A DNA stretch of 64,000 nt from an uncultured Alphaproteobacteria bacterium (lineage in GTDB: Bacteria; Pseudomonadota; Alphaproteobacteria; RF32; CAG-239). The stretch covers positions 134,564-198,563 of the forward strand of contig CALXPT010000002.1 in the NCBI GenBank assembly GCA_944390355.1. The letters are read 5' to 3'. Of this stretch, positions 1 to 64,000 are shown piece after piece (the first letter of the stretch is position 1; each line of letters opens with the position of its first letter). The position numbers and the translations under genes are program-made. The notes beneath the pieces are model-generated. The model did not search any database, was not told the origin of the DNA, and was given only the letters and a program-made list of their open reading frames with translations.

Positions 1-404
1 GTCAGAATAGGCACGTTGCGCAAGCGGCAAACTTCAAACAACTTTTTAGTCTGAGATTCGATACCTTTTGCCGAGTCGAGAACCATAACGGCAGAATCAA
101 CCGCGGTCAACACACGATAAGTGTCTTCGGAAAAGTCTTCATGCCCCGGAGTATCCAACAGATTAAAGGTTATGCCGTTATATTCAAAATTCATCACGGA
201 GGAAGCAACGGAAATTCCGCGCTCTTGCTCCACCTTCATCCAGTCGGAATGGGCGTGTCTGGCTTCACCGCGGGCTTTAACCGCGCCGGCTTGTTGAATG
301 GCACCGCCAAAGAGCAACAACTTTTCGGTCAAAGTGGTTTTACCGGCGTCAGGGTGAGAAATAATCGCAAAACATTTGCGAGGATTAACTTTATTTTCAG
401 GCAT
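1..404 (-). CDS. prfC: Peptide chain release factor 3 (5' part; runs off the window start)
   Basis: Manual translation from ATG at 404 gives [37 protein letters not shown]...[14 protein letters not shown]...[16 protein letters not shown], the RF3 G-domain signature. It is missing from the ORF track because it is incomplete. Confidence 0.97.
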
Positions 405-489
405 AAACGAACACTCTTTTAACATAAAGGATTAACAAAATTAAGCCCGTTTTAGCGCATAAAACAAAATAATGCAAGCAAAAACCCAT

Positions 490-517
490 AAAAAAAGGCA
501 GTTAGAAAACTGCCTTA
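490..517 (-). terminator. Intrinsic terminator of the 535..903 gene
   Basis: AAGGCAGTT/AACTGCCTT hairpin followed by a T-run on the minus strand. Confidence 0.75.
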
Positions 518-534
518 AAGAAAAGAATAATTTT

Positions 535-903
535 TTAGTGGACGTAACAGCGATATTTGCGCCCATGAGAGCGAATAATCACTTTCTGTCCGCAATAGAC
601 ATTTTCCCAAGAAGATAGGGTCGTCCTAAAAACGCCTTCTTCAATTCCGTCTTGATAAATTCTGCCTTTATCGGACATAATTTCATCAGAGGAATCATCG
701 CTTTTTCTTTTGTCTTCCAAAACAACTTTTCGTCCGTCATTTAGATGAAATGTAATGTACCTTTTCCCCTCAAAAGGTTTTCCGCTTTTTGTTATGATTT
801 TAGTTGTAATTTTAACAACAGTCAAAGTATCATTAACATTTTTTGCCAAAATCGAACAAGGAATAAAGACCAATAGCAAAGCTGTAAAAATAAATTTTTT
901 CAT
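535..903 (-). CDS. Hypothetical secreted protein
   Basis: 122 aa with an N-terminal signal peptide (MKKFIFTALLLVFIPCSILA), its own terminator and an upstream TTGACT-17-TATATA promoter-like site. Confidence 0.7.
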   Translation of the reverse strand: MKKFIFTALLLVFIPCSILAKNVNDTLTVVKITTKIITKSGKPFEGKRYITFHLNDGRKVVLEDKRKSDDSSDEIMSDKGRIYQDGIEEGVFRTTLSSWENVYCGQKVIIRSHGRKYRCYVH

Positions 904-1001
904 AATTATAAAATATTTAGAGTTATATAATAATACAAAAACTGAAAGTTATATAACACCGCAATTTGTTCAAGTCAAGTTTTTTGTCTAACAAATACAG
1001 A

Positions 1002-1026
1002 TAAAAAAAGCGGGAATCCCCGCTTT
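1002..1026 (-). terminator. Intrinsic terminator
   Basis: AAAGCGGG-aatc-CCCGCTTT hairpin with a T-run on the minus strand. Confidence 0.75.
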
Positions 1027-1044
1027 GCTTAAATGAAGAAAAAA

Positions 1045-2364
1045 TTATCGAACAAACGGACTGGAAATATCCGGTACAATAATTTGTACTTCTTCAACCG
1101 TACCGCCCAAACTCTCCGTCTCGGAAGGAATTAATGGCTGCGGCTGGTTATCTGTCGCGGCAGTTTCAATAGCAACGGATTCGACTTTTTCTGCTGTTTG
1201 GTTAGGTTTTTCATCTTTTTTTACATCAGACTTTTTTTCCTCGACAGAAGAATTTTTAGGGATATTGTTCAAGCCCAAACCTTCTTCGATAGCTTTCTTT
1301 TCTTTGGCTTTTTCATTTTTGGTAATTAGGCCGAGTTCTGAGATAACCTCGAGCTTACGCAAATCTTTAGCCGCCGACATAATATCTTTGGAAGGAGCTT
1401 TGGGCTGCATTCTAAGCCTAGGCTCTGGGGGCAGGATAGCGGTAATAATCAAGTCGCGTTCGGCCGAAAATTCTTTAGGCGTAATTGCGCGAGCTTCCAT
1501 AGCCTCTCTGAGCGCATTAATACGCTCAATGATTAAGTCGGGAGACGGAACGGGAGCATTGATGCCGAAAGCAGGAGCTTTGTTGGATAAAGGAAGGAGA
1601 CCGCCGATATTAGATTGTCTGGCTTCCAAAAATTCCTGTTTGGTAATCATGTCTTTTTCGGCGAGTTCCTGCATAATCAGGAAACGGGAGATGACATTTT
1701 TTTCATTATCGTCAAAAAGGAGTTCAACGGCTTTAATATCGGCATCGGCACTGGCTTGGTTATCGGCAACCAGTTTTTGCTGACGGGCAAACAAAGCTTC
1801 TTCCATAGCGGATTTTCCCTGACGAGCGGCTGCTTCTTTAGAGATATTAAAAGTCATGGCACCGTCTTTATTTTCAATCATAAATTCGGATTGCTGCATA
1901 TTAAGGCGGCGGAGTCGCGTTTTGGCGATATCGGACATTTTCTGAGGCATTCCGTCAGGAGAACCCAAGACAGTGGATTCGTTTTCACCGATAATGATTA
2001 AATCTTCGTAATATTGGCGAGCACGATTGAGCCTGCCGAGCTTCTCATACACCAAAGCCCCGACCATCAAAGCTTGGGGATGACGAGGATTTAAGCGCAA
2101 AGCTTGAATAACATAATTTTCGGCCTCATCGAATTTTCCTTGAGAATAAGCGACGGTAGCAAGTTGAGCATCGCTGTCGCCTTCGGTACCGTAAACTTCA
2201 CCCTTAAACCAAGAGTGATTAGGCTTTTCATCACTAGGGAATTGAGAGCAGGCACCAAGGATGAGCAAGGACATCACCCCGCACAGAGCAGGGCGGGCGA
2301 AGAAGGACGATGATTTTGATAATAAATTTTCAGCCACAATTTTCTCCTTTCCGAGAAACATCAC
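1045..2364 (-). CDS. TPR-repeat lipoprotein with three SHOCT-like repeats
   Basis: Lipobox LLILGAC; TPR helices (AYSQGKFDEAENYVIQALRLNP); repeats MITKQEF, AITPKEF and LITKNEK. The start codon is uncertain. Confidence 0.75.
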   Translation of the reverse strand: MMFLGKEKIVAENLLSKSSSFFARPALCGVMSLLILGACSQFPSDEKPNHSWFKGEVYGTEGDSDAQLATVAYSQGKFDEAENYVIQALRLNPRHPQALMVGALVYEKLGRLNRARQYYEDLIIIGENESTVLGSPDGMPQKMSDIAKTRLRRLNMQQSEFMIENKDGAMTFNISKEAAARQGKSAMEEALFARQQKLVADNQASADADIKAVELLFDDNEKNVISRFLIMQELAEKDMITKQEFLEARQSNIGGLLPLSNKAPAFGINAPVPSPDLIIERINALREAMEARAITPKEFSAERDLIITAILPPEPRLRMQPKAPSKDIMSAAKDLRKLEVISELGLITKNEKAKEKKAIEEGLGLNNIPKNSSVEEKKSDVKKDEKPNQTAEKVESVAIETAATDNQPQPLIPSETESLGGTVEEVQIIVPDISSPFVR

Positions 2365-2489
2365 GGAATAAGTTTAAACTCACAGACATATTAATAAATA
2401 TCTGCAAAGAATACAATAATTTTAATAGGGCTGTTAATTTTACTTGATTTAATTAAAAAAATATGTAGTATTTTGACAACACTAACCGC

Positions 2490-2574
2490 GCAGACGTGGT
2501 GAAATTGGTAGACACGCCAGACTTAGGATCTGGTGCCTTGCGGTGTGAGAGTTCGAGTCTCTCCGTCTGCACCA
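2490..2574 (+). tRNA. tRNA-Leu (anticodon TAG)
   Basis: GCAGACG/CGTCTGC acceptor stem, encoded CCA, CTTAGGA anticodon loop, long variable arm, GTTCGAG T-loop; usual position upstream of tig. Confidence 0.97.
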
Positions 2575-2628
2575 TCTTTTTTAGGAAAAAAGGTGGTTTA
2601 ATTTTAGGAAAAGAAAGAGAAAACAATA

Positions 2629-4044
2629 ATGAATATTACCGAGTTAAAATCTGAAGGCCTTAAGAGAGAATATAAGGTAACAATTCCGGCATCAGAAGTA
2701 GCCGTTGAGGTAGACAAGAAGTTGGCACAGGTAGCAAAGAGCATAAAACTCCCTGGGTTTCGCCCCGGAAAAGCGCCGATATCGGTTGTAAAGCAAAAAT
2801 ATCAAGCTTCTGTTTTGGGAGAAGTATTGGATGACATGGTACGCACCAACACCGATAAAGTGATTGCCGATAAAAAACTTCGTCCGTCGATGATGCCCTC
2901 CGTCAAAATCAATTCTTTCGGCGAGGGAAAAGACATTGAATTTGAGATGAGCATGGAGATATTGCCGGAGATTAAACTAGGAGATATCACCAAATTATCA
3001 ATCGAAAAGCCAATGGCGGAAGTTCCGGCGGAAGAAATCGACAAAGCTTTGGGTTATTTAGCCAAGTCGCGTCGTGAAACCGTTAAGGTTGAAGAAGAGC
3101 GCGCCGCAAAGAAAGGTGATGTAACCGTAATTGACTTTGTCGGTTCGGTTGACGGCGTAGAGTTCAAGGGCGGCAAGGGCGAGGCTTATCCGCTTGAATT
3201 GGGTTCTGGTTCTTTTATCCCTGGGTTTGAAGATCAGTTGGTCGGCAAAAAAGTAGGGGATAAAGTAGATGTAAATGTTACTTTCCCTGAAAACTATCAT
3301 GCCAAAGATTTAGCCGGCAAAGCAGCCGTGTTTGCAGTTGAGGTTAAGGAACTCCGCGAAAACAAGGAAGTCAAAATTGATGATGAATTTGCCAAATCTC
3401 TGGGTGAAAAGAGCTTGGATGAGTTGAAGCAAAAAGTTTCTGACCGCATCAAGGTTGACTATGAAGGTGCCGCGCGTTTAAAGATGAAACGCCAGATTTT
3501 GGATGCTTTGGATAAAGAATATTCATTTGAAGTGCCTGAAAATTTGGTTGATGCTGAGTATAAAGGTATTTTGGCTCAGTATGAACAGGCTAAAAAGTAC
3601 AATCAGTTGGATGAAAGTGAAAAAGCTAAGTCCGAAGATGAGTTAAAACAAGAATACAAAGACATCGCCGTCCGCCGTGTTAAATTAGGTTTGGTATTAT
3701 CAGAAATCGGCAAAGACGCCAAAATCAACATTGAAGCGGATGATATTAACAAAGCAATAATGAATGAGGCCAGAAAATACCCTGGGCAAGAGCAGGTTGT
3801 TTTTGATTATTATCTGAAGAACAAGCAAGCTGTTGAAGCATTGAAAGCTCCGATTTTTGAAGAAAAAATCATTGACCACATTGTTTCAAAAGCCAATGTT
3901 GCCAATAAGACGGTAAGTGTTGAAGAATTGTACAGCTTTGAAGAGGAAGAAAAACCGGCCAAAAAGACCTCAAAGAAGGCGGCCAAGGCAGAAGCCGATG
4001 GAGAAGAAAAATCTTCAAAGAAAACAACGAAGAAAAGTGCTTAG
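2629..4044 (+). CDS. tig: Trigger factor
   Basis: GFRPGKAP ribosome-binding motif; FKBP domain (LGSGSFIPGFEDQLVG, FPENYHAKDLAGK). Confidence 0.98.
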   Translation: MNITELKSEGLKREYKVTIPASEVAVEVDKKLAQVAKSIKLPGFRPGKAPISVVKQKYQASVLGEVLDDMVRTNTDKVIADKKLRPSMMPSVKINSFGEGKDIEFEMSMEILPEIKLGDITKLSIEKPMAEVPAEEIDKALGYLAKSRRETVKVEEERAAKKGDVTVIDFVGSVDGVEFKGGKGEAYPLELGSGSFIPGFEDQLVGKKVGDKVDVNVTFPENYHAKDLAGKAAVFAVEVKELRENKEVKIDDEFAKSLGEKSLDELKQKVSDRIKVDYEGAARLKMKRQILDALDKEYSFEVPENLVDAEYKGILAQYEQAKKYNQLDESEKAKSEDELKQEYKDIAVRRVKLGLVLSEIGKDAKINIEADDINKAIMNEARKYPGQEQVVFDYYLKNKQAVEALKAPIFEEKIIDHIVSKANVANKTVSVEELYSFEEEEKPAKKTSKKAAKAEADGEEKSSKKTTKKSA

Positions 4045-4065
4045 TTTATGAAATAAGCAAATTAA

Positions 4066-4173
4066 AAGAAATCCGCCGTAAGGCGGTTTCTCTTTATAAA
4101 AAAATCAAACAATTAAATTCAAAAAGGTAGAAAATATAAAAAAATAAGGTTACCGCAAAGGCAACCTTATTTT
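4066..4173. terminator. Two terminator hairpins between the convergent tig and coaD-HD genes
   Basis: CCGCC-GTAA-GGCGG hairpin at ~4073-4086 and AATAAGGTT/AACCTTATT hairpin at ~4143-4171. Confidence 0.7.
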
Positions 4174-5310
4174 TTAGATAACGGGTGCTGTTTTAAGCCG
4201 ACTAATTTCACCTTGAATATTTTTTCTAGCCTGTTCTTCAAACTTATCATAGAAAAACTCGGTTTGAAAAATCCGAGGACGTTGCAAAAATTTTTCCAAT
4301 ATAGCAATACGTCCGGTGCGATAGTCTTCCGATGAAACAGTTGCATATTCTTTACGAACAGAGTGGCAATACCATTGCCATGCCGGTACGGAAGATGTTC
4401 CCAAAACACTCAAATCCAAATCGGCAATCAAAGCCTCTTCATCGTTACGAGCCGGTTTGTCATGCTTTGTTGCTAAAATCAGATTTTCAATCTTTTCACG
4501 ATTAGCAATGCTGTGAAAATAAGATTGTTCAATCTGTTTCAAAGCCTCGGCTGATTTTTCTTCGTTATCAACAGCCAAAGGATTATACACATAATCATGC
4601 ATAAAAATAGCTAAAACAAGCTCATCGAGATTACTCAAATCACTACTTCCGGTCGTATGGCGCTGATATATATGCAGCATATTCAGCATATAACCGATAT
4701 GAGAAAGGTTATGATAAGCTCTGTCTTTATAGGCTTCAACAAGTTTAGCATAAAAAGCACCTCGACTTTCCTCTCGTTCAAAAGTAATAAAATGTTGCAA
4801 ATAAGGCTTGAGATAAACTTCCATCAGCTTTTGATGAACAAAAGGAGAGACATATTTCTGAACGGCGATAAACTCTCCATGTTGGCACAAACCTTTCACG
4901 GTCGAAGAAGAAATAGCAGAATCTTTAACAATGAAGGTTGTTTCAAGGTTAATACCACGGATTTTTCCGAGGTCGGCATTAATTTTGGCTAAAGATGTTT
5001 CTTCTGACAAGTCATGCGAATTTTTTCGAATACCGCGAATGAGCGTAAAGGCTTTTTCTTTCAATGCAATATCGACAGTTAAGCCGCTATCGGCCATGAG
5101 TACAACTTGATTGCTAAGCCAACTGGCTTCACGTAGGGTTTCTTCAATCATTTTCAAGCGTTCCTCGACACTGAAAAGAGGAATTTTTCCTGCATTTTTG
5201 CCGACATTGATAATGAACGCATCATAAGGTTCTAACAAAGCATCATAAACAATTTCCAAATGCACAAGCGTAAAAGGATCAAAAGATCCTGTAAAAAGTG
5301 CTTTTCTCAT
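4174..5310 (-). CDS. Fusion of a phosphopantetheine adenylyltransferase (CoaD)-like domain and an HD-superfamily phosphohydrolase (COG4339-like)
   Basis: N-terminal GSFDPFTLVH, LFSVEERL, LIRGIR and ISSSTVK; C-terminal RAYHNLSHI, MHDYVY, DNEEKSA, LILATKH, DLDLSVLG and VRKEY. Confidence 0.85.
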   Translation of the reverse strand: MRKALFTGSFDPFTLVHLEIVYDALLEPYDAFIINVGKNAGKIPLFSVEERLKMIEETLREASWLSNQVVLMADSGLTVDIALKEKAFTLIRGIRKNSHDLSEETSLAKINADLGKIRGINLETTFIVKDSAISSSTVKGLCQHGEFIAVQKYVSPFVHQKLMEVYLKPYLQHFITFEREESRGAFYAKLVEAYKDRAYHNLSHIGYMLNMLHIYQRHTTGSSDLSNLDELVLAIFMHDYVYNPLAVDNEEKSAEALKQIEQSYFHSIANREKIENLILATKHDKPARNDEEALIADLDLSVLGTSSVPAWQWYCHSVRKEYATVSSEDYRTGRIAILEKFLQRPRIFQTEFFYDKFEEQARKNIQGEISRLKTAPVI

Positions 5311-5448
5311 AATTATAAAATTTAAAATAAGTGAATAATAGTAAAATAGACGACGCGAAGATAAAGACTTTTTGTCAATATGTCAAGAGTTAAAAATAAA
5401 AAAAAGGCTCTGAAATAAATCAGAGCCTCTGTGCAGGAAAAGTAGAAA

Positions 5449-5988
5449 TTAGAACTTTTCTTGCAATTCGAAGAAATAAGCTTGCGGGTGGTCGCAAACA
5501 GGGCATTTTTCCGGAGCTTTTGGGCTTTCAACACGATGTCCGCAGTTAGCGCATTCCCAAATAACTTTTGTCGGACGTTCAAAAACTTTGCCGTCAACAA
5601 GAGCATTCAAGAGAGCCTGATATCTTTCTTCGTGTCCTTTTTCAATTTGAGCCACAGCTTCAAAGAGGTAAGCAATTTTAGTAAAACCTTCTTCATGAGC
5701 TTCTTTAGCCATACGTTTATACATATCGGTCCACTCATAATTTTCACCTGCTGCAGCATCTTTAAGATTAGTCATGGTGTCGGAAATTTCACCGCCATTC
5801 AAGAGTTTGAACCAAATTTTAGCATGTTCTTTTTCGTTGTTGGCGGTTTGCTCAAATTTGTCTGCAATAATATTGTAGCCTTCTTTTTTAGCCTTGGAAG
5901 CATAATAGGTGTATTTGTTGCGAGCCATAGATTCGCCGGCAAAAGCTTCTTTGAGGTTTTTCTCGGTTTTAGAACCTTTTAATTCCAT
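5449..5988 (-). CDS. rbr: Rubrerythrin
   Basis: [24 protein letters not shown]; EKEH and EKGH diiron ligands; C-terminal CANC...CPVCDHP rubredoxin-like site. Confidence 0.96.
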
Positions 5989-6000
5989 AATTTAATCTCC

Positions 6001-6381
6001 TTAATTAGAATTTTGACAATCAGAACAAAGTCCCTTAAATGTCAGCTCGGTGGATTGCGCCTCCAAGCCGGTTAAAGATTTGAGTTTGAGTTCCAAATCT
6101 TGAGCGACATTATAGGGTACATCATATACTTTATTGCAACAAGTGCAAATAAAATGATAGTGTTTTTCAACACAATGGTCATAATGGACGGAGCCATCAA
6201 GACCGGAAATTTTGCGAACCGCTCCACATTCAACAAGCAGGTTAAGGTTGCGATAAACGGTGGCAAGACTGATAGAGGGCATAAGGGGGCGCACAAGTTC
6301 ATAGAGCTTGTCTGCGGTAGGATGAACGGGATTTTGCCTCAACACATCCAAAATAAGTTCCCTTTGCTTAGAATAGTTCAT
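6001..6381 (-). CDS. Fur-family repressor, PerR-like
   Basis: HPTA, ISLATVYRNL, HYHFICTCC, FKGLCSDC; lies just upstream of rubrerythrin on the same strand. Confidence 0.92.
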   Translation of the reverse strand: MNYSKQRELILDVLRQNPVHPTADKLYELVRPLMPSISLATVYRNLNLLVECGAVRKISGLDGSVHYDHCVEKHYHFICTCCNKVYDVPYNVAQDLELKLKSLTGLEAQSTELTFKGLCSDCQNSN

Positions 6382-6516
6382 AAATTTTCCCTTTATTACT
6401 CAGTTATATTACTTATCGCTCAAAATAACCATTTACAGCCCCGTTGTCCGCCTTCGCTCCTCTGTCGCCCTGCAATCGGTAGCCCTTTCGATATAGGGTA
6501 GCGCACCGTTAAAAAT

Positions 6517-6535
6517 GATAATGATTATTATTATC
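6517..6535. promoter_or_regulatory. Fur/PerR operator box
   Basis: GATAATGATTATTATTATC is a 17/19 match to the classical Fur box GATAATGATAATCATTATC. It overlaps the -10 of a minus-strand promoter (TTGACA at 6551-6556, 17-bp spacer, TAATAA at 6528-6533) and lies between the divergent Fur-family gene and fprA. Confidence 0.85.
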
Positions 6536-6610
6536 AATAAAAATATATGTTGTCAATTCAAAAATTGCATATTATTTATAAATAAGAATAACACAACAAA
6601 GGAGATAAAA

Positions 6611-7795
6611 ATGAAAGGCGTTGAGATAAAAAAAGACATCTATTGGGTAGGGGCTAAAGATTGGAATTTACAAGAGTTTCACGGTTACGCCACACCGCAC
6701 GGCTCAACCTATAACTCATATTTGATTATGGATGAAAAAATCACATTGGTTGACGGTGTTAAGCATTATATGGTGAATGAGCAAATTGAGAGAATCAAGA
6801 GCCTGACGGATTTTTCCAAGATAGCATATATTGTGGTAAACCATGTTGAAATGGATCACTCCGGCAGCATTCCGCAATTGATGAAATTGGCTCCGCAAGC
6901 CACCATTATCACCAATTCCGCCGGAAAGCAGGCCTTGGAAGCCCACTTTGATACGACAGGATGGAATTATGAAATAATCAAAATGGGAGATAGTGTTTCA
7001 ATCGGCAAACGAACCCTAACCTTTATGACCACGCCGATGTTGCATTGGCCGGATTCGATGATGACTTATGTAAAGGAAGATAAGTTACTATTGCCGAATG
7101 ACGGATTCGGACAGCACTATTGCGGAGACGAGCTGTTTTTCAAAGATGCACCGAGAGAGGTTGTCTTGCATGATGCGCAAAGCTATTTTGCCAATATCTT
7201 GTATCCTTACGTTGCACAAGCGGAAAAAGCACTGCAAACAGCGGCAAGCCTGAATTTGGATATAGATATGATTGCGCCGTCGCACGGCTTGATTTGGAGC
7301 GGCAAGGAAGAAGTTGAGTTAATCCTCGGCTTGTATGACAAATGGGCTAAAGGTGAAAACAAGGGCAAAGCGGTTATTGTGTATGACACCATGTGGGGCG
7401 CAACCGAAAAATTGGCAGAAACGGCCATGGGTGTATTTCAAGATGCGGGCATTCCGGTCAGCAAATATTGCTTAAGAACGCACGAAATGTCAGAGATTAT
7501 AGCCGACTTTCCCGATGCGGAATATATCTTGATAGGCAACCCGACTTTGAACAATCAGCTTTATCCGAGAGTCGCGGGATTTGTAACATATCTGCGTGGT
7601 TTGGCACCTAAGGGCAAAAAAGGCTTGGCCTTTGGCTCTTATGGCTGGAAACCTGGGGTGGTTAAGCAGATTCAGTCTGTGTTTGAAGAACTGGGCTGGC
7701 AAACGGTTGAACCATTTGATGAAAAATACACGCCGAAATCAGATGTTCTGGAGCGTTTCAAAGAACGGGTGAAAGAGCTGATAGCCTTGAAGTAA
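6611..7795 (+). CDS. fprA: Flavodiiron protein FprA (NO/O2 reductase type)
   Basis: GSTYNSYLI, NHVEMDHSG, PMLHWPDSM, DGFGQH, APSHG, flavodoxin AFGSYGW; GGAG RBS before ATG 6611. Confidence 0.95.
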   Translation: MKGVEIKKDIYWVGAKDWNLQEFHGYATPHGSTYNSYLIMDEKITLVDGVKHYMVNEQIERIKSLTDFSKIAYIVVNHVEMDHSGSIPQLMKLAPQATIITNSAGKQALEAHFDTTGWNYEIIKMGDSVSIGKRTLTFMTTPMLHWPDSMMTYVKEDKLLLPNDGFGQHYCGDELFFKDAPREVVLHDAQSYFANILYPYVAQAEKALQTAASLNLDIDMIAPSHGLIWSGKEEVELILGLYDKWAKGENKGKAVIVYDTMWGATEKLAETAMGVFQDAGIPVSKYCLRTHEMSEIIADFPDAEYILIGNPTLNNQLYPRVAGFVTYLRGLAPKGKKGLAFGSYGWKPGVVKQIQSVFEELGWQTVEPFDEKYTPKSDVLERFKERVKELIALK

Positions 7796-7803
7796 AAGAA
7801 AGA

Positions 7804-7838
7804 AAAAGTGCTGAGAATTAAATCTCGGCACTTTTTTT
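7804..7838. terminator. Bidirectional terminator overlapping the hydE stop codon
   Basis: AAAAAGTGCTGAGA/TCTCGGCACTTTTT hairpin. Confidence 0.7.
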
Positions 7839-8855
7839 GTGCGCGCCGTAATCTTGACCGATAGTTCGTCCGATGGAGATGAGTTTTTGCTTGAAAGAGA
7901 CAAGAGCATCACAAGAGGCAAGATTAGTACTTGATTTTCCGGGGTAAAGCTCATAGTGTTGCCGCACGTCCGAGAGCGTAACATTGGGCATAATAACATT
8001 TGCGCCGGATTGCAGGGCTTTGAGCTGCCCGTTTGGTTCAAGAGTTTCCATAGCGGTAGTTGCCGGAATGTTTATGTCGGGCAAGATAAGGCGGGTAAGA
8101 GCCATAACTTTGCAAGCCAGCGTAAAAGTACCGCCTTCGGCTTGGGCAAGGGGCGTATCGGGATGAGGGATAAGCGGGCCGATTCCAACCATGTCAGCAC
8201 CGATTTCTTTAAAGAAGAGAATATCATCGGCAAGGGATTCGATTGTCTGATTGGGAAGGCCGACCAAACATCCCGTTCCTGTTTCAAGCCCGACGGATTT
8301 AATATCGAGCAAGCATTGCTTGCGTTTGTTCCAAGACATATCGGGGTCGTATTTTTCATAAAGAGCTTTGTCGGTTGTTTCAATGCGCAGGAGAAAGCGG
8401 TCGCATCCGGCATTTTTATAAGCAAGATAGTCGTCATGAGTTTTTTCGCCGATACTAAGCGTGAGGGCGGTATCTAAAGTTTTAATCCGGCGGATAAGCG
8501 CGCAAAGCCTTTCTTGAGAGAACCACAAATCTTCCCCCGATTGCAGGACGATTGTTTTAAGCCCGAGTTGAGTAACGGCATATTCTGCAAGATGAAATAT
8601 CGAGTCTTCATCAAGCCGATAACGGATGATATTTTTGTTATCGCGCCGCAACCCGCAGTAACAGCAGTTATTTTGACAGATGTTTGAAAATTCGATAAGC
8701 GCGCGTAAATGAATTTCATCACCGACAAATTTTTTGCGTATTTCATCGGCAGCCTTGAATAAGACTTCATTACAATCGTCATTACTCAACAAAGAAACAA
8801 TCTCTTGCTTGTTGAGTCGATGAGAAAAAACCGCTTTACTAATTAAATTATACAT
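7818..8855 (-). CDS. hydE: [FeFe]-hydrogenase H-cluster radical SAM maturase HydE
   Basis: RALIEFSNICQNNCCYCGLR (CxxxCxxC), VLQSGED, LLRIETT, PATTAM, GANVIMPNVT, YELYPGK. Confidence 0.88.
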   Translation of the reverse strand: MYNLISKAVFSHRLNKQEIVSLLSNDDCNEVLFKAADEIRKKFVGDEIHLRALIEFSNICQNNCCYCGLRRDNKNIIRYRLDEDSIFHLAEYAVTQLGLKTIVLQSGEDLWFSQERLCALIRRIKTLDTALTLSIGEKTHDDYLAYKNAGCDRFLLRIETTDKALYEKYDPDMSWNKRKQCLLDIKSVGLETGTGCLVGLPNQTIESLADDILFFKEIGADMVGIGPLIPHPDTPLAQAEGGTFTLACKVMALTRLILPDINIPATTAMETLEPNGQLKALQSGANVIMPNVTLSDVRQHYELYPGKSSTNLASCDALVSFKQKLISIGRTIGQDYGAHKKSAEI

Positions 8856-8934
8856 AATCTCAATCCAAACACCCGAAGTTATAAAAAAATGCTCTCACCA
8901 TAGAAAGTGAAAGCATTTCATAAAAATAAGAACA

Positions 8935-10491
8935 CTAATAACCATTTCCGGATTTAAGGAAATACATCATATTTGTATTCATGGCATTAGCAAATCTCAG
9001 ATTTTTTTTTTGCAAGATCTTTCGACCATCGAGAACCCCTTGAACCAGATTATCTTTTTGTAAAGAAATTTTCTGCCATGTTAAATTCTCAGAAACGAAA
9101 TTATAGCCGTTTTCAGAAATCTTATCGCAAAGTTCCTTATTATTAAGGAGCAGCTTCAAAGCCTTAACTTGACGCCAACGGTCTTCTTCTTGAGAAGGAG
9201 CATAAATTCCGATAGCCTTGCTGTAATCCTGATTGTCATCGCGAATATCGGCACAATGAGCATAATCGTTAAAACCACTTCGACCGACGATGACAGCAGT
9301 TTTGCAGCCCATAGCTTCAATAGGCACCATACCGAAGGCCTCATTCAGACTAGACATAACAAAAACAGTAGAGGCTTTATAGACTTGAGCCATTTCTTGT
9401 TGGTTGAGAGAAGGCAAAAAGATGACTCGATCAGCAAAATCTCTAGTAATCTCCTTACATTCTTCCGTAACGGAATTTCCTTTTTCTCCGCTAACCATAT
9501 AAATAACCGAAGGGTCGTCTTTCATAATTTCGACCATAGATCTTGAGAGTTCGCTGAAACCTTTATCTCGAACCACACGCCCTAAGGAAGAAACAACTTT
9601 TTTTCCCATCAAGTCAATATGAGCAGCATTTCCGTCCAAGTCTCTGTATTCGAACTGATGTTTTAATTTATTTTTCTCTTGAGCGGAAACAGGATAAAAT
9701 AACTGGTCATTATATCCCGGAGGAATAACGGTAATTTTATTAATATCTTGCAAATAAGGTTTAGCAATTAATCTTGTTTCTTCATCTGGAGATGTAGCGA
9801 CAATAATATCTGCTTTATAGAAAGCATCTGTTTCATCTTTAATTCTTTGTTCAAAATTGTGCCATTTCCATTCTTCAAGAGAAATAATTCCTTTGGAAAG
9901 TTGAGGTAAATTGCGTTCATATTTTTTATGACCGAGAGAATGGCTGGTAACAAGCATAACAGGTCTGTTTCCCGTTTCACGTTCAATTCTGTCACAAAGC
10001 ATACCAGCCGCCATCATACCATCGCGATAGTGTCCTTCAACCACCTCAATATTTTCCAACTGATTTTCTTTTTTATAAAAGTCGACCAAATTTTCAATAA
10101 TTTCAGGGAGATAATCTCTGATTTCTTCTTTGGGAACAAAATTAAAATTTCCACCTGCAGGCACACGCAAAACACGACTTCTGATTTTGGGGGTATCATG
10201 CCATTGCTGCTCAACGGTATAATTAATATCTTTTCCCAAATCTTTAAGTTCGCCGCCGAACTGAGGGCAAATACGAGGATCAACTCTTCTGGTAACCAAA
10301 TCGACATCATAGCCATCGGCACTTGCAGCTAAAGCTTTAACATAATAGACCTGACCGCCGGTATCTTGTCCCGTAATAACCTTTTTAGCAATAACATGGG
10401 TGGTGGGAAAACCCTTTTCATCATTTTCAAAACCCCAATCACCTTCAACCAAACCATGAGTTGAAAACATAACTTTTAATTTTCTAGACAT
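8935..10491 (-). CDS. GT4 glycosyltransferase of the sucrose-phosphate synthase/sucrose synthase/MfpsA type
   Basis: HGL, DTGGQVYYV, PKEEI, GHYRDG, HSLGHKK, VIPPG, EAFGMVPIEAMGC. Confidence 0.82.
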   Translation of the reverse strand: MSRKLKVMFSTHGLVEGDWGFENDEKGFPTTHVIAKKVITGQDTGGQVYYVKALAASADGYDVDLVTRRVDPRICPQFGGELKDLGKDINYTVEQQWHDTPKIRSRVLRVPAGGNFNFVPKEEIRDYLPEIIENLVDFYKKENQLENIEVVEGHYRDGMMAAGMLCDRIERETGNRPVMLVTSHSLGHKKYERNLPQLSKGIISLEEWKWHNFEQRIKDETDAFYKADIIVATSPDEETRLIAKPYLQDINKITVIPPGYNDQLFYPVSAQEKNKLKHQFEYRDLDGNAAHIDLMGKKVVSSLGRVVRDKGFSELSRSMVEIMKDDPSVIYMVSGEKGNSVTEECKEITRDFADRVIFLPSLNQQEMAQVYKASTVFVMSSLNEAFGMVPIEAMGCKTAVIVGRSGFNDYAHCADIRDDNQDYSKAIGIYAPSQEEDRWRQVKALKLLLNNKELCDKISENGYNFVSENLTWQKISLQKDNLVQGVLDGRKILQKKNLRFANAMNTNMMYFLKSGNGY

Positions 10492-10706
10492 ACAAAACTC
10501 CTAAAGTCTTCAATAATTAAAACTAATGGAGTTACATTAACAAAGAGCGGAGTTGAATCAATTCATACAAAAAGTTATCAACAATTTTTTAAATTATGCG
10601 ACAAAAATAAAGCAACAAAACTTAGGATAATCCCTTGACTAAAAAAATAAGAAGAGTAATACATTGCAGGTTGCCAAAAGACAGAAAGAATAAAGAGGAA
10701 AAAAAG

Positions 10707-12464
10707 ATGGAATGGATAAAGAAATTAATATCAATGTATGAGAAAAATTATAGTCCGAAATTATTGGAAATAGTCAGGACACAGGGCTACAGTGCAAAGA
10801 GATTCAAGCAAGATTTATCAGCCGGATTAACCGTTTCGGTGATATCGATTCCTTTATCCATGGCTTTAGCAATAGCCTCGGGCGTTTCTCCGGCGCAAGG
10901 ATTATATACGGCAATTGTTGCCGGATTCTTTATTGCAATGTTTGCCGGCGGACGCTATCAAATCGGCGGCCCGACGGGCGCATTTGCCATTGTGATATTG
11001 GGCGTGTTGAATGGCTATGGTTATCAAGGTTTACTGATGACGATGCTGATAACCGGAGCAGTCTTGATTATTGCCGGATTACTCAAACTCGGAACATATA
11101 TAAAATATATTCCTTATCCGGTAGTTTTGGGTTTTACGGCCGGTATCGGCTTGTTGCTGATATCAACTCAGTTTCAGGATTTGCTGGGATTAAAGATAGA
11201 CAATGTACCCTCGGCGGTTATTCCGCGCTGGGGGGTATATCTGAGTAATTTGGATAAAGCTACGGTTGGCTCTGTTTTCATAGCTATGATATCGTTTGGT
11301 ATAATATTTTATGTTCAAAAAAATAAACCGCAGTTGCCGGCTTATCTGGTATGCGTGGGTGCATCAATTGTCATGGTAATGATATTAAAGATATTTGGGG
11401 TAGAGGTAGACACAATCGGCAGCCGCTTTGGCGGAATTCCGCATTTTCTGCCTGCGCCTAAAGTTCCGGATTTTGATTGGAATATGTTTTTTGATATTTT
11501 GCCGAGCGGTTTAACCATAGCCTTTTTGGCTGCGATAGAGTCTTTGCTTTGCGCCACGGTTGCCGACGGTATGAGCGGTGATAACCACAATCCGAATGCT
11601 GAGTTGATAGGAGAAGGATTAGCAAATATAATTTGTATGTTTTTTGGAGGAATTCCGGCCACATCAGCCATAGCGAGAACGGCCACATGCTTGAAAGCCA
11701 AGGCCTATTCACCGGTTGCGGGAATGATGAACGCCGTGTTTATATTAGTATTCATGATATTACTTGCGCCTTTGGCAAAATATATTCCGTTATCATGCTT
11801 GGCGGCGGTGTTAACCTTGGTAGGCTGGAATATGCTAGGAATTGGCAAAATGCTTAAAGTCATAGAAGGTCCGAGGGGCGACCGCTATACCTTGTTGGTT
11901 ACGCTGAGTTTGACCTTGTTGGCGGATTTGAATACAGCCATAAGCGTAGGATTTATAATGTCGAGCATAATATTTATGCATAGAATGAGCCGCGAAATGG
12001 AAATAGAAACCGATGAAGCCACGTTGACAGAAAGCTCCGGCGGGCGAGATTTAACGCAGTTTTTGGCCAAAGACGGCGTCATGTCGTTAAGGTTGTCAGG
12101 TCCGTTATTTTTCGGAGCCGCCAGTCAGGTTTCAAATTATTTGAAAAACTTGCCGCAAGCACCAAAAGTTCTGATATTGCGCATGGGTTATGTTCCGATT
12201 GTAGATGCAACAGGGGCTCATATTATAGTAGATTTCATTCGCAAGGTTCAGCAATATGACACCAAAATAATTTTCTCAAATGTCAAGAAGCAACCTCGCC
12301 GTGTTTTAAAGGAGGCTTTTCATCTTGAAGGGATAACCAATAGGAACATATCAACGGCATCAAATTTTGAAAATGCGCTCAAAATGGCCAAACGCTATTT
12401 AAGAGAGGAAAAAGAACAAAATAAGCAAAGATTTACAAATAATGATAACAAGTCAGAGAATTAA
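10707..12464 (+). CDS. SulP/SLC26 anion transporter with STAS domain
   Basis: DLSAGLTV, GLYTAIVAG, IGGPTGAF, AIESLLCA, PATSAIART, GPLFFGAA. The start is taken at MEWIKK after GAGGA. Confidence 0.95.
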   Translation: MEWIKKLISMYEKNYSPKLLEIVRTQGYSAKRFKQDLSAGLTVSVISIPLSMALAIASGVSPAQGLYTAIVAGFFIAMFAGGRYQIGGPTGAFAIVILGVLNGYGYQGLLMTMLITGAVLIIAGLLKLGTYIKYIPYPVVLGFTAGIGLLLISTQFQDLLGLKIDNVPSAVIPRWGVYLSNLDKATVGSVFIAMISFGIIFYVQKNKPQLPAYLVCVGASIVMVMILKIFGVEVDTIGSRFGGIPHFLPAPKVPDFDWNMFFDILPSGLTIAFLAAIESLLCATVADGMSGDNHNPNAELIGEGLANIICMFFGGIPATSAIARTATCLKAKAYSPVAGMMNAVFILVFMILLAPLAKYIPLSCLAAVLTLVGWNMLGIGKMLKVIEGPRGDRYTLLVTLSLTLLADLNTAISVGFIMSSIIFMHRMSREMEIETDEATLTESSGGRDLTQFLAKDGVMSLRLSGPLFFGAASQVSNYLKNLPQAPKVLILRMGYVPIVDATGAHIIVDFIRKVQQYDTKIIFSNVKKQPRRVLKEAFHLEGITNRNISTASNFENALKMAKRYLREEKEQNKQRFTNNDNKSEN

Positions 12465-12527
12465 GTTGATTCTTTAAACAATAGGATGATAATATATGAC
12501 AAATTTGATAAATTAAGGAGAAATATC

Positions 12528-13085
12528 ATGATGTTGTTATCATTCTTAACGGTGATAATTTTAATATCGGCAACAAATGCTTATGCCAATCCGGCTTGTG
12601 CCGTATGTACGGTGGCCGTTGGGGCTTCATTGGAAATTGCCAGAAGCTTGGGTGTTGATGATTGCGTTGTCGGAATATGGGCCGGAGCTTTGCTTGCATT
12701 ATTAGGCTATTGGTTGATATTGTGGTTTGATAAGAAAGAGTGGAACTTTTGGGGCAGAAACGCGCTTTTGATGATAATCAGCGTTGGTTCAATAGGCTTT
12801 ATGTATATATCTGAAATTACCTATTCGCCGAGAGTTATATGGCACGTATTCTATCTTGACCCACTGTTATTTAGCACGATTTTGGGAGCATTGGTGTTTA
12901 TTTACGCCTCAAAGTTCTACCAGTGGATGAAGAAAAACAACGGCGGACACGCGCATTTTCCGTTTGAAAAAGTAGTCGTTCCGGTTGTAGCCTTAGCCTT
13001 GTTCAGCGCATATTTTTATTATAACCCGATGACATCGGGCGCAAATCCGGCCGCAAGTACTGAGGCTTTGCTTGAAAATTTTTAG
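12528..13085 (+). CDS. Hypothetical membrane protein with an N-terminal CxxC motif
   Basis: ANPACAVCTVAVGA, LGVDD, HAHFPFEKV; several transmembrane segments; AAGGAG RBS. Confidence 0.8.
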   Translation: MMLLSFLTVIILISATNAYANPACAVCTVAVGASLEIARSLGVDDCVVGIWAGALLALLGYWLILWFDKKEWNFWGRNALLMIISVGSIGFMYISEITYSPRVIWHVFYLDPLLFSTILGALVFIYASKFYQWMKKNNGGHAHFPFEKVVVPVVALALFSAYFYYNPMTSGANPAASTEALLENF

Positions 13086-13094
13086 GAGAAGACA

Positions 13095-13676
13095 ATGAGT
13101 AAGAATGATAAAATTAAAGAATTTGTTGAAAGAATAGATTCCTCTAAAAAAGTTAATCCAAAGGATTTGTCTTCCGATCAGGATTTGAGTATCGCGATTA
13201 TGAATCTAATCAGTATTGAGGAACATCTGGTTTTTTCCGGAGCAAAAACGGGGAAAAGTTCTTTTTATGATTTGATAGAAGATATCAGAGAGAAAAGAAA
13301 AACCTTGATGCAAAAAATAATTCCCTCATATGAGGGAGAGGTTTGGTGTATTTCCAAGCATTTGCTGGCCTCATCCATGAGATTAATGGAAGTCGGCACC
13401 AAGCAGCAGTCTTTGGGTCATAAGGAAGAGGCTTATAAGTTGTTTGACCAAGCCTATGAGCTTTATTGCCTGTTCTGGGGCTTGAATATGAATATGTTGA
13501 ATGTCGACGATGTAAAGTGGATAAAAGACAGCACGGAAGATATAAAGAAGATTTCATCCCGTTTAAGTAGCGAGGAAAAAGTCTCGGCAAAAGTCGAGAC
13601 CACGGCAGAGAAGCCGAGCGCATTGGCAAAAATGAAAGCCTTTGTCCGCAAAGCCGTAGATTGTTGCATAGAATAA
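13095..13676 (+). CDS. Conserved-looking hypothetical helical protein ending in DCCIE
   Basis: DLSIAIMNLISIEEH, EVWCISKHLL; AGGAG RBS; starts 9 bp after the previous gene. Confidence 0.8.
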   Translation: MSKNDKIKEFVERIDSSKKVNPKDLSSDQDLSIAIMNLISIEEHLVFSGAKTGKSSFYDLIEDIREKRKTLMQKIIPSYEGEVWCISKHLLASSMRLMEVGTKQQSLGHKEEAYKLFDQAYELYCLFWGLNMNMLNVDDVKWIKDSTEDIKKISSRLSSEEKVSAKVETTAEKPSALAKMKAFVRKAVDCCIE

Positions 13677-13686
13677 CAATAAAAAA

Positions 13687-13726
13687 TAAGGAGCGGCTGA
13701 TGAAAAAAAAGCGGCTCCTTTTTTTT
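13687..13726 (+). terminator. Intrinsic terminator
   Basis: AAGGAGC/GCTCCTT stem followed by a T-run. Confidence 0.65.
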
Positions 13727-13817
13727 GTGTCTCAAAAGTCATAAAAAACTTTTGCATTTTTGTTAAAATGTAATAAATTAAAGCAATATGGCCATTTATA
13801 AAATTATGAGAAAGTAA

Positions 13818-16280
13818 ATGTTTAAAACTTTATCTTCATTAATCAGTACATTATTCTTCTTTGCCGTTATCGGAGTTATAGTTCTCATCACCATACTCTG
13901 GAAAATAAGTCAGGATTTGCCGGACTATCATCAATTAGAAAAATATGAACCGCCGGTAACCACCAGATTATATGCAGGTAACGGAGAGTTGCTGATGGAA
14001 TATGCGGCGCAAAAACGCTTTTTTGTGCCGGAGAGCAAGATTCCGACCAAGGTCAAACAAGCATTTATAGCTGCGGAAGATAAAAAATTTTATGACCACG
14101 CGGGAATAGATTTTATAGGAATAATTCGAGCCGTTTTAAGCAATATAAAGAATTTAGGCTCGGGTCGTCGACCCTCAGGAGCTTCGACCATAACCCAACA
14201 GGTAGCCAAAAATTTCTTGCTGTCGTCAGAGTTATCAATCACCCGCAAGATTAAAGAAGCCATTTTGGCAACAAGGATGGAACAGGCCTTTACAAAGGAG
14301 CATATTTTAGAGCTGTACTTAAATGAAATTTATTTAGGCAATCGCTCATACGGGGTTGGCGCGGCGGCCTTAAATTATTTTGGCAAGTCATTAAATGATT
14401 TGGAATTGGAAGAGATAGCCTATCTGGCAGCATTGCCGAAAGGGCCGAACAACTATAACCCCAAAACGCGATATGAAGCAGCCGTCGGACGTCGCAACTG
14501 GGTTTTGGATAGAATGGCAGAAGACGGCTATATCAGCGAAGAAGAAGCCGAAACCGCAAAGAATAAACCGCTGAAAACGGTAGACAGAGGCTCGGAATAT
14601 GTCTCGGACGCCGATTATTTCAGCGAAGAAGTTCGCCGCGAAATAGAGCAGTTGTTCGGAGAAGATGCCTTGTATGAAGGCGGCTTGATAGTCCGAACGA
14701 CCTTAGACCCGAAGTTGCAAAAAATAGCCACGGATTCGTTCAAAAAGGAGGTCAAAAATTATGACATCAGACATGGCTACCGCGGACCGATAATCAATTT
14801 GAATATCAACAGTGATTATAATGAAGCCTTTCAAGCGGTTGCAATGCCCAAAGGAGCGGATAAAACATGGCAAATGGCAATAGTTAAAGATGTGTATGTC
14901 GATAGGGCGGAAATAAAGACCAAGGAAGGCGCATATGGAATAATCCCGCTTGAGTTAGTCAAATGGGCCAGAAAGAACTTAAAAGAACAGACAATAGGAG
15001 GGGAACCCAAAAGCGTAAAAGATGTTTTGCATCAAGGCGATGTTATTTTGGTAGAAAAAGTTTCGGCTAAAGAGATCAAGAAAAATAAGTTGTCCGAAGA
15101 CAGTTTCTATCTGCGCCAAGTTCCGGATATAGACGGTGGCGTCATAGCACTAGACCCCCATACCGGTAAGGTGTTGGCTTTGGTTGGAGGATATGATTTT
15201 GACCGCTCACAGTTTAATCGAGCCACACAAGCCAGAAGACAAACCGGCTCATCATTTAAACCGATAGTGTATCTGGCTGCATTGGAGAATGGTTATTCTC
15301 CCACGGATTTGATTTTGGATGCGCCGTTTGTATTAGATCAGGGAGCAGGTCTGCCGAAATGGAAACCGGCAAACTATTCAAAGCATTTTGACGGTTTAAT
15401 AACATTGCGACAAGGTGTTGAAAAATCAAGAAATTTGATGACGGTTCGCTTAGCGCAAGACCTCGGAATGAAAAAAGTTTCGGAATATGCAAGGAAACTC
15501 GGGGTGAATGATAATTTGCCCGAGTTATTGTCAATGTCGTTAGGAGCCGGCGATACAAGATTGATTGATTTGTCCACGGCATATGCCATGATGGTAAACG
15601 GCGGCAAAAAAATAAAACCGTATTTTATTGAACAAATTCAAGACAGAAACGGAAATACAATATATAAACAAGATAAAAGGAAATGCCCGACCTGTAAGGC
15701 TCAAAAATGGGAAAATCAGCCAATTCCTGTTTTGGAAGATGAGAGAGAGCAGGTTATAGACCCCTTATCAGCCTATCAAATGGTCAGCATTTTGGAAGGC
15801 GTAGCAACCAGAGGAACCGCGGCAAGACTTCGTTGGTTGAAAAAGCACCTGGCCGGCAAAACGGGAACATCTAACGACAGCAAAGAAGCGTGGTTTATGG
15901 GATTTTCACCGGATTTGGTAATGGGAACATATTTAGGGTTTGATGAACCGCGCACGCTGGGGCGTCGCGAAACCGGATCTTCTGCTGCATTGCCGGTATT
16001 TTACGACTTTATGGAACAAGCCTTAAAAGACAAACCGGATACACCATTTAGAATACCAAACGGAATTCGGTTGGTACGTATAAATTACAAAACCGGAAAA
16101 CCGGCACAGCCGCAAGATCGGTCGGTAATTGTTGAGGCGTTGAAACCTGATTTTGATTTTAATAACAATCAACGAGTTATCGGTGAAGATACATCTGCCG
16201 ATGAACAAAAATCGACTGGCGGCACCGTAATATATAATGACGGAGCCAAGATTGATTTTCAATTAGGAACGCAATATTAA
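13818..16280 (+). CDS. mrcA: Penicillin-binding protein 1A
   Basis: Transglycosylase AAEDKKF, GASTITQQVAKN and LELYLNEIYLG; transpeptidase GSSFK, SRN and KTG. Confidence 0.96.
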   Translation: MFKTLSSLISTLFFFAVIGVIVLITILWKISQDLPDYHQLEKYEPPVTTRLYAGNGELLMEYAAQKRFFVPESKIPTKVKQAFIAAEDKKFYDHAGIDFIGIIRAVLSNIKNLGSGRRPSGASTITQQVAKNFLLSSELSITRKIKEAILATRMEQAFTKEHILELYLNEIYLGNRSYGVGAAALNYFGKSLNDLELEEIAYLAALPKGPNNYNPKTRYEAAVGRRNWVLDRMAEDGYISEEEAETAKNKPLKTVDRGSEYVSDADYFSEEVRREIEQLFGEDALYEGGLIVRTTLDPKLQKIATDSFKKEVKNYDIRHGYRGPIINLNINSDYNEAFQAVAMPKGADKTWQMAIVKDVYVDRAEIKTKEGAYGIIPLELVKWARKNLKEQTIGGEPKSVKDVLHQGDVILVEKVSAKEIKKNKLSEDSFYLRQVPDIDGGVIALDPHTGKVLALVGGYDFDRSQFNRATQARRQTGSSFKPIVYLAALENGYSPTDLILDAPFVLDQGAGLPKWKPANYSKHFDGLITLRQGVEKSRNLMTVRLAQDLGMKKVSEYARKLGVNDNLPELLSMSLGAGDTRLIDLSTAYAMMVNGGKKIKPYFIEQIQDRNGNTIYKQDKRKCPTCKAQKWENQPIPVLEDEREQVIDPLSAYQMVSILEGVATRGTAARLRWLKKHLAGKTGTSNDSKEAWFMGFSPDLVMGTYLGFDEPRTLGRRETGSSAALPVFYDFMEQALKDKPDTPFRIPNGIRLVRINYKTGKPAQPQDRSVIVEALKPDFDFNNNQRVIGEDTSADEQKSTGGTVIYNDGAKIDFQLGTQY

Positions 16281-16291
16281 GGAAAGAAAAG

Positions 16292-17408
16292 ATGAGAGCA
16301 GAATTAGTAGAGTTAATCGCGGAAATAGAAAAATCGGTCAAACTTTTGCGGAGGTCGGTTTGACTACGAAAATGCCAAAATAAGATTGGAAGAGCTTGAT
16401 TCGCTTTCTCAGGATACCGCGCTGTGGAATGATGCCGCCCGCGCCCAAAAGCTTATGAGGGAAAAAACAAACCTTGAAGATAAAATCAAAGGCTTCGAGC
16501 ATATACAAAATACATTAAATGAATTAAAAGAAATGGCCGAGTTGGCCGAAAGTGATAACGATGAACATCTGGAGCAAGATGTTTTAAATCAACTTCAAGA
16601 ACTAAAAAACGACGCAAAGCATATGGAACTGGAAGCTTTGCTTTGCGGAGAAGTAGATGGTAATGACGCATATTTGGAAGTCCATGCCGGTTCGGGTGGT
16701 ACGGAAGCGCAGGATTGGGCGGAAATGCTGCTGAGAATGTATAGCCGATGGGCGGAACAGCATCATTATAAAGTAGAATATATGGAAGAAACCGAAGGAG
16801 AAGTTGCCGGGCTAAAGTCAGCAACGATAAAAATTTCGGGACACAACGCTTATGGCTGGCTCAAATCAGAAACGGGCGTGCACCGATTAGTCAGAATATC
16901 ACCGTTTGATGCGGCGGGAAGACGGCACACAAGCTTTGCTTCTATAGGGGTATATCCGGTAGTAGATGATGAAATAGAGATTAAAATAAATGAATCAGAT
17001 TGCCGGATTGACACATATCGTTCATCGGGAGCCGGCGGGCAGCATATTAACAAAACGGATTCAGCTGTTCGTATCACGCATATACCGACCGGCATTGTTG
17101 TTTCCTGTCAAACGCAACGTTCACAATTTCAAAATCGCGAGATAGCATGGAAAATGCTAAAATCGCGTTTATATGAAATAGAGTTAAAAAAACGAGAGGA
17201 AAAAGAACAAGAAAAAAGAGATGCGCAAGGAGACATCGGCTGGGGATATCAAATTCGCTCTTATGTGCTCCAACCATACAAGATGGTTAAGGATTTACGG
17301 ACAGAAGCGGAAACATCCGATACCAAAGCGGTTTTGGACGGAGATTTAGATATGTTTTTAGCCGCGGCACTGGCAAGTAAGGTAGGTCCGAATGAAGAAA
17401 ATAATTAA
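16292..17408 (+). CDS. prfB: Peptide chain release factor 2 with programmed +1 frameshift at 16358-16364
   Basis: ORF1 MRAELVELIAEIEKSVKLLRRSV ends at TGA 16361. The +1 frame continues DYENAKIRLEEL into the 16386 ORF, which has the SPF and GGQ motifs. An internal SD GGAGGT is at 16350-16355. Confidence 0.96.
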
Positions 17409-18219
17409 TCGTATGTTGTTTGTATTAATCGCCATATATGTAATTTTTTGCGCAACGGTATATTTTTTTCCGGAGCTGTTTTTCTACAACCCGAGCAAAG
17501 AACACGCGAATTTAGAAAACATAAAAGACGAAGAGATAAAAATAGAAGAAGTCAATTATGAATCAAAAGACGGAACAAAATTATATGGCTGGTATGTTGC
17601 GCCGAAATCCCAAAAGGAAATAATAGTTTTTTTACATGGCAATTCGTATAATATAGAAAAGTTTTTTTATAAGATGCTTCCTCTGCTTAAAGAAGGATAC
17701 GGCGTTTTCATGGGAGAATACAGAGGTTTTGGCGGAGTTAAAGGTAAAATTCGGCAAAAAGGCTTGGATGAAGATGCTGTAGCCGGAGTTGAGTACCTCC
17801 GCGCACAAGGTTGGAAAAATAATGAAATAATAGTGTACGGAATGTCTCTTGGTTCCCATACGGCAACGAATATAGTATATGAATTACAACAAGAGACACC
17901 GTTCCGAGCGTTGATATTGGAAGTTCCGTTTGATAGTTTGCTAAATGTCGTTAAAACCATCGTGCCTGCACCTTTGCCGTTTAATTTGATAGTAAAAGAT
18001 AAATATGACAATACGCAAATGATTAAAGAAATAAAGTCGCCGATTTTAGTTATGGGTGGAGGCAAGGACACGCTTGTTCCGGTAGAATTGGCTAAAAATC
18101 TCTATAACTTGGCTCCCGAACCGAAAGATATGATTATTTATCCGGAGGCCAAGCACCACAATCTTTTTGAATATAAAAATTATCAAGACATCATAAATTG
18201 GTTGGATAAGTTAAAATAA
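17392..18219 (+). CDS. Alpha/beta hydrolase with N-terminal membrane anchor
   Basis: HGN, EYRGFG, GMSLG nucleophile elbow, DTLVP, HHN. Confidence 0.9.
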   Translation: MKKIINRMLFVLIAIYVIFCATVYFFPELFFYNPSKEHANLENIKDEEIKIEEVNYESKDGTKLYGWYVAPKSQKEIIVFLHGNSYNIEKFFYKMLPLLKEGYGVFMGEYRGFGGVKGKIRQKGLDEDAVAGVEYLRAQGWKNNEIIVYGMSLGSHTATNIVYELQQETPFRALILEVPFDSLLNVVKTIVPAPLPFNLIVKDKYDNTQMIKEIKSPILVMGGGKDTLVPVELAKNLYNLAPEPKDMIIYPEAKHHNLFEYKNYQDIINWLDKLK

Positions 18220-21200
18220 TGGCAAAGAGAGCGCAACGAAAGAATATAAAGAAATATAAGACCACCAAGATATTAGATTATTTTGGCGTTGCGTTTCTGA
18301 GTCTGTTGTTATTGTTTATCTGGCAGTTATACAAAGGGCCGATAGCGGTACCGTTTTTGAAGCCATACATAATACAAGCCTTGAGTACGGAAGATGAAAC
18401 ATATCAAGTTTCTCTGGAAAGTGTCAATATAGAATTGGTACGTTCAATTCAGCCGATAAAAATTATCGCCAAGAATATAGTATACAAGAAGGAAGACGAC
18501 AGTTTTATAATTAATGCGCCGCGCACATCGGTTTCATTTAGCATCAGAGCATTGTTGCGAGGAATAATTGCGCCGTCGTCGATTGAAGTCGAAGCCCCGA
18601 GCATATATGCATTTACGAGCTATGGAATAGAAAAAAATAAGACCGAAGAGATAAACAAGAAAAAGATAGAATACTATATAAACATGGCGGAGGATTTTCT
18701 TGAAAAATATAATAATGATGACAAATATGCGGTCGAAAATTATATAAACACAATAGAAATAAAGAATGCCAATGTCGAATTTCATGAAGTAGATTTAGGG
18801 CGCAAATGGGTATTAACGGATGCAAACTACAGTTACGAGAGAAGGCACGGCGGTTTGCATACGGAAGCGAGTGCGTTAATAGACATAAACAACAAGATAG
18901 CCTCAGCGGGAATAGAATGTGCATTAGATACCCAAACCAAGAACATGGGTTTAAAGGTTTATTTTTCAGATATAGTTCCGGCCGATATAATGAACAACTT
19001 TATAGAAAAGAAAAAACAAAAGGAGCTTTATCAAATAAATTTGCCGTTAAGCGGTTCTCTGAGTGGAAATATAGCATTAGGCAATCTCTTAAAGCATAAA
19101 GATAACATGATAGAAGGATTAGATGAGGCGATTAAATCGATAGATTTTGGGCTTGAAGGCGGACAAGGCAGCATTAATTTCACCGAAGACAAGAAGATGC
19201 GCTATGATGTATCATCATTTAAGCTCGACGGCGAAATTAAAGGAAAATTGGATGAATTAAGCATTAATAATGCCAAATTTGATTTAGACGGTCAAGAAGC
19301 CCGATTAAGCCTTAAAATAAAAGGCTTAAAGAAATATACATTGGAAAATTCGCTCAAAGACATCAAGGCCTCGATGACGGCAAAAATCAAGAAATTAAAG
19401 TTAGACGACTTAACCAAATATTGGCCGAGATATTTAGGAGAGAGCGGCTGGATATGGTGTAAAGAAAGCTTGTTTGACGGAGAGGCAAAGAATGCCGAAT
19501 TTCAATTTGATTTTGCATACGATAATAAAGCAAAAAGCGTAGTATTTAAGGATTTGACCGGACAAGTGGAAGCCGAAAACGCCACAATATTATATTTAAC
19601 GGGCATGCCGGTAATCAAGAATTCATACGGACTGGCAAAATTTACGAAAGACAGTATAGATATAGAAATAGACAAGGCAATTTCCGAAGGTGTGATTTTG
19701 AACGGAGGCTATGTTAAATTATATGATTTAGATAAAGAAGACAACTATGCGGATATAAAATTGGTAGCAGAATCAACAATAACGGATGTTTTGAAATTAA
19801 TAGATAATCCGCCGCTGAACTTTGTGAAAGAAATGGGGATTCCGGCCGAAAAACTCAAAGGCAACGCCCAAACGGATTTAAGTCTGAATTTTGAATTAAA
19901 AGACGACTTAAAGCCCGAAGAAGTAAAAGTAGATGTAAAGGCGCGGTTGAGTGATGTAACAATAAACAAAGTGATAGAAGATAAAAATTTAACGGCAGAA
20001 GAACTCAATCTTGAGGTCAACAACAATAATTTAACCCTAAGCGGCAAAGCAAATTTTGATGAGATTCCGTTAGAATTGGTATGGAAGGAGAATTTTCATC
20101 AAAAAACAAATAAAAGCCAATACGAGATTTTGTTTAAATTGGATGATAAAATCAAGCAAAAGCTGGGTATAGACATAGATATCTTGAATCCTCCGTATAT
20201 AGAAGGATATGCGATGATAAAATCCACAATAGACATGTCGGATAAGAAAGAAGCAAAAATAGCCATAGACGCGGACATACGGCACGCGGCAATAGATTAT
20301 TCGTTTTTAGGTTTCAGAAAATTGTACGGAGAGGAGGGAACAATAACCGCCGAAGTGATATTGAACGAAGATAAAATAAGTTCAATACCGTCATTTGCCT
20401 TAATCAAACCGGATTTCAAATTAGATGGTTCAATAACACTGAGTAAAGACGGACAACTGGAAAAAGCAAATATTTCACACATCCGCGGCCCGAAGACCAA
20501 TGCGAGGGCCAAGATAGAATGGACGGGAGACAAAAACAATCCGTTAATTAAGATAAATGTTTCGGGAAACAGCTATGATTTGAGCACTTTTTTTGACCGC
20601 CGTGCCGAACAGGAGCAAGAAGCATACGCCAGACAGCAAGAGAAAAAGAATGCGGATGCTACGGATAATGATTGGGAAAACATAACCAGTGCCGACATTA
20701 ACATTGCGGTGAACAAACTTTGGACCAACCCGAAAGTACCGATAACTAACTTTGCCGGAGCGGCAAAATTACGTCATGGTATAGGCGTTCACGAGGTTCA
20801 TATGGTCGGCAATTATGGCGACAGCAAAGAAGTCAAACTCAAAGCGGACTATTCGCCGCGCCCGAATAATGAGTATTATCTGTCGATAAGCAGTAACAAT
20901 GCCGGCAGCACGTTCAAAGTCCTAAGAATATATGATAATATAAGCGGAGGCAATTTAAAGATAGAAGGCAAACGAGACGCACAAAAAGAATTTGTGGGAC
21001 ATGCCTCAATACGCGATTTTAATCTGCATAACACGCCTGTTTTGGCCAAGGTTTTGAGTGTGGCATCATTAACGGGAATAGTAGGAATGTTGTCAGGCGA
21101 GGGAATAGCATTTTCGCATTTAGACGCACCATTTGAATATAAGAACAAAGTACTAACGGTAGAAGACGGCAAAGCATTTGGAAATGTATTGGGAATAACC

Positions 21201-21470
21201 ATGAACGGAAGCTATAATTGGAACACGGAAGAAATAAAAGGAAAAGGAGTAATTGCGCCGGCATACAGCATAAATAGTTTTCTCGGGAAGATACCTTTAG
21301 TCGGAAGTTTGTTAGCCGGAAAAGACGGGACGGTATTTGCCGCCAATTATTCGGTCAAAGGAAACATTGCAGATGCCGAGGTTGATATTAATCCGTTATC
21401 AGCCTTAAGCCCAGGCTCACTCAAAGATTTATTTTCATCAATGTTCGGAAGTGAAAATGGCAACAATTAA
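18219..21470 (+). CDS. AsmA-like/YhdP (DUF3971) large periplasmic protein
   Basis: 1083 aa, N-terminal transmembrane segment, beta-rich body, C-terminal PAYSINSFLGKIPLVG...NPLSALSPG. Confidence 0.85.
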   Translation: MAKRAQRKNIKKYKTTKILDYFGVAFLSLLLLFIWQLYKGPIAVPFLKPYIIQALSTEDETYQVSLESVNIELVRSIQPIKIIAKNIVYKKEDDSFIINAPRTSVSFSIRALLRGIIAPSSIEVEAPSIYAFTSYGIEKNKTEEINKKKIEYYINMAEDFLEKYNNDDKYAVENYINTIEIKNANVEFHEVDLGRKWVLTDANYSYERRHGGLHTEASALIDINNKIASAGIECALDTQTKNMGLKVYFSDIVPADIMNNFIEKKKQKELYQINLPLSGSLSGNIALGNLLKHKDNMIEGLDEAIKSIDFGLEGGQGSINFTEDKKMRYDVSSFKLDGEIKGKLDELSINNAKFDLDGQEARLSLKIKGLKKYTLENSLKDIKASMTAKIKKLKLDDLTKYWPRYLGESGWIWCKESLFDGEAKNAEFQFDFAYDNKAKSVVFKDLTGQVEAENATILYLTGMPVIKNSYGLAKFTKDSIDIEIDKAISEGVILNGGYVKLYDLDKEDNYADIKLVAESTITDVLKLIDNPPLNFVKEMGIPAEKLKGNAQTDLSLNFELKDDLKPEEVKVDVKARLSDVTINKVIEDKNLTAEELNLEVNNNNLTLSGKANFDEIPLELVWKENFHQKTNKSQYEILFKLDDKIKQKLGIDIDILNPPYIEGYAMIKSTIDMSDKKEAKIAIDADIRHAAIDYSFLGFRKLYGEEGTITAEVILNEDKISSIPSFALIKPDFKLDGSITLSKDGQLEKANISHIRGPKTNARAKIEWTGDKNNPLIKINVSGNSYDLSTFFDRRAEQEQEAYARQQEKKNADATDNDWENITSADINIAVNKLWTNPKVPITNFAGAAKLRHGIGVHEVHMVGNYGDSKEVKLKADYSPRPNNEYYLSISSNNAGSTFKVLRIYDNISGGNLKIEGKRDAQKEFVGHASIRDFNLHNTPVLAKVLSVASLTGIVGMLSGEGIAFSHLDAPFEYKNKVLTVEDGKAFGNVLGITMNGSYNWNTEEIKGKGVIAPAYSINSFLGKIPLVGSLLAGKDGTVFAANYSVKGNIADAEVDINPLSALSPGSLKDLFSSMFGSENGNN

Positions 21471-21930
21471 AATAGGCTTGGATTTTCATGGTGTAATAGA
21501 TACAAACCCCGAGTATTTCAGAGAGTTCAGCAGCAAAGCACGGCAGAGGGGGTGGGAAATTCATGTTATAACGGGAGGTCCCTACAAACAAGTCAAAGCA
21601 AAGTTGGATAATTGGCAAATATGCTATAATAAAATTTTTGCGATTTATGATTATTATGCCGCGCAGCATATGGTTAAAAATAAAGAAGACGGAAGTTTTA
21701 CAATTCCTTCAGAATTGTGGAATAGCATAAAAGCCAAATATTGTCAGGAAAATAAAATATCCATACAAATAGATGACAGTCATGAGTACGGAAATTCATT
21801 CTTGACGCCGTATTGTAAATTTGATAATAAAGAACGGCAGTGCGAAACACTTAACGGTTATCACATTGATTTAAAAGAAGACATAGAGCGAACGTTAGAT
21901 GAAATGGAAAAATTTTTAATAACATCATAA
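21457..21930 (+). CDS. Small HAD-superfamily-like protein
   Basis: IGLDFHGVID motif I variant, VITGG, K...IDD. Confidence 0.7.
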   Translation: MATIKIGLDFHGVIDTNPEYFREFSSKARQRGWEIHVITGGPYKQVKAKLDNWQICYNKIFAIYDYYAAQHMVKNKEDGSFTIPSELWNSIKAKYCQENKISIQIDDSHEYGNSFLTPYCKFDNKERQCETLNGYHIDLKEDIERTLDEMEKFLITS

Positions 21931-22017
21931 AAAATGAATTTGTTAATCATTTGTTGATGAAATTAAGTGTAAAGTAACCATAATTGTCAACAAATATATT
22001 GTATAAGGGAAAAGATA

Positions 22018-22653
22018 ATGGCTTACAAAAGCTTACTTGAAGTTTACGATAATACGCTGGTTCCGATGGTAATAGAACAAACCTCGCGCGGCGAACGCTC
22101 ATTTGATATATATTCAAGATTGTTGAAAGAGAGAATCATCTTTTTAACCGGTGAAGTAAATGACGCAGTTTCTTCCTTGGTTTGCGCACAGCTTCTTTTC
22201 TTGGAATCCGAAAATCCTAAAAAGGATATATATATGTACATCAATTCCCCGGGAGGAGTAGTAACATCGGGAATGGCCATGTATGATACGATGCAATATA
22301 TCAGCTGTGATGTCAACACGTTATGTATAGGACAGGCCTGCTCCATGGGTTCTCTGCTGTTAACCGGCGGCACAAAGGGAAAGAGAGCCGCCTTGCCGCA
22401 TTCAAGAATAATGATACACCAACCATCCGGCGGCGCACAAGGCAAAGCCTCGGATATTGAGATTCAGGCAAATGAAATTTTGAAAATGAAAAAGATGTTA
22501 AACGAGTTGTATGTCAAGCATACGGGGCAGAAGTTAAGTCATATAGAAAAGGCAATGGATAGAGATAACTTTATGTCGCCGGAAGAAGCCTTAAGTTTCG
22601 GACTGATAGACAGAATAGTAGAACAACGCGAAGGAATAGTAAAAGGTAAATAA
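22018..22653 (+). CDS. clpP: ATP-dependent Clp protease proteolytic subunit
   Basis: [34 protein letters not shown]. Confidence 0.98.
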
Positions 22654-22655
22654 AA

Positions 22656-23945
22656 ATGAGTGAAACAACGGATAATAATAAAGGAGAAACACTTCACTGT
22701 TCTTTTTGTGGCAAGAGCCAAGATGAAGTCAAAAAACTTGTAGCCGGCCGAGGTGTTTATATCTGTGATGAATGTATCGAGGTATGCATAAACATTGTTG
22801 CCGATGAATTAAACGAAATGGAAGAAGGTAAAGAAACCAACTCGATAGAAAATCTGCCGACCCCATCCAAGATAAAAGAATTTTTGGACCAATATGTCAT
22901 CGGGCAAGATTATGCCAAAAAGGTTTTGTCCGTTGCCGTATACAATCACTATAAGAGATTAAACAGCAAAAAAACATCAAAAGATATAGACATTCAAAAG
23001 TCGAATGTAATTTTAATCGGCTCGACTGGAAGCGGAAAAACCCTGTTGGCACAAACTCTGGCAAAAGTTTTGGACGTCCCGTTTGCCATATCCGATGCAA
23101 CGACTTTAACAGAGGCCGGTTATGTCGGAGAGGATGTCGAAAACATAATTTTGAAATTGGTTCAAAATGCCAATTATGATATCGAAAAGGCACAAAGGGG
23201 TATCGTTTATATCGATGAAATAGATAAGATAAGCCGCAAGTCTGACGGCCCGTCGATTACAAGAGATGTTTCGGGAGAAGGTGTCCAACAAGCATTGCTT
23301 AAAATCATAGAAGGGACAATCGCCAATGTTCCGCCTCAAGGAGGCAGAAAACATCCGCAACAAGAATTTTTGCATGTTGATACCACCAACATTTTGTTTA
23401 TCTGCGGCGGCGCATTTGCCGGATTGGAAAAAATAGTCGCGAACCGAGGCTCGGAAACATCAATCGGTTTTGGAGCAAAGGTTGAATCACCGGAAGATAG
23501 AGGAATCGGAGAGATAATCAAAGATGTCCAACCCGAAGATTTGCTGAAATATGGCTTAATACCGGAGTTTATCGGCCGCTTGCCGATTATAGCAACTTTG
23601 GGAGATTTGAACGAAGAAGCATTAGTGAGAGTTTTAACCGAACCGAAGAATGCTCTGGTGAAACAGTATAAGACTTTGTTTGATATGGAAAACGTAAAAT
23701 TAACCATAACGGATAAGGCCTTGATAGCAATCGCCAAAAAAGCAATAGAGCGCAAAACGGGCGCGCGCGGCTTAAGAGCAATCATGGAAGAAAATCTTTT
23801 GGAATTGATGTATGAAATTCCGGATGAAAAAGATTTAACCGAAATCGTGATTGATGAAAAGGTCATCAACGACGGAGCTAAACCCAAACTCATCAAAGGC
23901 GAGAAGGGAAAGAAAGAAGAAAAAGAAGAGCAAAAAACCGCATAA
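22656..23945 (+). CDS. clpX: ATP-dependent Clp protease ATP-binding subunit
   Basis: CSFCGK zinc finger, [37 protein letters not shown]. Confidence 0.98.
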
Positions 23946-23968
23946 AGAAAATTTGAAAGATAAAAAAG

Positions 23969-23997
23969 AAAGGGCACCGTTAAAACGATGCCCTTTT
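23969..23997. terminator. Bidirectional terminator containing the helicase stop codon
   Basis: AAAGGGCACCG/CGATGCCCTTT hairpin. Confidence 0.7.
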
Positions 23998-26454
23998 AAG
24001 ATTAGAGAAAGAAATTTTCTCAGCCGAAACACCCTCAACCGAAACAGTTGAATCAAAATTATCATTTTGAGAGGAAATATGAATTTCTTTGAGTTTGGAA
24101 TTAAAGCTAATCCCGTTGGACTTATCCCCGACAATATGAGCCTTGACGACCAAATCAGGATTTTGAATATCAATGTAGGAAGCCACAACCGGATTAATGG
24201 TTAAATTAACTTCGTTTCCGTTGATAAGGCCGAGATTCTTGAGCTTATCTTCACTAATGTTAACCGTTCCGTAAAAATTAGGCCGTTCCCGCCCAAGGAT
24301 ATCGAACAAATCAAAATCTTTTTTAGGGTTGGGAATAGACAAGACATTAGAAATGAGGTCGCGTTCTTGCTCTTTTTTAAGCGTATCGCTCCAAAAAGCA
24401 TCCGGAATATTGTTTTTTTCGATAAAGGCTTTAAATTCCGCAATGCCTTTTTCTTTAAGAATGTTCAATGCGTTGGCGACACGGGCATTAAACCCATCGG
24501 CAACAAAATCTTTCAATTCGTAATTGCTTATATAAGAAGAATCTAATATATGAAAATCTTTGTCGCTGTCAACACTTGAAATAATCTCAGGATTTTTAAG
24601 AATAAATTTTTTAATATCGTCCGTTGATAAAGAAGTAACATTTTCATAAATCGTAAAGGAGCGTCCGCCGTTTTTGGGCGTAATCACCCGCGGCTCGGCC
24701 AAGAAATTGTTGGAGCCGGAAACTGCGGAAGAATTAGAAATCTCATAAGAGTCTCGGTTAAAAATGTTTTGTCTGTCGATATTAAGTTTTTCAATATGAC
24801 CGGCGATGAGGCATTGACGCAATTTGTCATAATCAAACTCAAGCATATCGGTAGAAAAACGTACGCCGAGCCTGTGTCTCAAATCACGAATAAGCTCTTT
24901 AGTTTCAAAAAAGCGTTTTTTGTTAACGTTGTATTTATAAAAGATTTTATTCGTTTCATCTTCAAGCTTTTTCCTTTGCACACCGTCGCGTTTGAGTTTT
25001 TTCAAAGCTTTGTCTGCAGCAAGAAAAGCTTTGAGTCCGTCAAACAGGTCGGAAGAATCATCCAGCCCATGCCCCTGACGGAAGTTTTGTCGCAAATTTC
25101 CCTGTTCGGCGATTGCAACCATAACAAGAGCTTGAGGCAGACAATATTCTCTGCTTTGGGCGTATTTGAGAGTAACGGCATTTTCCACGGTAACCGGCAA
25201 GTCGTTGGCAAACTTTCCGAGCTTGGTGAGGTGACCGTCTTCATCAATGAGTTTAAGCCTTTTAAGTTTTGCTTTGGCGGCCAATAATTGTCCATGGTCG
25301 ATATATGCATCAAAATTCAAGTCCTCGGCTTTCAAATCAAAGCTAGCACAGTCCATAATCAAAGAAGAAAGCGGCAAACGAGAAATTTCCGGTGTGGTTT
25401 CTTTCGCGCGGTTTTTCCATCTAGTGTAAGACGCTAAAACAAAGATACCGTCAGTAAAGCGGCAGACACGTCCTTTTTGCTGTTGCAAACGCCATTGCGG
25501 TAGGTCTTGCTCTTTAAGAGCGATAGCCCCGCTTGAGGTAACAAAAAGGTCTTTTCCTTTTCCGGAAGTAATACCTGCATCCAACCAAGGAATATTCATA
25601 CCGCTTTCAATAACATTTGTACCGATAATAATTTTTCTAAAACCGTTCTTGGGTGATTTAAGAGCTTTGTCGCGTTCTTTTTTATCCATTTCACCATAGA
25701 TGGAAGCCACCTCAACGTCTTTAATGTCTTTTTCTAACAAGAGTGTTTCAATTTTATCTTTGGTTTCTTCAATGTTTGCGACACCGGATTCAAAAATGGC
25801 AATACCTTTGCGCTTTTTGTTCATGAGCAAATCGATAGAGTGTTCGGCAGCATCTTTGCTGTTGTCTTCAATGATTTCACAGTCATAAGTTCTGCCTTGT
25901 GCTTCAAAGGTATTGGGATTAAAGTCTCGCCAATATTCTTTTTGCTTTTCAAGGTTGATAGTAGCACTCATTTCAATAAGACGCAAAGCATCACCTTGCT
26001 TTTTACGATAGTGGAGCAGGGCTTTGGCAATGGACATATCCATAGAAGCCTCATGAACTTCATCGAGCACAATATTTTTTTCATAAAAAATCATACCGGA
26101 GCTGATGGCATAACCATAAGTGGCAAAAATAATTTTAGAATTTTTGCTAAACAGAGGCTCATCGCCGCCTTGAGTACCCACTGCATAACCCACCTCTTCG
26201 CCAAGGGTTCCGCCGGAGAGTTCGGAAACGGTTTCTGCGGCGTTAATCGCTAAAAATTTTCTTGGAACGAGCACAACAACACGCTCGTTGTCAGGAATTT
26301 TATCAGCAAGTTTGGCAGGGATTGTTAAAGTCTTACCGCTACCGGTAGGAGAAGAAATGATGGTAACATTATTATCAACCGAATCCATCACCGCATCGGA
26401 AATCTCATTAACCGGCAAATCCTTAAGTTTATCATTATATAGCGCTTCAAACAT
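23980..26454 (-). CDS. Divergent DEAH/RHA-family (HrpA/HrpB-like) SF2 helicase
   Basis: SPTGSGKT, VPRKFLA, GEEVGY, LDEVHE, MSAT, GTNVIESGMNI, QQQKGRVCR, PEISRLPL, LTKLGK; GGGAG RBS before ATG 26454. Confidence 0.88.
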   Translation of the reverse strand: MFEALYNDKLKDLPVNEISDAVMDSVDNNVTIISSPTGSGKTLTIPAKLADKIPDNERVVVLVPRKFLAINAAETVSELSGGTLGEEVGYAVGTQGGDEPLFSKNSKIIFATYGYAISSGMIFYEKNIVLDEVHEASMDMSIAKALLHYRKKQGDALRLIEMSATINLEKQKEYWRDFNPNTFEAQGRTYDCEIIEDNSKDAAEHSIDLLMNKKRKGIAIFESGVANIEETKDKIETLLLEKDIKDVEVASIYGEMDKKERDKALKSPKNGFRKIIIGTNVIESGMNIPWLDAGITSGKGKDLFVTSSGAIALKEQDLPQWRLQQQKGRVCRFTDGIFVLASYTRWKNRAKETTPEISRLPLSSLIMDCASFDLKAEDLNFDAYIDHGQLLAAKAKLKRLKLIDEDGHLTKLGKFANDLPVTVENAVTLKYAQSREYCLPQALVMVAIAEQGNLRQNFRQGHGLDDSSDLFDGLKAFLAADKALKKLKRDGVQRKKLEDETNKIFYKYNVNKKRFFETKELIRDLRHRLGVRFSTDMLEFDYDKLRQCLIAGHIEKLNIDRQNIFNRDSYEISNSSAVSGSNNFLAEPRVITPKNGGRSFTIYENVTSLSTDDIKKFILKNPEIISSVDSDKDFHILDSSYISNYELKDFVADGFNARVANALNILKEKGIAEFKAFIEKNNIPDAFWSDTLKKEQERDLISNVLSIPNPKKDFDLFDILGRERPNFYGTVNISEDKLKNLGLINGNEVNLTINPVVASYIDIQNPDLVVKAHIVGDKSNGISFNSKLKEIHISSQNDNFDSTVSVEGVSAEKISFSNLKRASF

Positions 26455-26514
26455 GTAACAATCTCCCAAAACAACATAGCTATAAATATATCACAAAAGA
26501 GGTCTTAAATAAAC

Positions 26515-26539
26515 AAAAAAACCACCCTAAAAAGGTGGT
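26515..26539 (-). terminator. Intrinsic terminator or attenuator at the 3' end of the candidate RNA
   Basis: ACCACC-tttttag-GGTGGT followed by a T-run on the minus strand. Confidence 0.75.
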
Positions 26540-26808
26540 CGGGAAGTTCGTAAATCATATTGAGTCAGATGATTCCGCAAATTTTTAAAACAAATGTCCC
26601 CAATTGCCAGACATTGTCTCTGTACATATATCTGCAGCTCCCCGACCATGGACATGTCACACGATCAAGGGGAATATAATACCGCCGAAAGGAATTTCAT
26701 CCCCAAAGCGATTTTATCGGTGTTATATTCCATCCACCGGACTCAATATGAAGGACTTACGACAGTCCCATACCTTTTCAGGTATGACCACGAAAAACCG
26801 TGATACAA
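26515..26808 (-). ncRNA. Candidate ~290-nt structured non-coding or leader RNA of unrecognised family
   Basis: At least seven stems whose G-U pairs and GAAA tetraloop favour the minus strand; bounded by a sigma70-like promoter and an intrinsic terminator; no ORF with a convincing RBS. Confidence 0.7.
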
Positions 26809-26813
26809 GGATA

Positions 26814-26842
26814 ATAATAGCATAGGATTAAAATAAAGTAAA
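26814..26842 (-). promoter_or_regulatory. Sigma70-type promoter of the candidate RNA
   Basis: TTTACT, 17-bp spacer, TATTAT, with an extended -10 TG. Confidence 0.65.
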
Positions 26843-26882
26843 GATGTTTTTATACAAAAAAATATAAAAATAGCCACAAAAA

Positions 26883-26913
26883 AATCCGTTTTCGAAAAAG
26901 AGAAAACGGATTT
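26883..26913 (-). terminator. Terminator of the ppiD-like gene
   Basis: AAATCCGTTTTC/GAAAACGGATTT hairpin with a T-run on the minus strand. Confidence 0.75.
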
Positions 26914-26933
26914 AGCAGATAAAACGAAAGCAA

Positions 26934-28796
26934 TTAGTCAGCCAAGCCCAATAATTTGTACTTGACGCGAACATCATAATTTTCGGCAAAACCGTCAATC
27001 AATGTGTCCGAAACCTCCGTCACAAGCTCACGACGAACCTGATTTCGGATATCCGCTTTTTCCTGATCGGTCAGCTTCTTTTTATAGTCCACCATCTCGG
27101 AGGTTACGGCAATAATTTTGCTGCCGTTAATTTCAATAAGTTTCGGAACATTAAGCCCTTCTTGGAAAAGCGCAACGATTTGAGAAGAGGGCAGCATTTC
27201 AAAACTTTCGGACTTTTTAATAGGCTTAGACTTATAAAGTTTCAAGCCCAAACGACCGGCCACGTCTTGAATATTTTCACCGTTGTCTAACTCATTCATG
27301 ACATCATTAGTGAGTTCCAAGGCCATGGCATCACGTTCATTAGCAGTCCATAGTTCAATAATTTTAGACTTAACGTCGTTTAACGGCAAGAGATGAGAGT
27401 CATAAATTTTGTTAACTTTAACCAATGCATAACCGGTGTCAGTCTCAATAATTTGTGAGATTTCTCCGACATTATAAGAAAAAGCGGCATCAACAATATC
27501 GGAAGACAAAGTTTTGTTATTGGCATAGTGCCCGTCTTCGGTTAAACCGGAAATATTGAAAATACTGAGATTTAATTCTTTGGCAAGATTTTCAAAAGTG
27601 GCACCGGCACCGATTTTATCTTCGATTTGGTTAGAAAATTCATAAGAAATATCATAAGCTTTTTCTTTTTTAATAGAATCAGCAGCTTTCTGGCGAGCTT
27701 TTCCGGCCTCCATTTTAGTAGCTTTGGTTTCGGAAATAACTTTGGCGATATGCCATCCGAATTCGGAATGAATAGGTCCGACAATAGTATTTAACGGAGC
27801 GGAGAACACCTCATCGGCAATTTCTTCAAGCAGCATATCTTTGGAAACGGAACCAAGATTGGTATCTTGTTCAGATTGCTGGGCCAAAGACTTAGCAACC
27901 TGATAAAAATCCGCCCCGTTTTTGAGTTCATTGAGAGCTTTTTGAGCCGTATCTTCATCATTAAAGGCCATTTGCAAGACCTTACGTTTGGCAGGAGTTT
28001 CGAACAAATCGGCATGCTGCTTGTAATAGGCCTCGATTTCGGCATCGCTGGGCTGATATTGATGAGCGATTTCATCGGTAGAAATTTCGATATAAGAGAT
28101 GTCTCTTTTTTCGGGAGCCATAAAACGATCGGAAAAATCTTGATAATATTGTTCTAATTCATCATTAGAAATTTGCCGAGTTGTTTTCATCTGGGAAGGA
28201 ACAATTTTAACATAAGAGAAAATTCTTTCTTGGTTTTCGATTTTTCCGAGCAAATCGGTCAGGAAAGCCGGCACATTGATGCGTCGGGCAGGATTTTGCA
28301 CCAACATCTGACGTTCGATATCCAAACGCAAGGCTTTAACATAATCTTGTTCGCTCCAACCGGTAGCATTAAGCATCATGTTAAAACGGTTTCTGTCAAA
28401 GCGGCCGTTAGCATCCATAAATTCGCTCTGGGAATAAATAATTTTGCGGATTAAATCATCACCGATGACAATATCATTTTGCTGTGCGGTAACTTGAATA
28501 ATGGCATTAGCGACTTCGCGTTGAACAATGCTCAAAAGCAGAGTGTTTCGCACTTCATCGTTAATATCCAAATTATCACCGAACATTTTTCTGGCACTGT
28601 TAAGCTCTTTGTCGAAGAGATAAGAGATTTCTCCTTGAGAGAGTTCAATATTGTCAACCTTAATAACATTGCGATTCTCACCGGCGCTGTTAATATAGCC
28701 GGAAATACCGAACAACGACATGAAACTCAGAGCCGTTAAGATAAAAATAGACTTAGCCACCCAAGAATCCTGCATTTTTCTGATTTTACTCATCAT
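26934..28796 (-). CDS. ppiD: PpiD-like periplasmic chaperone/parvulin peptidyl-prolyl isomerase
   Basis: N-terminal transmembrane anchor, SurA-like N domain (GRFD, PEKR), parvulin GPIHSEFGWH; divergent from tpiA. Confidence 0.85.
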   Translation of the reverse strand: MMSKIRKMQDSWVAKSIFILTALSFMSLFGISGYINSAGENRNVIKVDNIELSQGEISYLFDKELNSARKMFGDNLDINDEVRNTLLLSIVQREVANAIIQVTAQQNDIVIGDDLIRKIIYSQSEFMDANGRFDRNRFNMMLNATGWSEQDYVKALRLDIERQMLVQNPARRINVPAFLTDLLGKIENQERIFSYVKIVPSQMKTTRQISNDELEQYYQDFSDRFMAPEKRDISYIEISTDEIAHQYQPSDAEIEAYYKQHADLFETPAKRKVLQMAFNDEDTAQKALNELKNGADFYQVAKSLAQQSEQDTNLGSVSKDMLLEEIADEVFSAPLNTIVGPIHSEFGWHIAKVISETKATKMEAGKARQKAADSIKKEKAYDISYEFSNQIEDKIGAGATFENLAKELNLSIFNISGLTEDGHYANNKTLSSDIVDAAFSYNVGEISQIIETDTGYALVKVNKIYDSHLLPLNDVKSKIIELWTANERDAMALELTNDVMNELDNGENIQDVAGRLGLKLYKSKPIKKSESFEMLPSSQIVALFQEGLNVPKLIEINGSKIIAVTSEMVDYKKKLTDQEKADIRNQVRRELVTEVSDTLIDGFAENYDVRVKYKLLGLAD

Positions 28797-28985
28797 GGCG
28801 AGATATATCCTTAAAATTAATAAAACGAATAAAAAAAACTGACAGGAGAATAATATAAAAAGCAAAGTTCTTCAAGATAAATAAACAAAGCGTTAACAAA
28901 AATATTGCAAAAATAATTTTTTTAGTGGAAATAAAAAAAATCTTATGCTACAACACAAGCATTATAACAACAAAAAGAGGGAAAA

Positions 28986-29750
28986 ATGGCTAGAAAGAAA
29001 CTGATTGCCGGCAACTGGAAGATGAACGGCTTGTTGGCGGATGGAACAACTTTGGCAAAAGGCATAGCGGAAGAAGTAAAAAAAATAGGCAAACCGCAAT
29101 GTGAATTTTTGGTATGCCCGCCGTTTACGTTGTTAAGCGCGGTCAAAAAAGCTCTGCGCGGAGCAAAGGTTGCGCTAGGTGCACAGGATTGCTCGAGTGA
29201 GGATAAGGGAGCCCATACCGGAGATGTCAGCCCCGTGATGTTGAAAGATTGCGGTTGCCAATATGTCATATTGGGACATTCGGAAAGAAGAGCCGATCAT
29301 AAAGAGAGCTCGGAATTAGTAAACAAAAAAGCCCAAGCCGCCCATAAACATGACCTAAAAACAATAATTTGTGTCGGCGAGACCTTAGAGGAAAGAGAGG
29401 CCGGAAAAGCCCTTGAGATATGCACGACACAGGTTATCGATTCTGTGCCGGATACCTCGACATGGCAAAACACGGTTATAGCTTATGAGCCTGTATGGGC
29501 AATCGGCACCGGAAAGATTCCGACGACCAAAGATGTTGAAGAAATTCATGCCGCAATCCGTAAAACGTTATCCAAAAAATTGGGCAAAGGCAACGCTAAC
29601 AAAATGAGAATTTTGTACGGCGGATCGGTAAAACCCAATAATGCCAAAGAACTTTTGTCGTTGGAAGATGTTGATGGTGCATTAATCGGGGGAGCCAGCT
29701 TAAAAGTAGAAGATTTCTTAGGCATAGCTAAGAACGCCGGCGTCTGCTAG
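28986..29750 (+). CDS. tpiA: Triosephosphate isomerase
   Basis: AGNWKMN, GHSERR, AYEPVWAIGTG, YGGSVK. Confidence 0.98.
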   Translation: MARKKLIAGNWKMNGLLADGTTLAKGIAEEVKKIGKPQCEFLVCPPFTLLSAVKKALRGAKVALGAQDCSSEDKGAHTGDVSPVMLKDCGCQYVILGHSERRADHKESSELVNKKAQAAHKHDLKTIICVGETLEEREAGKALEICTTQVIDSVPDTSTWQNTVIAYEPVWAIGTGKIPTTKDVEEIHAAIRKTLSKKLGKGNANKMRILYGGSVKPNNAKELLSLEDVDGALIGGASLKVEDFLGIAKNAGVC

Positions 29751-29769
29751 TCAAAAAAAGGAAAAGGAT

Positions 29770-30108
29770 ATGGAAACAGTATTACTCGTAATTCATTTAT
29801 TAGTAGCAATCTTTTTGGTTTGCTTTATCTTAATGCAACGCTCGGGCGGCGGTGCTCTGGATGGTTTGGGCGGTGGCAACGGCGCATCAAACTTTTTGAA
29901 CGCTCGCGGCACGGGAAATTTTTTAACCCGCACAACGGCAATTTTGGCGACAATATTTTTCATCACCAGTATTTCGTTGTCGCTTTATTACAAGAACATA
30001 GAGCGTCAGTCAAATTCACTTTTGGATAAAGCCGCCGTAGCCGAAACGCAAGAACCGGCGTCTCCGGCCAACCCCGAAGTTCCGAGCGTACCGGAAGCGG
30101 AAAAATAA
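29770..30108 (+). CDS. secG: Preprotein translocase subunit SecG
   Basis: Two transmembrane segments, glycine-rich linker, NFLTRTTAILA; located between tpiA and pyrG. Confidence 0.95.
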   Translation: METVLLVIHLLVAIFLVCFILMQRSGGGALDGLGGGNGASNFLNARGTGNFLTRTTAILATIFFITSISLSLYYKNIERQSNSLLDKAAVAETQEPASPANPEVPSVPEAEK

Positions 30109-30130
30109 ATGAGAAATTTCATTCAACATA

Positions 30131-30160
30131 ATAAAGGCACCTTAGCTTAGGTGCCTTTAT
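30131..30160 (+). terminator. Terminator-like hairpin after secG
   Basis: ATAAAGGCACCT/AGGTGCCTTTAT. Confidence 0.6.
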
Positions 30161-30184
30161 CACTTTAAAAACAGGAAAAAATGT

Positions 30185-31852
30185 ATGACAATGACTAACA
30201 AAATAGATGAAATCCTAAATAAAAAGACCAAGTTTATTTTTATCACCGGAGGCGTAGTATCTTCACTGGGAAAAGGACTGGCTTCGGCATCATTAGCCTC
30301 AGTATTGCAATCAAGAGGTTTTAAGGTACGCCTGCGCAAACTGGACCCCTATTTAAATGTAGACCCCGGAACAATGAGCCCGTATCAACATGGCGAAGTT
30401 TTTGTAACCGATGACGGCACGGAAGCAGACCTTGACCTTGGGCACTATGAGCGTTTTTCAGGAGTTCCGGCCAAAAGAACCGATAGTGTAACCACCGGTA
30501 TAATTTATCAAAGAGTGATAGATAAAGAACGTCATGGCGATTATTTAGGAGCTACCATTCAGGTTGTTCCGCATGTAACCAATGAAATAAAGGACTTTAT
30601 AGTATCCGACATCACGGACGAAGATTTTGTCTTATGCGAAATAGGAGGGACGGTCGGCGATATTGAAGGCCAGCCATATCTTGAGGCTATCCGCCAATTA
30701 GCTTACGAAATGGGACGGAGCCGCATGATGTTTATTCATGTAACATTGTTGCCGTATATACCGGCCGCCGGAGAATTGAAAACCAAACCGACGCAGCATT
30801 CTGTCAAAAAACTGCAGGAATATGGTATTCAACCGGATATGTTGCTGTGCCGTACTCAAATTGAAATGCCGGCGAATGAAAAAAGGAAATTGGCTCTGTT
30901 TTGTAACGTCAGAGAAGAAAACGTCATTCAGGCACTTGATGCGCAAAGTATATATCAAGTACCGATAAACTATTCGCGCGAAGGAATGGATGAGGCAGTG
31001 TGCCGTTATTTTGGTATCACGGATGCCAAACCGGCCGATTTAAGCAAATGGGAACATATCGTGAATGTCTTAAAAAATCCGGAAGGTACGGTAACCATAG
31101 GCGTAGTTGGCAAATATACGCAGTTACTGGAAGCATATAAGTCTTTGAATGAGGCTTTGGTACACGGGGGTATAGCCAATAACTATAAAGTCAAAATCAA
31201 ATGGATAGATTCCGAAAAGCTTGAGAGCGAGGACGCGGAAGAAGAGTTATCGGATGTCAGCGGAATTTTAGTCCCCGGAGGATTCGGGCAACGCGGAACG
31301 GAAGGCAAAATCAAAGCAATTAAATACGCCCGAGAACATAAAGTTCCGTTTTTAGGAATTTGTTTTGGAATGCAAATGGCGGTTATAGAAACCATGAGAA
31401 ATGTAGCAGGTATCAAAAATGCCGGAACAACGGAATTTTCGCAAAATTGCGAACCTGTGGTTGGTTTGATGACCGAATGGGACAAAGACGGAGCCAAGCA
31501 AATCCGCCATAAAGACGGAGATTTAGGCGGAACAATGCGCTTAGGAGCATATGAGTGCGTTTTGGCAAAAGATTCAAAAGTTGCACAAATTTATGGTAAG
31601 GAGCATATTTCCGAAAGACATCGCCATCGTTATGAAGTTAATATCAAATACGAACCGATATTAAACAAGAGTTCGATGAGTATTGTGGGGCGTTCACCGG
31701 ACGGAAAGCTGCCTGAGATTGTAGAAATCAAAGAACATCCGTGGTTTATAGGGGTGCAATTTCATCCGGAGTTAAAATCCAAACCCTTTGCGCCGCACCC
31801 GTTGTTTGTGTCTTTTGTAAAAGCCTCAATAGATAACAGCCGCTTGCTGTAA
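30185..31852 (+). CDS. pyrG: CTP synthase
   Basis: [51 protein letters not shown]. Confidence 0.98.
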
Positions 31853-31993
31853 ATAAAAAACGAGAAGCAAATGCTTATGAGTTAAAGATGATTCATAAGC
31901 ATTTTTTTGTATATTAAATATAAAGGTATTTGCAAATCATATTTTTATTTGTTATAAAAACGGAGAACAGAAGAACGTTGAAAGTAAAAATAA

Positions 31994-32596
31994 ATGAAAA
32001 AACTTTGCACAATATTGGCGATTATAATTATGGGAACAACCACTAAGGTTCAAGCCGCCGAAAATAATGAGCAAATCCCGACCAAAAGTTGGAATATATT
32101 TAGTGAAGAAGGGAGAAATTATATTTTATCCCGTGCAAAGTATAACTTTTCAGAGACATGGAAATCAGATAGCTATGACGCATATATACCGCTGTACGCA
32201 TGGCATAACCGCTTAACCTACGACCAAGAACATATAGATAAATACAACGAAAATCCATGGGGCTTTGGTATTGGCAAATATCGCTATGATGAAGACGGCG
32301 ATTGGCATGGGCTTTATGCCATGGCTTTTAAGGATTCAAATGACTATCTTGAAACAATGTTTGGCTATGCTTATCAAAAGAACTGGTTTGTGAATTGCAA
32401 TCGCGATTTGAGAGTAGGCTTGGGTTTTACGGTTGGTTTAACCCAACGGCATGAATATAAATACATTCCGGTACCATTGCCACTGCCTTTGGCCGGACTT
32501 GAATACGGACGCTTTGCATTGCAGGCTGCTTATGTCCCTGGGCTAAAAAATGATGGCAATGTCTTGTTTACATGGATGAGATTTCGAATAAATTAG
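31994..32596 (+). CDS. pagP: Lipid A palmitoyltransferase PagP
   Basis: Signal peptide; WHNR, YNENPWGFG, GLYAMAFKDS, PLPLP, YVPG...GNVLFTW. Confidence 0.88.
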   Translation: MKKLCTILAIIIMGTTTKVQAAENNEQIPTKSWNIFSEEGRNYILSRAKYNFSETWKSDSYDAYIPLYAWHNRLTYDQEHIDKYNENPWGFGIGKYRYDEDGDWHGLYAMAFKDSNDYLETMFGYAYQKNWFVNCNRDLRVGLGFTVGLTQRHEYKYIPVPLPLPLAGLEYGRFALQAAYVPGLKNDGNVLFTWMRFRIN

Positions 32597-32673
32597 CTTG
32601 ATTTTTTACAAAAATTGCGATATAGACATAATGCGATTATAAACATTATGTCTTACTTAATTATTATTAAATT

Positions 32674-33675
32674 ATGGAAAATAAAGTAATAGAAGCTGTC
32701 GAAAAGCTGAGAGAGTTGTCCCCGATTGTAAAAAATTGTTATGAATTGAACGAAGTGCAGAGAACATTGCTGGCTGACAAAACTTGGATTACGTGCTTAA
32801 AAAATGCGCGTGATAAAAAGATATCTTCGGTATTGGCAAGCACACACCCGTTCAAACACAATTTAATTGATGCTGATGCAATGGGAACGGAAGAGCTGGC
32901 AAAAGAGATAGAAAACGCAAAATTCATCTGGGAAGAAAATGAAGAAAACAGCGTTATCATTTGCCCGCAGAATTTGGCTCTTCAAGCAGAAGATGCAGGA
33001 AAAGTCTTGTTTGTTTCTGATAACTTTTGTCAGGATATTTTGGCCTCTTTGGCAAGATGTGAGCAAATAAACGAGGTGGCAACTACGGCGGATAAAATTC
33101 TCAATCATTGGGTCATAAAGCCATATCAACAGATAATGATATACGGCGATGCACTGATTTCGGGAATATACGCCGCTTATGCCGCTTTGGAAATCAAACA
33201 AAATTACGGGAAATACCCCTTAATTTTGCTCTATCATGACAATGCGCTCAGGAATATAGACAATACGGATGCCAACGGCGAACTTTTACAAAAACTGGGA
33301 ATACCGGTATTTAGTAAGATAACGGAAACGGATATCTACGAAATACCGGAACAGACATTGTTCATCACCCCGTGGCCCAGATTGTTGCATACACAAAAGG
33401 TCGTGGAAAGAAGCCGTGCCGATATTTATACCGTCTCGGATGAAGACTTTAAGAAAAATGATAATCTGTCGCTATATTATATGGATGTCTCCATGCAGGA
33501 ATTAAGCAAACAAAAGGGGCGCAATGTGTGCCGACAGTTATGGAAAAGGGCAAAAGCCTCACATAAATTTGAAGGCAAATCACAGGAAACAGTCCAAAGT
33601 GAACTATCCGCCGCAATTAAATCTTTGGTAAGAGAATACAAACCAAGATTAGATGAAAGATACGGAAAGATTTAA
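32674..33675 (+). CDS. Hypothetical protein
   Basis: 333-aa ORF with its own promoter-like site and terminator; no motif recognised. Confidence 0.7.
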   Translation: MENKVIEAVEKLRELSPIVKNCYELNEVQRTLLADKTWITCLKNARDKKISSVLASTHPFKHNLIDADAMGTEELAKEIENAKFIWEENEENSVIICPQNLALQAEDAGKVLFVSDNFCQDILASLARCEQINEVATTADKILNHWVIKPYQQIMIYGDALISGIYAAYAALEIKQNYGKYPLILLYHDNALRNIDNTDANGELLQKLGIPVFSKITETDIYEIPEQTLFITPWPRLLHTQKVVERSRADIYTVSDEDFKKNDNLSLYYMDVSMQELSKQKGRNVCRQLWKRAKASHKFEGKSQETVQSELSAAIKSLVREYKPRLDERYGKI

Positions 33676-33694
33676 CCGACAGCTTAAAAGAACC

Positions 33695-33730
33695 AAAAAA
33701 CTCTTTAGGGTAAGCCTAAAGAGTTTTTTT
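33695..33730 (+). terminator. Intrinsic terminator
   Basis: AAAAAACTCTTTAGG/CCTAAAGAGTTTTTT. Confidence 0.75.
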
Positions 33731-33815
33731 GTGATTAGAAAGAGGAGAATGCTTGAGAAAATAAAAAAATATGATATAAAAAAAACAATTAGAACTCATA
33801 AAGGAAGTAAAAGAG

Positions 33816-34667
33816 ATGGAACAAAGAACCATAAGAATAGGCAATTTTGAGATAAGCAACAACCTCCCGATGGCATTGCTTGCAGGTCCCTGCCAAATAG
33901 AGAGCCGCCAACACGCCATAGACATGGCCGGCGCAATGGTTGAAATAACCAAAGAGCTTGGGATAAATTATGTTTTCAAGGCCTCGTTTGATAAGGCAAA
34001 CCGCTCATCCATAAACACACCGAGGGGCGTAGGATTGGAAGAAGGATTGAGAACGTTTGCCGAAATCAAAAAGCTGTATAATAATATTCCGATAGTAACG
34101 GATATTCATGAAAAAGAACAGTGCGAGATTGTTGCACCTTATGTTGATATTTTGCAAATACCGGCGTTTTTGTGCCGTCAAACCGATTTGGTGGTGGCAG
34201 CAGCCAAGACCGGAAAGGTTGTCAACATTAAAAAAGGTCAGTTTTTAGCCCCGTGGGATATGAAAAATATTGTAAAAAAAGCCGAAGATTCTGGAAATAA
34301 GAACGTTTGCGTAACGGAACGCGGAGCATCCTTTGGATACAATACATTGGTAACCGACTTCCGTGGCTTGCCCAGAATGGCCAAAGACACAGGATGCCCT
34401 GTGATATTTGACGCGACCCACTCGGTACAAATGCCCGGAGGCCAAGGAACAACATCGGGCGGACAGAGAGAATATGCACCGGTTTTGGCTCGTGCGGCCG
34501 TTGCGGTAGGGGTCGCAGCAGTCTTTATCGAAACGCATGATAATCCCGATAAAGCCTTATCGGACGGTCCGAACATGATTCCGCTGCATAACATGAAACA
34601 GGTTTTGAGTGAATTAATGGCTTATGATAAATTGACCAAGACCATAGTAAAAGATTATTTGAAATAA
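33816..34667 (+). CDS. kdsA: KDO 8-phosphate synthase
   Basis: [47 protein letters not shown]. Confidence 0.97.
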
Positions 34668-34670
34668 CCG

Positions 34671-35390
34671 ATGCAGTTTTCGGATGAAGGATATATCATA
34701 AAGATGCTGAAATATGGTGAGAGTTCGCTAATTCTCACCGTATTAACGCGTAACAACGGCAAGATTATCGGCAGCATAAAAAACGCTTTAAACAAGAACA
34801 ATATATCGATATATCAATTAGGGAACAGCCTGAATTTAAACGTTTACGCGAGGTTGGAAGAAGGGCTCTATACTATTCATGCTGATTTACTGAAAGCCAA
34901 TGCCGTCAACTTTATGTTTGATGAAAAAAAACTTTATGCGCTGAGTTCCTTGTGCGAACTTTGCAACGCCTGCCTTCCTGAAAAAGAGAATATAGAAAGT
35001 TTTTATAATGTGATAGAAGATTTTTTTAATCATATACATGAAGAAGATTGGCTATCATACTATTCTTATTTTGAATTTTATCTTCTTGAGTACCTTGGGG
35101 TCGGGCTTGACTTATCCGAATGTGCGGTTACCGGCCAAAAGAGAGACCTAAAATATGTATCTCCCAAAAGCGGAAAAGCCGTTTCGGCCGAAGCCGGAGC
35201 CCCGTATGCAGAGCGTCTGTTTGCATATCCCGAATATATTTTGCAAAAGAACTATCACCCGAAGTTGCAAGAAGTTGACAATCTCCTAAAAATGACGGAG
35301 TTTTTCCTAAATAAAAATTTTTTTCGCCAACACGGCTTGAAATTTCCCCAAAACCGTGCTAACTTGCGTAATAAAATGCTAAATTTATAA
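34671..35390 (+). CDS. recO: DNA repair protein RecO
   Basis: [29 protein letters not shown]. Confidence 0.93.
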
Positions 35391-35407
35391 ACCGAGCGGA
35401 AGATAAA

Positions 35408-37642
35408 ATGACAGAACAAGTTGTTGAAAAAGAAGAAAAAATAAAAAATGTGCATTTGGCGGAAGAACTAAGCACACGCTATTTATCTTATGCCATGTCA
35501 ACAATAGTTTCTCGTTCATTGCCGGACGTGAGAGACGGGTTAAAGCCGGTGCATCGGCGTTTGCTGTATGCCATGCGGCAATTACATTTAGACCCCAAAT
35601 CAGGTTTCAAGAAATGCGCGCGTGTTGTGGGCGATGTTATCGGTAAATATCATCCCCACGGCGATAGTGCGGTTTATGGGGCAATGGTGCGCTTGGCACA
35701 AGATTTTTCGGTGCGTTATCCTTTGGTCGACGGACAAGGAAATTTCGGAAACATAGACGGAGACGGCGCAGCAGCCATGCGATATACCGAGGCACGTTTG
35801 ACCGAATTTGCCATGGCCTTGATGGAGGGGTTGAATGAAAACGCCGTTGATTTTATGGAAACCTATGACGGAGAAGAATCAGAACCTGTCGTAATGCCTT
35901 CCATGGTGCCAAATCTGCTTTGTAACGGCTCATCAGGCATAGCCGTCGGAATGGCCACCAACATTCCGCCGCATAATTTGAGCGAAGTCTGTGATGCATT
36001 GCTGTATTTGATAGAGAAGCCCGACTGTGAGATAGAGCCGTTGGTGCAAAGAATCAAAGGACCGGATTTTCCGACCGGCGGCATTATTGTCGATAAATTT
36101 GAAACAATATTAAATAACTATAAACAGGGGCGGGGCTTTTTCCGTATCCGTGCAAAGTGGGAAACCGAGGACTTAGGTCACGGCCAATATCAAATTATCG
36201 TCAAAGAAATTCCCTATCAGGTCATAAAGTCAAAATTAATAGAAAAGATAGCCGAATTATTGGTTGACAAGAAAATACCGTTGTTATCGGATGTCAGGGA
36301 TGAATCCGCCCAAGATATTAGAATAGTGCTGGAACCCAAGAACAGAACGGTAGATGCAAATTTGCTAATGGAACATCTCTTCCGCCAAACCGAGTTGGAA
36401 ACCCGTTTCAGTATGAATATGAATGTCCTTGATTCCGAGGGTGTGCCGCATGTTATGGACATTAAGACCGTTTTGAGAGAATTTTTAGACCATCGCCATA
36501 TTGTTTTGCAACGGAGGGTAAAATACCGTTTAGATAAGATATTGGCACGTCTGGAAATTTTATCGGGATATTTGATAGCTTATCTAAACTTAGATGAAAT
36601 CATTCGAATTATCAGGGAAGAAGATGAACCCAAAGCCGTTATGATGGCAAAGTTTAACTTAACCGATAATCAGTCCGAAGCCATATTGAATATGAAACTA
36701 CGCTCATTAAGAAAGTTGGAAGAAAGCGAGATTAAACAAGAGTACGACGATTTAAGTGCCGAAAAAGAAGAATTGGAAGGCCTGACGATTGATGAAAGCA
36801 AACGCTGGGAGGCCATAGCCGGAGAAATTAAATTGATCAAAGAAAAATTTGGTAAGAAAACGGCGTTAGGCCGCCGTCGGACAGATTTTTCCGAAGTCCC
36901 CGATACGATAGAAGTACCGCTCGAAGCGATTATAGAAAAAGAACCGATAACGATTATTTTATCACAAAAAGGCTGGATACGTTGCCTAAAAGGATATGTT
37001 GATTTAACGGAAGATTTTAAGTTTAAAGATGATGATGCGTTGCAAATAGCCCTTCATGCACAAACGACCGATAAAATCATCATTTTTGACACGGCGGGCA
37101 AGTTTTATACCATTCCGGCCAATGACATACCGAGCGGAAGAGGTTTCGGACAGCCCTTGCGATTGATGATAGATTTGGGTATTTCAGATTCGGTAAGTTC
37201 AATGTTTGTATTTGAGGCAGGCGCGAGTTACGTTATAGCCTCGAACACGGGACGAGGATTTGTTGTCGATGAAAATCATATTTTGGCACAAACCAGAAAC
37301 GGTCGCAAAATAATGAATCTTGCCGAAAACGAGCAATCGGTATTTTGCCGCAAGATAACGGGAGATATGGTGGCGATAATCGGCGAGAACCGAAAGTTAT
37401 TGGTATTTAAAATAGAAGAGATACCGACCATGGCGCGTGGCCGCGGCGTAACATTGCAAAAATATAAGGAAGGCCAACTTTCGGATATACAAATATTCAA
37501 AGAAACGGAAGGTTTTACATATATAAGAGCTGGCGGCACAAAAACAGAGACGGATTTGCTCTCATGGTTGGGACACCGAGCCCAAGTAGGCAAGTTAGCC
37601 CCGTTTGGTTTCCCCAAAAATAACAAATTTTTGAAAGATTAG
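35408..37642 (+). CDS. parC: DNA topoisomerase IV subunit A
   Basis: [31 protein letters not shown]; 744 aa with no GyrA box seen. Confidence 0.95.
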
Positions 37643-37645
37643 CGA

Positions 37646-37825
37646 GTGGAAGAAGTATTGTTCGAATACATACAGCAGGGCTCCTATGTCAAGGTAACGG
37701 CCGTAGAGCCGAAAACATTGATAGAGGCGAGTGTTGTTGTTCCGGCCTCTTTAAGTCAAGAGCAAATGCAGTTGCAGGCACTCCGCCGCCTCAAATATGT
37801 AATGGATAAACAAAACGAAGAATAA
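37646..37825 (+). CDS. Small alphaproteobacterial protein (DUF6898-like), not in the ORF track
   Basis: GTG start; MEEVLFEYIQQGSYVKVTAVEPKTLIEASVVVPASLSQEQMQLQALRRLKYVMDKQNEE (59 aa). Confidence 0.75.
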   Translation: MEEVLFEYIQQGSYVKVTAVEPKTLIEASVVVPASLSQEQMQLQALRRLKYVMDKQNEE

Positions 37826-37924
37826 GCATGTAAATAACTGCCTTAAATTCCTTTAAATCCGAAAAAAAAGATTCTATGATAGCAAAAAATTTGTTTGATA
37901 TAAGCAGGGGAATAGGGGAAATTT

Positions 37925-40900
37925 ATGTCAACACAGCAAAACAAAAAAGCTTCTCTCAACGATGAAACAGAGGCTCAAGCCACATGGTTAACCAAAAATT
38001 TGTATAAATTCATGATATGGACAAGTGCAATCTGGGTTGCAGTTGTCTTGTATTATATAACACAGTTTTTCGGCTGGTCGAATTTATTTTTAATGATGCC
38101 GGACGAATTTGGCGGATTTTTAGCCGGCGTAACATTGCCCCTAGCCATATTATGGGTTGTGGTTGCCTACATAGACAGAGGAGCAAGTTTTAAGAATGAA
38201 GCCAAGCTGTTACGAGCATATATGAACCAGTTGGTTTATCCGGAGGAGGGGGGAGCCCAAACAGCCAAGGCCATTGCCGATGGAATTCGCTCACAGGTAA
38301 TTGACTTGCAAGAGGCAACAAAGTTAGCGACGGCACAAACGGATGAAATCAAGAAGGCCTTGGAATCAAGGATAGAAGATTTTTCAAAATTAGTGGCCGT
38401 ATTAGATAAATATTCTTCCCAAACCGTACAAGAATTTTCAAACACCATTCGCCAGCTGTCATCAACCTTTGATGAAATGAACACGAGAGCATTGAACAAC
38501 GGCGAGCAATTTAGAGCAATGGCCAATAACGTTTCCCAGCTATTCGGTGCGTTGAACAAAGAATCAGATAACTTTATGAATAACATATTGCCCAATATTA
38601 ACGAAATAAGATATTCGGCAGAGTTGTTGGAAAAAGTTTCGGATGAAAGCAACAAGAAATTAATTTCGGCCAATGAGACGATATTGGACATGACCGAAAA
38701 ATCACAAAATAATATAGCCAAAGCATCAGAGATATTAGAAACACAAGCGCAAAAGATAGAAAACATTTCAAGAAAAGCAATTGCCGATTGCGATAATTTG
38801 CGCAAAAACATTGATAATAGTGTGAACACGTTAGCAGATGTCATGCAAACGCAAAATGAAACAATGCAGGGATATATAGCATCATTAAATAACAATGCGG
38901 ACACGTTGGGAGAAAAGTTTGTCGCACAGGGAGAGATAGTTAAACAAGAGATAGACAAGGTTATCTCAAGAGCCAATGTCGCCGAAGAGAGTATAGGATT
39001 ACAAGTCAGATCCTTAAGTTCGGTGGCTGAAGAAATAACAAATTCAATGCAGAGTGTAGAAAATACGATAAAAGAACATTCGGAAGAACTTGAAAAAACA
39101 ACAAACATAGCCCTTTCCAATACCAATACGGTTATAGAGAATTTGAAAAAAAGCGCATCAACCATAGCGGAAACGGCCGATAAGTCGATTTTGAGTATCT
39201 CCGCGGTGAATGATGACATCACCAGATGTAATGATAAATTAATAGCCGACAATAAAGAAGTCTTATCCAACCTAAATAATGTTTCAAAAGAAATTAAAGA
39301 TAAGAACGAACTCATAAAACTTCAAACGGATAATACGTTAAATCAATTCAGTACGATAGCAGCAACGATGAAACGGAGTGCAGATAGCATATCCGAAACA
39401 TCATCAATAATCGTAACTCAAAGTAAAGTTAGTGAAAATGCATTAACCCAGCAACAAAGACAAGTAAGTACTCTAACCTCAAATATAGAAGAATTCAAAA
39501 GCGAATTAAAACGAGAGATAGATGAGCTGTCTCGTGCATCGGCATTAATGAACGAAGACGCAAGAAACACGATAAGTGCATTAAAAGAGCAAATGGAAGA
39601 AACATTAGCGACATCAGAAAATATTATTTCCAAAACCAATGAAATGGAACAACATCTGCGCAAACAAACAGCGGAGTATGTAACGGAAACAGACAAGGCG
39701 TTTGATAAAATGTCGCATATCGGAAATATACTGGAAGAGCACTACAAAAAAGTAGATGTATTAAATGATAGTATAGTAAACAAAACTCAAAATCTTTCAG
39801 ATATTTTGGCATCTCAAGCAGATGTAGTTAATAAGTCGACCGAGAAGACGGAGCAAACGCACAAAGAATTGTTGTCATCATTCACGACACAAAGCAATTT
39901 GTTGAGCAACATGGCAGAGACCACTATCGGTTACGTTGCAGATGTTGTTAAAGTTTTTGATGAGAAGGCCGAAAGCATAAATATATTGTTCAAGCATCAG
40001 GAAAGTGAATTTAATAACATATGCGACAAGATAAGTGAAAATACAAATAATATCGGCTCAGCATTAAAGAAACAAATATCGGTCATAGAGCAGAGTGCCG
40101 ATAGAGTATTCTCACGTCTGGCAATTTTGGAAGAAGATGCCAATAAGCGTTCGGGAACGATTAATGCATCGGTAGAGCAAGTAATTGAAAAATTAATGAA
40201 TGTTAATAAGACTGTCGAAGAACAAAAAGATGATGTAATTCATATAATGAGCGGTTTAGAAAACAAGTTACAAGGCATCAAAGCTACGATGGGAGAGTTT
40301 TCCGATATATTTGAGCATGTCAAAGACGGAGCAGACAGCGTATCCTCGGATATAATGGATAATTGCCGTCGCTTGATTTCTGCAACGGACAACATGGCAA
40401 CCGGCAGCAAAAATGTAATGTTAGCCATGGAAACGCACGTCAAAACATTAGATGAGGCGTTGGTGAGAACACAAAATCAAAGTAGTGTCATAAAAGATAC
40501 CTTAGCGCAACAAGCAGATAATTTGATAGATATTGTCAATGTTGTAGCAACCCAAAATCGCCTAAGTGAGGCATCATTATCCCAGCAATACAAATACTTG
40601 TCTGATGTATCATCAGGAGTTGCGGAAAAATTAAATAATGTAAATGAGTTATTTAAGGAAACCGGCAACAATATGAGTGAAACAACAACCAAAATAGCAG
40701 TTGAAATAAATGCGTTGGGAGATAAGTTGCTGAAATCTTGCGAAGATATATTGAAAGTAAGCAAAAGTTCAGTAAAGAACATCGAACAAGTATCACTATC
40801 GCTCAACCAAACGGCAGAAGATTTGAATAACTCGGTACAAGCCTCGACACAAAAAGTAGGAACCGTCATGAAGGATTATGAAAAATACATTTCGAACTTC

Positions 40901-41863
40901 AACACAGTAACGGCAGAGGCGAGCACGGGAGTAATTGAAATAAATAATTTGATTTCGGAACAAAATGACAAGATGCTTAATCTCTCAGCCGGAACAAAAG
41001 AACTGGTAAATTATTTCAATACGGTCTTGAATGATGCCTCAATGGCTTTATCGGAAAGAGCCAATCACGCCTATGACAAGGTCAAAGGATTAGGAGATAG
41101 TTTGAAAAAGCTTGGCTTGCAGATAGAAGAGACATCAAAGCAAAGTTCAGGCAGTTTAGATGCTGCCGGAAACAAACTCCGCGCCTCGATTAGTGAGATT
41201 TCTGCAAATGCCGAAAGAATCTCTAATGATATCCGTTCATCAGGGGAGGTATTCCTAAAGCAATCAAACGTCTTATCAACAGCAAGTGATAATGCCCTTG
41301 AAAAGGTAACCCAAGCCGTCAATGCATTAATATCAAGCTCTAAAGAATTTTCCGCTAAAGGTGAAGATATTTTACAAAAATCAAACGGCTTTAATGTTTT
41401 GTTCAAAAAGCAATTGCAGGTTCTAAATGATACGTCGGCAAGAGCGGAAAACAAAATCAAAGATTTGGAAAATCTCTACGAAGGCATAAGAGTAGATACA
41501 TTCTTGAAAAACGCTTCATATGTACTGGAACGTCTGGAATCAGCCGCTGTAGATATCAACCGGATATTTAATCCGAATGCCGAAGAAGAACTCTGGAAAA
41601 AATATTATAACGGAGACACCTCGGTATTTGTCAGACATTTGGCGCGCACCATGAGTCGCAGTCAAATAGTTGCAATTAAAACGGAATATGAGAAGAATGC
41701 GGAATTCCGTAATGTTGTAATGAATTATTTAACCGATTTCGAAACTTTGGTCGGAAAAGCCAAAGATAGCGAAAAATCAGGATTATTGCTATCGGTCATA
41801 TCCGGAGCTGATGTCGGAAAACTGTACTATATTTTAGCAAAATCATTGGATAGAATTAATTAA
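37925..41863 (+). CDS. Large membrane-anchored coiled-coil protein (TipN/GPR-like, apolipoprotein-type repeats)
   Basis: Two N-terminal transmembrane segments, ~1100 aa of heptad helices, C-terminal LWKKYYNGDTSVFVRHL...YLTDFE...GKLYYILA. Confidence 0.75.
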   Translation: MSTQQNKKASLNDETEAQATWLTKNLYKFMIWTSAIWVAVVLYYITQFFGWSNLFLMMPDEFGGFLAGVTLPLAILWVVVAYIDRGASFKNEAKLLRAYMNQLVYPEEGGAQTAKAIADGIRSQVIDLQEATKLATAQTDEIKKALESRIEDFSKLVAVLDKYSSQTVQEFSNTIRQLSSTFDEMNTRALNNGEQFRAMANNVSQLFGALNKESDNFMNNILPNINEIRYSAELLEKVSDESNKKLISANETILDMTEKSQNNIAKASEILETQAQKIENISRKAIADCDNLRKNIDNSVNTLADVMQTQNETMQGYIASLNNNADTLGEKFVAQGEIVKQEIDKVISRANVAEESIGLQVRSLSSVAEEITNSMQSVENTIKEHSEELEKTTNIALSNTNTVIENLKKSASTIAETADKSILSISAVNDDITRCNDKLIADNKEVLSNLNNVSKEIKDKNELIKLQTDNTLNQFSTIAATMKRSADSISETSSIIVTQSKVSENALTQQQRQVSTLTSNIEEFKSELKREIDELSRASALMNEDARNTISALKEQMEETLATSENIISKTNEMEQHLRKQTAEYVTETDKAFDKMSHIGNILEEHYKKVDVLNDSIVNKTQNLSDILASQADVVNKSTEKTEQTHKELLSSFTTQSNLLSNMAETTIGYVADVVKVFDEKAESINILFKHQESEFNNICDKISENTNNIGSALKKQISVIEQSADRVFSRLAILEEDANKRSGTINASVEQVIEKLMNVNKTVEEQKDDVIHIMSGLENKLQGIKATMGEFSDIFEHVKDGADSVSSDIMDNCRRLISATDNMATGSKNVMLAMETHVKTLDEALVRTQNQSSVIKDTLAQQADNLIDIVNVVATQNRLSEASLSQQYKYLSDVSSGVAEKLNNVNELFKETGNNMSETTTKIAVEINALGDKLLKSCEDILKVSKSSVKNIEQVSLSLNQTAEDLNNSVQASTQKVGTVMKDYEKYISNFNTVTAEASTGVIEINNLISEQNDKMLNLSAGTKELVNYFNTVLNDASMALSERANHAYDKVKGLGDSLKKLGLQIEETSKQSSGSLDAAGNKLRASISEISANAERISNDIRSSGEVFLKQSNVLSTASDNALEKVTQAVNALISSSKEFSAKGEDILQKSNGFNVLFKKQLQVLNDTSARAENKIKDLENLYEGIRVDTFLKNASYVLERLESAAVDINRIFNPNAEEELWKKYYNGDTSVFVRHLARTMSRSQIVAIKTEYEKNAEFRNVVMNYLTDFETLVGKAKDSEKSGLLLSVISGADVGKLYYILAKSLDRIN

Positions 41864-41865
41864 TA

Positions 41866-42429
41866 ATGAACAGCAAAATTTACACGACAGAAATTAACCG
41901 ATTGCTGGAGAACATATCGTCTTCAGCCAATCGGTTAGTCAGCAAAAAATTTCCGAACGCTCAACAATCAAATACGGAAAATCAAAAAGGATTTTCACCG
42001 GTTGATATAGCCACGCCGTCGGCCTCATATCTTGAAGCAAAGGCCTCATTTAATGTACAGGAATATGTTTCAGCCAATCCATATAAAGATACGGGAGCGG
42101 AAAAATATAAACGGAACATTTACGGCAATTCTCAGCAAAACCAAGCAACGGCAGAAACAACATCGGCAGAAGGAACGAATTTTGCGGCATTTATGCCGGA
42201 AATAACACCGCAGAACAAGAACATGGTCTATAATCAGGCCAGCAATATCTACAATGCACCGTTAAAAGCGGAACAGCAAAACATTACGCAAACGGCACAA
42301 GATTTTTCGTATTCGAGACTTGATTATGCGTTGAATGCATATAACTATGTCAAAGAAGTCAATCAAGAACCGAAAATATTAATAAATTTAATGCACCCGA
42401 ACAACCGCAATTTTCACTTTGAGGCCTAA
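41866..42429 (+). CDS. Hypothetical protein rich in N/Q/A
   Basis: 187 aa; its stop codon overlaps the dusB start (TAATG). Confidence 0.65.
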   Translation: MNSKIYTTEINRLLENISSSANRLVSKKFPNAQQSNTENQKGFSPVDIATPSASYLEAKASFNVQEYVSANPYKDTGAEKYKRNIYGNSQQNQATAETTSAEGTNFAAFMPEITPQNKNMVYNQASNIYNAPLKAEQQNITQTAQDFSYSRLDYALNAYNYVKEVNQEPKILINLMHPNNRNFHFEA

Positions 42430-43400
42430 TGAAGATATTAGATTTGAAAAGCAAAGTATTTATGGCACCGATGGCGGGAATAACAGATAAACCGCTGCGC
42501 CGTCTGGTTTCATCGTTAGGAGCGGGGAACATGGTTTCCGAAATGGTAGCCATACAAGCCATACAACGCAAAAATCCCAAAACCTATCGCATTGCGGATG
42601 TACGAGATGAACCCTATCCGGTAATAGTGCAATTGGTTGGCGGAAAACCGGAGCAATTTGCCGATGCCGCAAGACTGGCCGCAGATTTGGGAGCATATTC
42701 CATTGATATAAACATGGGCTGTCCGGTCAAAAAAATCGTGAATAACAATTCCGGCTCCGCACTGATGAAAGATTTGCCGTTAGCCTCAAAAATCATAAAA
42801 GAAGTTGTCAAAGCCACCCCGCTCAAAGTCAGTGTCAAATTTCGTAAGGGCTGGGATATAAATAATGTAAACGCCGTCGAATTTGCCCAAATGTGCGAAG
42901 ACAGCGGAGCTTCATATATCACGGTACACGGTCGCACACGGAGTGCATTTTATTCAGGTACGGCAGACTGGGACATCATCCGAGCCGTTAAACAATCCGT
43001 AAAGATTCCCATTATCGGCAACGGCGACATAAATACGGTTTACGACGCTCAAAGAATGATAGATGAAACAGGGGTGGACGGCGTGATGATAGGTCGAGCG
43101 GCACTTGGCAATCCATGGCTCATCAGCCAAACCCATGCATATTTGGAAAACAAAGAACTCCCGAGAAAAATTCCCGTTTCGGAAATCAAACGATTTATGC
43201 TAAAACATATAGAACTTTTGAGTGAATATTATGGACAAGAAATGGGGCTGGCCATTTCAAGAAAATTCGTATGTTGGTATTGCAAAAATTTACGAGAAGC
43301 CAAACGCTTTCGAGAAATATATACCAAAATAAATGATTATAACGAGGCGATGAAAACAATTGACGAGTATTTTGACGGTTTTGGAGAAGAAGAAAGATGA
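42429..43400 (+). CDS. dusB: tRNA-dihydrouridine synthase B
   Basis: APMAGITD, IDINMGCP, VHGRTR, GNGDI, GVMIGRA. Confidence 0.96.
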   Translation: MKILDLKSKVFMAPMAGITDKPLRRLVSSLGAGNMVSEMVAIQAIQRKNPKTYRIADVRDEPYPVIVQLVGGKPEQFADAARLAADLGAYSIDINMGCPVKKIVNNNSGSALMKDLPLASKIIKEVVKATPLKVSVKFRKGWDINNVNAVEFAQMCEDSGASYITVHGRTRSAFYSGTADWDIIRAVKQSVKIPIIGNGDINTVYDAQRMIDETGVDGVMIGRAALGNPWLISQTHAYLENKELPRKIPVSEIKRFMLKHIELLSEYYGQEMGLAISRKFVCWYCKNLREAKRFREIYTKINDYNEAMKTIDEYFDGFGEEER

Positions 43401-44755
43401 AAATCATAGTCTGTGGAGCCGGCCGCATCGGCAAAAGCATGGTAAGCTTTTTATCTTATGGTAATAATGATATTATCGTAATTGATACCGACCAGCAAAA
43501 ATTAGATGAAATCTCCAAAGAATGGGACATTATGCCAATTTTAGGCAATGCTGCTCACCCTGATATCTTGGAAAAAGCCGAAGCCAACGATGCGGATATG
43601 ATTTTGGCAGTAACCAATTCGGATGAAACAAATTTGGTCAGTTGTCAGGTTGCCGATTGCCTTTTTAATGTCCGCCAAAAAGTTGCGCGTATAGATTCAC
43701 CGGAGTTTTTAAATCCGATATGGTGCGAACTGTATAATCCCAAACATATAAACGTAGATTTATTAATTTCGCCGGATATGGCAATTGCCGAAACGATTTA
43801 CGAAATTATCAAGATTCCGGGAGCCTCATCGGTCATGCCGTTAGCCGAAAAATTACTATATATGCTATCAGTGCGCTGTCAGGCAGGTTCTCCTTTAATA
43901 AAAACCCCGTTAGAACATATAGAGATGATAGCCCCCGAGATAAAAATATCCGCGGTAAGCGTTGTCAGAAACGGCAAGAACTTTATTCCTTCGGGCGAAT
44001 TTTGCTTAGAAGAAGGGGATGAGTTATACTTTTTGGTTGAAAGCAAAGACATAGATGCCGCCATCACAGCCTTTGGCTGTATGCGTCCGAATAACGAAAA
44101 AGTTCTAATTTTCGGCGGCAATCAAGTAGCCTATTATCTGGCACAAAAAATAGAAGAAGATGACAGTATTTTAAGTTGTAAGATTATTGAAGATGATAAA
44201 AGACGAGCAAGATACTTGGCGCAAAATCTGGAACACACGCCTGTAATTTACGGAGAAATGCTGAGTGATGTGATTTTAGAAGAAGCTGACGTGGATTCGG
44301 TGGATGTAACCATATCTGCCACATTGCGAGATAAAGATAATCTGCTGACTTCTTTAATTGCAAAGAAAAACGGAGCCAAAACAACCATTTCCGTAGTTAA
44401 TTCCAAGGCCTATAACACGCTGGTCAGCAATTTGAGTGATAGTATTATAGTCGATGGCTCATCGGTAACGGTCTCGGCAATATTAAAAGAATTGCGCAAA
44501 GCCCAAATCAAACAAGCGCACTCTTTGGGAAGGGGCTTAGGAGAGATTTGGGAGATTGAAATAGATGAACATTCAGTCAATGCCAATAAGAAAATAAATG
44601 ATTTGGATTTGCCGGAAAACAGCAAGATATGCGCCATAGTCCGCGACAGGCAAATCATCTATCCGGATATTTATGCCAAAATTCTTCCCGCGGATCGGCT
44701 GATATTATTCAGTAGTTCCAAAGCAATCAAAAAAGTCGAAAAGATTTTTTCATAA
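43397..44755 (+). CDS. trkA: Trk potassium uptake NAD-binding subunit
   Basis: MKIIVCGAGRIG, AVTNSDETN, two RCK-N/RCK-C units. Confidence 0.93.
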   Translation: MKIIVCGAGRIGKSMVSFLSYGNNDIIVIDTDQQKLDEISKEWDIMPILGNAAHPDILEKAEANDADMILAVTNSDETNLVSCQVADCLFNVRQKVARIDSPEFLNPIWCELYNPKHINVDLLISPDMAIAETIYEIIKIPGASSVMPLAEKLLYMLSVRCQAGSPLIKTPLEHIEMIAPEIKISAVSVVRNGKNFIPSGEFCLEEGDELYFLVESKDIDAAITAFGCMRPNNEKVLIFGGNQVAYYLAQKIEEDDSILSCKIIEDDKRRARYLAQNLEHTPVIYGEMLSDVILEEADVDSVDVTISATLRDKDNLLTSLIAKKNGAKTTISVVNSKAYNTLVSNLSDSIIVDGSSVTVSAILKELRKAQIKQAHSLGRGLGEIWEIEIDEHSVNANKKINDLDLPENSKICAIVRDRQIIYPDIYAKILPADRLILFSSSKAIKKVEKIFS

Positions 44756-44824
44756 ATACCTTTACTAATTAAAAATTTTATAATTAAATAAGAACAATAA
44801 ACAAAAAGAATAAAGGATAAAAAA

Positions 44825-45064
44825 ATGTTAAAGAATGTTCAGGAAGATTTTTTAAAAGACTTAAGCCAAAACAAAATCGCCGTAACGGTTTTTTTGGTAA
44901 ACGGCGTAAAATTGCAGGGTATAATCACATGGTTTGACGCCGAATCTTTGTTATTACGCCGAGACGGACACACACAACTGATTTTCAAACATGCCATATC
45001 CACAATAATGCCGGGGTCTCCCGTTAATATAGATATCACGGAAAACACACAGAAATCGGAATAA
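44825..45064 (+). CDS. hfq: RNA chaperone Hfq (divergent)
   Basis: [23 protein letters not shown]; upstream of hflX. Confidence 0.95.
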
Positions 45065-45066
45065 CC

Positions 45067-46377
45067 TTGAGTGAGTTTCAAATCCAAGAACGAGCACCGA
45101 CAAGAGCCTGCGTCATATTTCCCAATGTTGCAACATCAAAGGATAATCTTTCACCGACAGCGCGGTTAGAAGAGGCGGTTGGGTTAGCGCATTCAATTAA
45201 CTTAGAGGTAGCGCACAGCGAGGTAATAAAACTTCGAGAAATAAAAGCCGGAAATTTTTTTGGTGAGGGGAATATAGAACGATTAACCCAAATCATAACC
45301 GAACAAAAAATAGAACTGCTAATTGTCGATTCTTCTCTAAGCCCGATTCAACAGCGCAATTTAGAGAAAAAACTCAAAATCAAGGTTATAGATAGAACTG
45401 CGCTTATTCTGGAAATTTTTGGAGAACGAGCCCAAACCAAAGAAGGAAAACTTCAGGTAGAATTAGCGCATTTGACCTACCAAAGGAGTCGTCTGGTTCG
45501 AAGTTGGACACACTTGGAAAGACAACGCGGCGGGGCCGGATTTCTGGGCGGCCCCGGAGAAACGCAAATAGAGCTGGATAGACGTATTATTGACGACAAG
45601 ATTACCCGCATAAAAAAAGATTTGGAAAAAGTCCGCCGTACACGAGAGTTGCAGCGTTCCGCACGAGAAAAAATTCCCTATCCGATAGTAGCTTTGGTGG
45701 GCTATACCAATGCCGGCAAATCAACGCTTTTTAACAAATTATCTCAGGCCGATGTTTTTGCCAAAGACCTGCTGTTTGCCACTCTTGATACAACGATGCG
45801 TCGCATAGAACTTCCCTCAAGAAGAGAAGTTATTCTATCCGATACGGTTGGTTTTATATCCGACTTGCCGCATGAATTAATCATGTCGTTCCGCGCAACA
45901 TTAGAAGAAGTTTTAGCCGCCCACATTATTGTCCATGTACGAGACATCTCAAATCCGGATACATTACTGCAAAAGAAAGACGTATTAAGTGTGTTGGAAC
46001 ATCTGGGCTTAAATCATATAGAAAAAAACAAAAATTATATTGAAGTTCTCAATAAATCTGATTTACTGGATAGAGAACAACAAAATTACTATAAAGAAAA
46101 AGCCCGAAAAAATCCGAATTTATTATTGATTTCCGCGGTTACGGGCGAAGGGTTAACAGACTTTTTGACGCTGATAGATAAAAAACTTTCTGCAAACGAA
46201 ACGCAGCTTGAGATAGAAATTCCGATAATTGATGGAAAATCCATATCGTGGTTGTATGAAAACGCAGAAATAACGGACAAAAAAATAATCGGAACAAAAA
46301 TAAAATTCCGGTGCAAAATATCACATAAAAATTGTGCTAAATTGCAACAAATGTTGAAAAATACACCTCAAATATAA
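45067..46377 (+). CDS. hflX: GTPase HflX
   Basis: WTHLERQRGG, GPGETQIE, VGYTNAGKST, LFATLD, DTVGFI, NKSD. Confidence 0.97.
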   Translation: MSEFQIQERAPTRACVIFPNVATSKDNLSPTARLEEAVGLAHSINLEVAHSEVIKLREIKAGNFFGEGNIERLTQIITEQKIELLIVDSSLSPIQQRNLEKKLKIKVIDRTALILEIFGERAQTKEGKLQVELAHLTYQRSRLVRSWTHLERQRGGAGFLGGPGETQIELDRRIIDDKITRIKKDLEKVRRTRELQRSAREKIPYPIVALVGYTNAGKSTLFNKLSQADVFAKDLLFATLDTTMRRIELPSRREVILSDTVGFISDLPHELIMSFRATLEEVLAAHIIVHVRDISNPDTLLQKKDVLSVLEHLGLNHIEKNKNYIEVLNKSDLLDREQQNYYKEKARKNPNLLLISAVTGEGLTDFLTLIDKKLSANETQLEIEIPIIDGKSISWLYENAEITDKKIIGTKIKFRCKISHKNCAKLQQMLKNTPQI

Positions 46378-46416
46378 TTGATAATTGAGTCGGTAGTTTT
46401 CATGATACAAAAAAAC

Positions 46417-46444
46417 AAGCGGCTTCAAATAAAAAGCCGCTTTT
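46417..46444. terminator. Bidirectional terminator
   Basis: AAGCGGCTT/AAGCCGCTT hairpin between convergent genes. Confidence 0.7.
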
Positions 46445-46462
46445 AAATTTTGAAATAAAAAA

Positions 46463-46837
46463 TTATTTAGGTTCCGGCACAGACAACGGTTCCGGCATAG
46501 GGCGGGGCGCATCTTTGGACAGAGGCCTTGCATGATGAGGAAACGGACGATGTTCCCCTTTCATCCGAGGTTCCGGTTCTCTTCTGGGAGCAGGAGGCAC
46601 TTGCCCGCAATTACAATCCGGCACAATGTTAACGGGTGCATTTGTTTGAGCACAACCACACCCCATCATGCCGCAATTACAAGGATTTACAACAGGAGCA
46701 TTCATGGCAAAAGGGCAATCGGCTCTATGCATTCCACCCCTAAAACCATATGGATGAGATAAGGATTTACCGACAAAAACACCAACGGCAAACAATACCG
46801 CTCCACCGATAATCATATACAAAACATTTTTTTCCAT
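46463..46837 (-). CDS. Small membrane-anchored Cys/Pro-rich protein
   Basis: AAGGAG RBS, N-terminal transmembrane segment, CNCGMMGCGC...CNCG. Confidence 0.7.
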   Translation of the reverse strand: MEKNVLYMIIGGAVLFAVGVFVGKSLSHPYGFRGGMHRADCPFAMNAPVVNPCNCGMMGCGCAQTNAPVNIVPDCNCGQVPPAPRREPEPRMKGEHRPFPHHARPLSKDAPRPMPEPLSVPEPK

Positions 46838-46936
46838 AATTAATTCTCCTTTTTTATGTATAACCACTATAAAAACAAAATATCAAGATTATATTAATAA
46901 ACGCTAATTTTTTGATTATTTTTTTAGGGGGAAGAA

Positions 46937-47776
46937 ATGTTAAATTTTGAACCATTGGCAATAGATAAGATGCCTAGGTATCAACAATTATATAACCAAA
47001 GTGATGGACAAAGTCTAGCTAACTCTTTTTACTATATGTGGATGAATTCCAAGCAACAACCTTGCGAATGGGCTTTTGAAGATGATATTTGTTGGATAAG
47101 AACAAGCATAAATAACAAAATATATTATAAAGCACCAGTAGGAAATATATCAAAATACAATATCAAAGAACTGTTAAAAAAGCTTCCGCCAAAATCAGAG
47201 CTGATAGATATACCGGAGACATTGGCACCGGAACTTATCAAAAACGGTTACTTCCATTTACACGAAGTTCCGACGGAACAAGAAATCAGTTTTTCGGTTC
47301 AAGACTTGGAAGAACTCCCCGGAGATGCTTACCATGTGAAAAGACAGCATCTGAAATATTTTTTATGGGCTTATGAATATAAACAAGATGAAATCCGCCC
47401 GAAATACATCCCCGACATCAAACGAATGATAAAAAAACAGATAGATAGTCCGGAAAAAAAAGAAAACTATAATCAAATTTGCAAAATTTTAGACAACTGG
47501 AAAATATTTAAGGATTATTTGGAAGGAAGGGTATTTGTAATAAAAAAACAAGTACAAAGTGTCATAATCGGAGAGAAGACGAGCAAAAATTATATGCTGA
47601 TACATGTTGAGGCCGAAAATCCGAGAATAAAAGGACTTGTAGCGGCAACTCAAAAATTTTATCTTGAAAAATTTAATACCATCAAGCAGGCAAATTTTGG
47701 CAAAATATTCATACCTGCCAGCCGGTACAATTTGCCGCGAAATATCGTATCAAAATACAAACTGCAGTTAGAATGA
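46937..47776 (+). CDS. DUF2156/phosphatidylglycerol lysyltransferase C-domain-like protein (divergent)
   Basis: DLEELPGDAYHVKRQHLKYF, IHVEAENPRIKGL. Confidence 0.65.
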   Translation: MLNFEPLAIDKMPRYQQLYNQSDGQSLANSFYYMWMNSKQQPCEWAFEDDICWIRTSINNKIYYKAPVGNISKYNIKELLKKLPPKSELIDIPETLAPELIKNGYFHLHEVPTEQEISFSVQDLEELPGDAYHVKRQHLKYFLWAYEYKQDEIRPKYIPDIKRMIKKQIDSPEKKENYNQICKILDNWKIFKDYLEGRVFVIKKQVQSVIIGEKTSKNYMLIHVEAENPRIKGLVAATQKFYLEKFNTIKQANFGKIFIPASRYNLPRNIVSKYKLQLE

Positions 47777-47827
47777 CGAAAGCCGCCTTGGGGCGGCTTA
47801 ATTTAACAAATACAAGCGTAAATAAAT

Positions 47828-48778
47828 TTATTCTAAAGAATTAAGCGGGTTAACGACGCGGCGAACACCATCAAGAGCCAAGAAATCGCCTTTCATTTTT
47901 TCCAACGCGGAAAGATTAGGAAGTTGAGGAGAAATTTTGCAGCGAAGATACCGAACAAAAGCCGACGAAAACCAAGGAAATTTGCGCGTTTTGCGAATCA
48001 TCTTCCAATAGGCTGAAACCGCTTTGCCATACATTAATTTTTGAGCATTTTCGGGCAGAGAAGGATTATCCGTCAAAACGTAATAATAAGCCAGAAAACG
48101 GTCATGGTCAAGTTGCAGCTTATTTCCGGAAAAATTTCCGATTTCTCTGGGAACGAGTACGACATTTGCATCAATTTTAATGACACCGTCGGCATGAATG
48201 GCAGCCCGAATGGGAATAGATTCGTCTTGAATAAAGACGCGCTCATCGGCACCTTTGGCTTTTTTCAAAACGTCGGTTTTAATAATCTGTCCCATTCGTG
48301 TAAAACGACCACGAAGAACACCGAGTAACGCATTTTTTTGATAAGTGTAACCAAAATCTTCAAGAGTCTCATCTTCAAGTTCTTGGGGAAACTTTCCTGT
48401 TTTCTGGAAACATCCATAAACCATATCAGCGTTTAACTCTTGCGCTAAATCGAGCATTTTTCGAGTAGAATCAATCGGAAATATATCATCGGAATCAAGC
48501 ATACGAACATATTTTCCATGCGCAAGAGATATACCTTGATTAGTTCTTGGACTAATTCCTCGATTATCTTTATTTTCGACAATAATAACGTTTGGAACAC
48601 CTTTGGTATATTTTTTGATAATTTCAACCGATTTATCGGTAGATAAATCATCAATAAAAATGAACTCGGGATTCTCCAATCCTGTTTGCCCGAGCAGAGA
48701 CTTAAGAACCGACGGCAAATAATATTCTTTATTATAGACCGTCATAACAAAACTGACATCAATAGGCTTTTCAGACAT
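47828..48778 (-). CDS. GT2 glycosyltransferase
   Basis: VSFVMTVYNKE, IDDLSTD, LDSDD. Confidence 0.9.
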   Translation of the reverse strand: MSEKPIDVSFVMTVYNKEYYLPSVLKSLLGQTGLENPEFIFIDDLSTDKSVEIIKKYTKGVPNVIIVENKDNRGISPRTNQGISLAHGKYVRMLDSDDIFPIDSTRKMLDLAQELNADMVYGCFQKTGKFPQELEDETLEDFGYTYQKNALLGVLRGRFTRMGQIIKTDVLKKAKGADERVFIQDESIPIRAAIHADGVIKIDANVVLVPREIGNFSGNKLQLDHDRFLAYYYVLTDNPSLPENAQKLMYGKAVSAYWKMIRKTRKFPWFSSAFVRYLRCKISPQLPNLSALEKMKGDFLALDGVRRVVNPLNSLE

Positions 48779-48789
48779 TACGCACCTTC

Positions 48790-49782
48790 TTATTGTAACA
48801 AATCAGGAAGATCCAAATCATCCGTAGAATTTTCAAAAAGAGCCGCCTCATCGGAAACATCCTCCGAATGAACCTCTGCCTCATTCTTATCTTCGACATC
48901 CGTTGAAACATTGTCTGAAACGACAGAAACGGATTCGCCGAGAGACTCATTATCTGCTTGATAAGGGACATATTCGGTGTTTTCCGGAGCATTACCGGCA
49001 GGAGTATCAAGAGAAGGCTCAAAGATGAGCGTTTCGGGCTTACCGTCATTATTTTCATCTTCATCACTTTCTTGAGTGAAAAATACCTTAAGTTTTTCAT
49101 CTTCGGAAACAGCAGGCTCAACGGATACCGCCTCAGACTTTTCAACTGTTTGTTTTTTCTCTTGATTTTCAGAAGCATTTTCTTCGGCAGAAGAAGTCAT
49201 TTCATCGCTGGTCTGAATTTTTTCATCCAAAGGTTGGGAATTATCCTCTTGTAAAGCGGCTGGCATCGGAGAAATTTCAACATCCAACACATCTTCAATA
49301 CCGCCTTTGGCTGCATCATCGCCATCAGAGGCGGTTTCTTGCTGTTTCATGGGAATTTCATCACGTTTAAGCAATTCATCATCACTTAACAGCTTATTTT
49401 TGTCGACCTCGGTATCCACGCATTGCAAAAGCCACACATCATAAATCGGGTGAGCAACGGCATTCAGGGCAGGGCTTGAAGAGACCATCCAACCTTTAAA
49501 GATATTAAGCAAACTACCGTCTTCATGCTTATCGACCACATCAACAAAAGCAAAATTATCGGGAGTTTCTTCGGGCGGGCGCGTTTTGCAACTACGCACG
49601 ACAATAGAAAAGCTGCCAAATTCCACTTCACCGTTAACCGGCACATCAATAACACTGACTCTGCCGGTTAGTTTATTCATGGCTTGGAGCTTAGCGGTAT
49701 TTTTATCAATCTCTTTAGCATCAAGAGGTTGACTTACAAGAACCGCACCAAGCAGAGCAATTTTGAAAAAATTATTATTCAT
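48790..49782 (-). CDS. DUF2155 protein with a long acidic tail
   Basis: LQAMNKLTGR, FKGWMVSSSPALNAVAHPIYDVWLLQC. Confidence 0.85.
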   Translation of the reverse strand: MNNNFFKIALLGAVLVSQPLDAKEIDKNTAKLQAMNKLTGRVSVIDVPVNGEVEFGSFSIVVRSCKTRPPEETPDNFAFVDVVDKHEDGSLLNIFKGWMVSSSPALNAVAHPIYDVWLLQCVDTEVDKNKLLSDDELLKRDEIPMKQQETASDGDDAAKGGIEDVLDVEISPMPAALQEDNSQPLDEKIQTSDEMTSSAEENASENQEKKQTVEKSEAVSVEPAVSEDEKLKVFFTQESDEDENNDGKPETLIFEPSLDTPAGNAPENTEYVPYQADNESLGESVSVVSDNVSTDVEDKNEAEVHSEDVSDEAALFENSTDDLDLPDLLQ

Positions 49783-50239
49783 CAGACTTACCGCCGTTAT
49801 CCGTAACCATAAAGATAATTTCACCGACCATATCTTCTAAAGTTTTAAAATCCTTAACATATCGAATATTGTCGCCGTTTTTAAGATATTCTTTTTCATG
49901 CCCCGGTTCAATTTTAATAAACTTGTCGCCGATAAGTCCGTCGCCGACAATCACCGCGGTACTGTCAACCGGAAGTTTGACATCTGAACCGATGCTCATG
50001 ACAATATCGGCATCATAAGTCTCATTGTCAAGCTTTTGAGAAATAACCGTGCCGACCTTAATACCGTTAATACGCACATCCGAGCCGACATTAAGTCCGC
50101 CGACTTTAAGGAATTTAGCGTGAACTTCATAGCCTTTAACGACTTGCAGATTTGAAACGTTATAAGCAAAATACAGGAAAAAAGCCGCGACAAACAAGAC
50201 AACGGCGCCCATAATAGTTTCCATAGGTCTTTTATTCAT
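49775..50239 (-). CDS. mlaD: MlaD/MCE-domain protein
   Basis: GGLNVGSDVRINGIKVG, GLIGDKFIKIEPG. Confidence 0.9.
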   Translation of the reverse strand: MNKRPMETIMGAVVLFVAAFFLYFAYNVSNLQVVKGYEVHAKFLKVGGLNVGSDVRINGIKVGTVISQKLDNETYDADIVMSIGSDVKLPVDSTAVIVGDGLIGDKFIKIEPGHEKEYLKNGDNIRYVKDFKTLEDMVGEIIFMVTDNGGKSDE

Positions 50240-50257
50240 GATATCTATCCTTCCGAA

Positions 50258-50773
50258 TTATTTAGATTCTTCTTTTTTTGAGGATTTACCGATAGAAATG
50301 ATTCTGTCAATCAATTCTTCAATAACCATAGCATCTTGAGTGTAAGCAAATTCTCCCCCCGGCTGAATAAAATCGGGCGAGCCCCCTGGTTCGATTTCGA
50401 TATACTTGCTTCCCATGATACCCGCGCTGACAATAGAAGCACTGCTGTCATCGGGAATTTTAACATTATCATCGAGTTCCAAGGTCAAGATAGCCTTAAA
50501 ATCCGCATCAAGCTTAGCATCAACCACCTGACCGATGGTAACGCCGGCCAATCTGACCTTATCACCGACCAACAATCCGTCGGTACGGTTAAAACGGGCA
50601 TTAATTTCATAAGATTGCCCATGATTAACCTCTGCGGTAGATTTTCTGCCATAAACCACGAACAAAGTAATCAAGACGACGACCAAAGCGGCATAGAGTC
50701 CTGTTTTCAATGCATAAGATTCTTCTTTTGAATAAGTTTCCGGCACTTTCATATACTCCTCAATAAAACTCAT
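50258..50773 (-). CDS. mlaD: MlaD/MCE-domain protein (second copy)
   Basis: DGLLVGDKVRLAGVTIG, GIMGSKYIEIEPGG. Confidence 0.88.
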   Translation of the reverse strand: MSFIEEYMKVPETYSKEESYALKTGLYAALVVVLITLFVVYGRKSTAEVNHGQSYEINARFNRTDGLLVGDKVRLAGVTIGQVVDAKLDADFKAILTLELDDNVKIPDDSSASIVSAGIMGSKYIEIEPGGSPDFIQPGGEFAYTQDAMVIEELIDRIISIGKSSKKEESK

Positions 50774-50902
50774 CTTTATATATTGATAGAATAAAATAAC
50801 CGATTTGTCATCAATCTTTTTAATAAAATAAAATAGTTGTTAAAATTTAAAAAAAATCCGCTAGAATAACAAAGAGGAAAGAAACGATTCAAAGGAAAAA
50901 AA

Positions 50903-51631
50903 ATGATAACGGTCAAAGGCTTATGCAAGAATTTTGAACATATTGAGGCCTTAAAAGATATAAACTTTACCATAAGTCGAGGGGAGATAGTCGCCCTTTT
51001 AGGGCCGAACGGAGCGGGAAAAACGACCCTGATTCGCCTATTAACCGGACTTTTATCCCCAAGCGAAGGCGAAATTTTCTACAATGATGAAAAACTATCA
51101 ACCAATAGAGTAGCCGTTCTCTCCCAAATAGGCTACATCCCCGAGAATGCTCCTATATATAAGGATATGAGTACATACGAATTTTTACATTACACGGCAC
51201 AATTAAAAAATCTTTCGGCAGACATCTTTGAAGAGCGATTAAAACAGCTGATAAAATCACTGGAATTGACGGAAGCCATGAACCGACAGATAGGAGAACT
51301 CTCAAAAGGCTTCCGCCACAGAGTAGCGATTGCTGCGGCGGTATTGCACGCCCCCGATATTCTGATATTGGACGAACCGTCGGAAGGTTTGGATCCCAAT
51401 CAAAAATTTGCCCTGCGCAAATTTATTCAAAAATTTGCCGCGAGAGGGCTGGTAATCATTTCCACGCACATTATGGAAGATGTTGAAGCACTTGCCGGCC
51501 GCATAATTTTGTTAAACAACGGACGTATTATTGAAGACACCACACCGTTTAAGTTAAAATACAAAATGCCCGACAAAGATTTGTCCTCAGCATTTCGTCG
51601 TATCACATCATCTCAGCAGGCCCAATCATGA
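50903..51631 (+). CDS. ABC transporter ATP-binding protein (GldA-like)
   Basis: GPNGAGKTT, LSKGFRHR, ILDEPSEGLDP. Confidence 0.93.
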   Translation: MITVKGLCKNFEHIEALKDINFTISRGEIVALLGPNGAGKTTLIRLLTGLLSPSEGEIFYNDEKLSTNRVAVLSQIGYIPENAPIYKDMSTYEFLHYTAQLKNLSADIFEERLKQLIKSLELTEAMNRQIGELSKGFRHRVAIAAAVLHAPDILILDEPSEGLDPNQKFALRKFIQKFAARGLVIISTHIMEDVEALAGRIILLNNGRIIEDTTPFKLKYKMPDKDLSSAFRRITSSQQAQS

Positions 51632-52317
51632 AACAACAACTGACAGCCGTTTTCACCAAAGAGTTTTTTGCATATTTCAGCAATTTCACCGCATATTTTA
51701 TCATTATAATTTATGCGGGACTAACACTGATAACCACATTTTATTTCGGCCGATTTTTTAACATGGATAACGCCGGATTAACATCGTTTTTCAGTTATCA
51801 ACCCGAAATTTTATCAATAATAATCCCCGGAATATGTATGCACCTGTGGTCGGATGAATATCGTTTGGGAACAATAGAATTTTTGCTGACGCAGCCGGTA
51901 GAATATAAAGTTTTAATATTAGGAAAATATTTTGCATCTTGCACCTTTGTTTTGTTGTTGGCATTATCAACCGTATTTCTGCCGTTAATAACATCATTCT
52001 ATGGCTCATTAAATATTTCAACCGTTATAAGCGGCTATATAGGTTTAATTTTTGTAATAATGAGCTTTTGCGCCTTGAGTAATTTAATCTCAATGCTAAG
52101 CACGCGTCCGGTTATAAGCTTTTTAGCTGCCTTCATCCTCATTCGTTTACTGATGATGCTTAATTTAGAAGGCTGGCAAGATTACGGATTTACGCAAAAT
52201 TATTACAATATAATAAGCGGCAGATTGGCCTTATCATCAATAATGTATTTTATCTTAATGACGCTGTTGTCATTATGGGCAGAACAAGCAGTCATATCAA
52301 ACAAAAAAACACTCTAG
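51628..52317 (+). CDS. ABC-2 permease (GldF-like)
   Basis: KEFFAYF, WSDEYRLGTIEFLLTQP, LGKY. Confidence 0.88.
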   Translation: MKQQLTAVFTKEFFAYFSNFTAYFIIIIYAGLTLITTFYFGRFFNMDNAGLTSFFSYQPEILSIIIPGICMHLWSDEYRLGTIEFLLTQPVEYKVLILGKYFASCTFVLLLALSTVFLPLITSFYGSLNISTVISGYIGLIFVIMSFCALSNLISMLSTRPVISFLAAFILIRLLMMLNLEGWQDYGFTQNYYNIISGRLALSSIMYFILMTLLSLWAEQAVISNKKTL

Positions 52318-52326
52318 GAGAAAACC

Positions 52327-54168
52327 ATGAAAAGAAAAATCCGACTTTTGCTTTTTTTTCTGTTTATCACAAGTGCTTTTTTGTTGTTAAATTATTCCAT
52401 AACGACACTTTGGGGTGAGACTTATGTCGATATGAGCGGCAACCAAAGTCATACGTTGTCAGAAGCAAGCAAACAAATTCTCAATGACTTGAAAATCAAA
52501 CAAACGATAAGACTGTATATATCGCCGCAAATAGCAAAAGACTATCCGCAAACGAGCCAATACAGCCGTTACGTGGCAGACTTGCTCAAACGCTACGCCA
52601 AACAATCCGGAGACAAACTGAGTTTTGAGCAAATAGAAATAGAACCGTATTCCAAAGAAGAAGATGACGCCAAAGCATATGGGCTAAAAACATTTTTAAG
52701 CCGCGACGGCAAAATAAATCTCTATTTCGGAGCCGTAATATTTAATGAAAACGGCGAAGAACGGGTTATTCCAAACTTTGTAGAATTGCGGCGTCCTTAT
52801 CTTGAAAATGATATATCCGAAATCATCTACCGCTTATCAAAAGGCTCCTCAAAAAATACAATCGGTTTAATCGCGCCGGAATGGAATCTCTATTATACCG
52901 CAAACGGTTTTTTGGATGGCAATAAAAACCTCAACATACTAAACAAACTCTCCGAAAATTATAACATTCAGGTTATTTCGGAATATGCCCTTCAAATCGG
53001 ATTGAACATAAACACCTTAATTTTGGTTAATCCCTCGCATGACTTGCCAAATGTCAGCAGGTACGCTTTAGACCAGTTTGTTTTAAGAGGCGGCAATCTG
53101 ATTATATTAACGGATGCGGTTGATGAAAGAACGCATTTGCTCAATAATGATAAAAAAATCAACCAATTACTCAAAAATTGGGGCATAACGTTTTCTTCAG
53201 AAATCACAATCGGCAATTTGAATGCGGCAGAAAGTATTTTACTTAACGGCAAGCAGATAAAATACCCGACATGGCTCGCCGTTAAAGAAGATGCCTTCAA
53301 CCAAGAATCCCCCTTAACCAGAAATCTCAAAACCCTGATATTTCGCTCACCAGCAGGAATTAAAATCAACGAAAAACAGCGAGAAGGCGTAAAGGTAACT
53401 CCCTTGGTAACTTTGCAAAAATACAACACGGAAATAGACAGCCGCTTTATTGCCAAAGATTACAAACATTTAGTCCCGCAAGAGAGCACCATCACATCAG
53501 CCCTTTACCATCTGGCAGTAATGATAGAAGGTACTTTCTACTCAAACTACACCCAAAACATCATTCAAGATGAAAAAGCCAAACAGCAAATGCTGCCGTT
53601 TTTAATCAAATCGGTAAAAGAAGGAAAAATATTCGTAATTTCAGATATCGACTTTGTATATGATGAAAATTACGCCGATAATTCATTTAAGGAAGATAAC
53701 CCGATTTACGGGGTTATCCCATGGGCAAATAACGGAGATTTTTTCCTAAAACTGGTAGAATACGCCAACCAAAACGAAGTATTAACACGGTTTACGCCAA
53801 AATCAATATTGCCGCAAACCGGTTTGGAAGAAGATTTCAAGAAACAGGCAGAGCAGAATTTTACACTCAATTTGCAAACGGAACAACAAAAACTCGATTC
53901 GTTACAAGGTAGGAAAAACAGCATCAATCTGCAAACCAATGCTTTGGGCAATGTCAAAGAATATAATGAACTCGAAACCCAAATTTCGGAACAAGAAAAA
54001 AAGATTCGCCATATAGAGTATCAAATAGATAAACAATATAGAGCCAAAATCAACAACTTCATATTGTGGAATTTGCTGGCAATTCTGGGTGTTTTGACTT
54101 TGATTATCGTTATGTGCCGTCATCAAATCAAAAAACGTCGTTTTTACAAAAGCTCGGAGAAAGAATAA
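52327..54168 (+). CDS. GldG-like ABC accessory protein
   Basis: DMS...TLSEASK, LDQFVLRGGNLI, NGDFF; N- and C-terminal transmembrane segments. Confidence 0.85.
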   Translation: MKRKIRLLLFFLFITSAFLLLNYSITTLWGETYVDMSGNQSHTLSEASKQILNDLKIKQTIRLYISPQIAKDYPQTSQYSRYVADLLKRYAKQSGDKLSFEQIEIEPYSKEEDDAKAYGLKTFLSRDGKINLYFGAVIFNENGEERVIPNFVELRRPYLENDISEIIYRLSKGSSKNTIGLIAPEWNLYYTANGFLDGNKNLNILNKLSENYNIQVISEYALQIGLNINTLILVNPSHDLPNVSRYALDQFVLRGGNLIILTDAVDERTHLLNNDKKINQLLKNWGITFSSEITIGNLNAAESILLNGKQIKYPTWLAVKEDAFNQESPLTRNLKTLIFRSPAGIKINEKQREGVKVTPLVTLQKYNTEIDSRFIAKDYKHLVPQESTITSALYHLAVMIEGTFYSNYTQNIIQDEKAKQQMLPFLIKSVKEGKIFVISDIDFVYDENYADNSFKEDNPIYGVIPWANNGDFFLKLVEYANQNEVLTRFTPKSILPQTGLEEDFKKQAEQNFTLNLQTEQQKLDSLQGRKNSINLQTNALGNVKEYNELETQISEQEKKIRHIEYQIDKQYRAKINNFILWNLLAILGVLTLIIVMCRHQIKKRRFYKSSEKE

Positions 54169-55098
54169 ATGTCGTCCCATTATACTAAACAAGCGTTTAT
54201 ATTATTCATAATTTCATTATTATTCGCCGGATTTATTTGGTTATTTAACGCAAACACGTCCGAAAACGTGCTTGGAAATCGAGTATTTGAAAATGCCGAC
54301 AATAACATATCATCAATTATCTTTGAATCTGAAAGACTAAGTGTTACACTCGATAAAAGTGATAACATGTGGCGGATACGACAGGCAGATTCATACTTTG
54401 CCAACCACGCTTTGGCAAATGCGTTAGTCAAGTTTATTAATTACGCCAAAATCTACCGCCGTGTTGAAATGACGGAAGAAGAAATAAAAAAATACTTCTC
54501 CGACAACATAACAATAAAAATAGCCGACATGAATAATCAACCGTTGGGAAAAATCATTCTGAGCAGCCGCAAAGATACCCCGAAAACCGCCTACGCCCAA
54601 ATTGAGGGGAAAGAAGGCATATTCAAAATAGAAGAAGATATAGTATTTCCGACGCAGTTTATGTTTTGGCTCCAGCAACCGTTGCTAAACCTCTATCCAG
54701 CGGCAATCAAATCGCTCCGCATAGATGATGAGACGGTAACGCGTCAAAGGGGCTCAAAATATTTTTATCGGGAAGACAAATCGCCGTATTCCTTATCGGG
54801 TATAGAAAAAACATTGAATAATCTGGAATTTGAAACAGTAATCTCAGCCCAAAATTTTGATGAAGCGTTATATCCTTTGGTCAAAAAATATACCATCACC
54901 ACGTTTGACGGTATGGAAATTGAGTTAAATTTATTCAGAAAAGAGCAAGAAATATGGGTACAACAAAAAATTTCACAAACAACACTTTCAACCCCCGCTA
55001 TTAGTGATTATATAAAACGTAACGACTTTTTATATAAATATTGGTACTTCAAACTATCGCCTACAACCGGTAATATTTTGATGCAAGAGAAGATATAG
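54169..55098 (+). CDS. DUF4340-like protein
   Basis: N-terminal transmembrane segment, TFDG; usual position after a GldG-like gene. Confidence 0.7.
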   Translation: MSSHYTKQAFILFIISLLFAGFIWLFNANTSENVLGNRVFENADNNISSIIFESERLSVTLDKSDNMWRIRQADSYFANHALANALVKFINYAKIYRRVEMTEEEIKKYFSDNITIKIADMNNQPLGKIILSSRKDTPKTAYAQIEGKEGIFKIEEDIVFPTQFMFWLQQPLLNLYPAAIKSLRIDDETVTRQRGSKYFYREDKSPYSLSGIEKTLNNLEFETVISAQNFDEALYPLVKKYTITTFDGMEIELNLFRKEQEIWVQQKISQTTLSTPAISDYIKRNDFLYKYWYFKLSPTTGNILMQEKI

Positions 55099-55821
55099 AT
55101 GACAGAAATACAACAACGCTACAAAAGACTGTTAAAAGAACTGAGAAAATGTGAAAAATTAAATAATTCAAAATCCTACTTTTTGGCTCAAGCCGTACAT
55201 GATTTGAGACAGCCAATTCAGGCCTTAATACTTTTTGCGGAAGTTCTTAAGGACACGCCCTTAAATGAGGAACAAAAAAATTTGGCCGAAAAAATCCATA
55301 ATTCAACCATAGAAATCAAAGAGCTTCTAACCAATTATCTGGATTTGTCCAAATTAAACGAGGGCGGTGTTATCTATGAGCCGCGCCACTTTAAATTAAA
55401 ACCCTTAACCGACAAACTGGCAGATAACTACACAATAATATGCAAAGATAAAAATAAACACTTCAACTATCAAACCTGCAATGCCGACATATTTTCCGAT
55501 CCGATATTGGTAGAGAGAATATTGCAAAATCTGTTGAGCAATGCCGTAAAATATGGCAAAGATAACATCAGTCTGAGATGTGAAAATCATAACGGAAAAA
55601 TATCGTTTGAAATAAAAGATGACGGCAAAGGTATAGATGCCAAAGACCTGCCGCATATTTTTGATGAATACTACCAAAGCCGCAAAGATGAACATAACCG
55701 CAAACACGGAGCTGGACTTGGACTATTCATCACCCAAAAGATAGCGGACAAACTCGGCACCAAAATAAACGTAACCACCAAGAAGAATAAGGGAACGACC
55801 TTTAGCTTTAATCTGGGGTAG
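55099..55821 (+). CDS. Histidine kinase with no sensor domain (HisKA + HATPase)
   Basis: HDLRQP H-box, NLLSNAVKY, DDGKGI, GAGLGL, GTTF. Confidence 0.9.
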   Translation: MTEIQQRYKRLLKELRKCEKLNNSKSYFLAQAVHDLRQPIQALILFAEVLKDTPLNEEQKNLAEKIHNSTIEIKELLTNYLDLSKLNEGGVIYEPRHFKLKPLTDKLADNYTIICKDKNKHFNYQTCNADIFSDPILVERILQNLLSNAVKYGKDNISLRCENHNGKISFEIKDDGKGIDAKDLPHIFDEYYQSRKDEHNRKHGAGLGLFITQKIADKLGTKINVTTKKNKGTTFSFNLG

Positions 55822-56359
55822 AGTGCTTATTTTGAATCAAAACATTCATATAATCATAATGTTTTCTGGTCAAGTCCAAACGGCAACGCTCGGTATTATA
55901 GAGATTTGACCCCAAATACCCGTCGAGAGAATACGCATATAAAGAGCAGTAATCCTCACGATAAGTAACCCAAGTGTTGTGAAGATCGTCCAACTTTCCG
56001 CGAAATTTAGTTCCACCGTTGTTCCAACCGGAAAATTCAGGATCATTTAAAATATTATCATAAACAATATCAATCAGTTGGTCTAATCTGGAAGTTTCCT
56101 GAGACATACATTTAGCAATCTCGTCTTCACCGACGACGGAAGCTCTTTTACGGCATTTTTCAAAATCAAAATCCTCTTTGATTTTGGGAGATTTTGCAGA
56201 CGTAACCGGAGCAGTAGAAACATCGGAACGCACAAAAGAAGAACGAACGGCAGAATTGCTCACAGGTTGAAAATCGGCACCACCGAGTTGCTGAGCCGAA
56301 ACGGCGAAAGGATTCCCCCACGCCAACAAACCACAAAACAAAAGTTTTTCAAGTTTCAT
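55808..56359 (-). CDS. LprI/DUF1311-like secreted protein
   Basis: Signal peptide; C...C pair, WVTYREDYC, CRLDLT. Confidence 0.7.
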   Translation of the reverse strand: MKLEKLLFCGLLAWGNPFAVSAQQLGGADFQPVSNSAVRSSFVRSDVSTAPVTSAKSPKIKEDFDFEKCRKRASVVGEDEIAKCMSQETSRLDQLIDIVYDNILNDPEFSGWNNGGTKFRGKLDDLHNTWVTYREDYCSLYAYSLDGYLGSNLYNTERCRLDLTRKHYDYMNVLIQNKHSTPD

Positions 56360-56370
56360 AAACAGCCCCT

Positions 56371-56796
56371 CTAATAACCATTTTCATTGTAGGATGAGAC
56401 AACTTGATCAATATCCGAGACTAACCTTTTAGTCATGTCAACCGAACACTTTGTCTCGCTAATTCTGGAAATAGAGCCTTGCCCTTGGGAATAAGTATAC
56501 CCGATTAAAGAGCAATATTGGTCGCGAAAAAGAACCCACTTATCCAAAAAATCTTTAAAATTCTGACTGGTAGATTGTTTAGGATTATCCCAGTTTTTAA
56601 AATAAGGATTAGCAGCTAAAGTTGCGAGCTTAGAATTAGCCGTACGCAACAAACGAGTAGCCTCATCCACATTACAAGCAGCAATATCATAATCATTCCG
56701 AGCAGAGCTCAAACAAACATCATATTCGGCCGCCTTTGAATTTAATGAATACAAACAAATAACAGAGACCAAAGAAAAGAGCAGAGCATTTTTCAT
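56371..56796 (-). CDS. LprI/DUF1311-like secreted protein (paralog)
   Basis: Signal peptide; CLSSA...AAC, WVLFRDQYC, CSVDMTKR. Confidence 0.7.
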   Translation of the reverse strand: MKNALLFSLVSVICLYSLNSKAAEYDVCLSSARNDYDIAACNVDEATRLLRTANSKLATLAANPYFKNWDNPKQSTSQNFKDFLDKWVLFRDQYCSLIGYTYSQGQGSISRISETKCSVDMTKRLVSDIDQVVSSYNENGY

Positions 56797-56928
56797 TTTT
56801 ATTCTCCCGACAATAACCATATAAAAGAGATAAAATAAATTACTTAAAATTCAATTAAAAGGACAAAAATAATTATTTATTAAGAATTAAATGATACGAT
56901 AAAAATAACATCAACAGGGAACAAAAAA

Positions 56929-57246
56929 ATGTTAAAACGCATATTTTTATTTTTAGCAATAATTATGCTGGCTTCATGTGTAAAAGTGCACTACAAAAGA
57001 ACTCCTTACAATTCGTACATTGGAATGAATGAGAGCGAACTTGTTGCACGTCTTGGTCCACCGGATAATATCTATAAAAACTGCAAAGAAAAGTTTTTAA
57101 CCTATTACAAAACGTCTTATGCCAGACAAGGCTATATGAATGGCTTTTGCAAATTAACCTTTATTTTTTATAAAGACCAAATTGATACTTGGAAATATGA
57201 TGGCAATTTGTGTAATGATTTTGCAGATACAATTGGGTTGCAGTAA
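56929..57246 (+). CDS. Small lipoprotein
   Basis: Lipobox LASC; IGMNESELVARLGPP; terminator hairpin at ~57262-57299. Confidence 0.75.
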   Translation: MLKRIFLFLAIIMLASCVKVHYKRTPYNSYIGMNESELVARLGPPDNIYKNCKEKFLTYYKTSYARQGYMNGFCKLTFIFYKDQIDTWKYDGNLCNDFADTIGLQ

Positions 57247-57305
57247 GGTTAAACCCAAAATAAAAAGACTTTCAAAAAAAATAATGAAAGTCTTTTTTTA
57301 TATCC

Positions 57306-57387
57306 TTAAAAGACGAATGACCGCAGCGAGTTAGGCTTTGATAAAAAAGCCTTACGAGCCAGAGCGAACCCCTTGGGGTGAGAACCC
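57306..57387. repeat. 82-bp direct repeat, copy 1
   Basis: Identical to 57541-57622. Confidence 0.95.
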
Positions 57388-57432
57388 CCGAAGCAAAAAA
57401 AATCCCTCAAATTAAGAAACCTGAGGGGAAAC

Positions 57433-57448
57433 TGGTAGGCGCGTGGGG
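57433..57448 (-). repeat. Duplicated 16-bp tRNA-Lys 3' end (att-like)
   Basis: TGGTAGGCGCGTGGGG is identical to 57670-57685 and includes the CCA end. Confidence 0.9.
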
Positions 57449-57540
57449 CTGGAGAAAGAAAATTTCTCCTGAGGAGGAATTTTCGACGACAGGTGAAGTC
57501 TTGTTAGCTTGCGAGGGAGCGACAGCGACCACAGCAAGCG

Positions 57541-57622
57541 TTAAAAGACGAATGACCGCAGCGAGTTAGGCTTTGATAAAAAAGCCTTACGAGCCAGAGC
57601 GAACCCCTTGGGGTGAGAACCC
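57541..57622. repeat. 82-bp direct repeat, copy 2
   Basis: Identical to 57306-57387, at a spacing of 235 bp. Confidence 0.95.
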
Positions 57623-57669
57623 TCAAAACAAAAAAAAACCTCAAAGGAAACAACCCTTGAGGGAAAAAA

Positions 57670-57745
57670 TGGTAGGCGCGTGGGGGTTCGAACCCCAGAC
57701 CCACTGATTAAGAGTCAGTTGCTCTACCAACTGAGCTACGCACCC
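57670..57745 (-). tRNA. tRNA-Lys (anticodon CTT)
   Basis: GGGTGCGTAGCTCAGTTGGTAGAGCAACTGACTCTTAATCAGTGGGTCTGGGGTTCGAACCCCCACGCGCCTACCA. Confidence 0.97.
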
Positions 57746-57838
57746 AAGAAAAAGTACGCTGCCTTAACCGACAACACAGGCACTATAAAACACGATAAAA
57801 TAATTTGCAACATAAATTTTGCAATTTATGTAATTTTT

Positions 57839-58291
57839 TTAATATTCGATTTTATCAGCCTTGTTTTTCCACATATTCATAATATCCACAGCTTCCTTGA
57901 GTTCAATTCTGTGGAGATTAACAGGGTCGTCTTCATAAAACACACGGTCACGAAAACCGATACTTTCGGCATCAAAGCGGTCAGCCGCGTAATAAATTTC
58001 TTTAATATTAGCCCACTTAGCGGCATTCAGGCACATAGGGCAGGGTTCACAAGAGGTATAAAGCGTGCAACCGGACAAATCAAAGGAGTTAATGTTTTTG
58101 CAAGCATTACGAATAGCCATAACCTCGCCATGAGCGGTGGGGTCGTTATCCAAAACGACTCTGTTGTGTCCTTCACCGATAATATTTCCTTGAGCATCGG
58201 CAATAATTGCCCCGAAAGGAGAGCTGCCGTTGTTAACGGATTTTTGGCTAAGTTCAATAGCCTTAAGCAAATTTTCTTGATGATTTATCAT
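57839..58291 (-). CDS. Nucleoside/guanine deaminase (Bacillus GuaD type, CDA fold)
   Basis: PFGAII, NDPTAHGEV, LYTSCEPCPMC, IGFRD; GAGGA RBS before ATG 58291. Confidence 0.9.
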   Translation of the reverse strand: MINHQENLLKAIELSQKSVNNGSSPFGAIIADAQGNIIGEGHNRVVLDNDPTAHGEVMAIRNACKNINSFDLSGCTLYTSCEPCPMCLNAAKWANIKEIYYAADRFDAESIGFRDRVFYEDDPVNLHRIELKEAVDIMNMWKNKADKIEY

Positions 58292-58449
58292 AATTATCCT
58301 CACAAACAAACTCAAACTAAAATATGATACGCCAATAAAAACATAAAGTAAAGAAATATAAAAAAAACAAACTATAAAGAAACACATCATTTGATTATTA
58401 GAATATTATTGTTTTTTTGACTTGCCATATAAGTGATTATTTCGTAAAA

Positions 58450-58650
58450 AAGAGAGGACGTGCCTGTGAAGGTTTCCTCTTTTGACAAAGAAATTTTTGA
58501 GTAACGTGTTTCAGCGGAAGCACCTTGCTTTTTTATTAATAAAAGAATTAAGAATACCGCTTATAGCCGTATTCTAACAACGCTTCGGCGATTTTTTTTT
58601 GTTTTTTCATAAGAATTAAAAAAGGTTGACCTGTGAAGGCCGACCTTTTT
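58450..58650 (+). ncRNA. Candidate structured sRNA or leader RNA with five hairpins
   Basis: Two CCT-GTGA-AGG hairpins, a cTTCGg hairpin, and two stems with C-C mismatches; upstream TTGCCA-17-TAAAAA promoter-like site. Confidence 0.5.
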
Positions 58651-58706
58651 GCTTTTTAAATATTTTTTAATAAAGGGGATATAAAATCACAAACAAGGGG
58701 AAGCAA

Positions 58707-59537
58707 ATGAAAATAGACACGACAAAAGAAGAAAACATATTAAATGACTACTATAAAAAATGCTTAAAAAAAGTAGAAAAGAATGAATTTTTGGTCATGT
58801 ACGCTCAAGAGAAGTTAAAACACTCCTATCAAGTTGTGGGAGCAGGCAATTACATTATGCGGCATGAAGATATTTTTGCAAAAAATAAAGACAAAGATTT
58901 TTTGCGCTCGGCTAAATTGGCATACTTATTCCACGACATCGGGCGTTTTGAAGAAATTGAAAAGCACTTTGCCACCCCCAATCAAAAACACGATCATTCA
59001 ATATTGAGTTACGAAATATTAAAAACATTACCTGAATACGCCAAGCCTGAGATTTTACTTCCAATCAAACATCACGGCCACATGATAGAAGATTTGTATA
59101 AAGATGAAGATTATCAAAGCATACCCGATAAAGAAGCAAAAGAAAAAATCAATCAAATAGCATTTTTGGTCAGGGACGCGGATAAAATAGCCAATTTTTA
59201 TTTGCTGAAAAACATTTGGGCAAAAAAAGCACCGGAATTAAGCCTGTTTTTTGATAACTTACCCATAACACGTCCCAAACAAAAAGCCATAGACCAGTAC
59301 TTAAACGGCGAGATGGTTGACAGGGGACAAGAAACCTCAAAAGGTGAGTTTTTGCTAAATTATCTTTCGTGGATATATGACCTAAACTATCAAGCCTCAT
59401 TTGAATTTTGCCGAAGAAACGGAGTTTTTACCGCACTTAATGAAATCATAGACAACTATATTCCGAACACGGAAGATAGAACCGCTGTAAAAAAACAATT
59501 TAAAAAATCCATCCAAACAACAAATATGAAAGGATAA
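58707..59537 (+). CDS. HD-domain protein
   Basis: KLKHSYQV, LFHDIGRFE, HDH, HH, VRDADKIAN. Confidence 0.88.
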   Translation: MKIDTTKEENILNDYYKKCLKKVEKNEFLVMYAQEKLKHSYQVVGAGNYIMRHEDIFAKNKDKDFLRSAKLAYLFHDIGRFEEIEKHFATPNQKHDHSILSYEILKTLPEYAKPEILLPIKHHGHMIEDLYKDEDYQSIPDKEAKEKINQIAFLVRDADKIANFYLLKNIWAKKAPELSLFFDNLPITRPKQKAIDQYLNGEMVDRGQETSKGEFLLNYLSWIYDLNYQASFEFCRRNGVFTALNEIIDNYIPNTEDRTAVKKQFKKSIQTTNMKG

Positions 59538-59540
59538 AAG

Positions 59541-60317
59541 ATGAAAAAACGTTATATTTTATTGGCCGGAATTGTCGCCATAGTGGCAGGAGGCTATTAT
59601 ATATATAGTTCGCTGGATCGTATTGTCAGCCAATTAGTTAACAAATACGGCAGCGAAGTAACCGGAACGGAAGTAAACCTTCAGGGATTTCATATATCAC
59701 CGACGGAAGGAAAGGCCGATATTGAAAAAATCACAATCGCCAACCCGAAAAATTACAAACAACCTTATTTGTTTGACTTGAACAAAATCGCCGTGAAAGT
59801 TGATATGAAATCATTAACAACGGATACGATAGTTATTGATAGCGTTGATGTTGTAAAACCGGCAATAACATACGAAATGTTGTCATTAACCCAAAATAAC
59901 ATTAAAGAGATAATGGACAACATCAATAACTACACAAAAAAATCATCATCAGCCAATGAAGATGCAAAAGCCTCAGAGAAGACAGCGCAACAAGAAGATG
60001 GTTCTTCAAAAAAAGTAATCATCAAGAGATTAACCATTTCGGAAGCCTCTTTAACGGCAGCCGTAGGCGGACAAGATACCACCATAACGCTTCCGACCAT
60101 TGAAATGAAAAACATCGGTCAGGAACAAGAAAACCAAGGCACATCGATACCGCAGGTTATAGCAAAGATTTTGGATAAAGTTTTGTCTGTAGCAATGGAC
60201 AAAGTTGTAACCAATAACTTAAACGACCTCAAAAACGTTGCAAATGAAAACTTAAATAATGTTGTCGGCGGCGTAAAAGATCGTATTAAAGAATTAGGTA
60301 TCTTCGGTTCTAACTAA
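59541..60317 (+). CDS. AsmA-family-like protein
   Basis: N-terminal transmembrane segment, GTEVNL, IANPKNY, LPTIEMKNIG. Confidence 0.7.
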   Translation: MKKRYILLAGIVAIVAGGYYIYSSLDRIVSQLVNKYGSEVTGTEVNLQGFHISPTEGKADIEKITIANPKNYKQPYLFDLNKIAVKVDMKSLTTDTIVIDSVDVVKPAITYEMLSLTQNNIKEIMDNINNYTKKSSSANEDAKASEKTAQQEDGSSKKVIIKRLTISEASLTAAVGGQDTTITLPTIEMKNIGQEQENQGTSIPQVIAKILDKVLSVAMDKVVTNNLNDLKNVANENLNNVVGGVKDRIKELGIFGSN

Positions 60318-60365
60318 GCCGATTATATCAAAAACGGAAAAGCAGAGGAGAAATCTTCTGCTTTT

Positions 60366-61955
60366 TTATTTTAAATATTGTTTAATAACGCTGAGAGTCA
60401 AAATCTGAGGCAAAATAAAAGGTTGTTTGTTAATATAGAAAATATATAGCGGCACACTGTTGCGCCCGAATTGAAACAACGAACGCGTGATATCCTCATC
60501 ACCATCAGTCCAGTCTGCGCGGAATAAATGAATACGCTGGGCATCAGCCCAATCCAAAAAGTCATTTTTATCCAAAACGAGCTGCTCATTCATCAAACAA
60601 GTCAGACACCACTTGGCCGAATAATCAATAAATACTTTTTCACCGGATTCGACAAGATTTTGAATACGAGCACGATCAAATTCTTCCCATTGAGAAGAGT
60701 AATCTTTGGGATGATTAAAAATCTGAGCTTGCAAAATCCACGCCAACCACAAGCAAGTCAAAATCATGGGAATAGCTAAAAAATGTTTAAGCTTGACCAT
60801 CCACTTCCCCGGTTTGGGGAGTATTTTAGCTATCAGGTTGGGGGCGAGTCCAATTAAAACAAAGGGTAGTGCATAACCTAAAGCCAAAGCAACAAAAACC
60901 GGCAGATAAACATGCGTTGGCTGCATTAAAGCATAACCGACTGCGGTCGCCATAAAAGGTGCGGAACAAGAGCTGGCAATAACCACGGAAAAAACACCGG
61001 TTAAAAAAGCGCCGCCTTTTCCTTCGCTGACACGCCAACGATTTCCCAAAGCAAAGTTGATATGAATAATATCCAAAAACATAAGCGTAATAAGAACAAA
61101 AATAACCAGTAACACAGCCACAAAATAAGGAGACTGGAGTTGAAATCCCCAACCGACGGCTTCACCGCTTTTCTTAAAGAGCATAATCAAAAAAGCCAAC
61201 CCGACAAAACAAACAATCACGCCTAAGGCATAGAAGAGGGCGTCAATACGCGCCTGTCTGATTTGAGAAACATTTTTAACTAAGTTCAAAATTTTAAGAG
61301 ACAAAATCGGCAAAACGCAAGGCATCAGGTTCAAAATAATTCCGCCGACAAAAGCAGCAAGCATAAACCACCACACCCCTTCCGAGGCCTCAGAGACGGG
61401 AACTAAAGAAGAATCATGAACAGCGTCCATATCTTGGAGCAACTTCTGCCATTTCTGAGTAGGGAAGACATTATGCCCGCTGACCGGCAAAGAAAAGGAT
61501 AATGATGTCTTTTGCGGAAGACATTCTTCATTGCACGCCTGCCAAGAGATATTAACCTGAAAATCAGCCGAAGATTGAATAGCTTCATCGGGCTGAAATT
61601 CCACTAAATAAAAAGCTTTGTTTTCAAAACCATATTGAACACCGATAGCACTTTTAAAAGTCTCTGTATCACTCCACTTTTCCGAAATGATTTTATATCC
61701 TTCGGGAATCTGCCACTTAATTTCGGTAGGCAATCCAAAATCCCCTGGGTTTGCGGCCAAGATGTGCCAACCATCTGCAATACCAAACACCACCATGGCT
61801 TTTAATGTTTGCGAGGGATGAACGGCTTGCGTATTCGTATCAATCTGTACGGAAACCGGCCAACCGTCATAATTGGCGACATCCGCTGAACAGCATTGAA
61901 AAGATAGCCCCCACAGAAGGACAGCCCCCAACAATGATTTAAAAAACTTAAGCAT
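60366..61955 (-). CDS. dsbD: Thiol:disulfide interchange protein DsbD
   Basis: NPGDFGLP and CNEEC N-domain; LMPCVLP and SCSAP transmembrane cysteines; AKWCLTC thioredoxin domain. Confidence 0.9.
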   Translation of the reverse strand: MLKFFKSLLGAVLLWGLSFQCCSADVANYDGWPVSVQIDTNTQAVHPSQTLKAMVVFGIADGWHILAANPGDFGLPTEIKWQIPEGYKIISEKWSDTETFKSAIGVQYGFENKAFYLVEFQPDEAIQSSADFQVNISWQACNEECLPQKTSLSFSLPVSGHNVFPTQKWQKLLQDMDAVHDSSLVPVSEASEGVWWFMLAAFVGGIILNLMPCVLPILSLKILNLVKNVSQIRQARIDALFYALGVIVCFVGLAFLIMLFKKSGEAVGWGFQLQSPYFVAVLLVIFVLITLMFLDIIHINFALGNRWRVSEGKGGAFLTGVFSVVIASSCSAPFMATAVGYALMQPTHVYLPVFVALALGYALPFVLIGLAPNLIAKILPKPGKWMVKLKHFLAIPMILTCLWLAWILQAQIFNHPKDYSSQWEEFDRARIQNLVESGEKVFIDYSAKWCLTCLMNEQLVLDKNDFLDWADAQRIHLFRADWTDGDEDITRSLFQFGRNSVPLYIFYINKQPFILPQILTLSVIKQYLK

Positions 61956-61961
61956 CTGAAC

Positions 61962-62669
61962 CTATTTTTTCGGAGCAATAACAAAGGTGTAATAAGCCGA
62001 AATAATGATGCTGAAAGCTTTAATCAAACATACGACACCAAAGAAAATAGCCAGTTCCATAAACCATGAAGGCACCAAACACATGATGATTAAGGCGATA
62101 AAAGTTTCGGCACCTTGAGCGGCACCACCTAGGTAGAAGGGAGATTTAATCAACACCATATCAGTCAAAGGCTTATCTTTGGAAGCAACAACGGCATAAG
62201 CCAACATTGCACAGGCCGACGCGGCAAAACCGAATAGTAAGAAAGCGGCAGCAACGGCATTTTGCGGCGGATTAGCGAGCGCGAAACCGAAAATAACACC
62301 AGTATAAAAAATATAATCCAAAGCGGCATCTAAAAAGATTCCGAAATTAGTAACTTTAGTTTTGCGGGCAATTTCGCCGTCAATAGCATCAAAAATTCGG
62401 TTAAGCAAAATACAAACCAACGCCCACCCGAACATATACATGGCCAAAAAATTAATGGCGAGCAAACCGATGGCAAAACCGATAACGCTGGACACATTGG
62501 CACTAACGCCTTTATCGGATAATGATTTAGCAATTTCGGCAATAATCCGATGTGTACGATTGCGCATTAATTTGTATTTATCCCCAACAACGGCAAGTTT
62601 TTTCCGGATATGGCATTTTTCCAGATTTTCATCAATTTTGGCTTTAACGGATTTAAGTTTTTTATTCAT
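61962..62669 (-). CDS. CDP-alcohol phosphatidyltransferase family protein (YnjF-like)
   Basis: DAIDGEIAR...GIFLDAALD motif. Confidence 0.88.
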   Translation of the reverse strand: MNKKLKSVKAKIDENLEKCHIRKKLAVVGDKYKLMRNRTHRIIAEIAKSLSDKGVSANVSSVIGFAIGLLAINFLAMYMFGWALVCILLNRIFDAIDGEIARKTKVTNFGIFLDAALDYIFYTGVIFGFALANPPQNAVAAAFLLFGFAASACAMLAYAVVASKDKPLTDMVLIKSPFYLGGAAQGAETFIALIIMCLVPSWFMELAIFFGVVCLIKAFSIIISAYYTFVIAPKK

Positions 62670-62776
62670 GGCAAAAAATCCTTCACAAAAAAAGTTTTAC
62701 AACTTGCATTTTAATCGATATATTGCAAAAAGTAAAACACGTTCACAAGTTATCAAACGAGAAATTGGTATAATAT

Positions 62777-63802
62777 ATGAGAATAATAAAATACATTTCA
62801 ATAACCATTCTGACGATAGCATTATTTTTAATTTTCAGCAAGCAAGAAAAAACGGGTTATGTTATTCTGCATGGCGAGACGATGGGAACGTTTTATAATA
62901 TCAAAATAAGACAAGAAGAGCAACAAATTCCCTCTGATTTGCAAGACAGGATAGATAAAGAGCTGGCAGAGATTAACCGACAAATGTCGGTTTTCATAGA
63001 GGATTCGGAAATCAATCAAATTAATAAACTCCGGCATGGTAAAGAGTTGCATATTTCACAAGAGATGACGGATTTGCTTTTGTCCGCACAAGAAATACAC
63101 CAAGAAAGCCGTGGCCTGTTTGATCCGACGACAGCACCTTTAATTGAACTTTGGGGATTTGGCGTTCAAGATATCACAAAACTCCCCACGAAACAAAAAA
63201 TCGCACAAACATTAAAACATATTGGCTTAAGTAAATTAAAAATAAATAAAGACAAACAAACCATAAGCAAACAAGATTCTCTCTTAAGCCTCAATCTTTC
63301 AGCCATAGCCAAAGGATACGGCGTTGACCGCATTGCAAAATTGCTGGATGATATGGAAATAAATAATTATATTGTTGAGATAGGCGGAGAAATACGCTGC
63401 CGCGGCACAAGAACAAAATCGGGAGAAAAATGGCACATAAGCCTCACCGCCCCGATTGGCAACGGAGAAGGAACTGCTTATGTACTGGATTTGAGCGATA
63501 TTTCGGTTGCCACCTCCGGCAATTATCGCAACTATCACCAGTCCGGAGACAAACGCTTATCACACACAATTTCACCACTAACCGGCCAACCGATAGACAA
63601 TCAAATGGTATCAGCCACAATCATTGCGCCGAATTGTATGGAAGCAGATGCTTATGCAACCGCCATGATGCTCTTGGGGCCGAAAGAAGGGTTGCAACTG
63701 GCCGAACGCAAAAAGTTGGGAGCAATTTTAATGACACAAGATGCCGACGGAAAAATAAAGAAATATGTTTCAACACAGGCAAAGCAATATATACGGCAAT
63801 AA
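62777..63802 (+). CDS. apbE: FAD:protein FMN transferase ApbE
   Basis: TMGT, FDPT, LSAIAKGYGVD, VEIGGE, ATSGNY, ADAYATA. Confidence 0.95.
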   Translation: MRIIKYISITILTIALFLIFSKQEKTGYVILHGETMGTFYNIKIRQEEQQIPSDLQDRIDKELAEINRQMSVFIEDSEINQINKLRHGKELHISQEMTDLLLSAQEIHQESRGLFDPTTAPLIELWGFGVQDITKLPTKQKIAQTLKHIGLSKLKINKDKQTISKQDSLLSLNLSAIAKGYGVDRIAKLLDDMEINNYIVEIGGEIRCRGTRTKSGEKWHISLTAPIGNGEGTAYVLDLSDISVATSGNYRNYHQSGDKRLSHTISPLTGQPIDNQMVSATIIAPNCMEADAYATAMMLLGPKEGLQLAERKKLGAILMTQDADGKIKKYVSTQAKQYIRQ

Positions 63803-63816
63803 GGACATAATAACAA

Positions 63817-64000
63817 ATGCATACACATGACGGAACGGTTACAAAGATAACGGCAAATAAAATTGAAATACAATTTCAACAAGACGCCATGTGCCTGCAT
63901 TGTCAAATAAAAAACATTTGTATGGTTTCACATAGTAGACCGCGGATTCTGCACACCAAAATACAAAACCCGCAGGATTATCATGTCGGAGATAAAGTGA
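63817..64000 (+). CDS. RseC/MucC (SoxR-reducing system) family protein, partial
   Basis: Manual translation gives MHTHDGTVTKI...MCLHCQIKNIC...YHVGDKV (CxxC-x4-C); it follows apbE and runs off the window end. Confidence 0.7.
   Translation, partial: MHTHDGTVTKITANKIEIQFQQDAMCLHCQIKNICMVSHSRPRILHTKIQNPQDYHVGDKV

Follow-up and report, generated by a model that had tools for sequence, protein, structure and literature searches.

The minus-strand RNA of approximately 290 nt described here, which lies in a window of 64,000 nucleotides (the whole stretch of DNA analysed, from an uncultured Alphaproteobacteria bacterium), is a long member of a widespread, multi-copy family of pseudoknotted 5′-leader RNAs. 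The family is apparently large and uncatalogued. It probably acts in cis on the co-oriented gene that follows it (in the window, a gene for an HrpB-like helicase), as a transcription attenuator of a riboswitch-like kind. The original prediction of a novel RNA gene holds in so far as the RNA is real, transcribed and structured, but the RNA is neither unique nor free-standing, as it belongs to a multi-copy leader family.

The RNA is encoded by a self-contained transcription unit

Positions 26513–26842 of the minus strand are a self-contained transcription unit made up of a promoter, the ~290-nt RNA and a terminator (Table 1). The predicted TTTACT-17-TATTAT promoter was recovered by a consensus scan at its expected place on the minus strand, with the boxes scoring 9 of 12 matches and a TG ahead of the −10 box, and both the −35 and −10 boxes are conserved in the alignment of close homologues of the window RNA. 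From these boxes we infer a transcript start at approximately 26806–26808. Scanning also found both the terminator of the unit and, as had been proposed, a separate ppiD terminator upstream (26882–26913), so that the unit is insulated. The product of the co-oriented helicase gene downstream scores 164.9 bits against TIGR01970, below the curated cut-off of 546, and this gene is the presumed target of the switch.

Table 1 Features of the window RNA, its transcription unit and the adjacent genes (positions in the window)
Feature	Position	Strand	Description or evidence
Upstream PpiD-like gene	26934–28865	−	Own terminator at 26882–26913
Promoter	26814–26842	−	−35 TTTACT 26837–26842, 17-nt spacer, TG-extended −10 TATTAT 26814–26819
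H1, variable 5′ hairpin	26787–26804	−	ATCACGG/TCGTGGT; fold
H2 hairpin	26769–26786	−	CATACCT-GAAA-AGGTATG; 90.3% of cells paired, 9 sequences
H3 hairpin	26753–26768	−	GGACT/AGTCC; 94.7% paired, both-side changes in 3/5 pairs
PK2 5′ strand (H3 loop)	26758–26762	−	PK2 95.5% paired (9 long forms)
PK1 5′ strand	26740–26751	−	Pairs with 26555–26566; 100% paired, 5/8 pairs changed on both sides
Upstream H-type pseudoknot (S1/S2)	26671–26739	−	Fold and 9-sequence alignment
S1	26735–26739 with 26718–26722	−	97.6% paired
S2	26723–26731 with 26671–26679	−	85.7% paired; belongs to the 14-bp arm
Hairpin inserted in S1/S2 pseudoknot	26689–26704	−	
Strand A (anti-antiterminator)	26660–26670	−	Pairs with 26640–26650; 90.9% paired in 9 long forms
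P1 5′ strand	26638–26647	−	GGTCGGGGAG; nearly invariant family-wide
P2	26630–26637 with 26575–26582	−	Within 26575–26637; encloses internal loop and P3
Conserved P2/P3 internal loop	26621–26629 and 26583–26586	−	
P3, variable hairpin	26587–26620	−	
P4 hairpin	26553–26574	−	Loop and part of 3′ arm (26555–26566) form PK1 3′ strand
Junction J4/1	26547–26552	−	26548–26552 form PK2 3′ strand
P1 3′ strand	26537–26546	−	CTTCCCGACC; pairs with P1 5′ strand 26638–26647
Intrinsic terminator	26513–26540	−	Stem-loop 26520–26540, then T run
Downstream co-oriented gene, HrpB-like DEAH-box helicase	23980–26454	−	RBS-like GGGAG ahead of ATG 26454

Transcription was confirmed by metatranscriptome (RNA-library) contigs from four runs of two studies, which cover this unit alone and are restricted to 26515–26792 (contigs 26564–26792, 26545–26782, 26540–26784 and 26515–26787, with depths of 38.6, 11.2, 9.15 and 2.26). 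The flanking genes have RNA contig depths of 2.6 (helicase) and of 5 and 2.1 (ppiD). The lower ends of the contigs over the unit fall at 26515–26564, although true ends and true levels are not readable from contigs, and parts of the compared stretch that lack RNA contigs are not evidence of silence. No contig spanning both the window RNA and the helicase gene was present among the RNA-library contigs compared.

These contigs represent an abundant short RNA with no read-through, a pattern that fits a free-standing sRNA equally well. Such an RNA would act in trans, either through protein titration or by pairing with other mRNAs, for which the C-rich 3′ strand of P1 could serve, and it would precede genes only because mobile elements are built of cassettes. 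In its favour are the unit's own promoter and strong terminator and the RNA contigs, which do not extend beyond the unit and exceed in depth those over the adjacent genes; the published view of sRNA-Xcc1, which PMC2996969 presents as a discrete RNA on a Northern blot, is similar. We nevertheless regard it as unlikely in light of the gene census and the helix arrangement described below.

The conserved core is a three-way junction locked by two pseudoknots

The fold of the window RNA is exceptionally stable: its energy is −107.3 kcal/mol relative to a mean of −77.2 kcal/mol for 200 shuffles (z = −6.19), none of which folded as stably. The three 5′ hairpins that had been described (H1, H2 and H3) are all on the minus strand at their proposed positions, and the 14-bp arm (26718–26731 with 26671–26684) and the 11-bp G-T-rich arm (26660–26670 with 26640–26650) are both contained in the minimum-free-energy fold. 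The long-range 12-bp helix is also present and perfect; by nature, however, it is a pseudoknot with the P4 loop (PK1). The earlier fold is a real conformer, namely the terminated one, but it missed P1 and the second pseudoknot, which is formed by the H3 loop.

The conserved core is a three-way junction that is closed by P1, with P2, its internal loop and P3 as one arm and P4 as the third arm. Two pseudoknots lock this junction to the upstream domain, one between the H3 loop and J4/1 (PK2) and the other between the strand 3′ of H3 and the P4 loop (PK1). P1 competes both with the 11-bp arm and with the terminator.

Homologues of the window RNA exist and covary. In a MAFFT alignment of nine long-form homologues, 88.7–89.0% of cells are paired and both sides have changed in 29 of 80 to 32 of 88 pairs; the pairing values were reached by none of 500 shuffles, and slid controls are approximately 40% paired. 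For the family core (95 sequences, in an alignment fitted to the model, which favours pairing), 96.8% of cells are paired and 21 of 29 pairs have changed on both sides, with a covariation score of 0.58 versus at most 0.12 in slid controls, again reached by none of 500 shuffles. Both-side changes among these 95 sequences affect all eight pairs of P2, all five of P3 and five of the six of P4. Family-wide, PK1 appears as a complementary run of at least eight bases in 108 of 141 members, with 118 distinct strand sequences, and PK2 as a run of at least six bases in 103 of 108 members. H1 is a hairpin in every long-form homologue, but with a sequence that cannot be aligned (42.6% of cells paired), and the S1/S2 layout, with different sequences, was also seen by eye in distant members. 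G-T wobbles are frequent in the core (for example, in 47 of the 95 sequences at one P1 position), and the pairing therefore works on this strand alone. The RNA thus contains a conserved, structured, sensor-like domain that is backed by covariation, as a riboswitch would.

The family is multi-copy, widespread and carried on mobile elements

The source genome contains seven copies of the family. Within the order, 141 of 151 genomes have matches (at least 695 in total). Matches also occur in 19 of 151 genomes of the class sample and, among the other families of that class, in 17 of 149, and at least 120 stretches of species-representative genomes contain the core pattern in its exact form. Records from Acidobacteria and Verrucomicrobia are also matched, as are 271 plasmid records, 227 of them typed as conjugative, and 26 viral contigs. 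In the two plasmid contexts that were inspected, the element lies within a few kb of traA, and on a Ti plasmid it lies in the leader of traM. Tandem copies ahead of one single gene also occur.

The high share of conjugative plasmids, the vicinity of traA in both contexts and the viral contigs could point to an element that acts as DNA and not as RNA, in which the structure would be that of single-stranded mobile DNA serving as a promoter, an initiation site or a recombination site. This is extremely improbable: the many G-T wobbles would be C-A mismatches on the opposite strand, the element has a promoter, a terminator and an RNA-library depth above that of its neighbours, and most copies in the source genome and its family are chromosomal, ahead of ordinary genes.

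A co-oriented gene nearly always follows the element

A co-oriented gene nearly always follows the family element. An ORF in the same orientation with an RBS-like motif within 300 nt was found at 58 of 60 loci, starting 20–60 nt after the element and mostly 40–60 nt after P1; these loci are those with the highest scores, many of them related to one another, and the counts are therefore not independent. In a broad set of 81 instances, 73 are followed by a co-oriented candidate ORF, with some ORF calls at GC-rich loci looking spurious, and a co-oriented ORF follows on 24 of the 26 viral contigs. Such regular placement (58/60 and 73/81) argues against a free-standing, trans-acting sRNA.

The downstream products include autotransporters, XRE regulators, lipoproteins, pilin-like proteins, recombinases, methylases, a helicase and many unknowns. 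By a crude heuristic, an N-terminal hydrophobic segment is present in 73 of 145 downstream proteins, relative to 471 of 1452 background ORFs of the source genome. This diversity gives no metabolic clue, and the single pathway or signal that would be expected of riboswitch-controlled genes is not apparent. A single conserved partner gene was considered and rejected, given that the closest long-form homologues are followed by genes for proteins of several groups, which are mutually unrelated or similar just locally. None of these proteins matched a Pfam, NCBIfam or PADLOC family, and no protein consistently encoded beside the element was found across the loci compared.

Three mutually exclusive helices form a putative attenuator

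Three successive helices of the window RNA are mutually exclusive, namely the helix of strand A with the P1 5′ strand, P1 itself and the terminator. All three are conserved in the nine long forms, with 90.9% (A helix), 96.7% (P1) and 100% (terminator) of cells paired, and P1 reaches 99.8% in the 95-sequence alignment. The overlap is physical, as positions 26537–26540 are common to P1 and the terminator: the last four bases of the P1 3′ strand are the first four of the terminator stem.

The arrangement extends to other members. In 99 of 142 members, the P1 5′ strand has an upstream complement that beats 95 of 100 shuffles. Of the same 142 members, 79 possess a terminator-like hairpin followed by a T tail, and in 77 of those 79 the hairpin has three or more bases in common with the P1 3′ strand. 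Among AT-rich cores, 72 of 82 have such a hairpin, and 53 of 60 GC-rich members lack one. The hairpin scan of the 142 members thus reveals an expression platform that has bases in common with the sensor domain, which is a further property of riboswitches. Pairing of the P1 3′ strand with downstream sequence beats shuffles in 30 of 142 members, in a test region that left out the terminator left arm. On inspection, without a count, the P1 3′ strand of GC-rich relatives faces the Shine-Dalgarno sequence and not a terminator.

These observations are consistent with the following mechanism. The strand A hairpin, being local, would form first during transcription. With this hairpin in place the P1 3′ strand would be free and the terminator would be completed, so that the default state would be OFF and a discrete short RNA would accumulate. 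An effector may then stabilise the docked junction and its pseudoknots, enabling P1 to form; P1 would capture the terminator's left arm, and RNA polymerase would carry on into the gene (ON). In GC-rich relatives, equivalent logic may operate at the level of translation.

For a pure trans-acting sRNA, both the overlap of terminator and P1 (77/142) and the competing strand (99/142) would be needless, and the GC-rich members, mostly without a terminator (53/60), lead straight into a ribosome-binding site. Action in trans is nonetheless compatible with a switch, as terminated leaders may act in trans too.

The sequence of P1 is almost invariant across the 95 sequences, which is unusual among riboswitch closing helices and makes recognition by a macromolecule possible. 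The family could accordingly be a cis-acting switch whose effector is an antiterminator protein, the ribosome or its 30S subunit, or another RNA. Near-invariance of the P1 strands and of several junction bases across phyla suggests sequence-specific recognition, the P1 5′ strand resembles a Shine-Dalgarno sequence and the 3′ strand its complement, and the contexts are mobile-element cargo with no metabolic pathway. However, no protein is consistently encoded beside the element, the spread of hosts would demand a partner protein that is universal or co-carried, and the invariance of P1 is also explained by its pairing with three different partners. A macromolecular effector is unlikely, although slightly more probable than a purely trans-acting role.

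sRNA-Xcc1 is the nearest known family

A search of the entire window with Rfam 15 at the gathering score returned two tRNAs and nothing else, and a search of 26400–26960 with E up to 10 returned chance-level matches, with no T-box and no ribozyme family. Other members of the family likewise had no match above threshold in Rfam 15, whether to a riboswitch, a T-box or a leader family. RNase P, SRP, tmRNA and 6S, whose hallmarks the original prediction did not see, are all encoded elsewhere in the source genome with scores that exceed their cut-offs (RNase P, 274.4 bits; 6S, 55.8 bits; alpha_tmRNA, 79.7 bits; SRP, 71.3 bits), and a divergent housekeeping RNA was rejected on these grounds. The novelty that had been claimed stands to the extent that no Rfam 15 family reaches threshold, and is qualified by an architectural likeness, below threshold, to sRNA-Xcc1 (RF02221).

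sRNA-Xcc1 is the nearest known family of the window RNA and gave its best cmscan match, which coincides with the core (22.7 bits, E = 0.18, versus a gathering score of 53). The RF02221 model scores 26.9 bits on the core of a more distant member from the class and 31.6–36.3 bits on GC-rich members; in the source genome it reports two 73-nt sub-threshold matches on another contig and none of the seven family copies. In the reverse direction, 20 bona fide sRNA-Xcc1 loci searched with the family model (R1) yielded a single weak match (11.9 bits, E = 0.55). Full membership of sRNA-Xcc1 was rejected on the basis of the score below 53 bits, the failed reverse search and differing junction bases.

The order P1, P2–loop–P3, P4 in the three-way junction is the same in both families (cmscan and RNAalifold, with true members viewed by eye), with a P1 of 9–10 G+C-rich pairs, a P2 with an internal loop and P3, P4 and a short junction. 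Both immediately precede a co-oriented ORF that has a ribosome-binding site, and both are multi-copy and tied to mobile elements, in the case of sRNA-Xcc1 to integron cassettes and genomic islands of Xanthomonas and Xylella. Two copies in one small genome have an Xcc1-like junction within an otherwise typical family member. In contrast, the internal-loop bases are GTATGTNCA/TAAAG in the window family and GAATACAA/AAATMAG in sRNA-Xcc1, and sRNA-Xcc1 loci, as judged by eye, have short P4 loops and are without H3, PK1, PK2, S1/S2 and strand A. Whereas the window family is read as a leader, sRNA-Xcc1 has been described as a trans-acting sRNA, and a 2011 RNA Biology paper calls it trans-acting in its title. 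sRNA-Xcc1 is a discrete RNA of approximately 88–100 nt on a Northern blot (PMC2996969), is located upstream of symE in integron cassettes (bioRxiv 10.1101/2025.06.18.660453) and is present seven times in Xylella, with five of the copies on a single island (PMC12189769).

We also considered a catalytic RNA, self-cleaving or of another kind, that would process the transcript; the short RNA observed for sRNA-Xcc1 could, for example, be a core freed in this way. Bacterial self-cleaving ribozymes are typically multi-copy and associated with mobile elements. The window family shares both properties, together with a compact pseudoknotted fold and near-invariant junction bases, and the 88 nt of sRNA-Xcc1 given in PMC2996969, compared with 87 positions of RF02221, match the size of the P1-closed core. 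Catalysis is nevertheless very improbable, as a search with E up to 10 found no known ribozyme family, the RNA contigs are unbroken from the 5′ hairpins through the core, and a switch, unlike cleavage, accounts for the three competing helices and the terminator.

Among other structured RNAs, raiA, ROOL, GOLLD, HEARO and OLE resemble the window family in their complex, conserved fold of 150–290 nt with pseudoknots and no known biochemical function. They mostly lack an expression platform and a cis position, both of which are clear in the window family, and none of them matches the window RNA in Rfam 15. A narrow search of the full-text literature found no description of the motif, which may still be published, and term look-ups in two Breaker-laboratory discovery papers (PMC11109978 and PMC8632094) gave no match to it.

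Discussion

The anatomy of the family most resembles that of riboswitches and attenuators: a covarying pseudoknotted domain, a closing helix that overlaps the terminator, a third competing strand upstream, and a position in the 5′ leaders of co-oriented genes, with many copies, varied genes and tandems. Many copies per genome, varied genes and tandem arrangements are also found among second-messenger riboswitches. The family differs in its P1, which is invariant in sequence and does not covary freely.

With the cis-acting attenuator as the preferred reading, a small molecule or ion is the most likely effector, a suggestion that we make tentatively, and a protein or another RNA is the alternative. 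Cyclic di-GMP was first suggested by the adhesin, pilin-like and PAS sensor genes together with the lack of PilZ in the source genome, which has four GGDEF genes and no PilZ domain. A GGDEF domain is present in 16 of the 18 other motif-bearing genomes of the class sample, versus 111 of 151 genomes generally; two motif-bearing genomes (each at least 99% complete) have no GGDEF match at E up to 1e-5, and one of the two carries a typical family member. As GGDEF is no commoner with the motif than in general, c-di-GMP was set aside as a universal ligand. The c-di-GMP riboswitch models of Rfam gave no match to the window RNA.

It is possible, though less likely than not, that the family and sRNA-Xcc1, as its stripped-down sister, together form a new and widespread ligand-sensing class that is carried mainly on mobile or accessory cassettes, reads a conserved intracellular signal and switches on cargo genes. 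If so, such sensing would extend over Alphaproteobacteria, Acidobacteria, Verrucomicrobia, conjugative plasmids and prophages; the cargo switched on would include adhesins, small secreted proteins, recombinases and regulators, XRE proteins and the TraM anti-activator of the Ti plasmid among them; and the double-pseudoknot three-way junction would be a fold absent from every catalogued riboswitch.

Should the attenuator reading be correct, a large and widespread class of regulatory RNA with an unusually intricate fold would exist outside Rfam 15, in hundreds of genomes of at least three phyla and on 271 plasmids and phage-like contigs. sRNA-Xcc1, so far viewed as trans-acting and linked to virulence, would become a minimal member of a cis-acting leader family. 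The anatomy names the helices to be mutated, which makes the question directly testable. The class would control genes for host colonisation and gene transfer, including autotransporter adhesins of gut Alphaproteobacteria, XRE regulators and, through its leader, traM of a Ti plasmid, and the identity of the effector could expose the signal by which mobile elements time the expression of their cargo.

A structured RNA unit on the minus strand

Inspection of the window recovered each element on which the original prediction of a self-contained structured RNA was based, namely a promoter (TTTACT and TATTAT separated by 17 nt, with a TG ahead of the -10 box), three 5′ hairpins, a perfectly paired 12-bp long-range helix, a 14-bp and an 11-bp arm, and an intrinsic terminator followed by a T run (see table). 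The upstream gene encodes a PpiD-like protein (Rotamase_2, SurA_N_3), and the terminator predicted to precede the unit (26913-26882) belongs to this gene. The co-oriented gene downstream (23980-26454, minus strand) encodes a DEAD/ResIII/Helicase_C protein that is HrpB-like, with scores under the NCBIfam cut-offs; HrpB and HrpA models match its N-terminal half only, far under their cut-offs, and no family was found for its C-terminal 370 residues. Folding of the 296-nt RNA gave -107.3 kcal/mol relative to -77.2 ± 4.9 for shuffled sequences (z = -6.19). Rfam 15 returned nothing at the gathering score across the whole window beyond two tRNAs, and only chance-level matches at E values up to 10.

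Contigs confined to the RNA were present in four RNA-library runs from two studies (26564-26792, 26545-26782, 26540-26784 and 26515-26787, with depths of 38.6, 11.2, 9.15 and 2.26, respectively), the neighbouring genes were covered by separate contigs (helicase, depth 2.6; ppiD, 5 and 2.1), and no contig joining the RNA to the helicase was seen among the RNA-library contigs compared. The fourth RNA contig, derived from a related strain, continues 20 nt beyond the terminator into different sequence. Position 26679, within the 3′ half of the S2 helix, is A in the window but G in the contigs of two runs (X19 and X20), which may be a strain difference. As contigs give no true ends, strand or level, and as DNA contamination of RNA libraries is possible, these data are supportive rather than decisive for the predicted discrete transcript, and are compatible either with a leader that mostly terminates or with a free-standing small RNA.

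Features of the window RNA and its relatives (G, genome, G000 being the window's own; C, contig; L, locus; unprefixed positions are in the window)
Feature	Position	Strand	Description
Whole unit	26513-26842	-	Promoter through terminator, all predicted elements at their predicted coordinates
H1 hairpin	26787-26804	-	Read on sequence
H2 hairpin	26769-26786	-	Read on sequence
H3 hairpin	26753-26768	-	Read on sequence
12-bp helix (PK1)	26740-26751 with 26555-26566	-	Perfect pairing
Terminator	26540-26520	-	Followed by T run
P1			10 bp, sequence almost invariant (RNAalifold)
P2			8 bp (RNAalifold)
Internal loop			After P2, conserved; 10 nt on 5′ side, 5 nt on 3′ side
P3			Variable hairpin (RNAalifold)
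P4			6 bp (RNAalifold)
Second long-form copy	L029:1612-1776 = G000:C38:2550-2714	+	36.6 bits with R1, more diverged, ahead of 427-aa protein
Tandem pair	L032:1454-1594 and 2095-2241 = G000:C1:71453-71593 and 72094-72240	-	~0.5 kb apart, one XRE-type regulator gene
Further tandem copies	L111:601-690 and 1010-1099; L146:265-415 and 572-715
Second small hairpin	L082, L086, L093, L112, L122		~20-50 nt after core; stem GCGG/CCGC, G-rich 7-nt loop
Xcc1-like-loop copies	L223:272-410; L224:249-382		G237, very small (0.9 Mb) alphaproteobacterial genome; P1, P4 and terminator kept

The RNA belongs to a widespread family

A DNA search of relatives identified full-length homologues in the same genus (69-78% identity) and a second such long-form copy in the window's own genome, and the last 70 nt of the RNA alone matched at many further places, which on alignment share a core of ~145 nt, more than a terminator. 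A covariance model of this core (R1) found seven copies in the 1.7-Mb window genome. Of the 151 genomes of the order, 141 contained matches (own family 140/149, other family 0/1), for a total of at least 695 when no more than 18 were scored in any one genome. In a class-wide sample of one genome per family, including the unpublished genome G201, matches occurred in 19 of 151 genomes (17/149 for families other than the window's).

An exact core pattern was present in at least 120 stretches of species-representative genomes; according to record titles, the matches listed include the Alphaproteobacteria Rhizobium, Shinella, Microvirga, Devosia, Sphingomonas, Ruegeria, Xanthobacter, Micavibrio, Rickettsia tamurae and gut MAGs and, outside this class, Acidobacteria (e.g. 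Granulicella rosea), Verrucomicrobia MAGs and one Flavobacteriaceae MAG. The exact pattern also occurs on 26 IMG/VR viral contigs, and a distant DNA search matched 271 plasmid records (122 from Agrobacterium and 63 from Rhizobium), 227 of them typed conjugative. A narrow literature search found no description of the motif, though earlier publication is possible. The alphaproteobacterium from which the window derives has a two-piece tmRNA, and its DNA is present in chicken-gut and other gut metagenome runs; 0.7 kb upstream of its tmRNA gene there is a further, partial match to alpha_tmRNA (G000:C17:28341-28584, outside the window; 44.2 bits, below cut-off).

The core is a covarying three-way junction with long-range pseudoknots

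When 30 cores were aligned with MAFFT and folded with RNAalifold, the consensus was a three-way junction of helices P1 to P4. Among 95 sequences from many lineages, in an alignment fitted to the model and so favouring pairing, 96.8% of cells were paired, with two-sided changes at 21 of 29 pairs (P2, 8/8; P3, 5/5; P4, 5/6); the observed pairing values were reached by none of 500 shuffles, and the covariation score was 0.58 versus at most 0.12 for slid partners. Because G-T wobble pairs are frequent, the structure is specific to the minus strand.

The 12-bp helix of the original prediction held as a pairing, and is now recognised as a pseudoknot (PK1) in which the P4 loop pairs with the strand that directly follows H3 on its 3′ side. 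Runs of 8 or more consecutive Watson-Crick matches were found in 108 of 141 members (mean 8.58 vs 6.08 in shuffles); the strand occurs in 118 distinct sequences and is typically located 60-100 nt before P1. A second pseudoknot (PK2) joins the H3 loop to the segment that links P4 to the 3′ strand of P1; 103 of the 108 PK1-bearing members have 6 or more matches there at a constant spacing, and the pairing occurs in at least 25 sequence variants. A small H-type pseudoknot (S1/S2) is located between PK1 and P1, and has an inserted hairpin in the long form. When the pseudoknotted model was tested on an independent MAFFT alignment of nine long forms, the paired fractions were 90.3% (H2), 94.7% (H3), 95.5% (PK2), 100% (PK1), 97.6% (S1), 85.7% (S2), 96.7% (P1), 92.6% (P2), 82.7% (P3) and 98.1% (P4); H1 could not be aligned across the nine. 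The window RNA is real, expressed and strongly covarying, and represents the long form of a very widespread family of leaders missing from Rfam 15.

Genes downstream of the element

A co-oriented ORF with a motif resembling a ribosome-binding site follows the element at 58 of 60 loci, in 73 of 81 instances of a broad set and on 24 of 26 viral contigs, in a census whose loci are the best-scoring, many of them related, and in which part of the GC-rich ORF calls look spurious. In the window genome, the copies precede the HrpB-like helicase, the 427-aa protein, XRE-type HTH regulators (three cases) and an autotransporter, the seventh being a tandem copy upstream of one XRE copy. The tandem spacer contains short C-rich direct repeats and lacks a convincing ORF; two other loci likewise have tandem copies. 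No Pfam, NCBIfam or PADLOC family was found for the 427-aa protein, and proteins behind other long-form homologues were likewise assigned none; some of these open with a similar short N-terminal motif.

Autotransporter-like proteins are encoded downstream at 17 of 60 loci, and other downstream genes encode pilin-like proteins, lipoproteins, a serine recombinase, a DNA methylase, PAS sensors and many small secreted or unknown proteins. On the Ti plasmid pTiAg57 (NZ_MZ773647.1; L201:6018-6095, plus strand), a diverged core with a weak 25.1-bit match directly precedes traM, which encodes the anti-activator of Ti-plasmid conjugation, and adjoins the traA-traF-traB-traH genes; R. etli plasmid pC has a 60-bit match ahead of a putative regulator gene close to traA.

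Mutually exclusive pairings point to a probable antitermination switch

The P1 5′ strand can alternatively pair with a strand just upstream (strand A, the predicted 11-bp arm), and the last bases of the P1 3′ strand are shared with the terminator left arm. The upstream complement of the P1 5′ strand beats 95% of shuffles in 99 of 142 members. Of the 142, 79 have a terminator-like, T-tailed hairpin (AT-rich cores, 72/82; GC-rich cores, 7/60), which in 77 cases shares 3 or more bases with the P1 3′ strand. In the nine long forms the A helix is 90.9% and the terminator 100% paired. The originally predicted fold and the minimum-free-energy fold both represent the terminated conformer; the P1 conformer was missing from the prediction. 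In the switch that we infer, both in its order of events and in the role of an effector, P1 would act as the antiterminator and the effector would stabilise the docked junction. The window RNA is most likely such a riboswitch-like antitermination switch. A gene-presence test made c-di-GMP unlikely as a universal signal.

In GC-rich members, inspection without a count found a purine-rich ribosome-binding site and start codon 10-30 nt after the P1 3′ strand, which suggests that the same logic may operate at the level of translation. Many Rhizobiales, Sphingomonadales and Acidobacteria members have no terminator, and in its place have a second small, highly conserved hairpin between core and start codon.

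Relationship to sRNA-Xcc1

The sole Rfam family ever matching the core is sRNA-Xcc1 (RF02221), always under its 53-bit cut-off (window RNA, 22.7 bits; a more distant class member, 26.9; GC-rich members, 31.6-36.3). sRNA-Xcc1 is described as an 88-nt RNA detected by Northern blot (PMC2996969), located ahead of symE in the Xanthomonas integron cassette with the widest distribution (bioRxiv 10.1101/2025.06.18.660453) and present in seven copies in Xylella (PMC12189769), and its Rfam structure was refined using R-scape (PMC11701678); the available text of these four sources does not treat it as a cis-acting leader. In a phylum-wide sample, 24 of the 151 genomes contain true copies, which share the family's helix order and likewise precede a co-oriented ORF. 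However, the internal-loop bases differ, the P4 loops of sRNA-Xcc1 are short, and none of the family's upstream elements are visible at its loci; a search of 20 true sRNA-Xcc1 loci with R1 returned a single weak match (11.9 bits, E 0.55). One small genome has an Xcc1-like loop inside otherwise typical family members, a hint of common descent; these copies may be intermediates between the two families. RF02221 also gave two sub-threshold 73-nt matches in the window genome (G000:C7:72127-72199, 35.6 bits; 18391-18463, 31.7 bits), outside the window and not among the seven motif copies, whose length suggests tRNA-like sequences.

The predicted novelty stands in that no Rfam 15 family matches at threshold, but the RNA is not a lone one and has a sub-threshold relative. 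The family falls among the structured cis-regulatory leaders, and the catalogued RNA closest to it is sRNA-Xcc1.

Follow-up and report, generated by a model that had tools for sequence, protein, structure and literature searches.

At this locus, an RNA able to adopt two mutually exclusive folds, one of them containing an intrinsic terminator, lies on the same strand as a DEAH-box helicase gene, and the question is whether it controls that gene. The window, by which we mean the whole 64,000-nt stretch of DNA that was analysed, had been the subject of an original prediction that placed a riboswitch-like attenuator at 26521..26670 and allowed that the helicase itself might remodel it or that the pairing might be a pseudoknot in a stand-alone RNA. 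The elements it described, namely an 11-bp pairing with one G-U, a rival strand, an overlap with the terminator, the helicase ATG and a TTTATT motif, were all located where it had put them. On the minus strand, UGGUCGGGGAG (26648-26638) pairs with CUUCCCGACCA (26546-26536) in the 11-bp helix with one G-U, here called P1, while the terminator stem (26540-26520) has 9 bp followed by a U-run, and its 5' arm shares 5 nt (26540-26536) with the 3' strand of P1. In the minimum-energy fold, the G-rich strand of P1 is held by its rival partner CCUUGAUCGUG (26670-26660, minus strand), and over 26675-26512 the terminator plus rival helix was computed at -47.8 kcal/mol versus -41.5 kcal/mol with P1 forced. 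None of 1000 dinucleotide shuffles of 26521-26670 contained a comparable long-range helix (at least 11 bp, at most one G-U and at least 7 G-C pairs), and the RNA at 26800-26510 had a folding z of -5.9, with equally stable structures in 0 of 200 shuffles. The helicase ATG at 26454 lies 60 nt beyond the terminator U-run, and TTTATT (26513-26508) and TGATATATT (26493-26485) are both present in between.

Architecture of the RNA

The interval originally marked proved to be only the 3' half of an RNA of ~290 nt. Outside it lie a promoter (26842-26814) and loop-pairing sites (26769-26740), the latter comprising two leader sites, b1 and a1, that are complementary to the RNA's own loops and were absent from the original prediction. 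The features are, in order along the minus strand:

26882..26913, minus strand: terminator of the upstream SurA/PpiD-like gene, which cuts the RNA off from upstream transcription
26814..26842, minus strand: RNA promoter (-35 TTTACT, 17 nt, extended -10 TGnTATTAT), with equal spacing in sister copies
26769..26786, minus strand: 5' hairpin CAUACC/GGUAUG, conserved in the family as GUACC/GGUAC
26752..26769, minus strand: b1 hairpin, with loop UGUCGUAA complementary to b'
26740..26750, minus strand: a1 site CAUAUUGAGUC, able to form 11 Watson-Crick pairs with the a' loop
26660..26672, minus strand: rival strand CCCCUUGAUCGUG, which sequesters the P1 5' strand in the terminating fold
26534..26648, minus strand: three-way junction resembling C4, sRNA-Xcc1 and Brt (P1, P2, P3 and an ACC tail), scoring 130.7 bits with the covariance model R1
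26647-26638 with 26546-26537, plus a U-A pair 26648/26536, minus strand: P1, the closing helix of the junction
within 26534..26648, minus strand: P2, with internal loop AUGUNCA/AAA
26553..26574, minus strand: P3 hairpin, whose a' loop CUGACUCAAU (26568-26559) is a copy-specific code
26547..26552, minus strand: b' junction strand UACGAA, the second part of the code
26514..26540, minus strand: intrinsic terminator, its 5' arm overlapping the P1 3' strand
26485..26493, minus strand: extended -10 TGATATATT, apparently left over from a promoter that the helicase had of its own, judged by likeness to an ortholog in genome G003
23980..26454, minus strand: DEAH-box (HrpB-like) helicase of 824 aa, with Pfam DEAD and Helicase_C domains

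Transcription of the RNA would start at about 26807. The elements of the 3' half follow one another as P1, P2, P3 with the a' loop, the b' strand and then ACC, and in the window copy every part is intact and the a/b code matches. P1 is pseudoknotted against the long-range helix made by a1:a' and b1:b', so the two are alternatives and not one fold; in this respect the original suggestion of a pseudoknot in a stand-alone RNA is half right.

Conservation of the two folds

Both exclusive folds, including the one with the terminator, were conserved with compensatory changes among 82 distinct homologous sequences. In an alignment that had been fitted to the junction structure, 97% of junction cells were paired and covariation was 0.487 versus 0.208 in shuffled alignments (0 of 500 as high). 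P1, whose conservation the original prediction had named as a check, was 98.6% paired with two-sided change at 5 of its 10 pairs, and the terminator helix was 94.7% paired with two-sided change at 5 of 7. The overlap of terminator and anti-terminator that is the hallmark of an attenuator is therefore present with both helices conserved. Across a larger set of 224 copies, a U-run stood behind the terminator in 201, b1 was mostly unpaired within its local hairpin in 176, and a1 was placed 4-8 nt behind the b1 hairpin. The duplex with the cognate rival strand averaged -13.0 versus -7.5 kcal/mol for shuffled strands and was better by at least 3 kcal in 181 of the 224. The P2 internal loop AUGUYCA/AAA was nearly invariant; junctions began with GG in 145 of 224 copies and ended in an RCY tail in 192, the window copy having a GGU start and an ACC tail. 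RNase P RNA is encoded in the window's genome.

Distribution of the family and the genes behind it

The switch in the window belongs to an extensive family of leader RNAs, most of them unannotated, that resemble phage C4. BLASTN found relatives in 26 of 36 genomes of the window's bacterial family and in 0 of 24 others. R1, the covariance model of the 3' half (built from 28 sequences), matched 73 of 80 genomes of the bacterial family, 21 of 150 across the class (one of them from the CAG-239 family and one, G130, unpublished) and 5 of 150 across the phylum, all five within the same class. The window's genome holds seven copies, five of them full, one a 3' half and one degenerate, and relatives hold up to 77 (G076 77, G112 69, G024 30, G101 24). 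A pattern scan of named genomes gave at least 120 stretches, of which 80 were listed, nearly all from gut Alphaproteobacteria; titles among the matches listed include CAG:495, Ca. Scatocola and Ca. Enterousia, and two rows there with Bacteroidaceae titles, possibly mis-binned, also score with R1. Five of six pattern matches on viral contigs were true copies, and a distant homolog matched 236 plasmid records, mostly rhizobial, of which 184 are called conjugative; two plasmid loci scored 58.9 and 46.7 bits with R1. BLASTN of the window RNA against named phages returned only two trivial matches, a search of the L086 copy against plasmids returned zero, and Rfam at gathering score found nothing in the whole window but two tRNAs, with no riboswitch match.

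Gene position could be assessed for 145 of 150 distinct copies, the flank of the other 5 being too short. A same-strand ORF with a ribosome site followed within 260 nt in 127 of the 145 and within 60 nt in 113, the family median distance to the start codon being 27 nt. An attenuator is a reasonable description of the family, whereas the helicase-specific part of the original prediction is refuted. Among 95 of the 127 downstream proteins (near-duplicates and the helicase being left out), 13 were BspA-type LRR proteins, all from G076, 7 outer-membrane beta-barrels, 6 HTH proteins, 5 glycosyl or polysaccharide enzymes, 2 PMP-repeat proteins and 1 a pilin; 49 matched no family at 1e-5, and several more had, by eye, a pilin-like N-terminus. 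These genes do not belong to a single pathway. In the window's genome, XRE genes lie behind three other copies and a truncated XRE gene behind one more. The cassette's cargo is normally an accessory or surface-protein gene.

Several sister copies had individual peculiarities. The 3'-half copy L044 (G000:C1:72097-72212) precedes a truncated XRE gene, has no cognate a1 upstream and is separated by 600 nt from a full copy whose XRE gene is intact, and the degenerate copy L045 (G000:C38:2451-2712) has kept the window's a1 and lost the matching a'/b', with an orphan ORF behind it. At L002, L005, L006 and L007, combinations of leader and gene appear shuffled, with like proteins behind differing codes at different loci, and L007 is broken inside P2 and fused to other sequence. 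A recurring insert of ~100 nt, which opens with a short inverted repeat and may be a small mobile repeat, separates the terminator from the LRR gene at L119, L120, L122 and L132 in G076. A reverse transcriptase of 438 aa (RVT_1; L003:1898-3214, G010) is encoded immediately upstream of one sister copy on the same strand; a link between it and the RNA was rejected, as L004 has the same downstream gene without RVT_1.

The helicase as a neighbour

The helicase scored 165 bits with the NCBIfam HrpB model, under the cut-off of 546, and so is not assigned to HrpA/HrpB. The original prediction had raised remodelling of the leader by the helicase itself, or a joint RNA-plus-helicase module, and had proposed examining the co-occurrence of RNA and helicase across genomes. 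DEAH helicases can remodel RNA, and the two genes are adjacent and in the same orientation, which is all that speaks for such a module. When co-occurrence was examined, RNA homologs stood before many unrelated genes, with helicases making up 0 of the 95 scanned downstream proteins, and the RNA occurred in 73 of 80 genomes of the bacterial family versus 2 of 150 relatives for the helicase (3 of 151 with the window's genome included). The two other orthologs, 79% and 69% identical (G003 and G285), both lack the RNA upstream. We consider the module very improbable, and the helicase looks like an incidental neighbour and not a fixed partner.

In G003, ppiD is followed directly by the helicase, in the gene order of the window, with a plain promoter (TAGACA-17-TATATA) and no RNA; the same TGATATAT and TTTTGGGAGA stand ahead of the start, and its -10 and ribosome site resemble the window stretch behind the terminator. 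The apparent ancestral extended -10 of the helicase survives behind the terminator, and control of the helicase by this copy is uncertain. A chance somewhat short of even attaches to the explanation that the RNA is an orphan at this locus, a terminated small RNA whose original downstream gene was lost while the helicase is expressed from the surviving extended -10, which is compatible with any mechanism of the RNA. It fits the RNA-free arrangement in both G003 and G285, and it fits the spacing, since sister copies have their ribosome site close behind the terminator whereas the window has extra sequence resembling the G003 promoter and UTR. Against it, the -35 of the G003 type (TAGACA at 17 nt) is not retained in the window, and the window copy has all its parts intact and a matching code. 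On the mechanism proposed below, the window copy would have come to stand before a helicase that had, and perhaps still uses, its own promoter; the helicase then adds little beyond a case of a cassette landing before such a gene.

The G003 ortholog (L107:187-3969) has 1261 aa with a weak pentapeptide-repeat match past residue 829, G285 has a separate ORF after the helicase, and the window's helicase ends at 824 aa. A likeness to a type II CRISPR repeat at 26427-26488, over the helicase 5' UTR (E 0.19), was attributed to chance, because the genome contains a single copy of the 17-mer even when up to 2 mismatches are allowed, and G003 has not retained it.

RNA contigs in metatranscriptomes

In all four metatranscriptome runs inspected (two studies), contigs consisting of the RNA only were found, all within 26792-26540 (26792-26564, 26782-26545, 26784-26540 and 26765-26597; depth 8-39), and they run through leader and junction as a single piece. 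No contig in the four runs bridged the terminator, the contigs ending at 26540, 26545, 26564 and 26597, and helicase pieces of depth about 3 appeared in two of the four, unjoined to the RNA contigs. Because the runs were selected for containing this stretch and the contigs give no ends, strand or level, we regard them as weakly suggestive of a separate RNA that is terminated. The separation of RNA and helicase contigs would suit an orphan RNA; as evidence of termination it is weak, and such a gap proves nothing.

Relation to known RNAs

Among described RNAs, sRNA-Xcc1 (RF02221), reported as an integron-cassette small RNA (PMC12189769), has the same order of elements (P1, P2, P3, a U-rich junction, P1 and ACC) and a P2 internal loop of AUACAA/AA type. 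Its model aligns end to end (1-87), at the R1 positions, on the window copy and nine distant copies; however, the window copy scored 22.7 bits (E 0.17) and the nine distant copies 26.9-33.3, all below the gathering score of 53, and the Rfam model has neither leader nor terminator. The C4 RNA of phages P1/P7 (RF01695) shares three stems, single-stranded a'/b', a GGW start, specificity residing in a' and upstream targets in which b1, in a hairpin loop, is followed by a1 (PMC5320573 and PMC2864571), and the P4 CI RNA with seqA/seqC is the counterpart of C4 and its a1/b1 targets. Rfam scans of the window RNA and its homologs gave no match to RF01695. The gut family differs from C4 in lacking the second, downstream target set (a2/b2 or seqC), in having an intrinsic terminator that overlaps P1, in standing before host surface or regulator genes (LRR, beta-barrel, XRE, pilin-like, orphan) and not icd/ant, and in its copy number, which reaches 77 in one genome. 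Although it fell short of formal membership of both C4 and sRNA-Xcc1, the element operates in the manner of a self-antisense leader of the C4 type that has been remodelled around an intrinsic terminator.

The BrtR primer from PMC5387305 located Brt loci in 34 of 61 genomes of one genus, taken from the primer to be Bartonella, and found no match in the viral contigs, nor in 401 genomes from the class and 401 from the order. The loci scored 20-36 bits with R1, with 29 matches of E below 0.001 in 20 loci, which marks a distant homology. They share the b1 hairpin, the a1/a' and b1/b' pairing, copy-specific codes, the rival strand and P1, and they are followed by an XRE gene; they differ in having no U-run past the hairpin, Brt copies ending in a G-rich ribosome site, and in that the window copy precedes a helicase and not an XRE gene. 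In the accessible part of PMC5387305, the Brt1-9 RNAs are described as abundant and their Trp (XRE) genes as silent, Brt is called genus-specific and a ligand riboswitch is proposed, with no mention there of self-pairing codes; a review (PMC8070961) relates that removal of the Brt1 3' stem-loop raised trp1 transcription and that heme is proposed as the signal.

In IsrK of Gifsy-1 (RF01394), a short leader-derived RNA targets, in trans, the read-through transcript of its own locus and turns the downstream gene on (PMC4825925). It differs in that it is an upstream, seqA-like part and acts on translation, and RF01394 had no match here or in the distant copies. Acinetobacter baumannii Group 1 sRNAs comprise 21 chromosomal C4-like copies with variable a', apparent GGW processing and more reads from the GGW start; unlike the gut family, they match the C4 model and are read as acting in trans on other mRNAs, and an overlapping terminator is not described in the accessible text (PMC5320573). 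No published account of the gut family, or of a bistable switch of this kind, came up in a literature search that did not extend to subscription papers, bioRxiv supplements or the supplementary alignments of large RNA-motif surveys.

Copy-specific codes

For the analysis of the a/b codes, 259 elements yielded 254 that could be parsed and 224 past a filter on a1/b1, named records being excluded as duplicates. The mean complementary run of a' was 8.5 against its own upstream region versus 5.8 against the upstream regions of other copies, and a run of at least 7 was present in the own upstream region of 72 of 82 copies versus 20% of the others; for b' the means were 6.4 and 5.2. Within 400 nt downstream, where a2/b2 sites were sought, there was no excess of a' complementarity (6.0 versus 6.0). 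In the window's genome, each code pattern was found at its own locus, one AT-rich pattern having three further matches, and a genome-wide search for targets in trans found the window's b1..a1 pattern at its own locus only.

Copies were then compared in pairs by background identity, computed with the four code segments removed. Identical a' and b' at 75% background identity or more were found in 0 of 577 same-genome pairs versus 38 of 497 cross-genome pairs, counts that are not independent, as 444 of the 577 came from G076 and the cross-genome matches fall by eye into about seven groups, with one ortholog group supplying many. At 85% or more, the figures were 0 of 87 versus 28 of 69. In same-genome pairs 90-95% alike, identity was 0.66 for a' and 0.67 for b', far below the 0.93 and 0.91 of the P2 strands, whereas cross-genome pairs of the same likeness kept 0.83 and 0.95. 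All 71 copies examined in G076 had distinct codes, and in another family seven near-identical copies ahead of XRE genes had seven differing codes. Among 6032 ordered pairs from the same genome, 8 cross-matched in code; L004/L028 of G006 and two tandem pairs of G024 are among them. Tandem copies ~300 nt apart occur in G024 (L143:1249-1904 and L145:451-859) and G076 (L135 and L136), and the G024 tandem pairs have a common a/b code, unlike dispersed copies. That none of the 577 similar same-genome pairs has a common code suggests copy-specific action in trans: judged from these comparisons, the codes look selected to differ within one cell, which a helix acting only in cis would not need. Gene conversion that spares the long-range helix could mimic this divergence.

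Folding computations and the proposed mechanism

Folding was computed for 84 of 149 distinct copies (parsed, a1 at least 7 and b1 at least 5), with transcripts cut just past P1. In unblocked nascent folds, a1:a' was closed in 84 of 84, the rival helix formed in 82 and the probability of P1 exceeded 0.5 in none. With a1/b1 blocked in silico, P1 rose by more than 0.2 in 26 of 84 copies and above 0.5 in 19, and fell in none; it stayed below 0.5 in the other 65, and a control block left it unmoved in all. In the window copy, P1 was 0.00 with and without the a1/b1 block, and in four full-length transcripts the terminator persisted. Since the cis folds are closed and P1 shifts upward only, termination appears to be the default, with occupancy of a1/b1 pushing the RNA partly toward the anti-terminator.

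The closure of a1:a' in every computed fold would also be expected of a purely cis two-state attenuator, governed by folding kinetics, a ligand or a protein, in which a1:a' and b1:b' merely form a long helix and the codes differ through drift plus gene conversion elsewhere. This alternative draws further on the reported responsiveness of Brt1 to heme level (PMC8070961) and on the near-invariant internal loop AUGUYCA/AAA, for which we have no other explanation. It gives no reason, however, for identical codes being confined to the cross-genome pairs at 85% or more, nor for code segments diverging within a genome far beyond other paired segments while being kept across genomes, and we regard it as unlikely.

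The reading that we put first, at slightly under an even chance, is an attenuator that is off by default and is opened by the RNA processed from its own transcript, in which the trans action, processing and read-through are inferred steps. The cassette would be a self-contained promoter-leader-terminator unit of a C4/sRNA-Xcc1/Brt superfamily. By default, the nascent RNA would pair a1:a' and b1:b' in cis, the rival upstream strand would hold the G-rich strand, the terminator would form and an RNA of ~290 nt would be released. Alternatively, the 3' half may form P1 and adopt a tRNA-like junction with ACC at its end, which would take 4-5 nt from the terminator and expose a' and b'. RNase P might excise this junction by a cut at its initial GGU, in the manner of C4, and the freed RNA could bind a1/b1 on new transcripts of the same locus, thereby freeing their 3' half to close P1 and allowing read-through or further processing. 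Every copy would then be self-regulating through a private a/b code. Precedents include the trans activity of IsrK on its own transcript, the greater number of reads from the GGW start of the Acinetobacter RNAs and the rise in trp1 transcription when Brt1 loses its 3' stem-loop.

The same cassette could operate with the opposite sign, the processed RNA on a1/b1 enforcing termination in an immunity-like manner, so that genes would be on only briefly after entering a cell without the cognate RNA. The known relatives are repressors, the processed RNA of P1 c4 and P4 CI repressing and not activating (PMC4825925, PMC3632133 and PMC8198154); copies on five viral contigs and the largely conjugative plasmid homologs would suit such a role, which accounts for private codes equally well. 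Yet blocking a1/b1 moved the folds toward P1 only, the cis fold terminates unaided, and downstream a2/b2 sites are absent. We judge repression doubtful, slightly more so than the cis-only attenuator.

An extension of the activating, default-off reading, which we hold to be improbable, is a heritable on/off memory made of RNA only: the processed RNA would keep its own locus on by positive feedback, and dozens of mutually orthogonal codes would allow a single cell to turn paralogous genes for pilin-like, LRR and beta-barrel surface proteins on or off one by one. If true, this would be phase variation without DNA change or protein regulator, achieved with an immunity RNA of phages put to a new use, and it would also account for the trigger that is missing for Bartonella Brt. 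More generally, the comparison brings three RNAs that had been described separately (phage C4, sRNA-Xcc1 and Bartonella Brt) under one design and offers, for leaders whose signal has not been identified, a testable trigger, namely the RNA processed from each leader, recognised through a short code. In a gut bacterium with 77 leaders (71 examined, all with different codes) before paralogous surface genes, this would amount to a novel means of varying the cell surface, and such leaders would form a natural set of orthogonal RNA switches.

Elsewhere in the window, at 31994-32596, a gene for a PagP lipid A acyltransferase lies between pyrG and kdsA and is followed by a 333-aa orphan.
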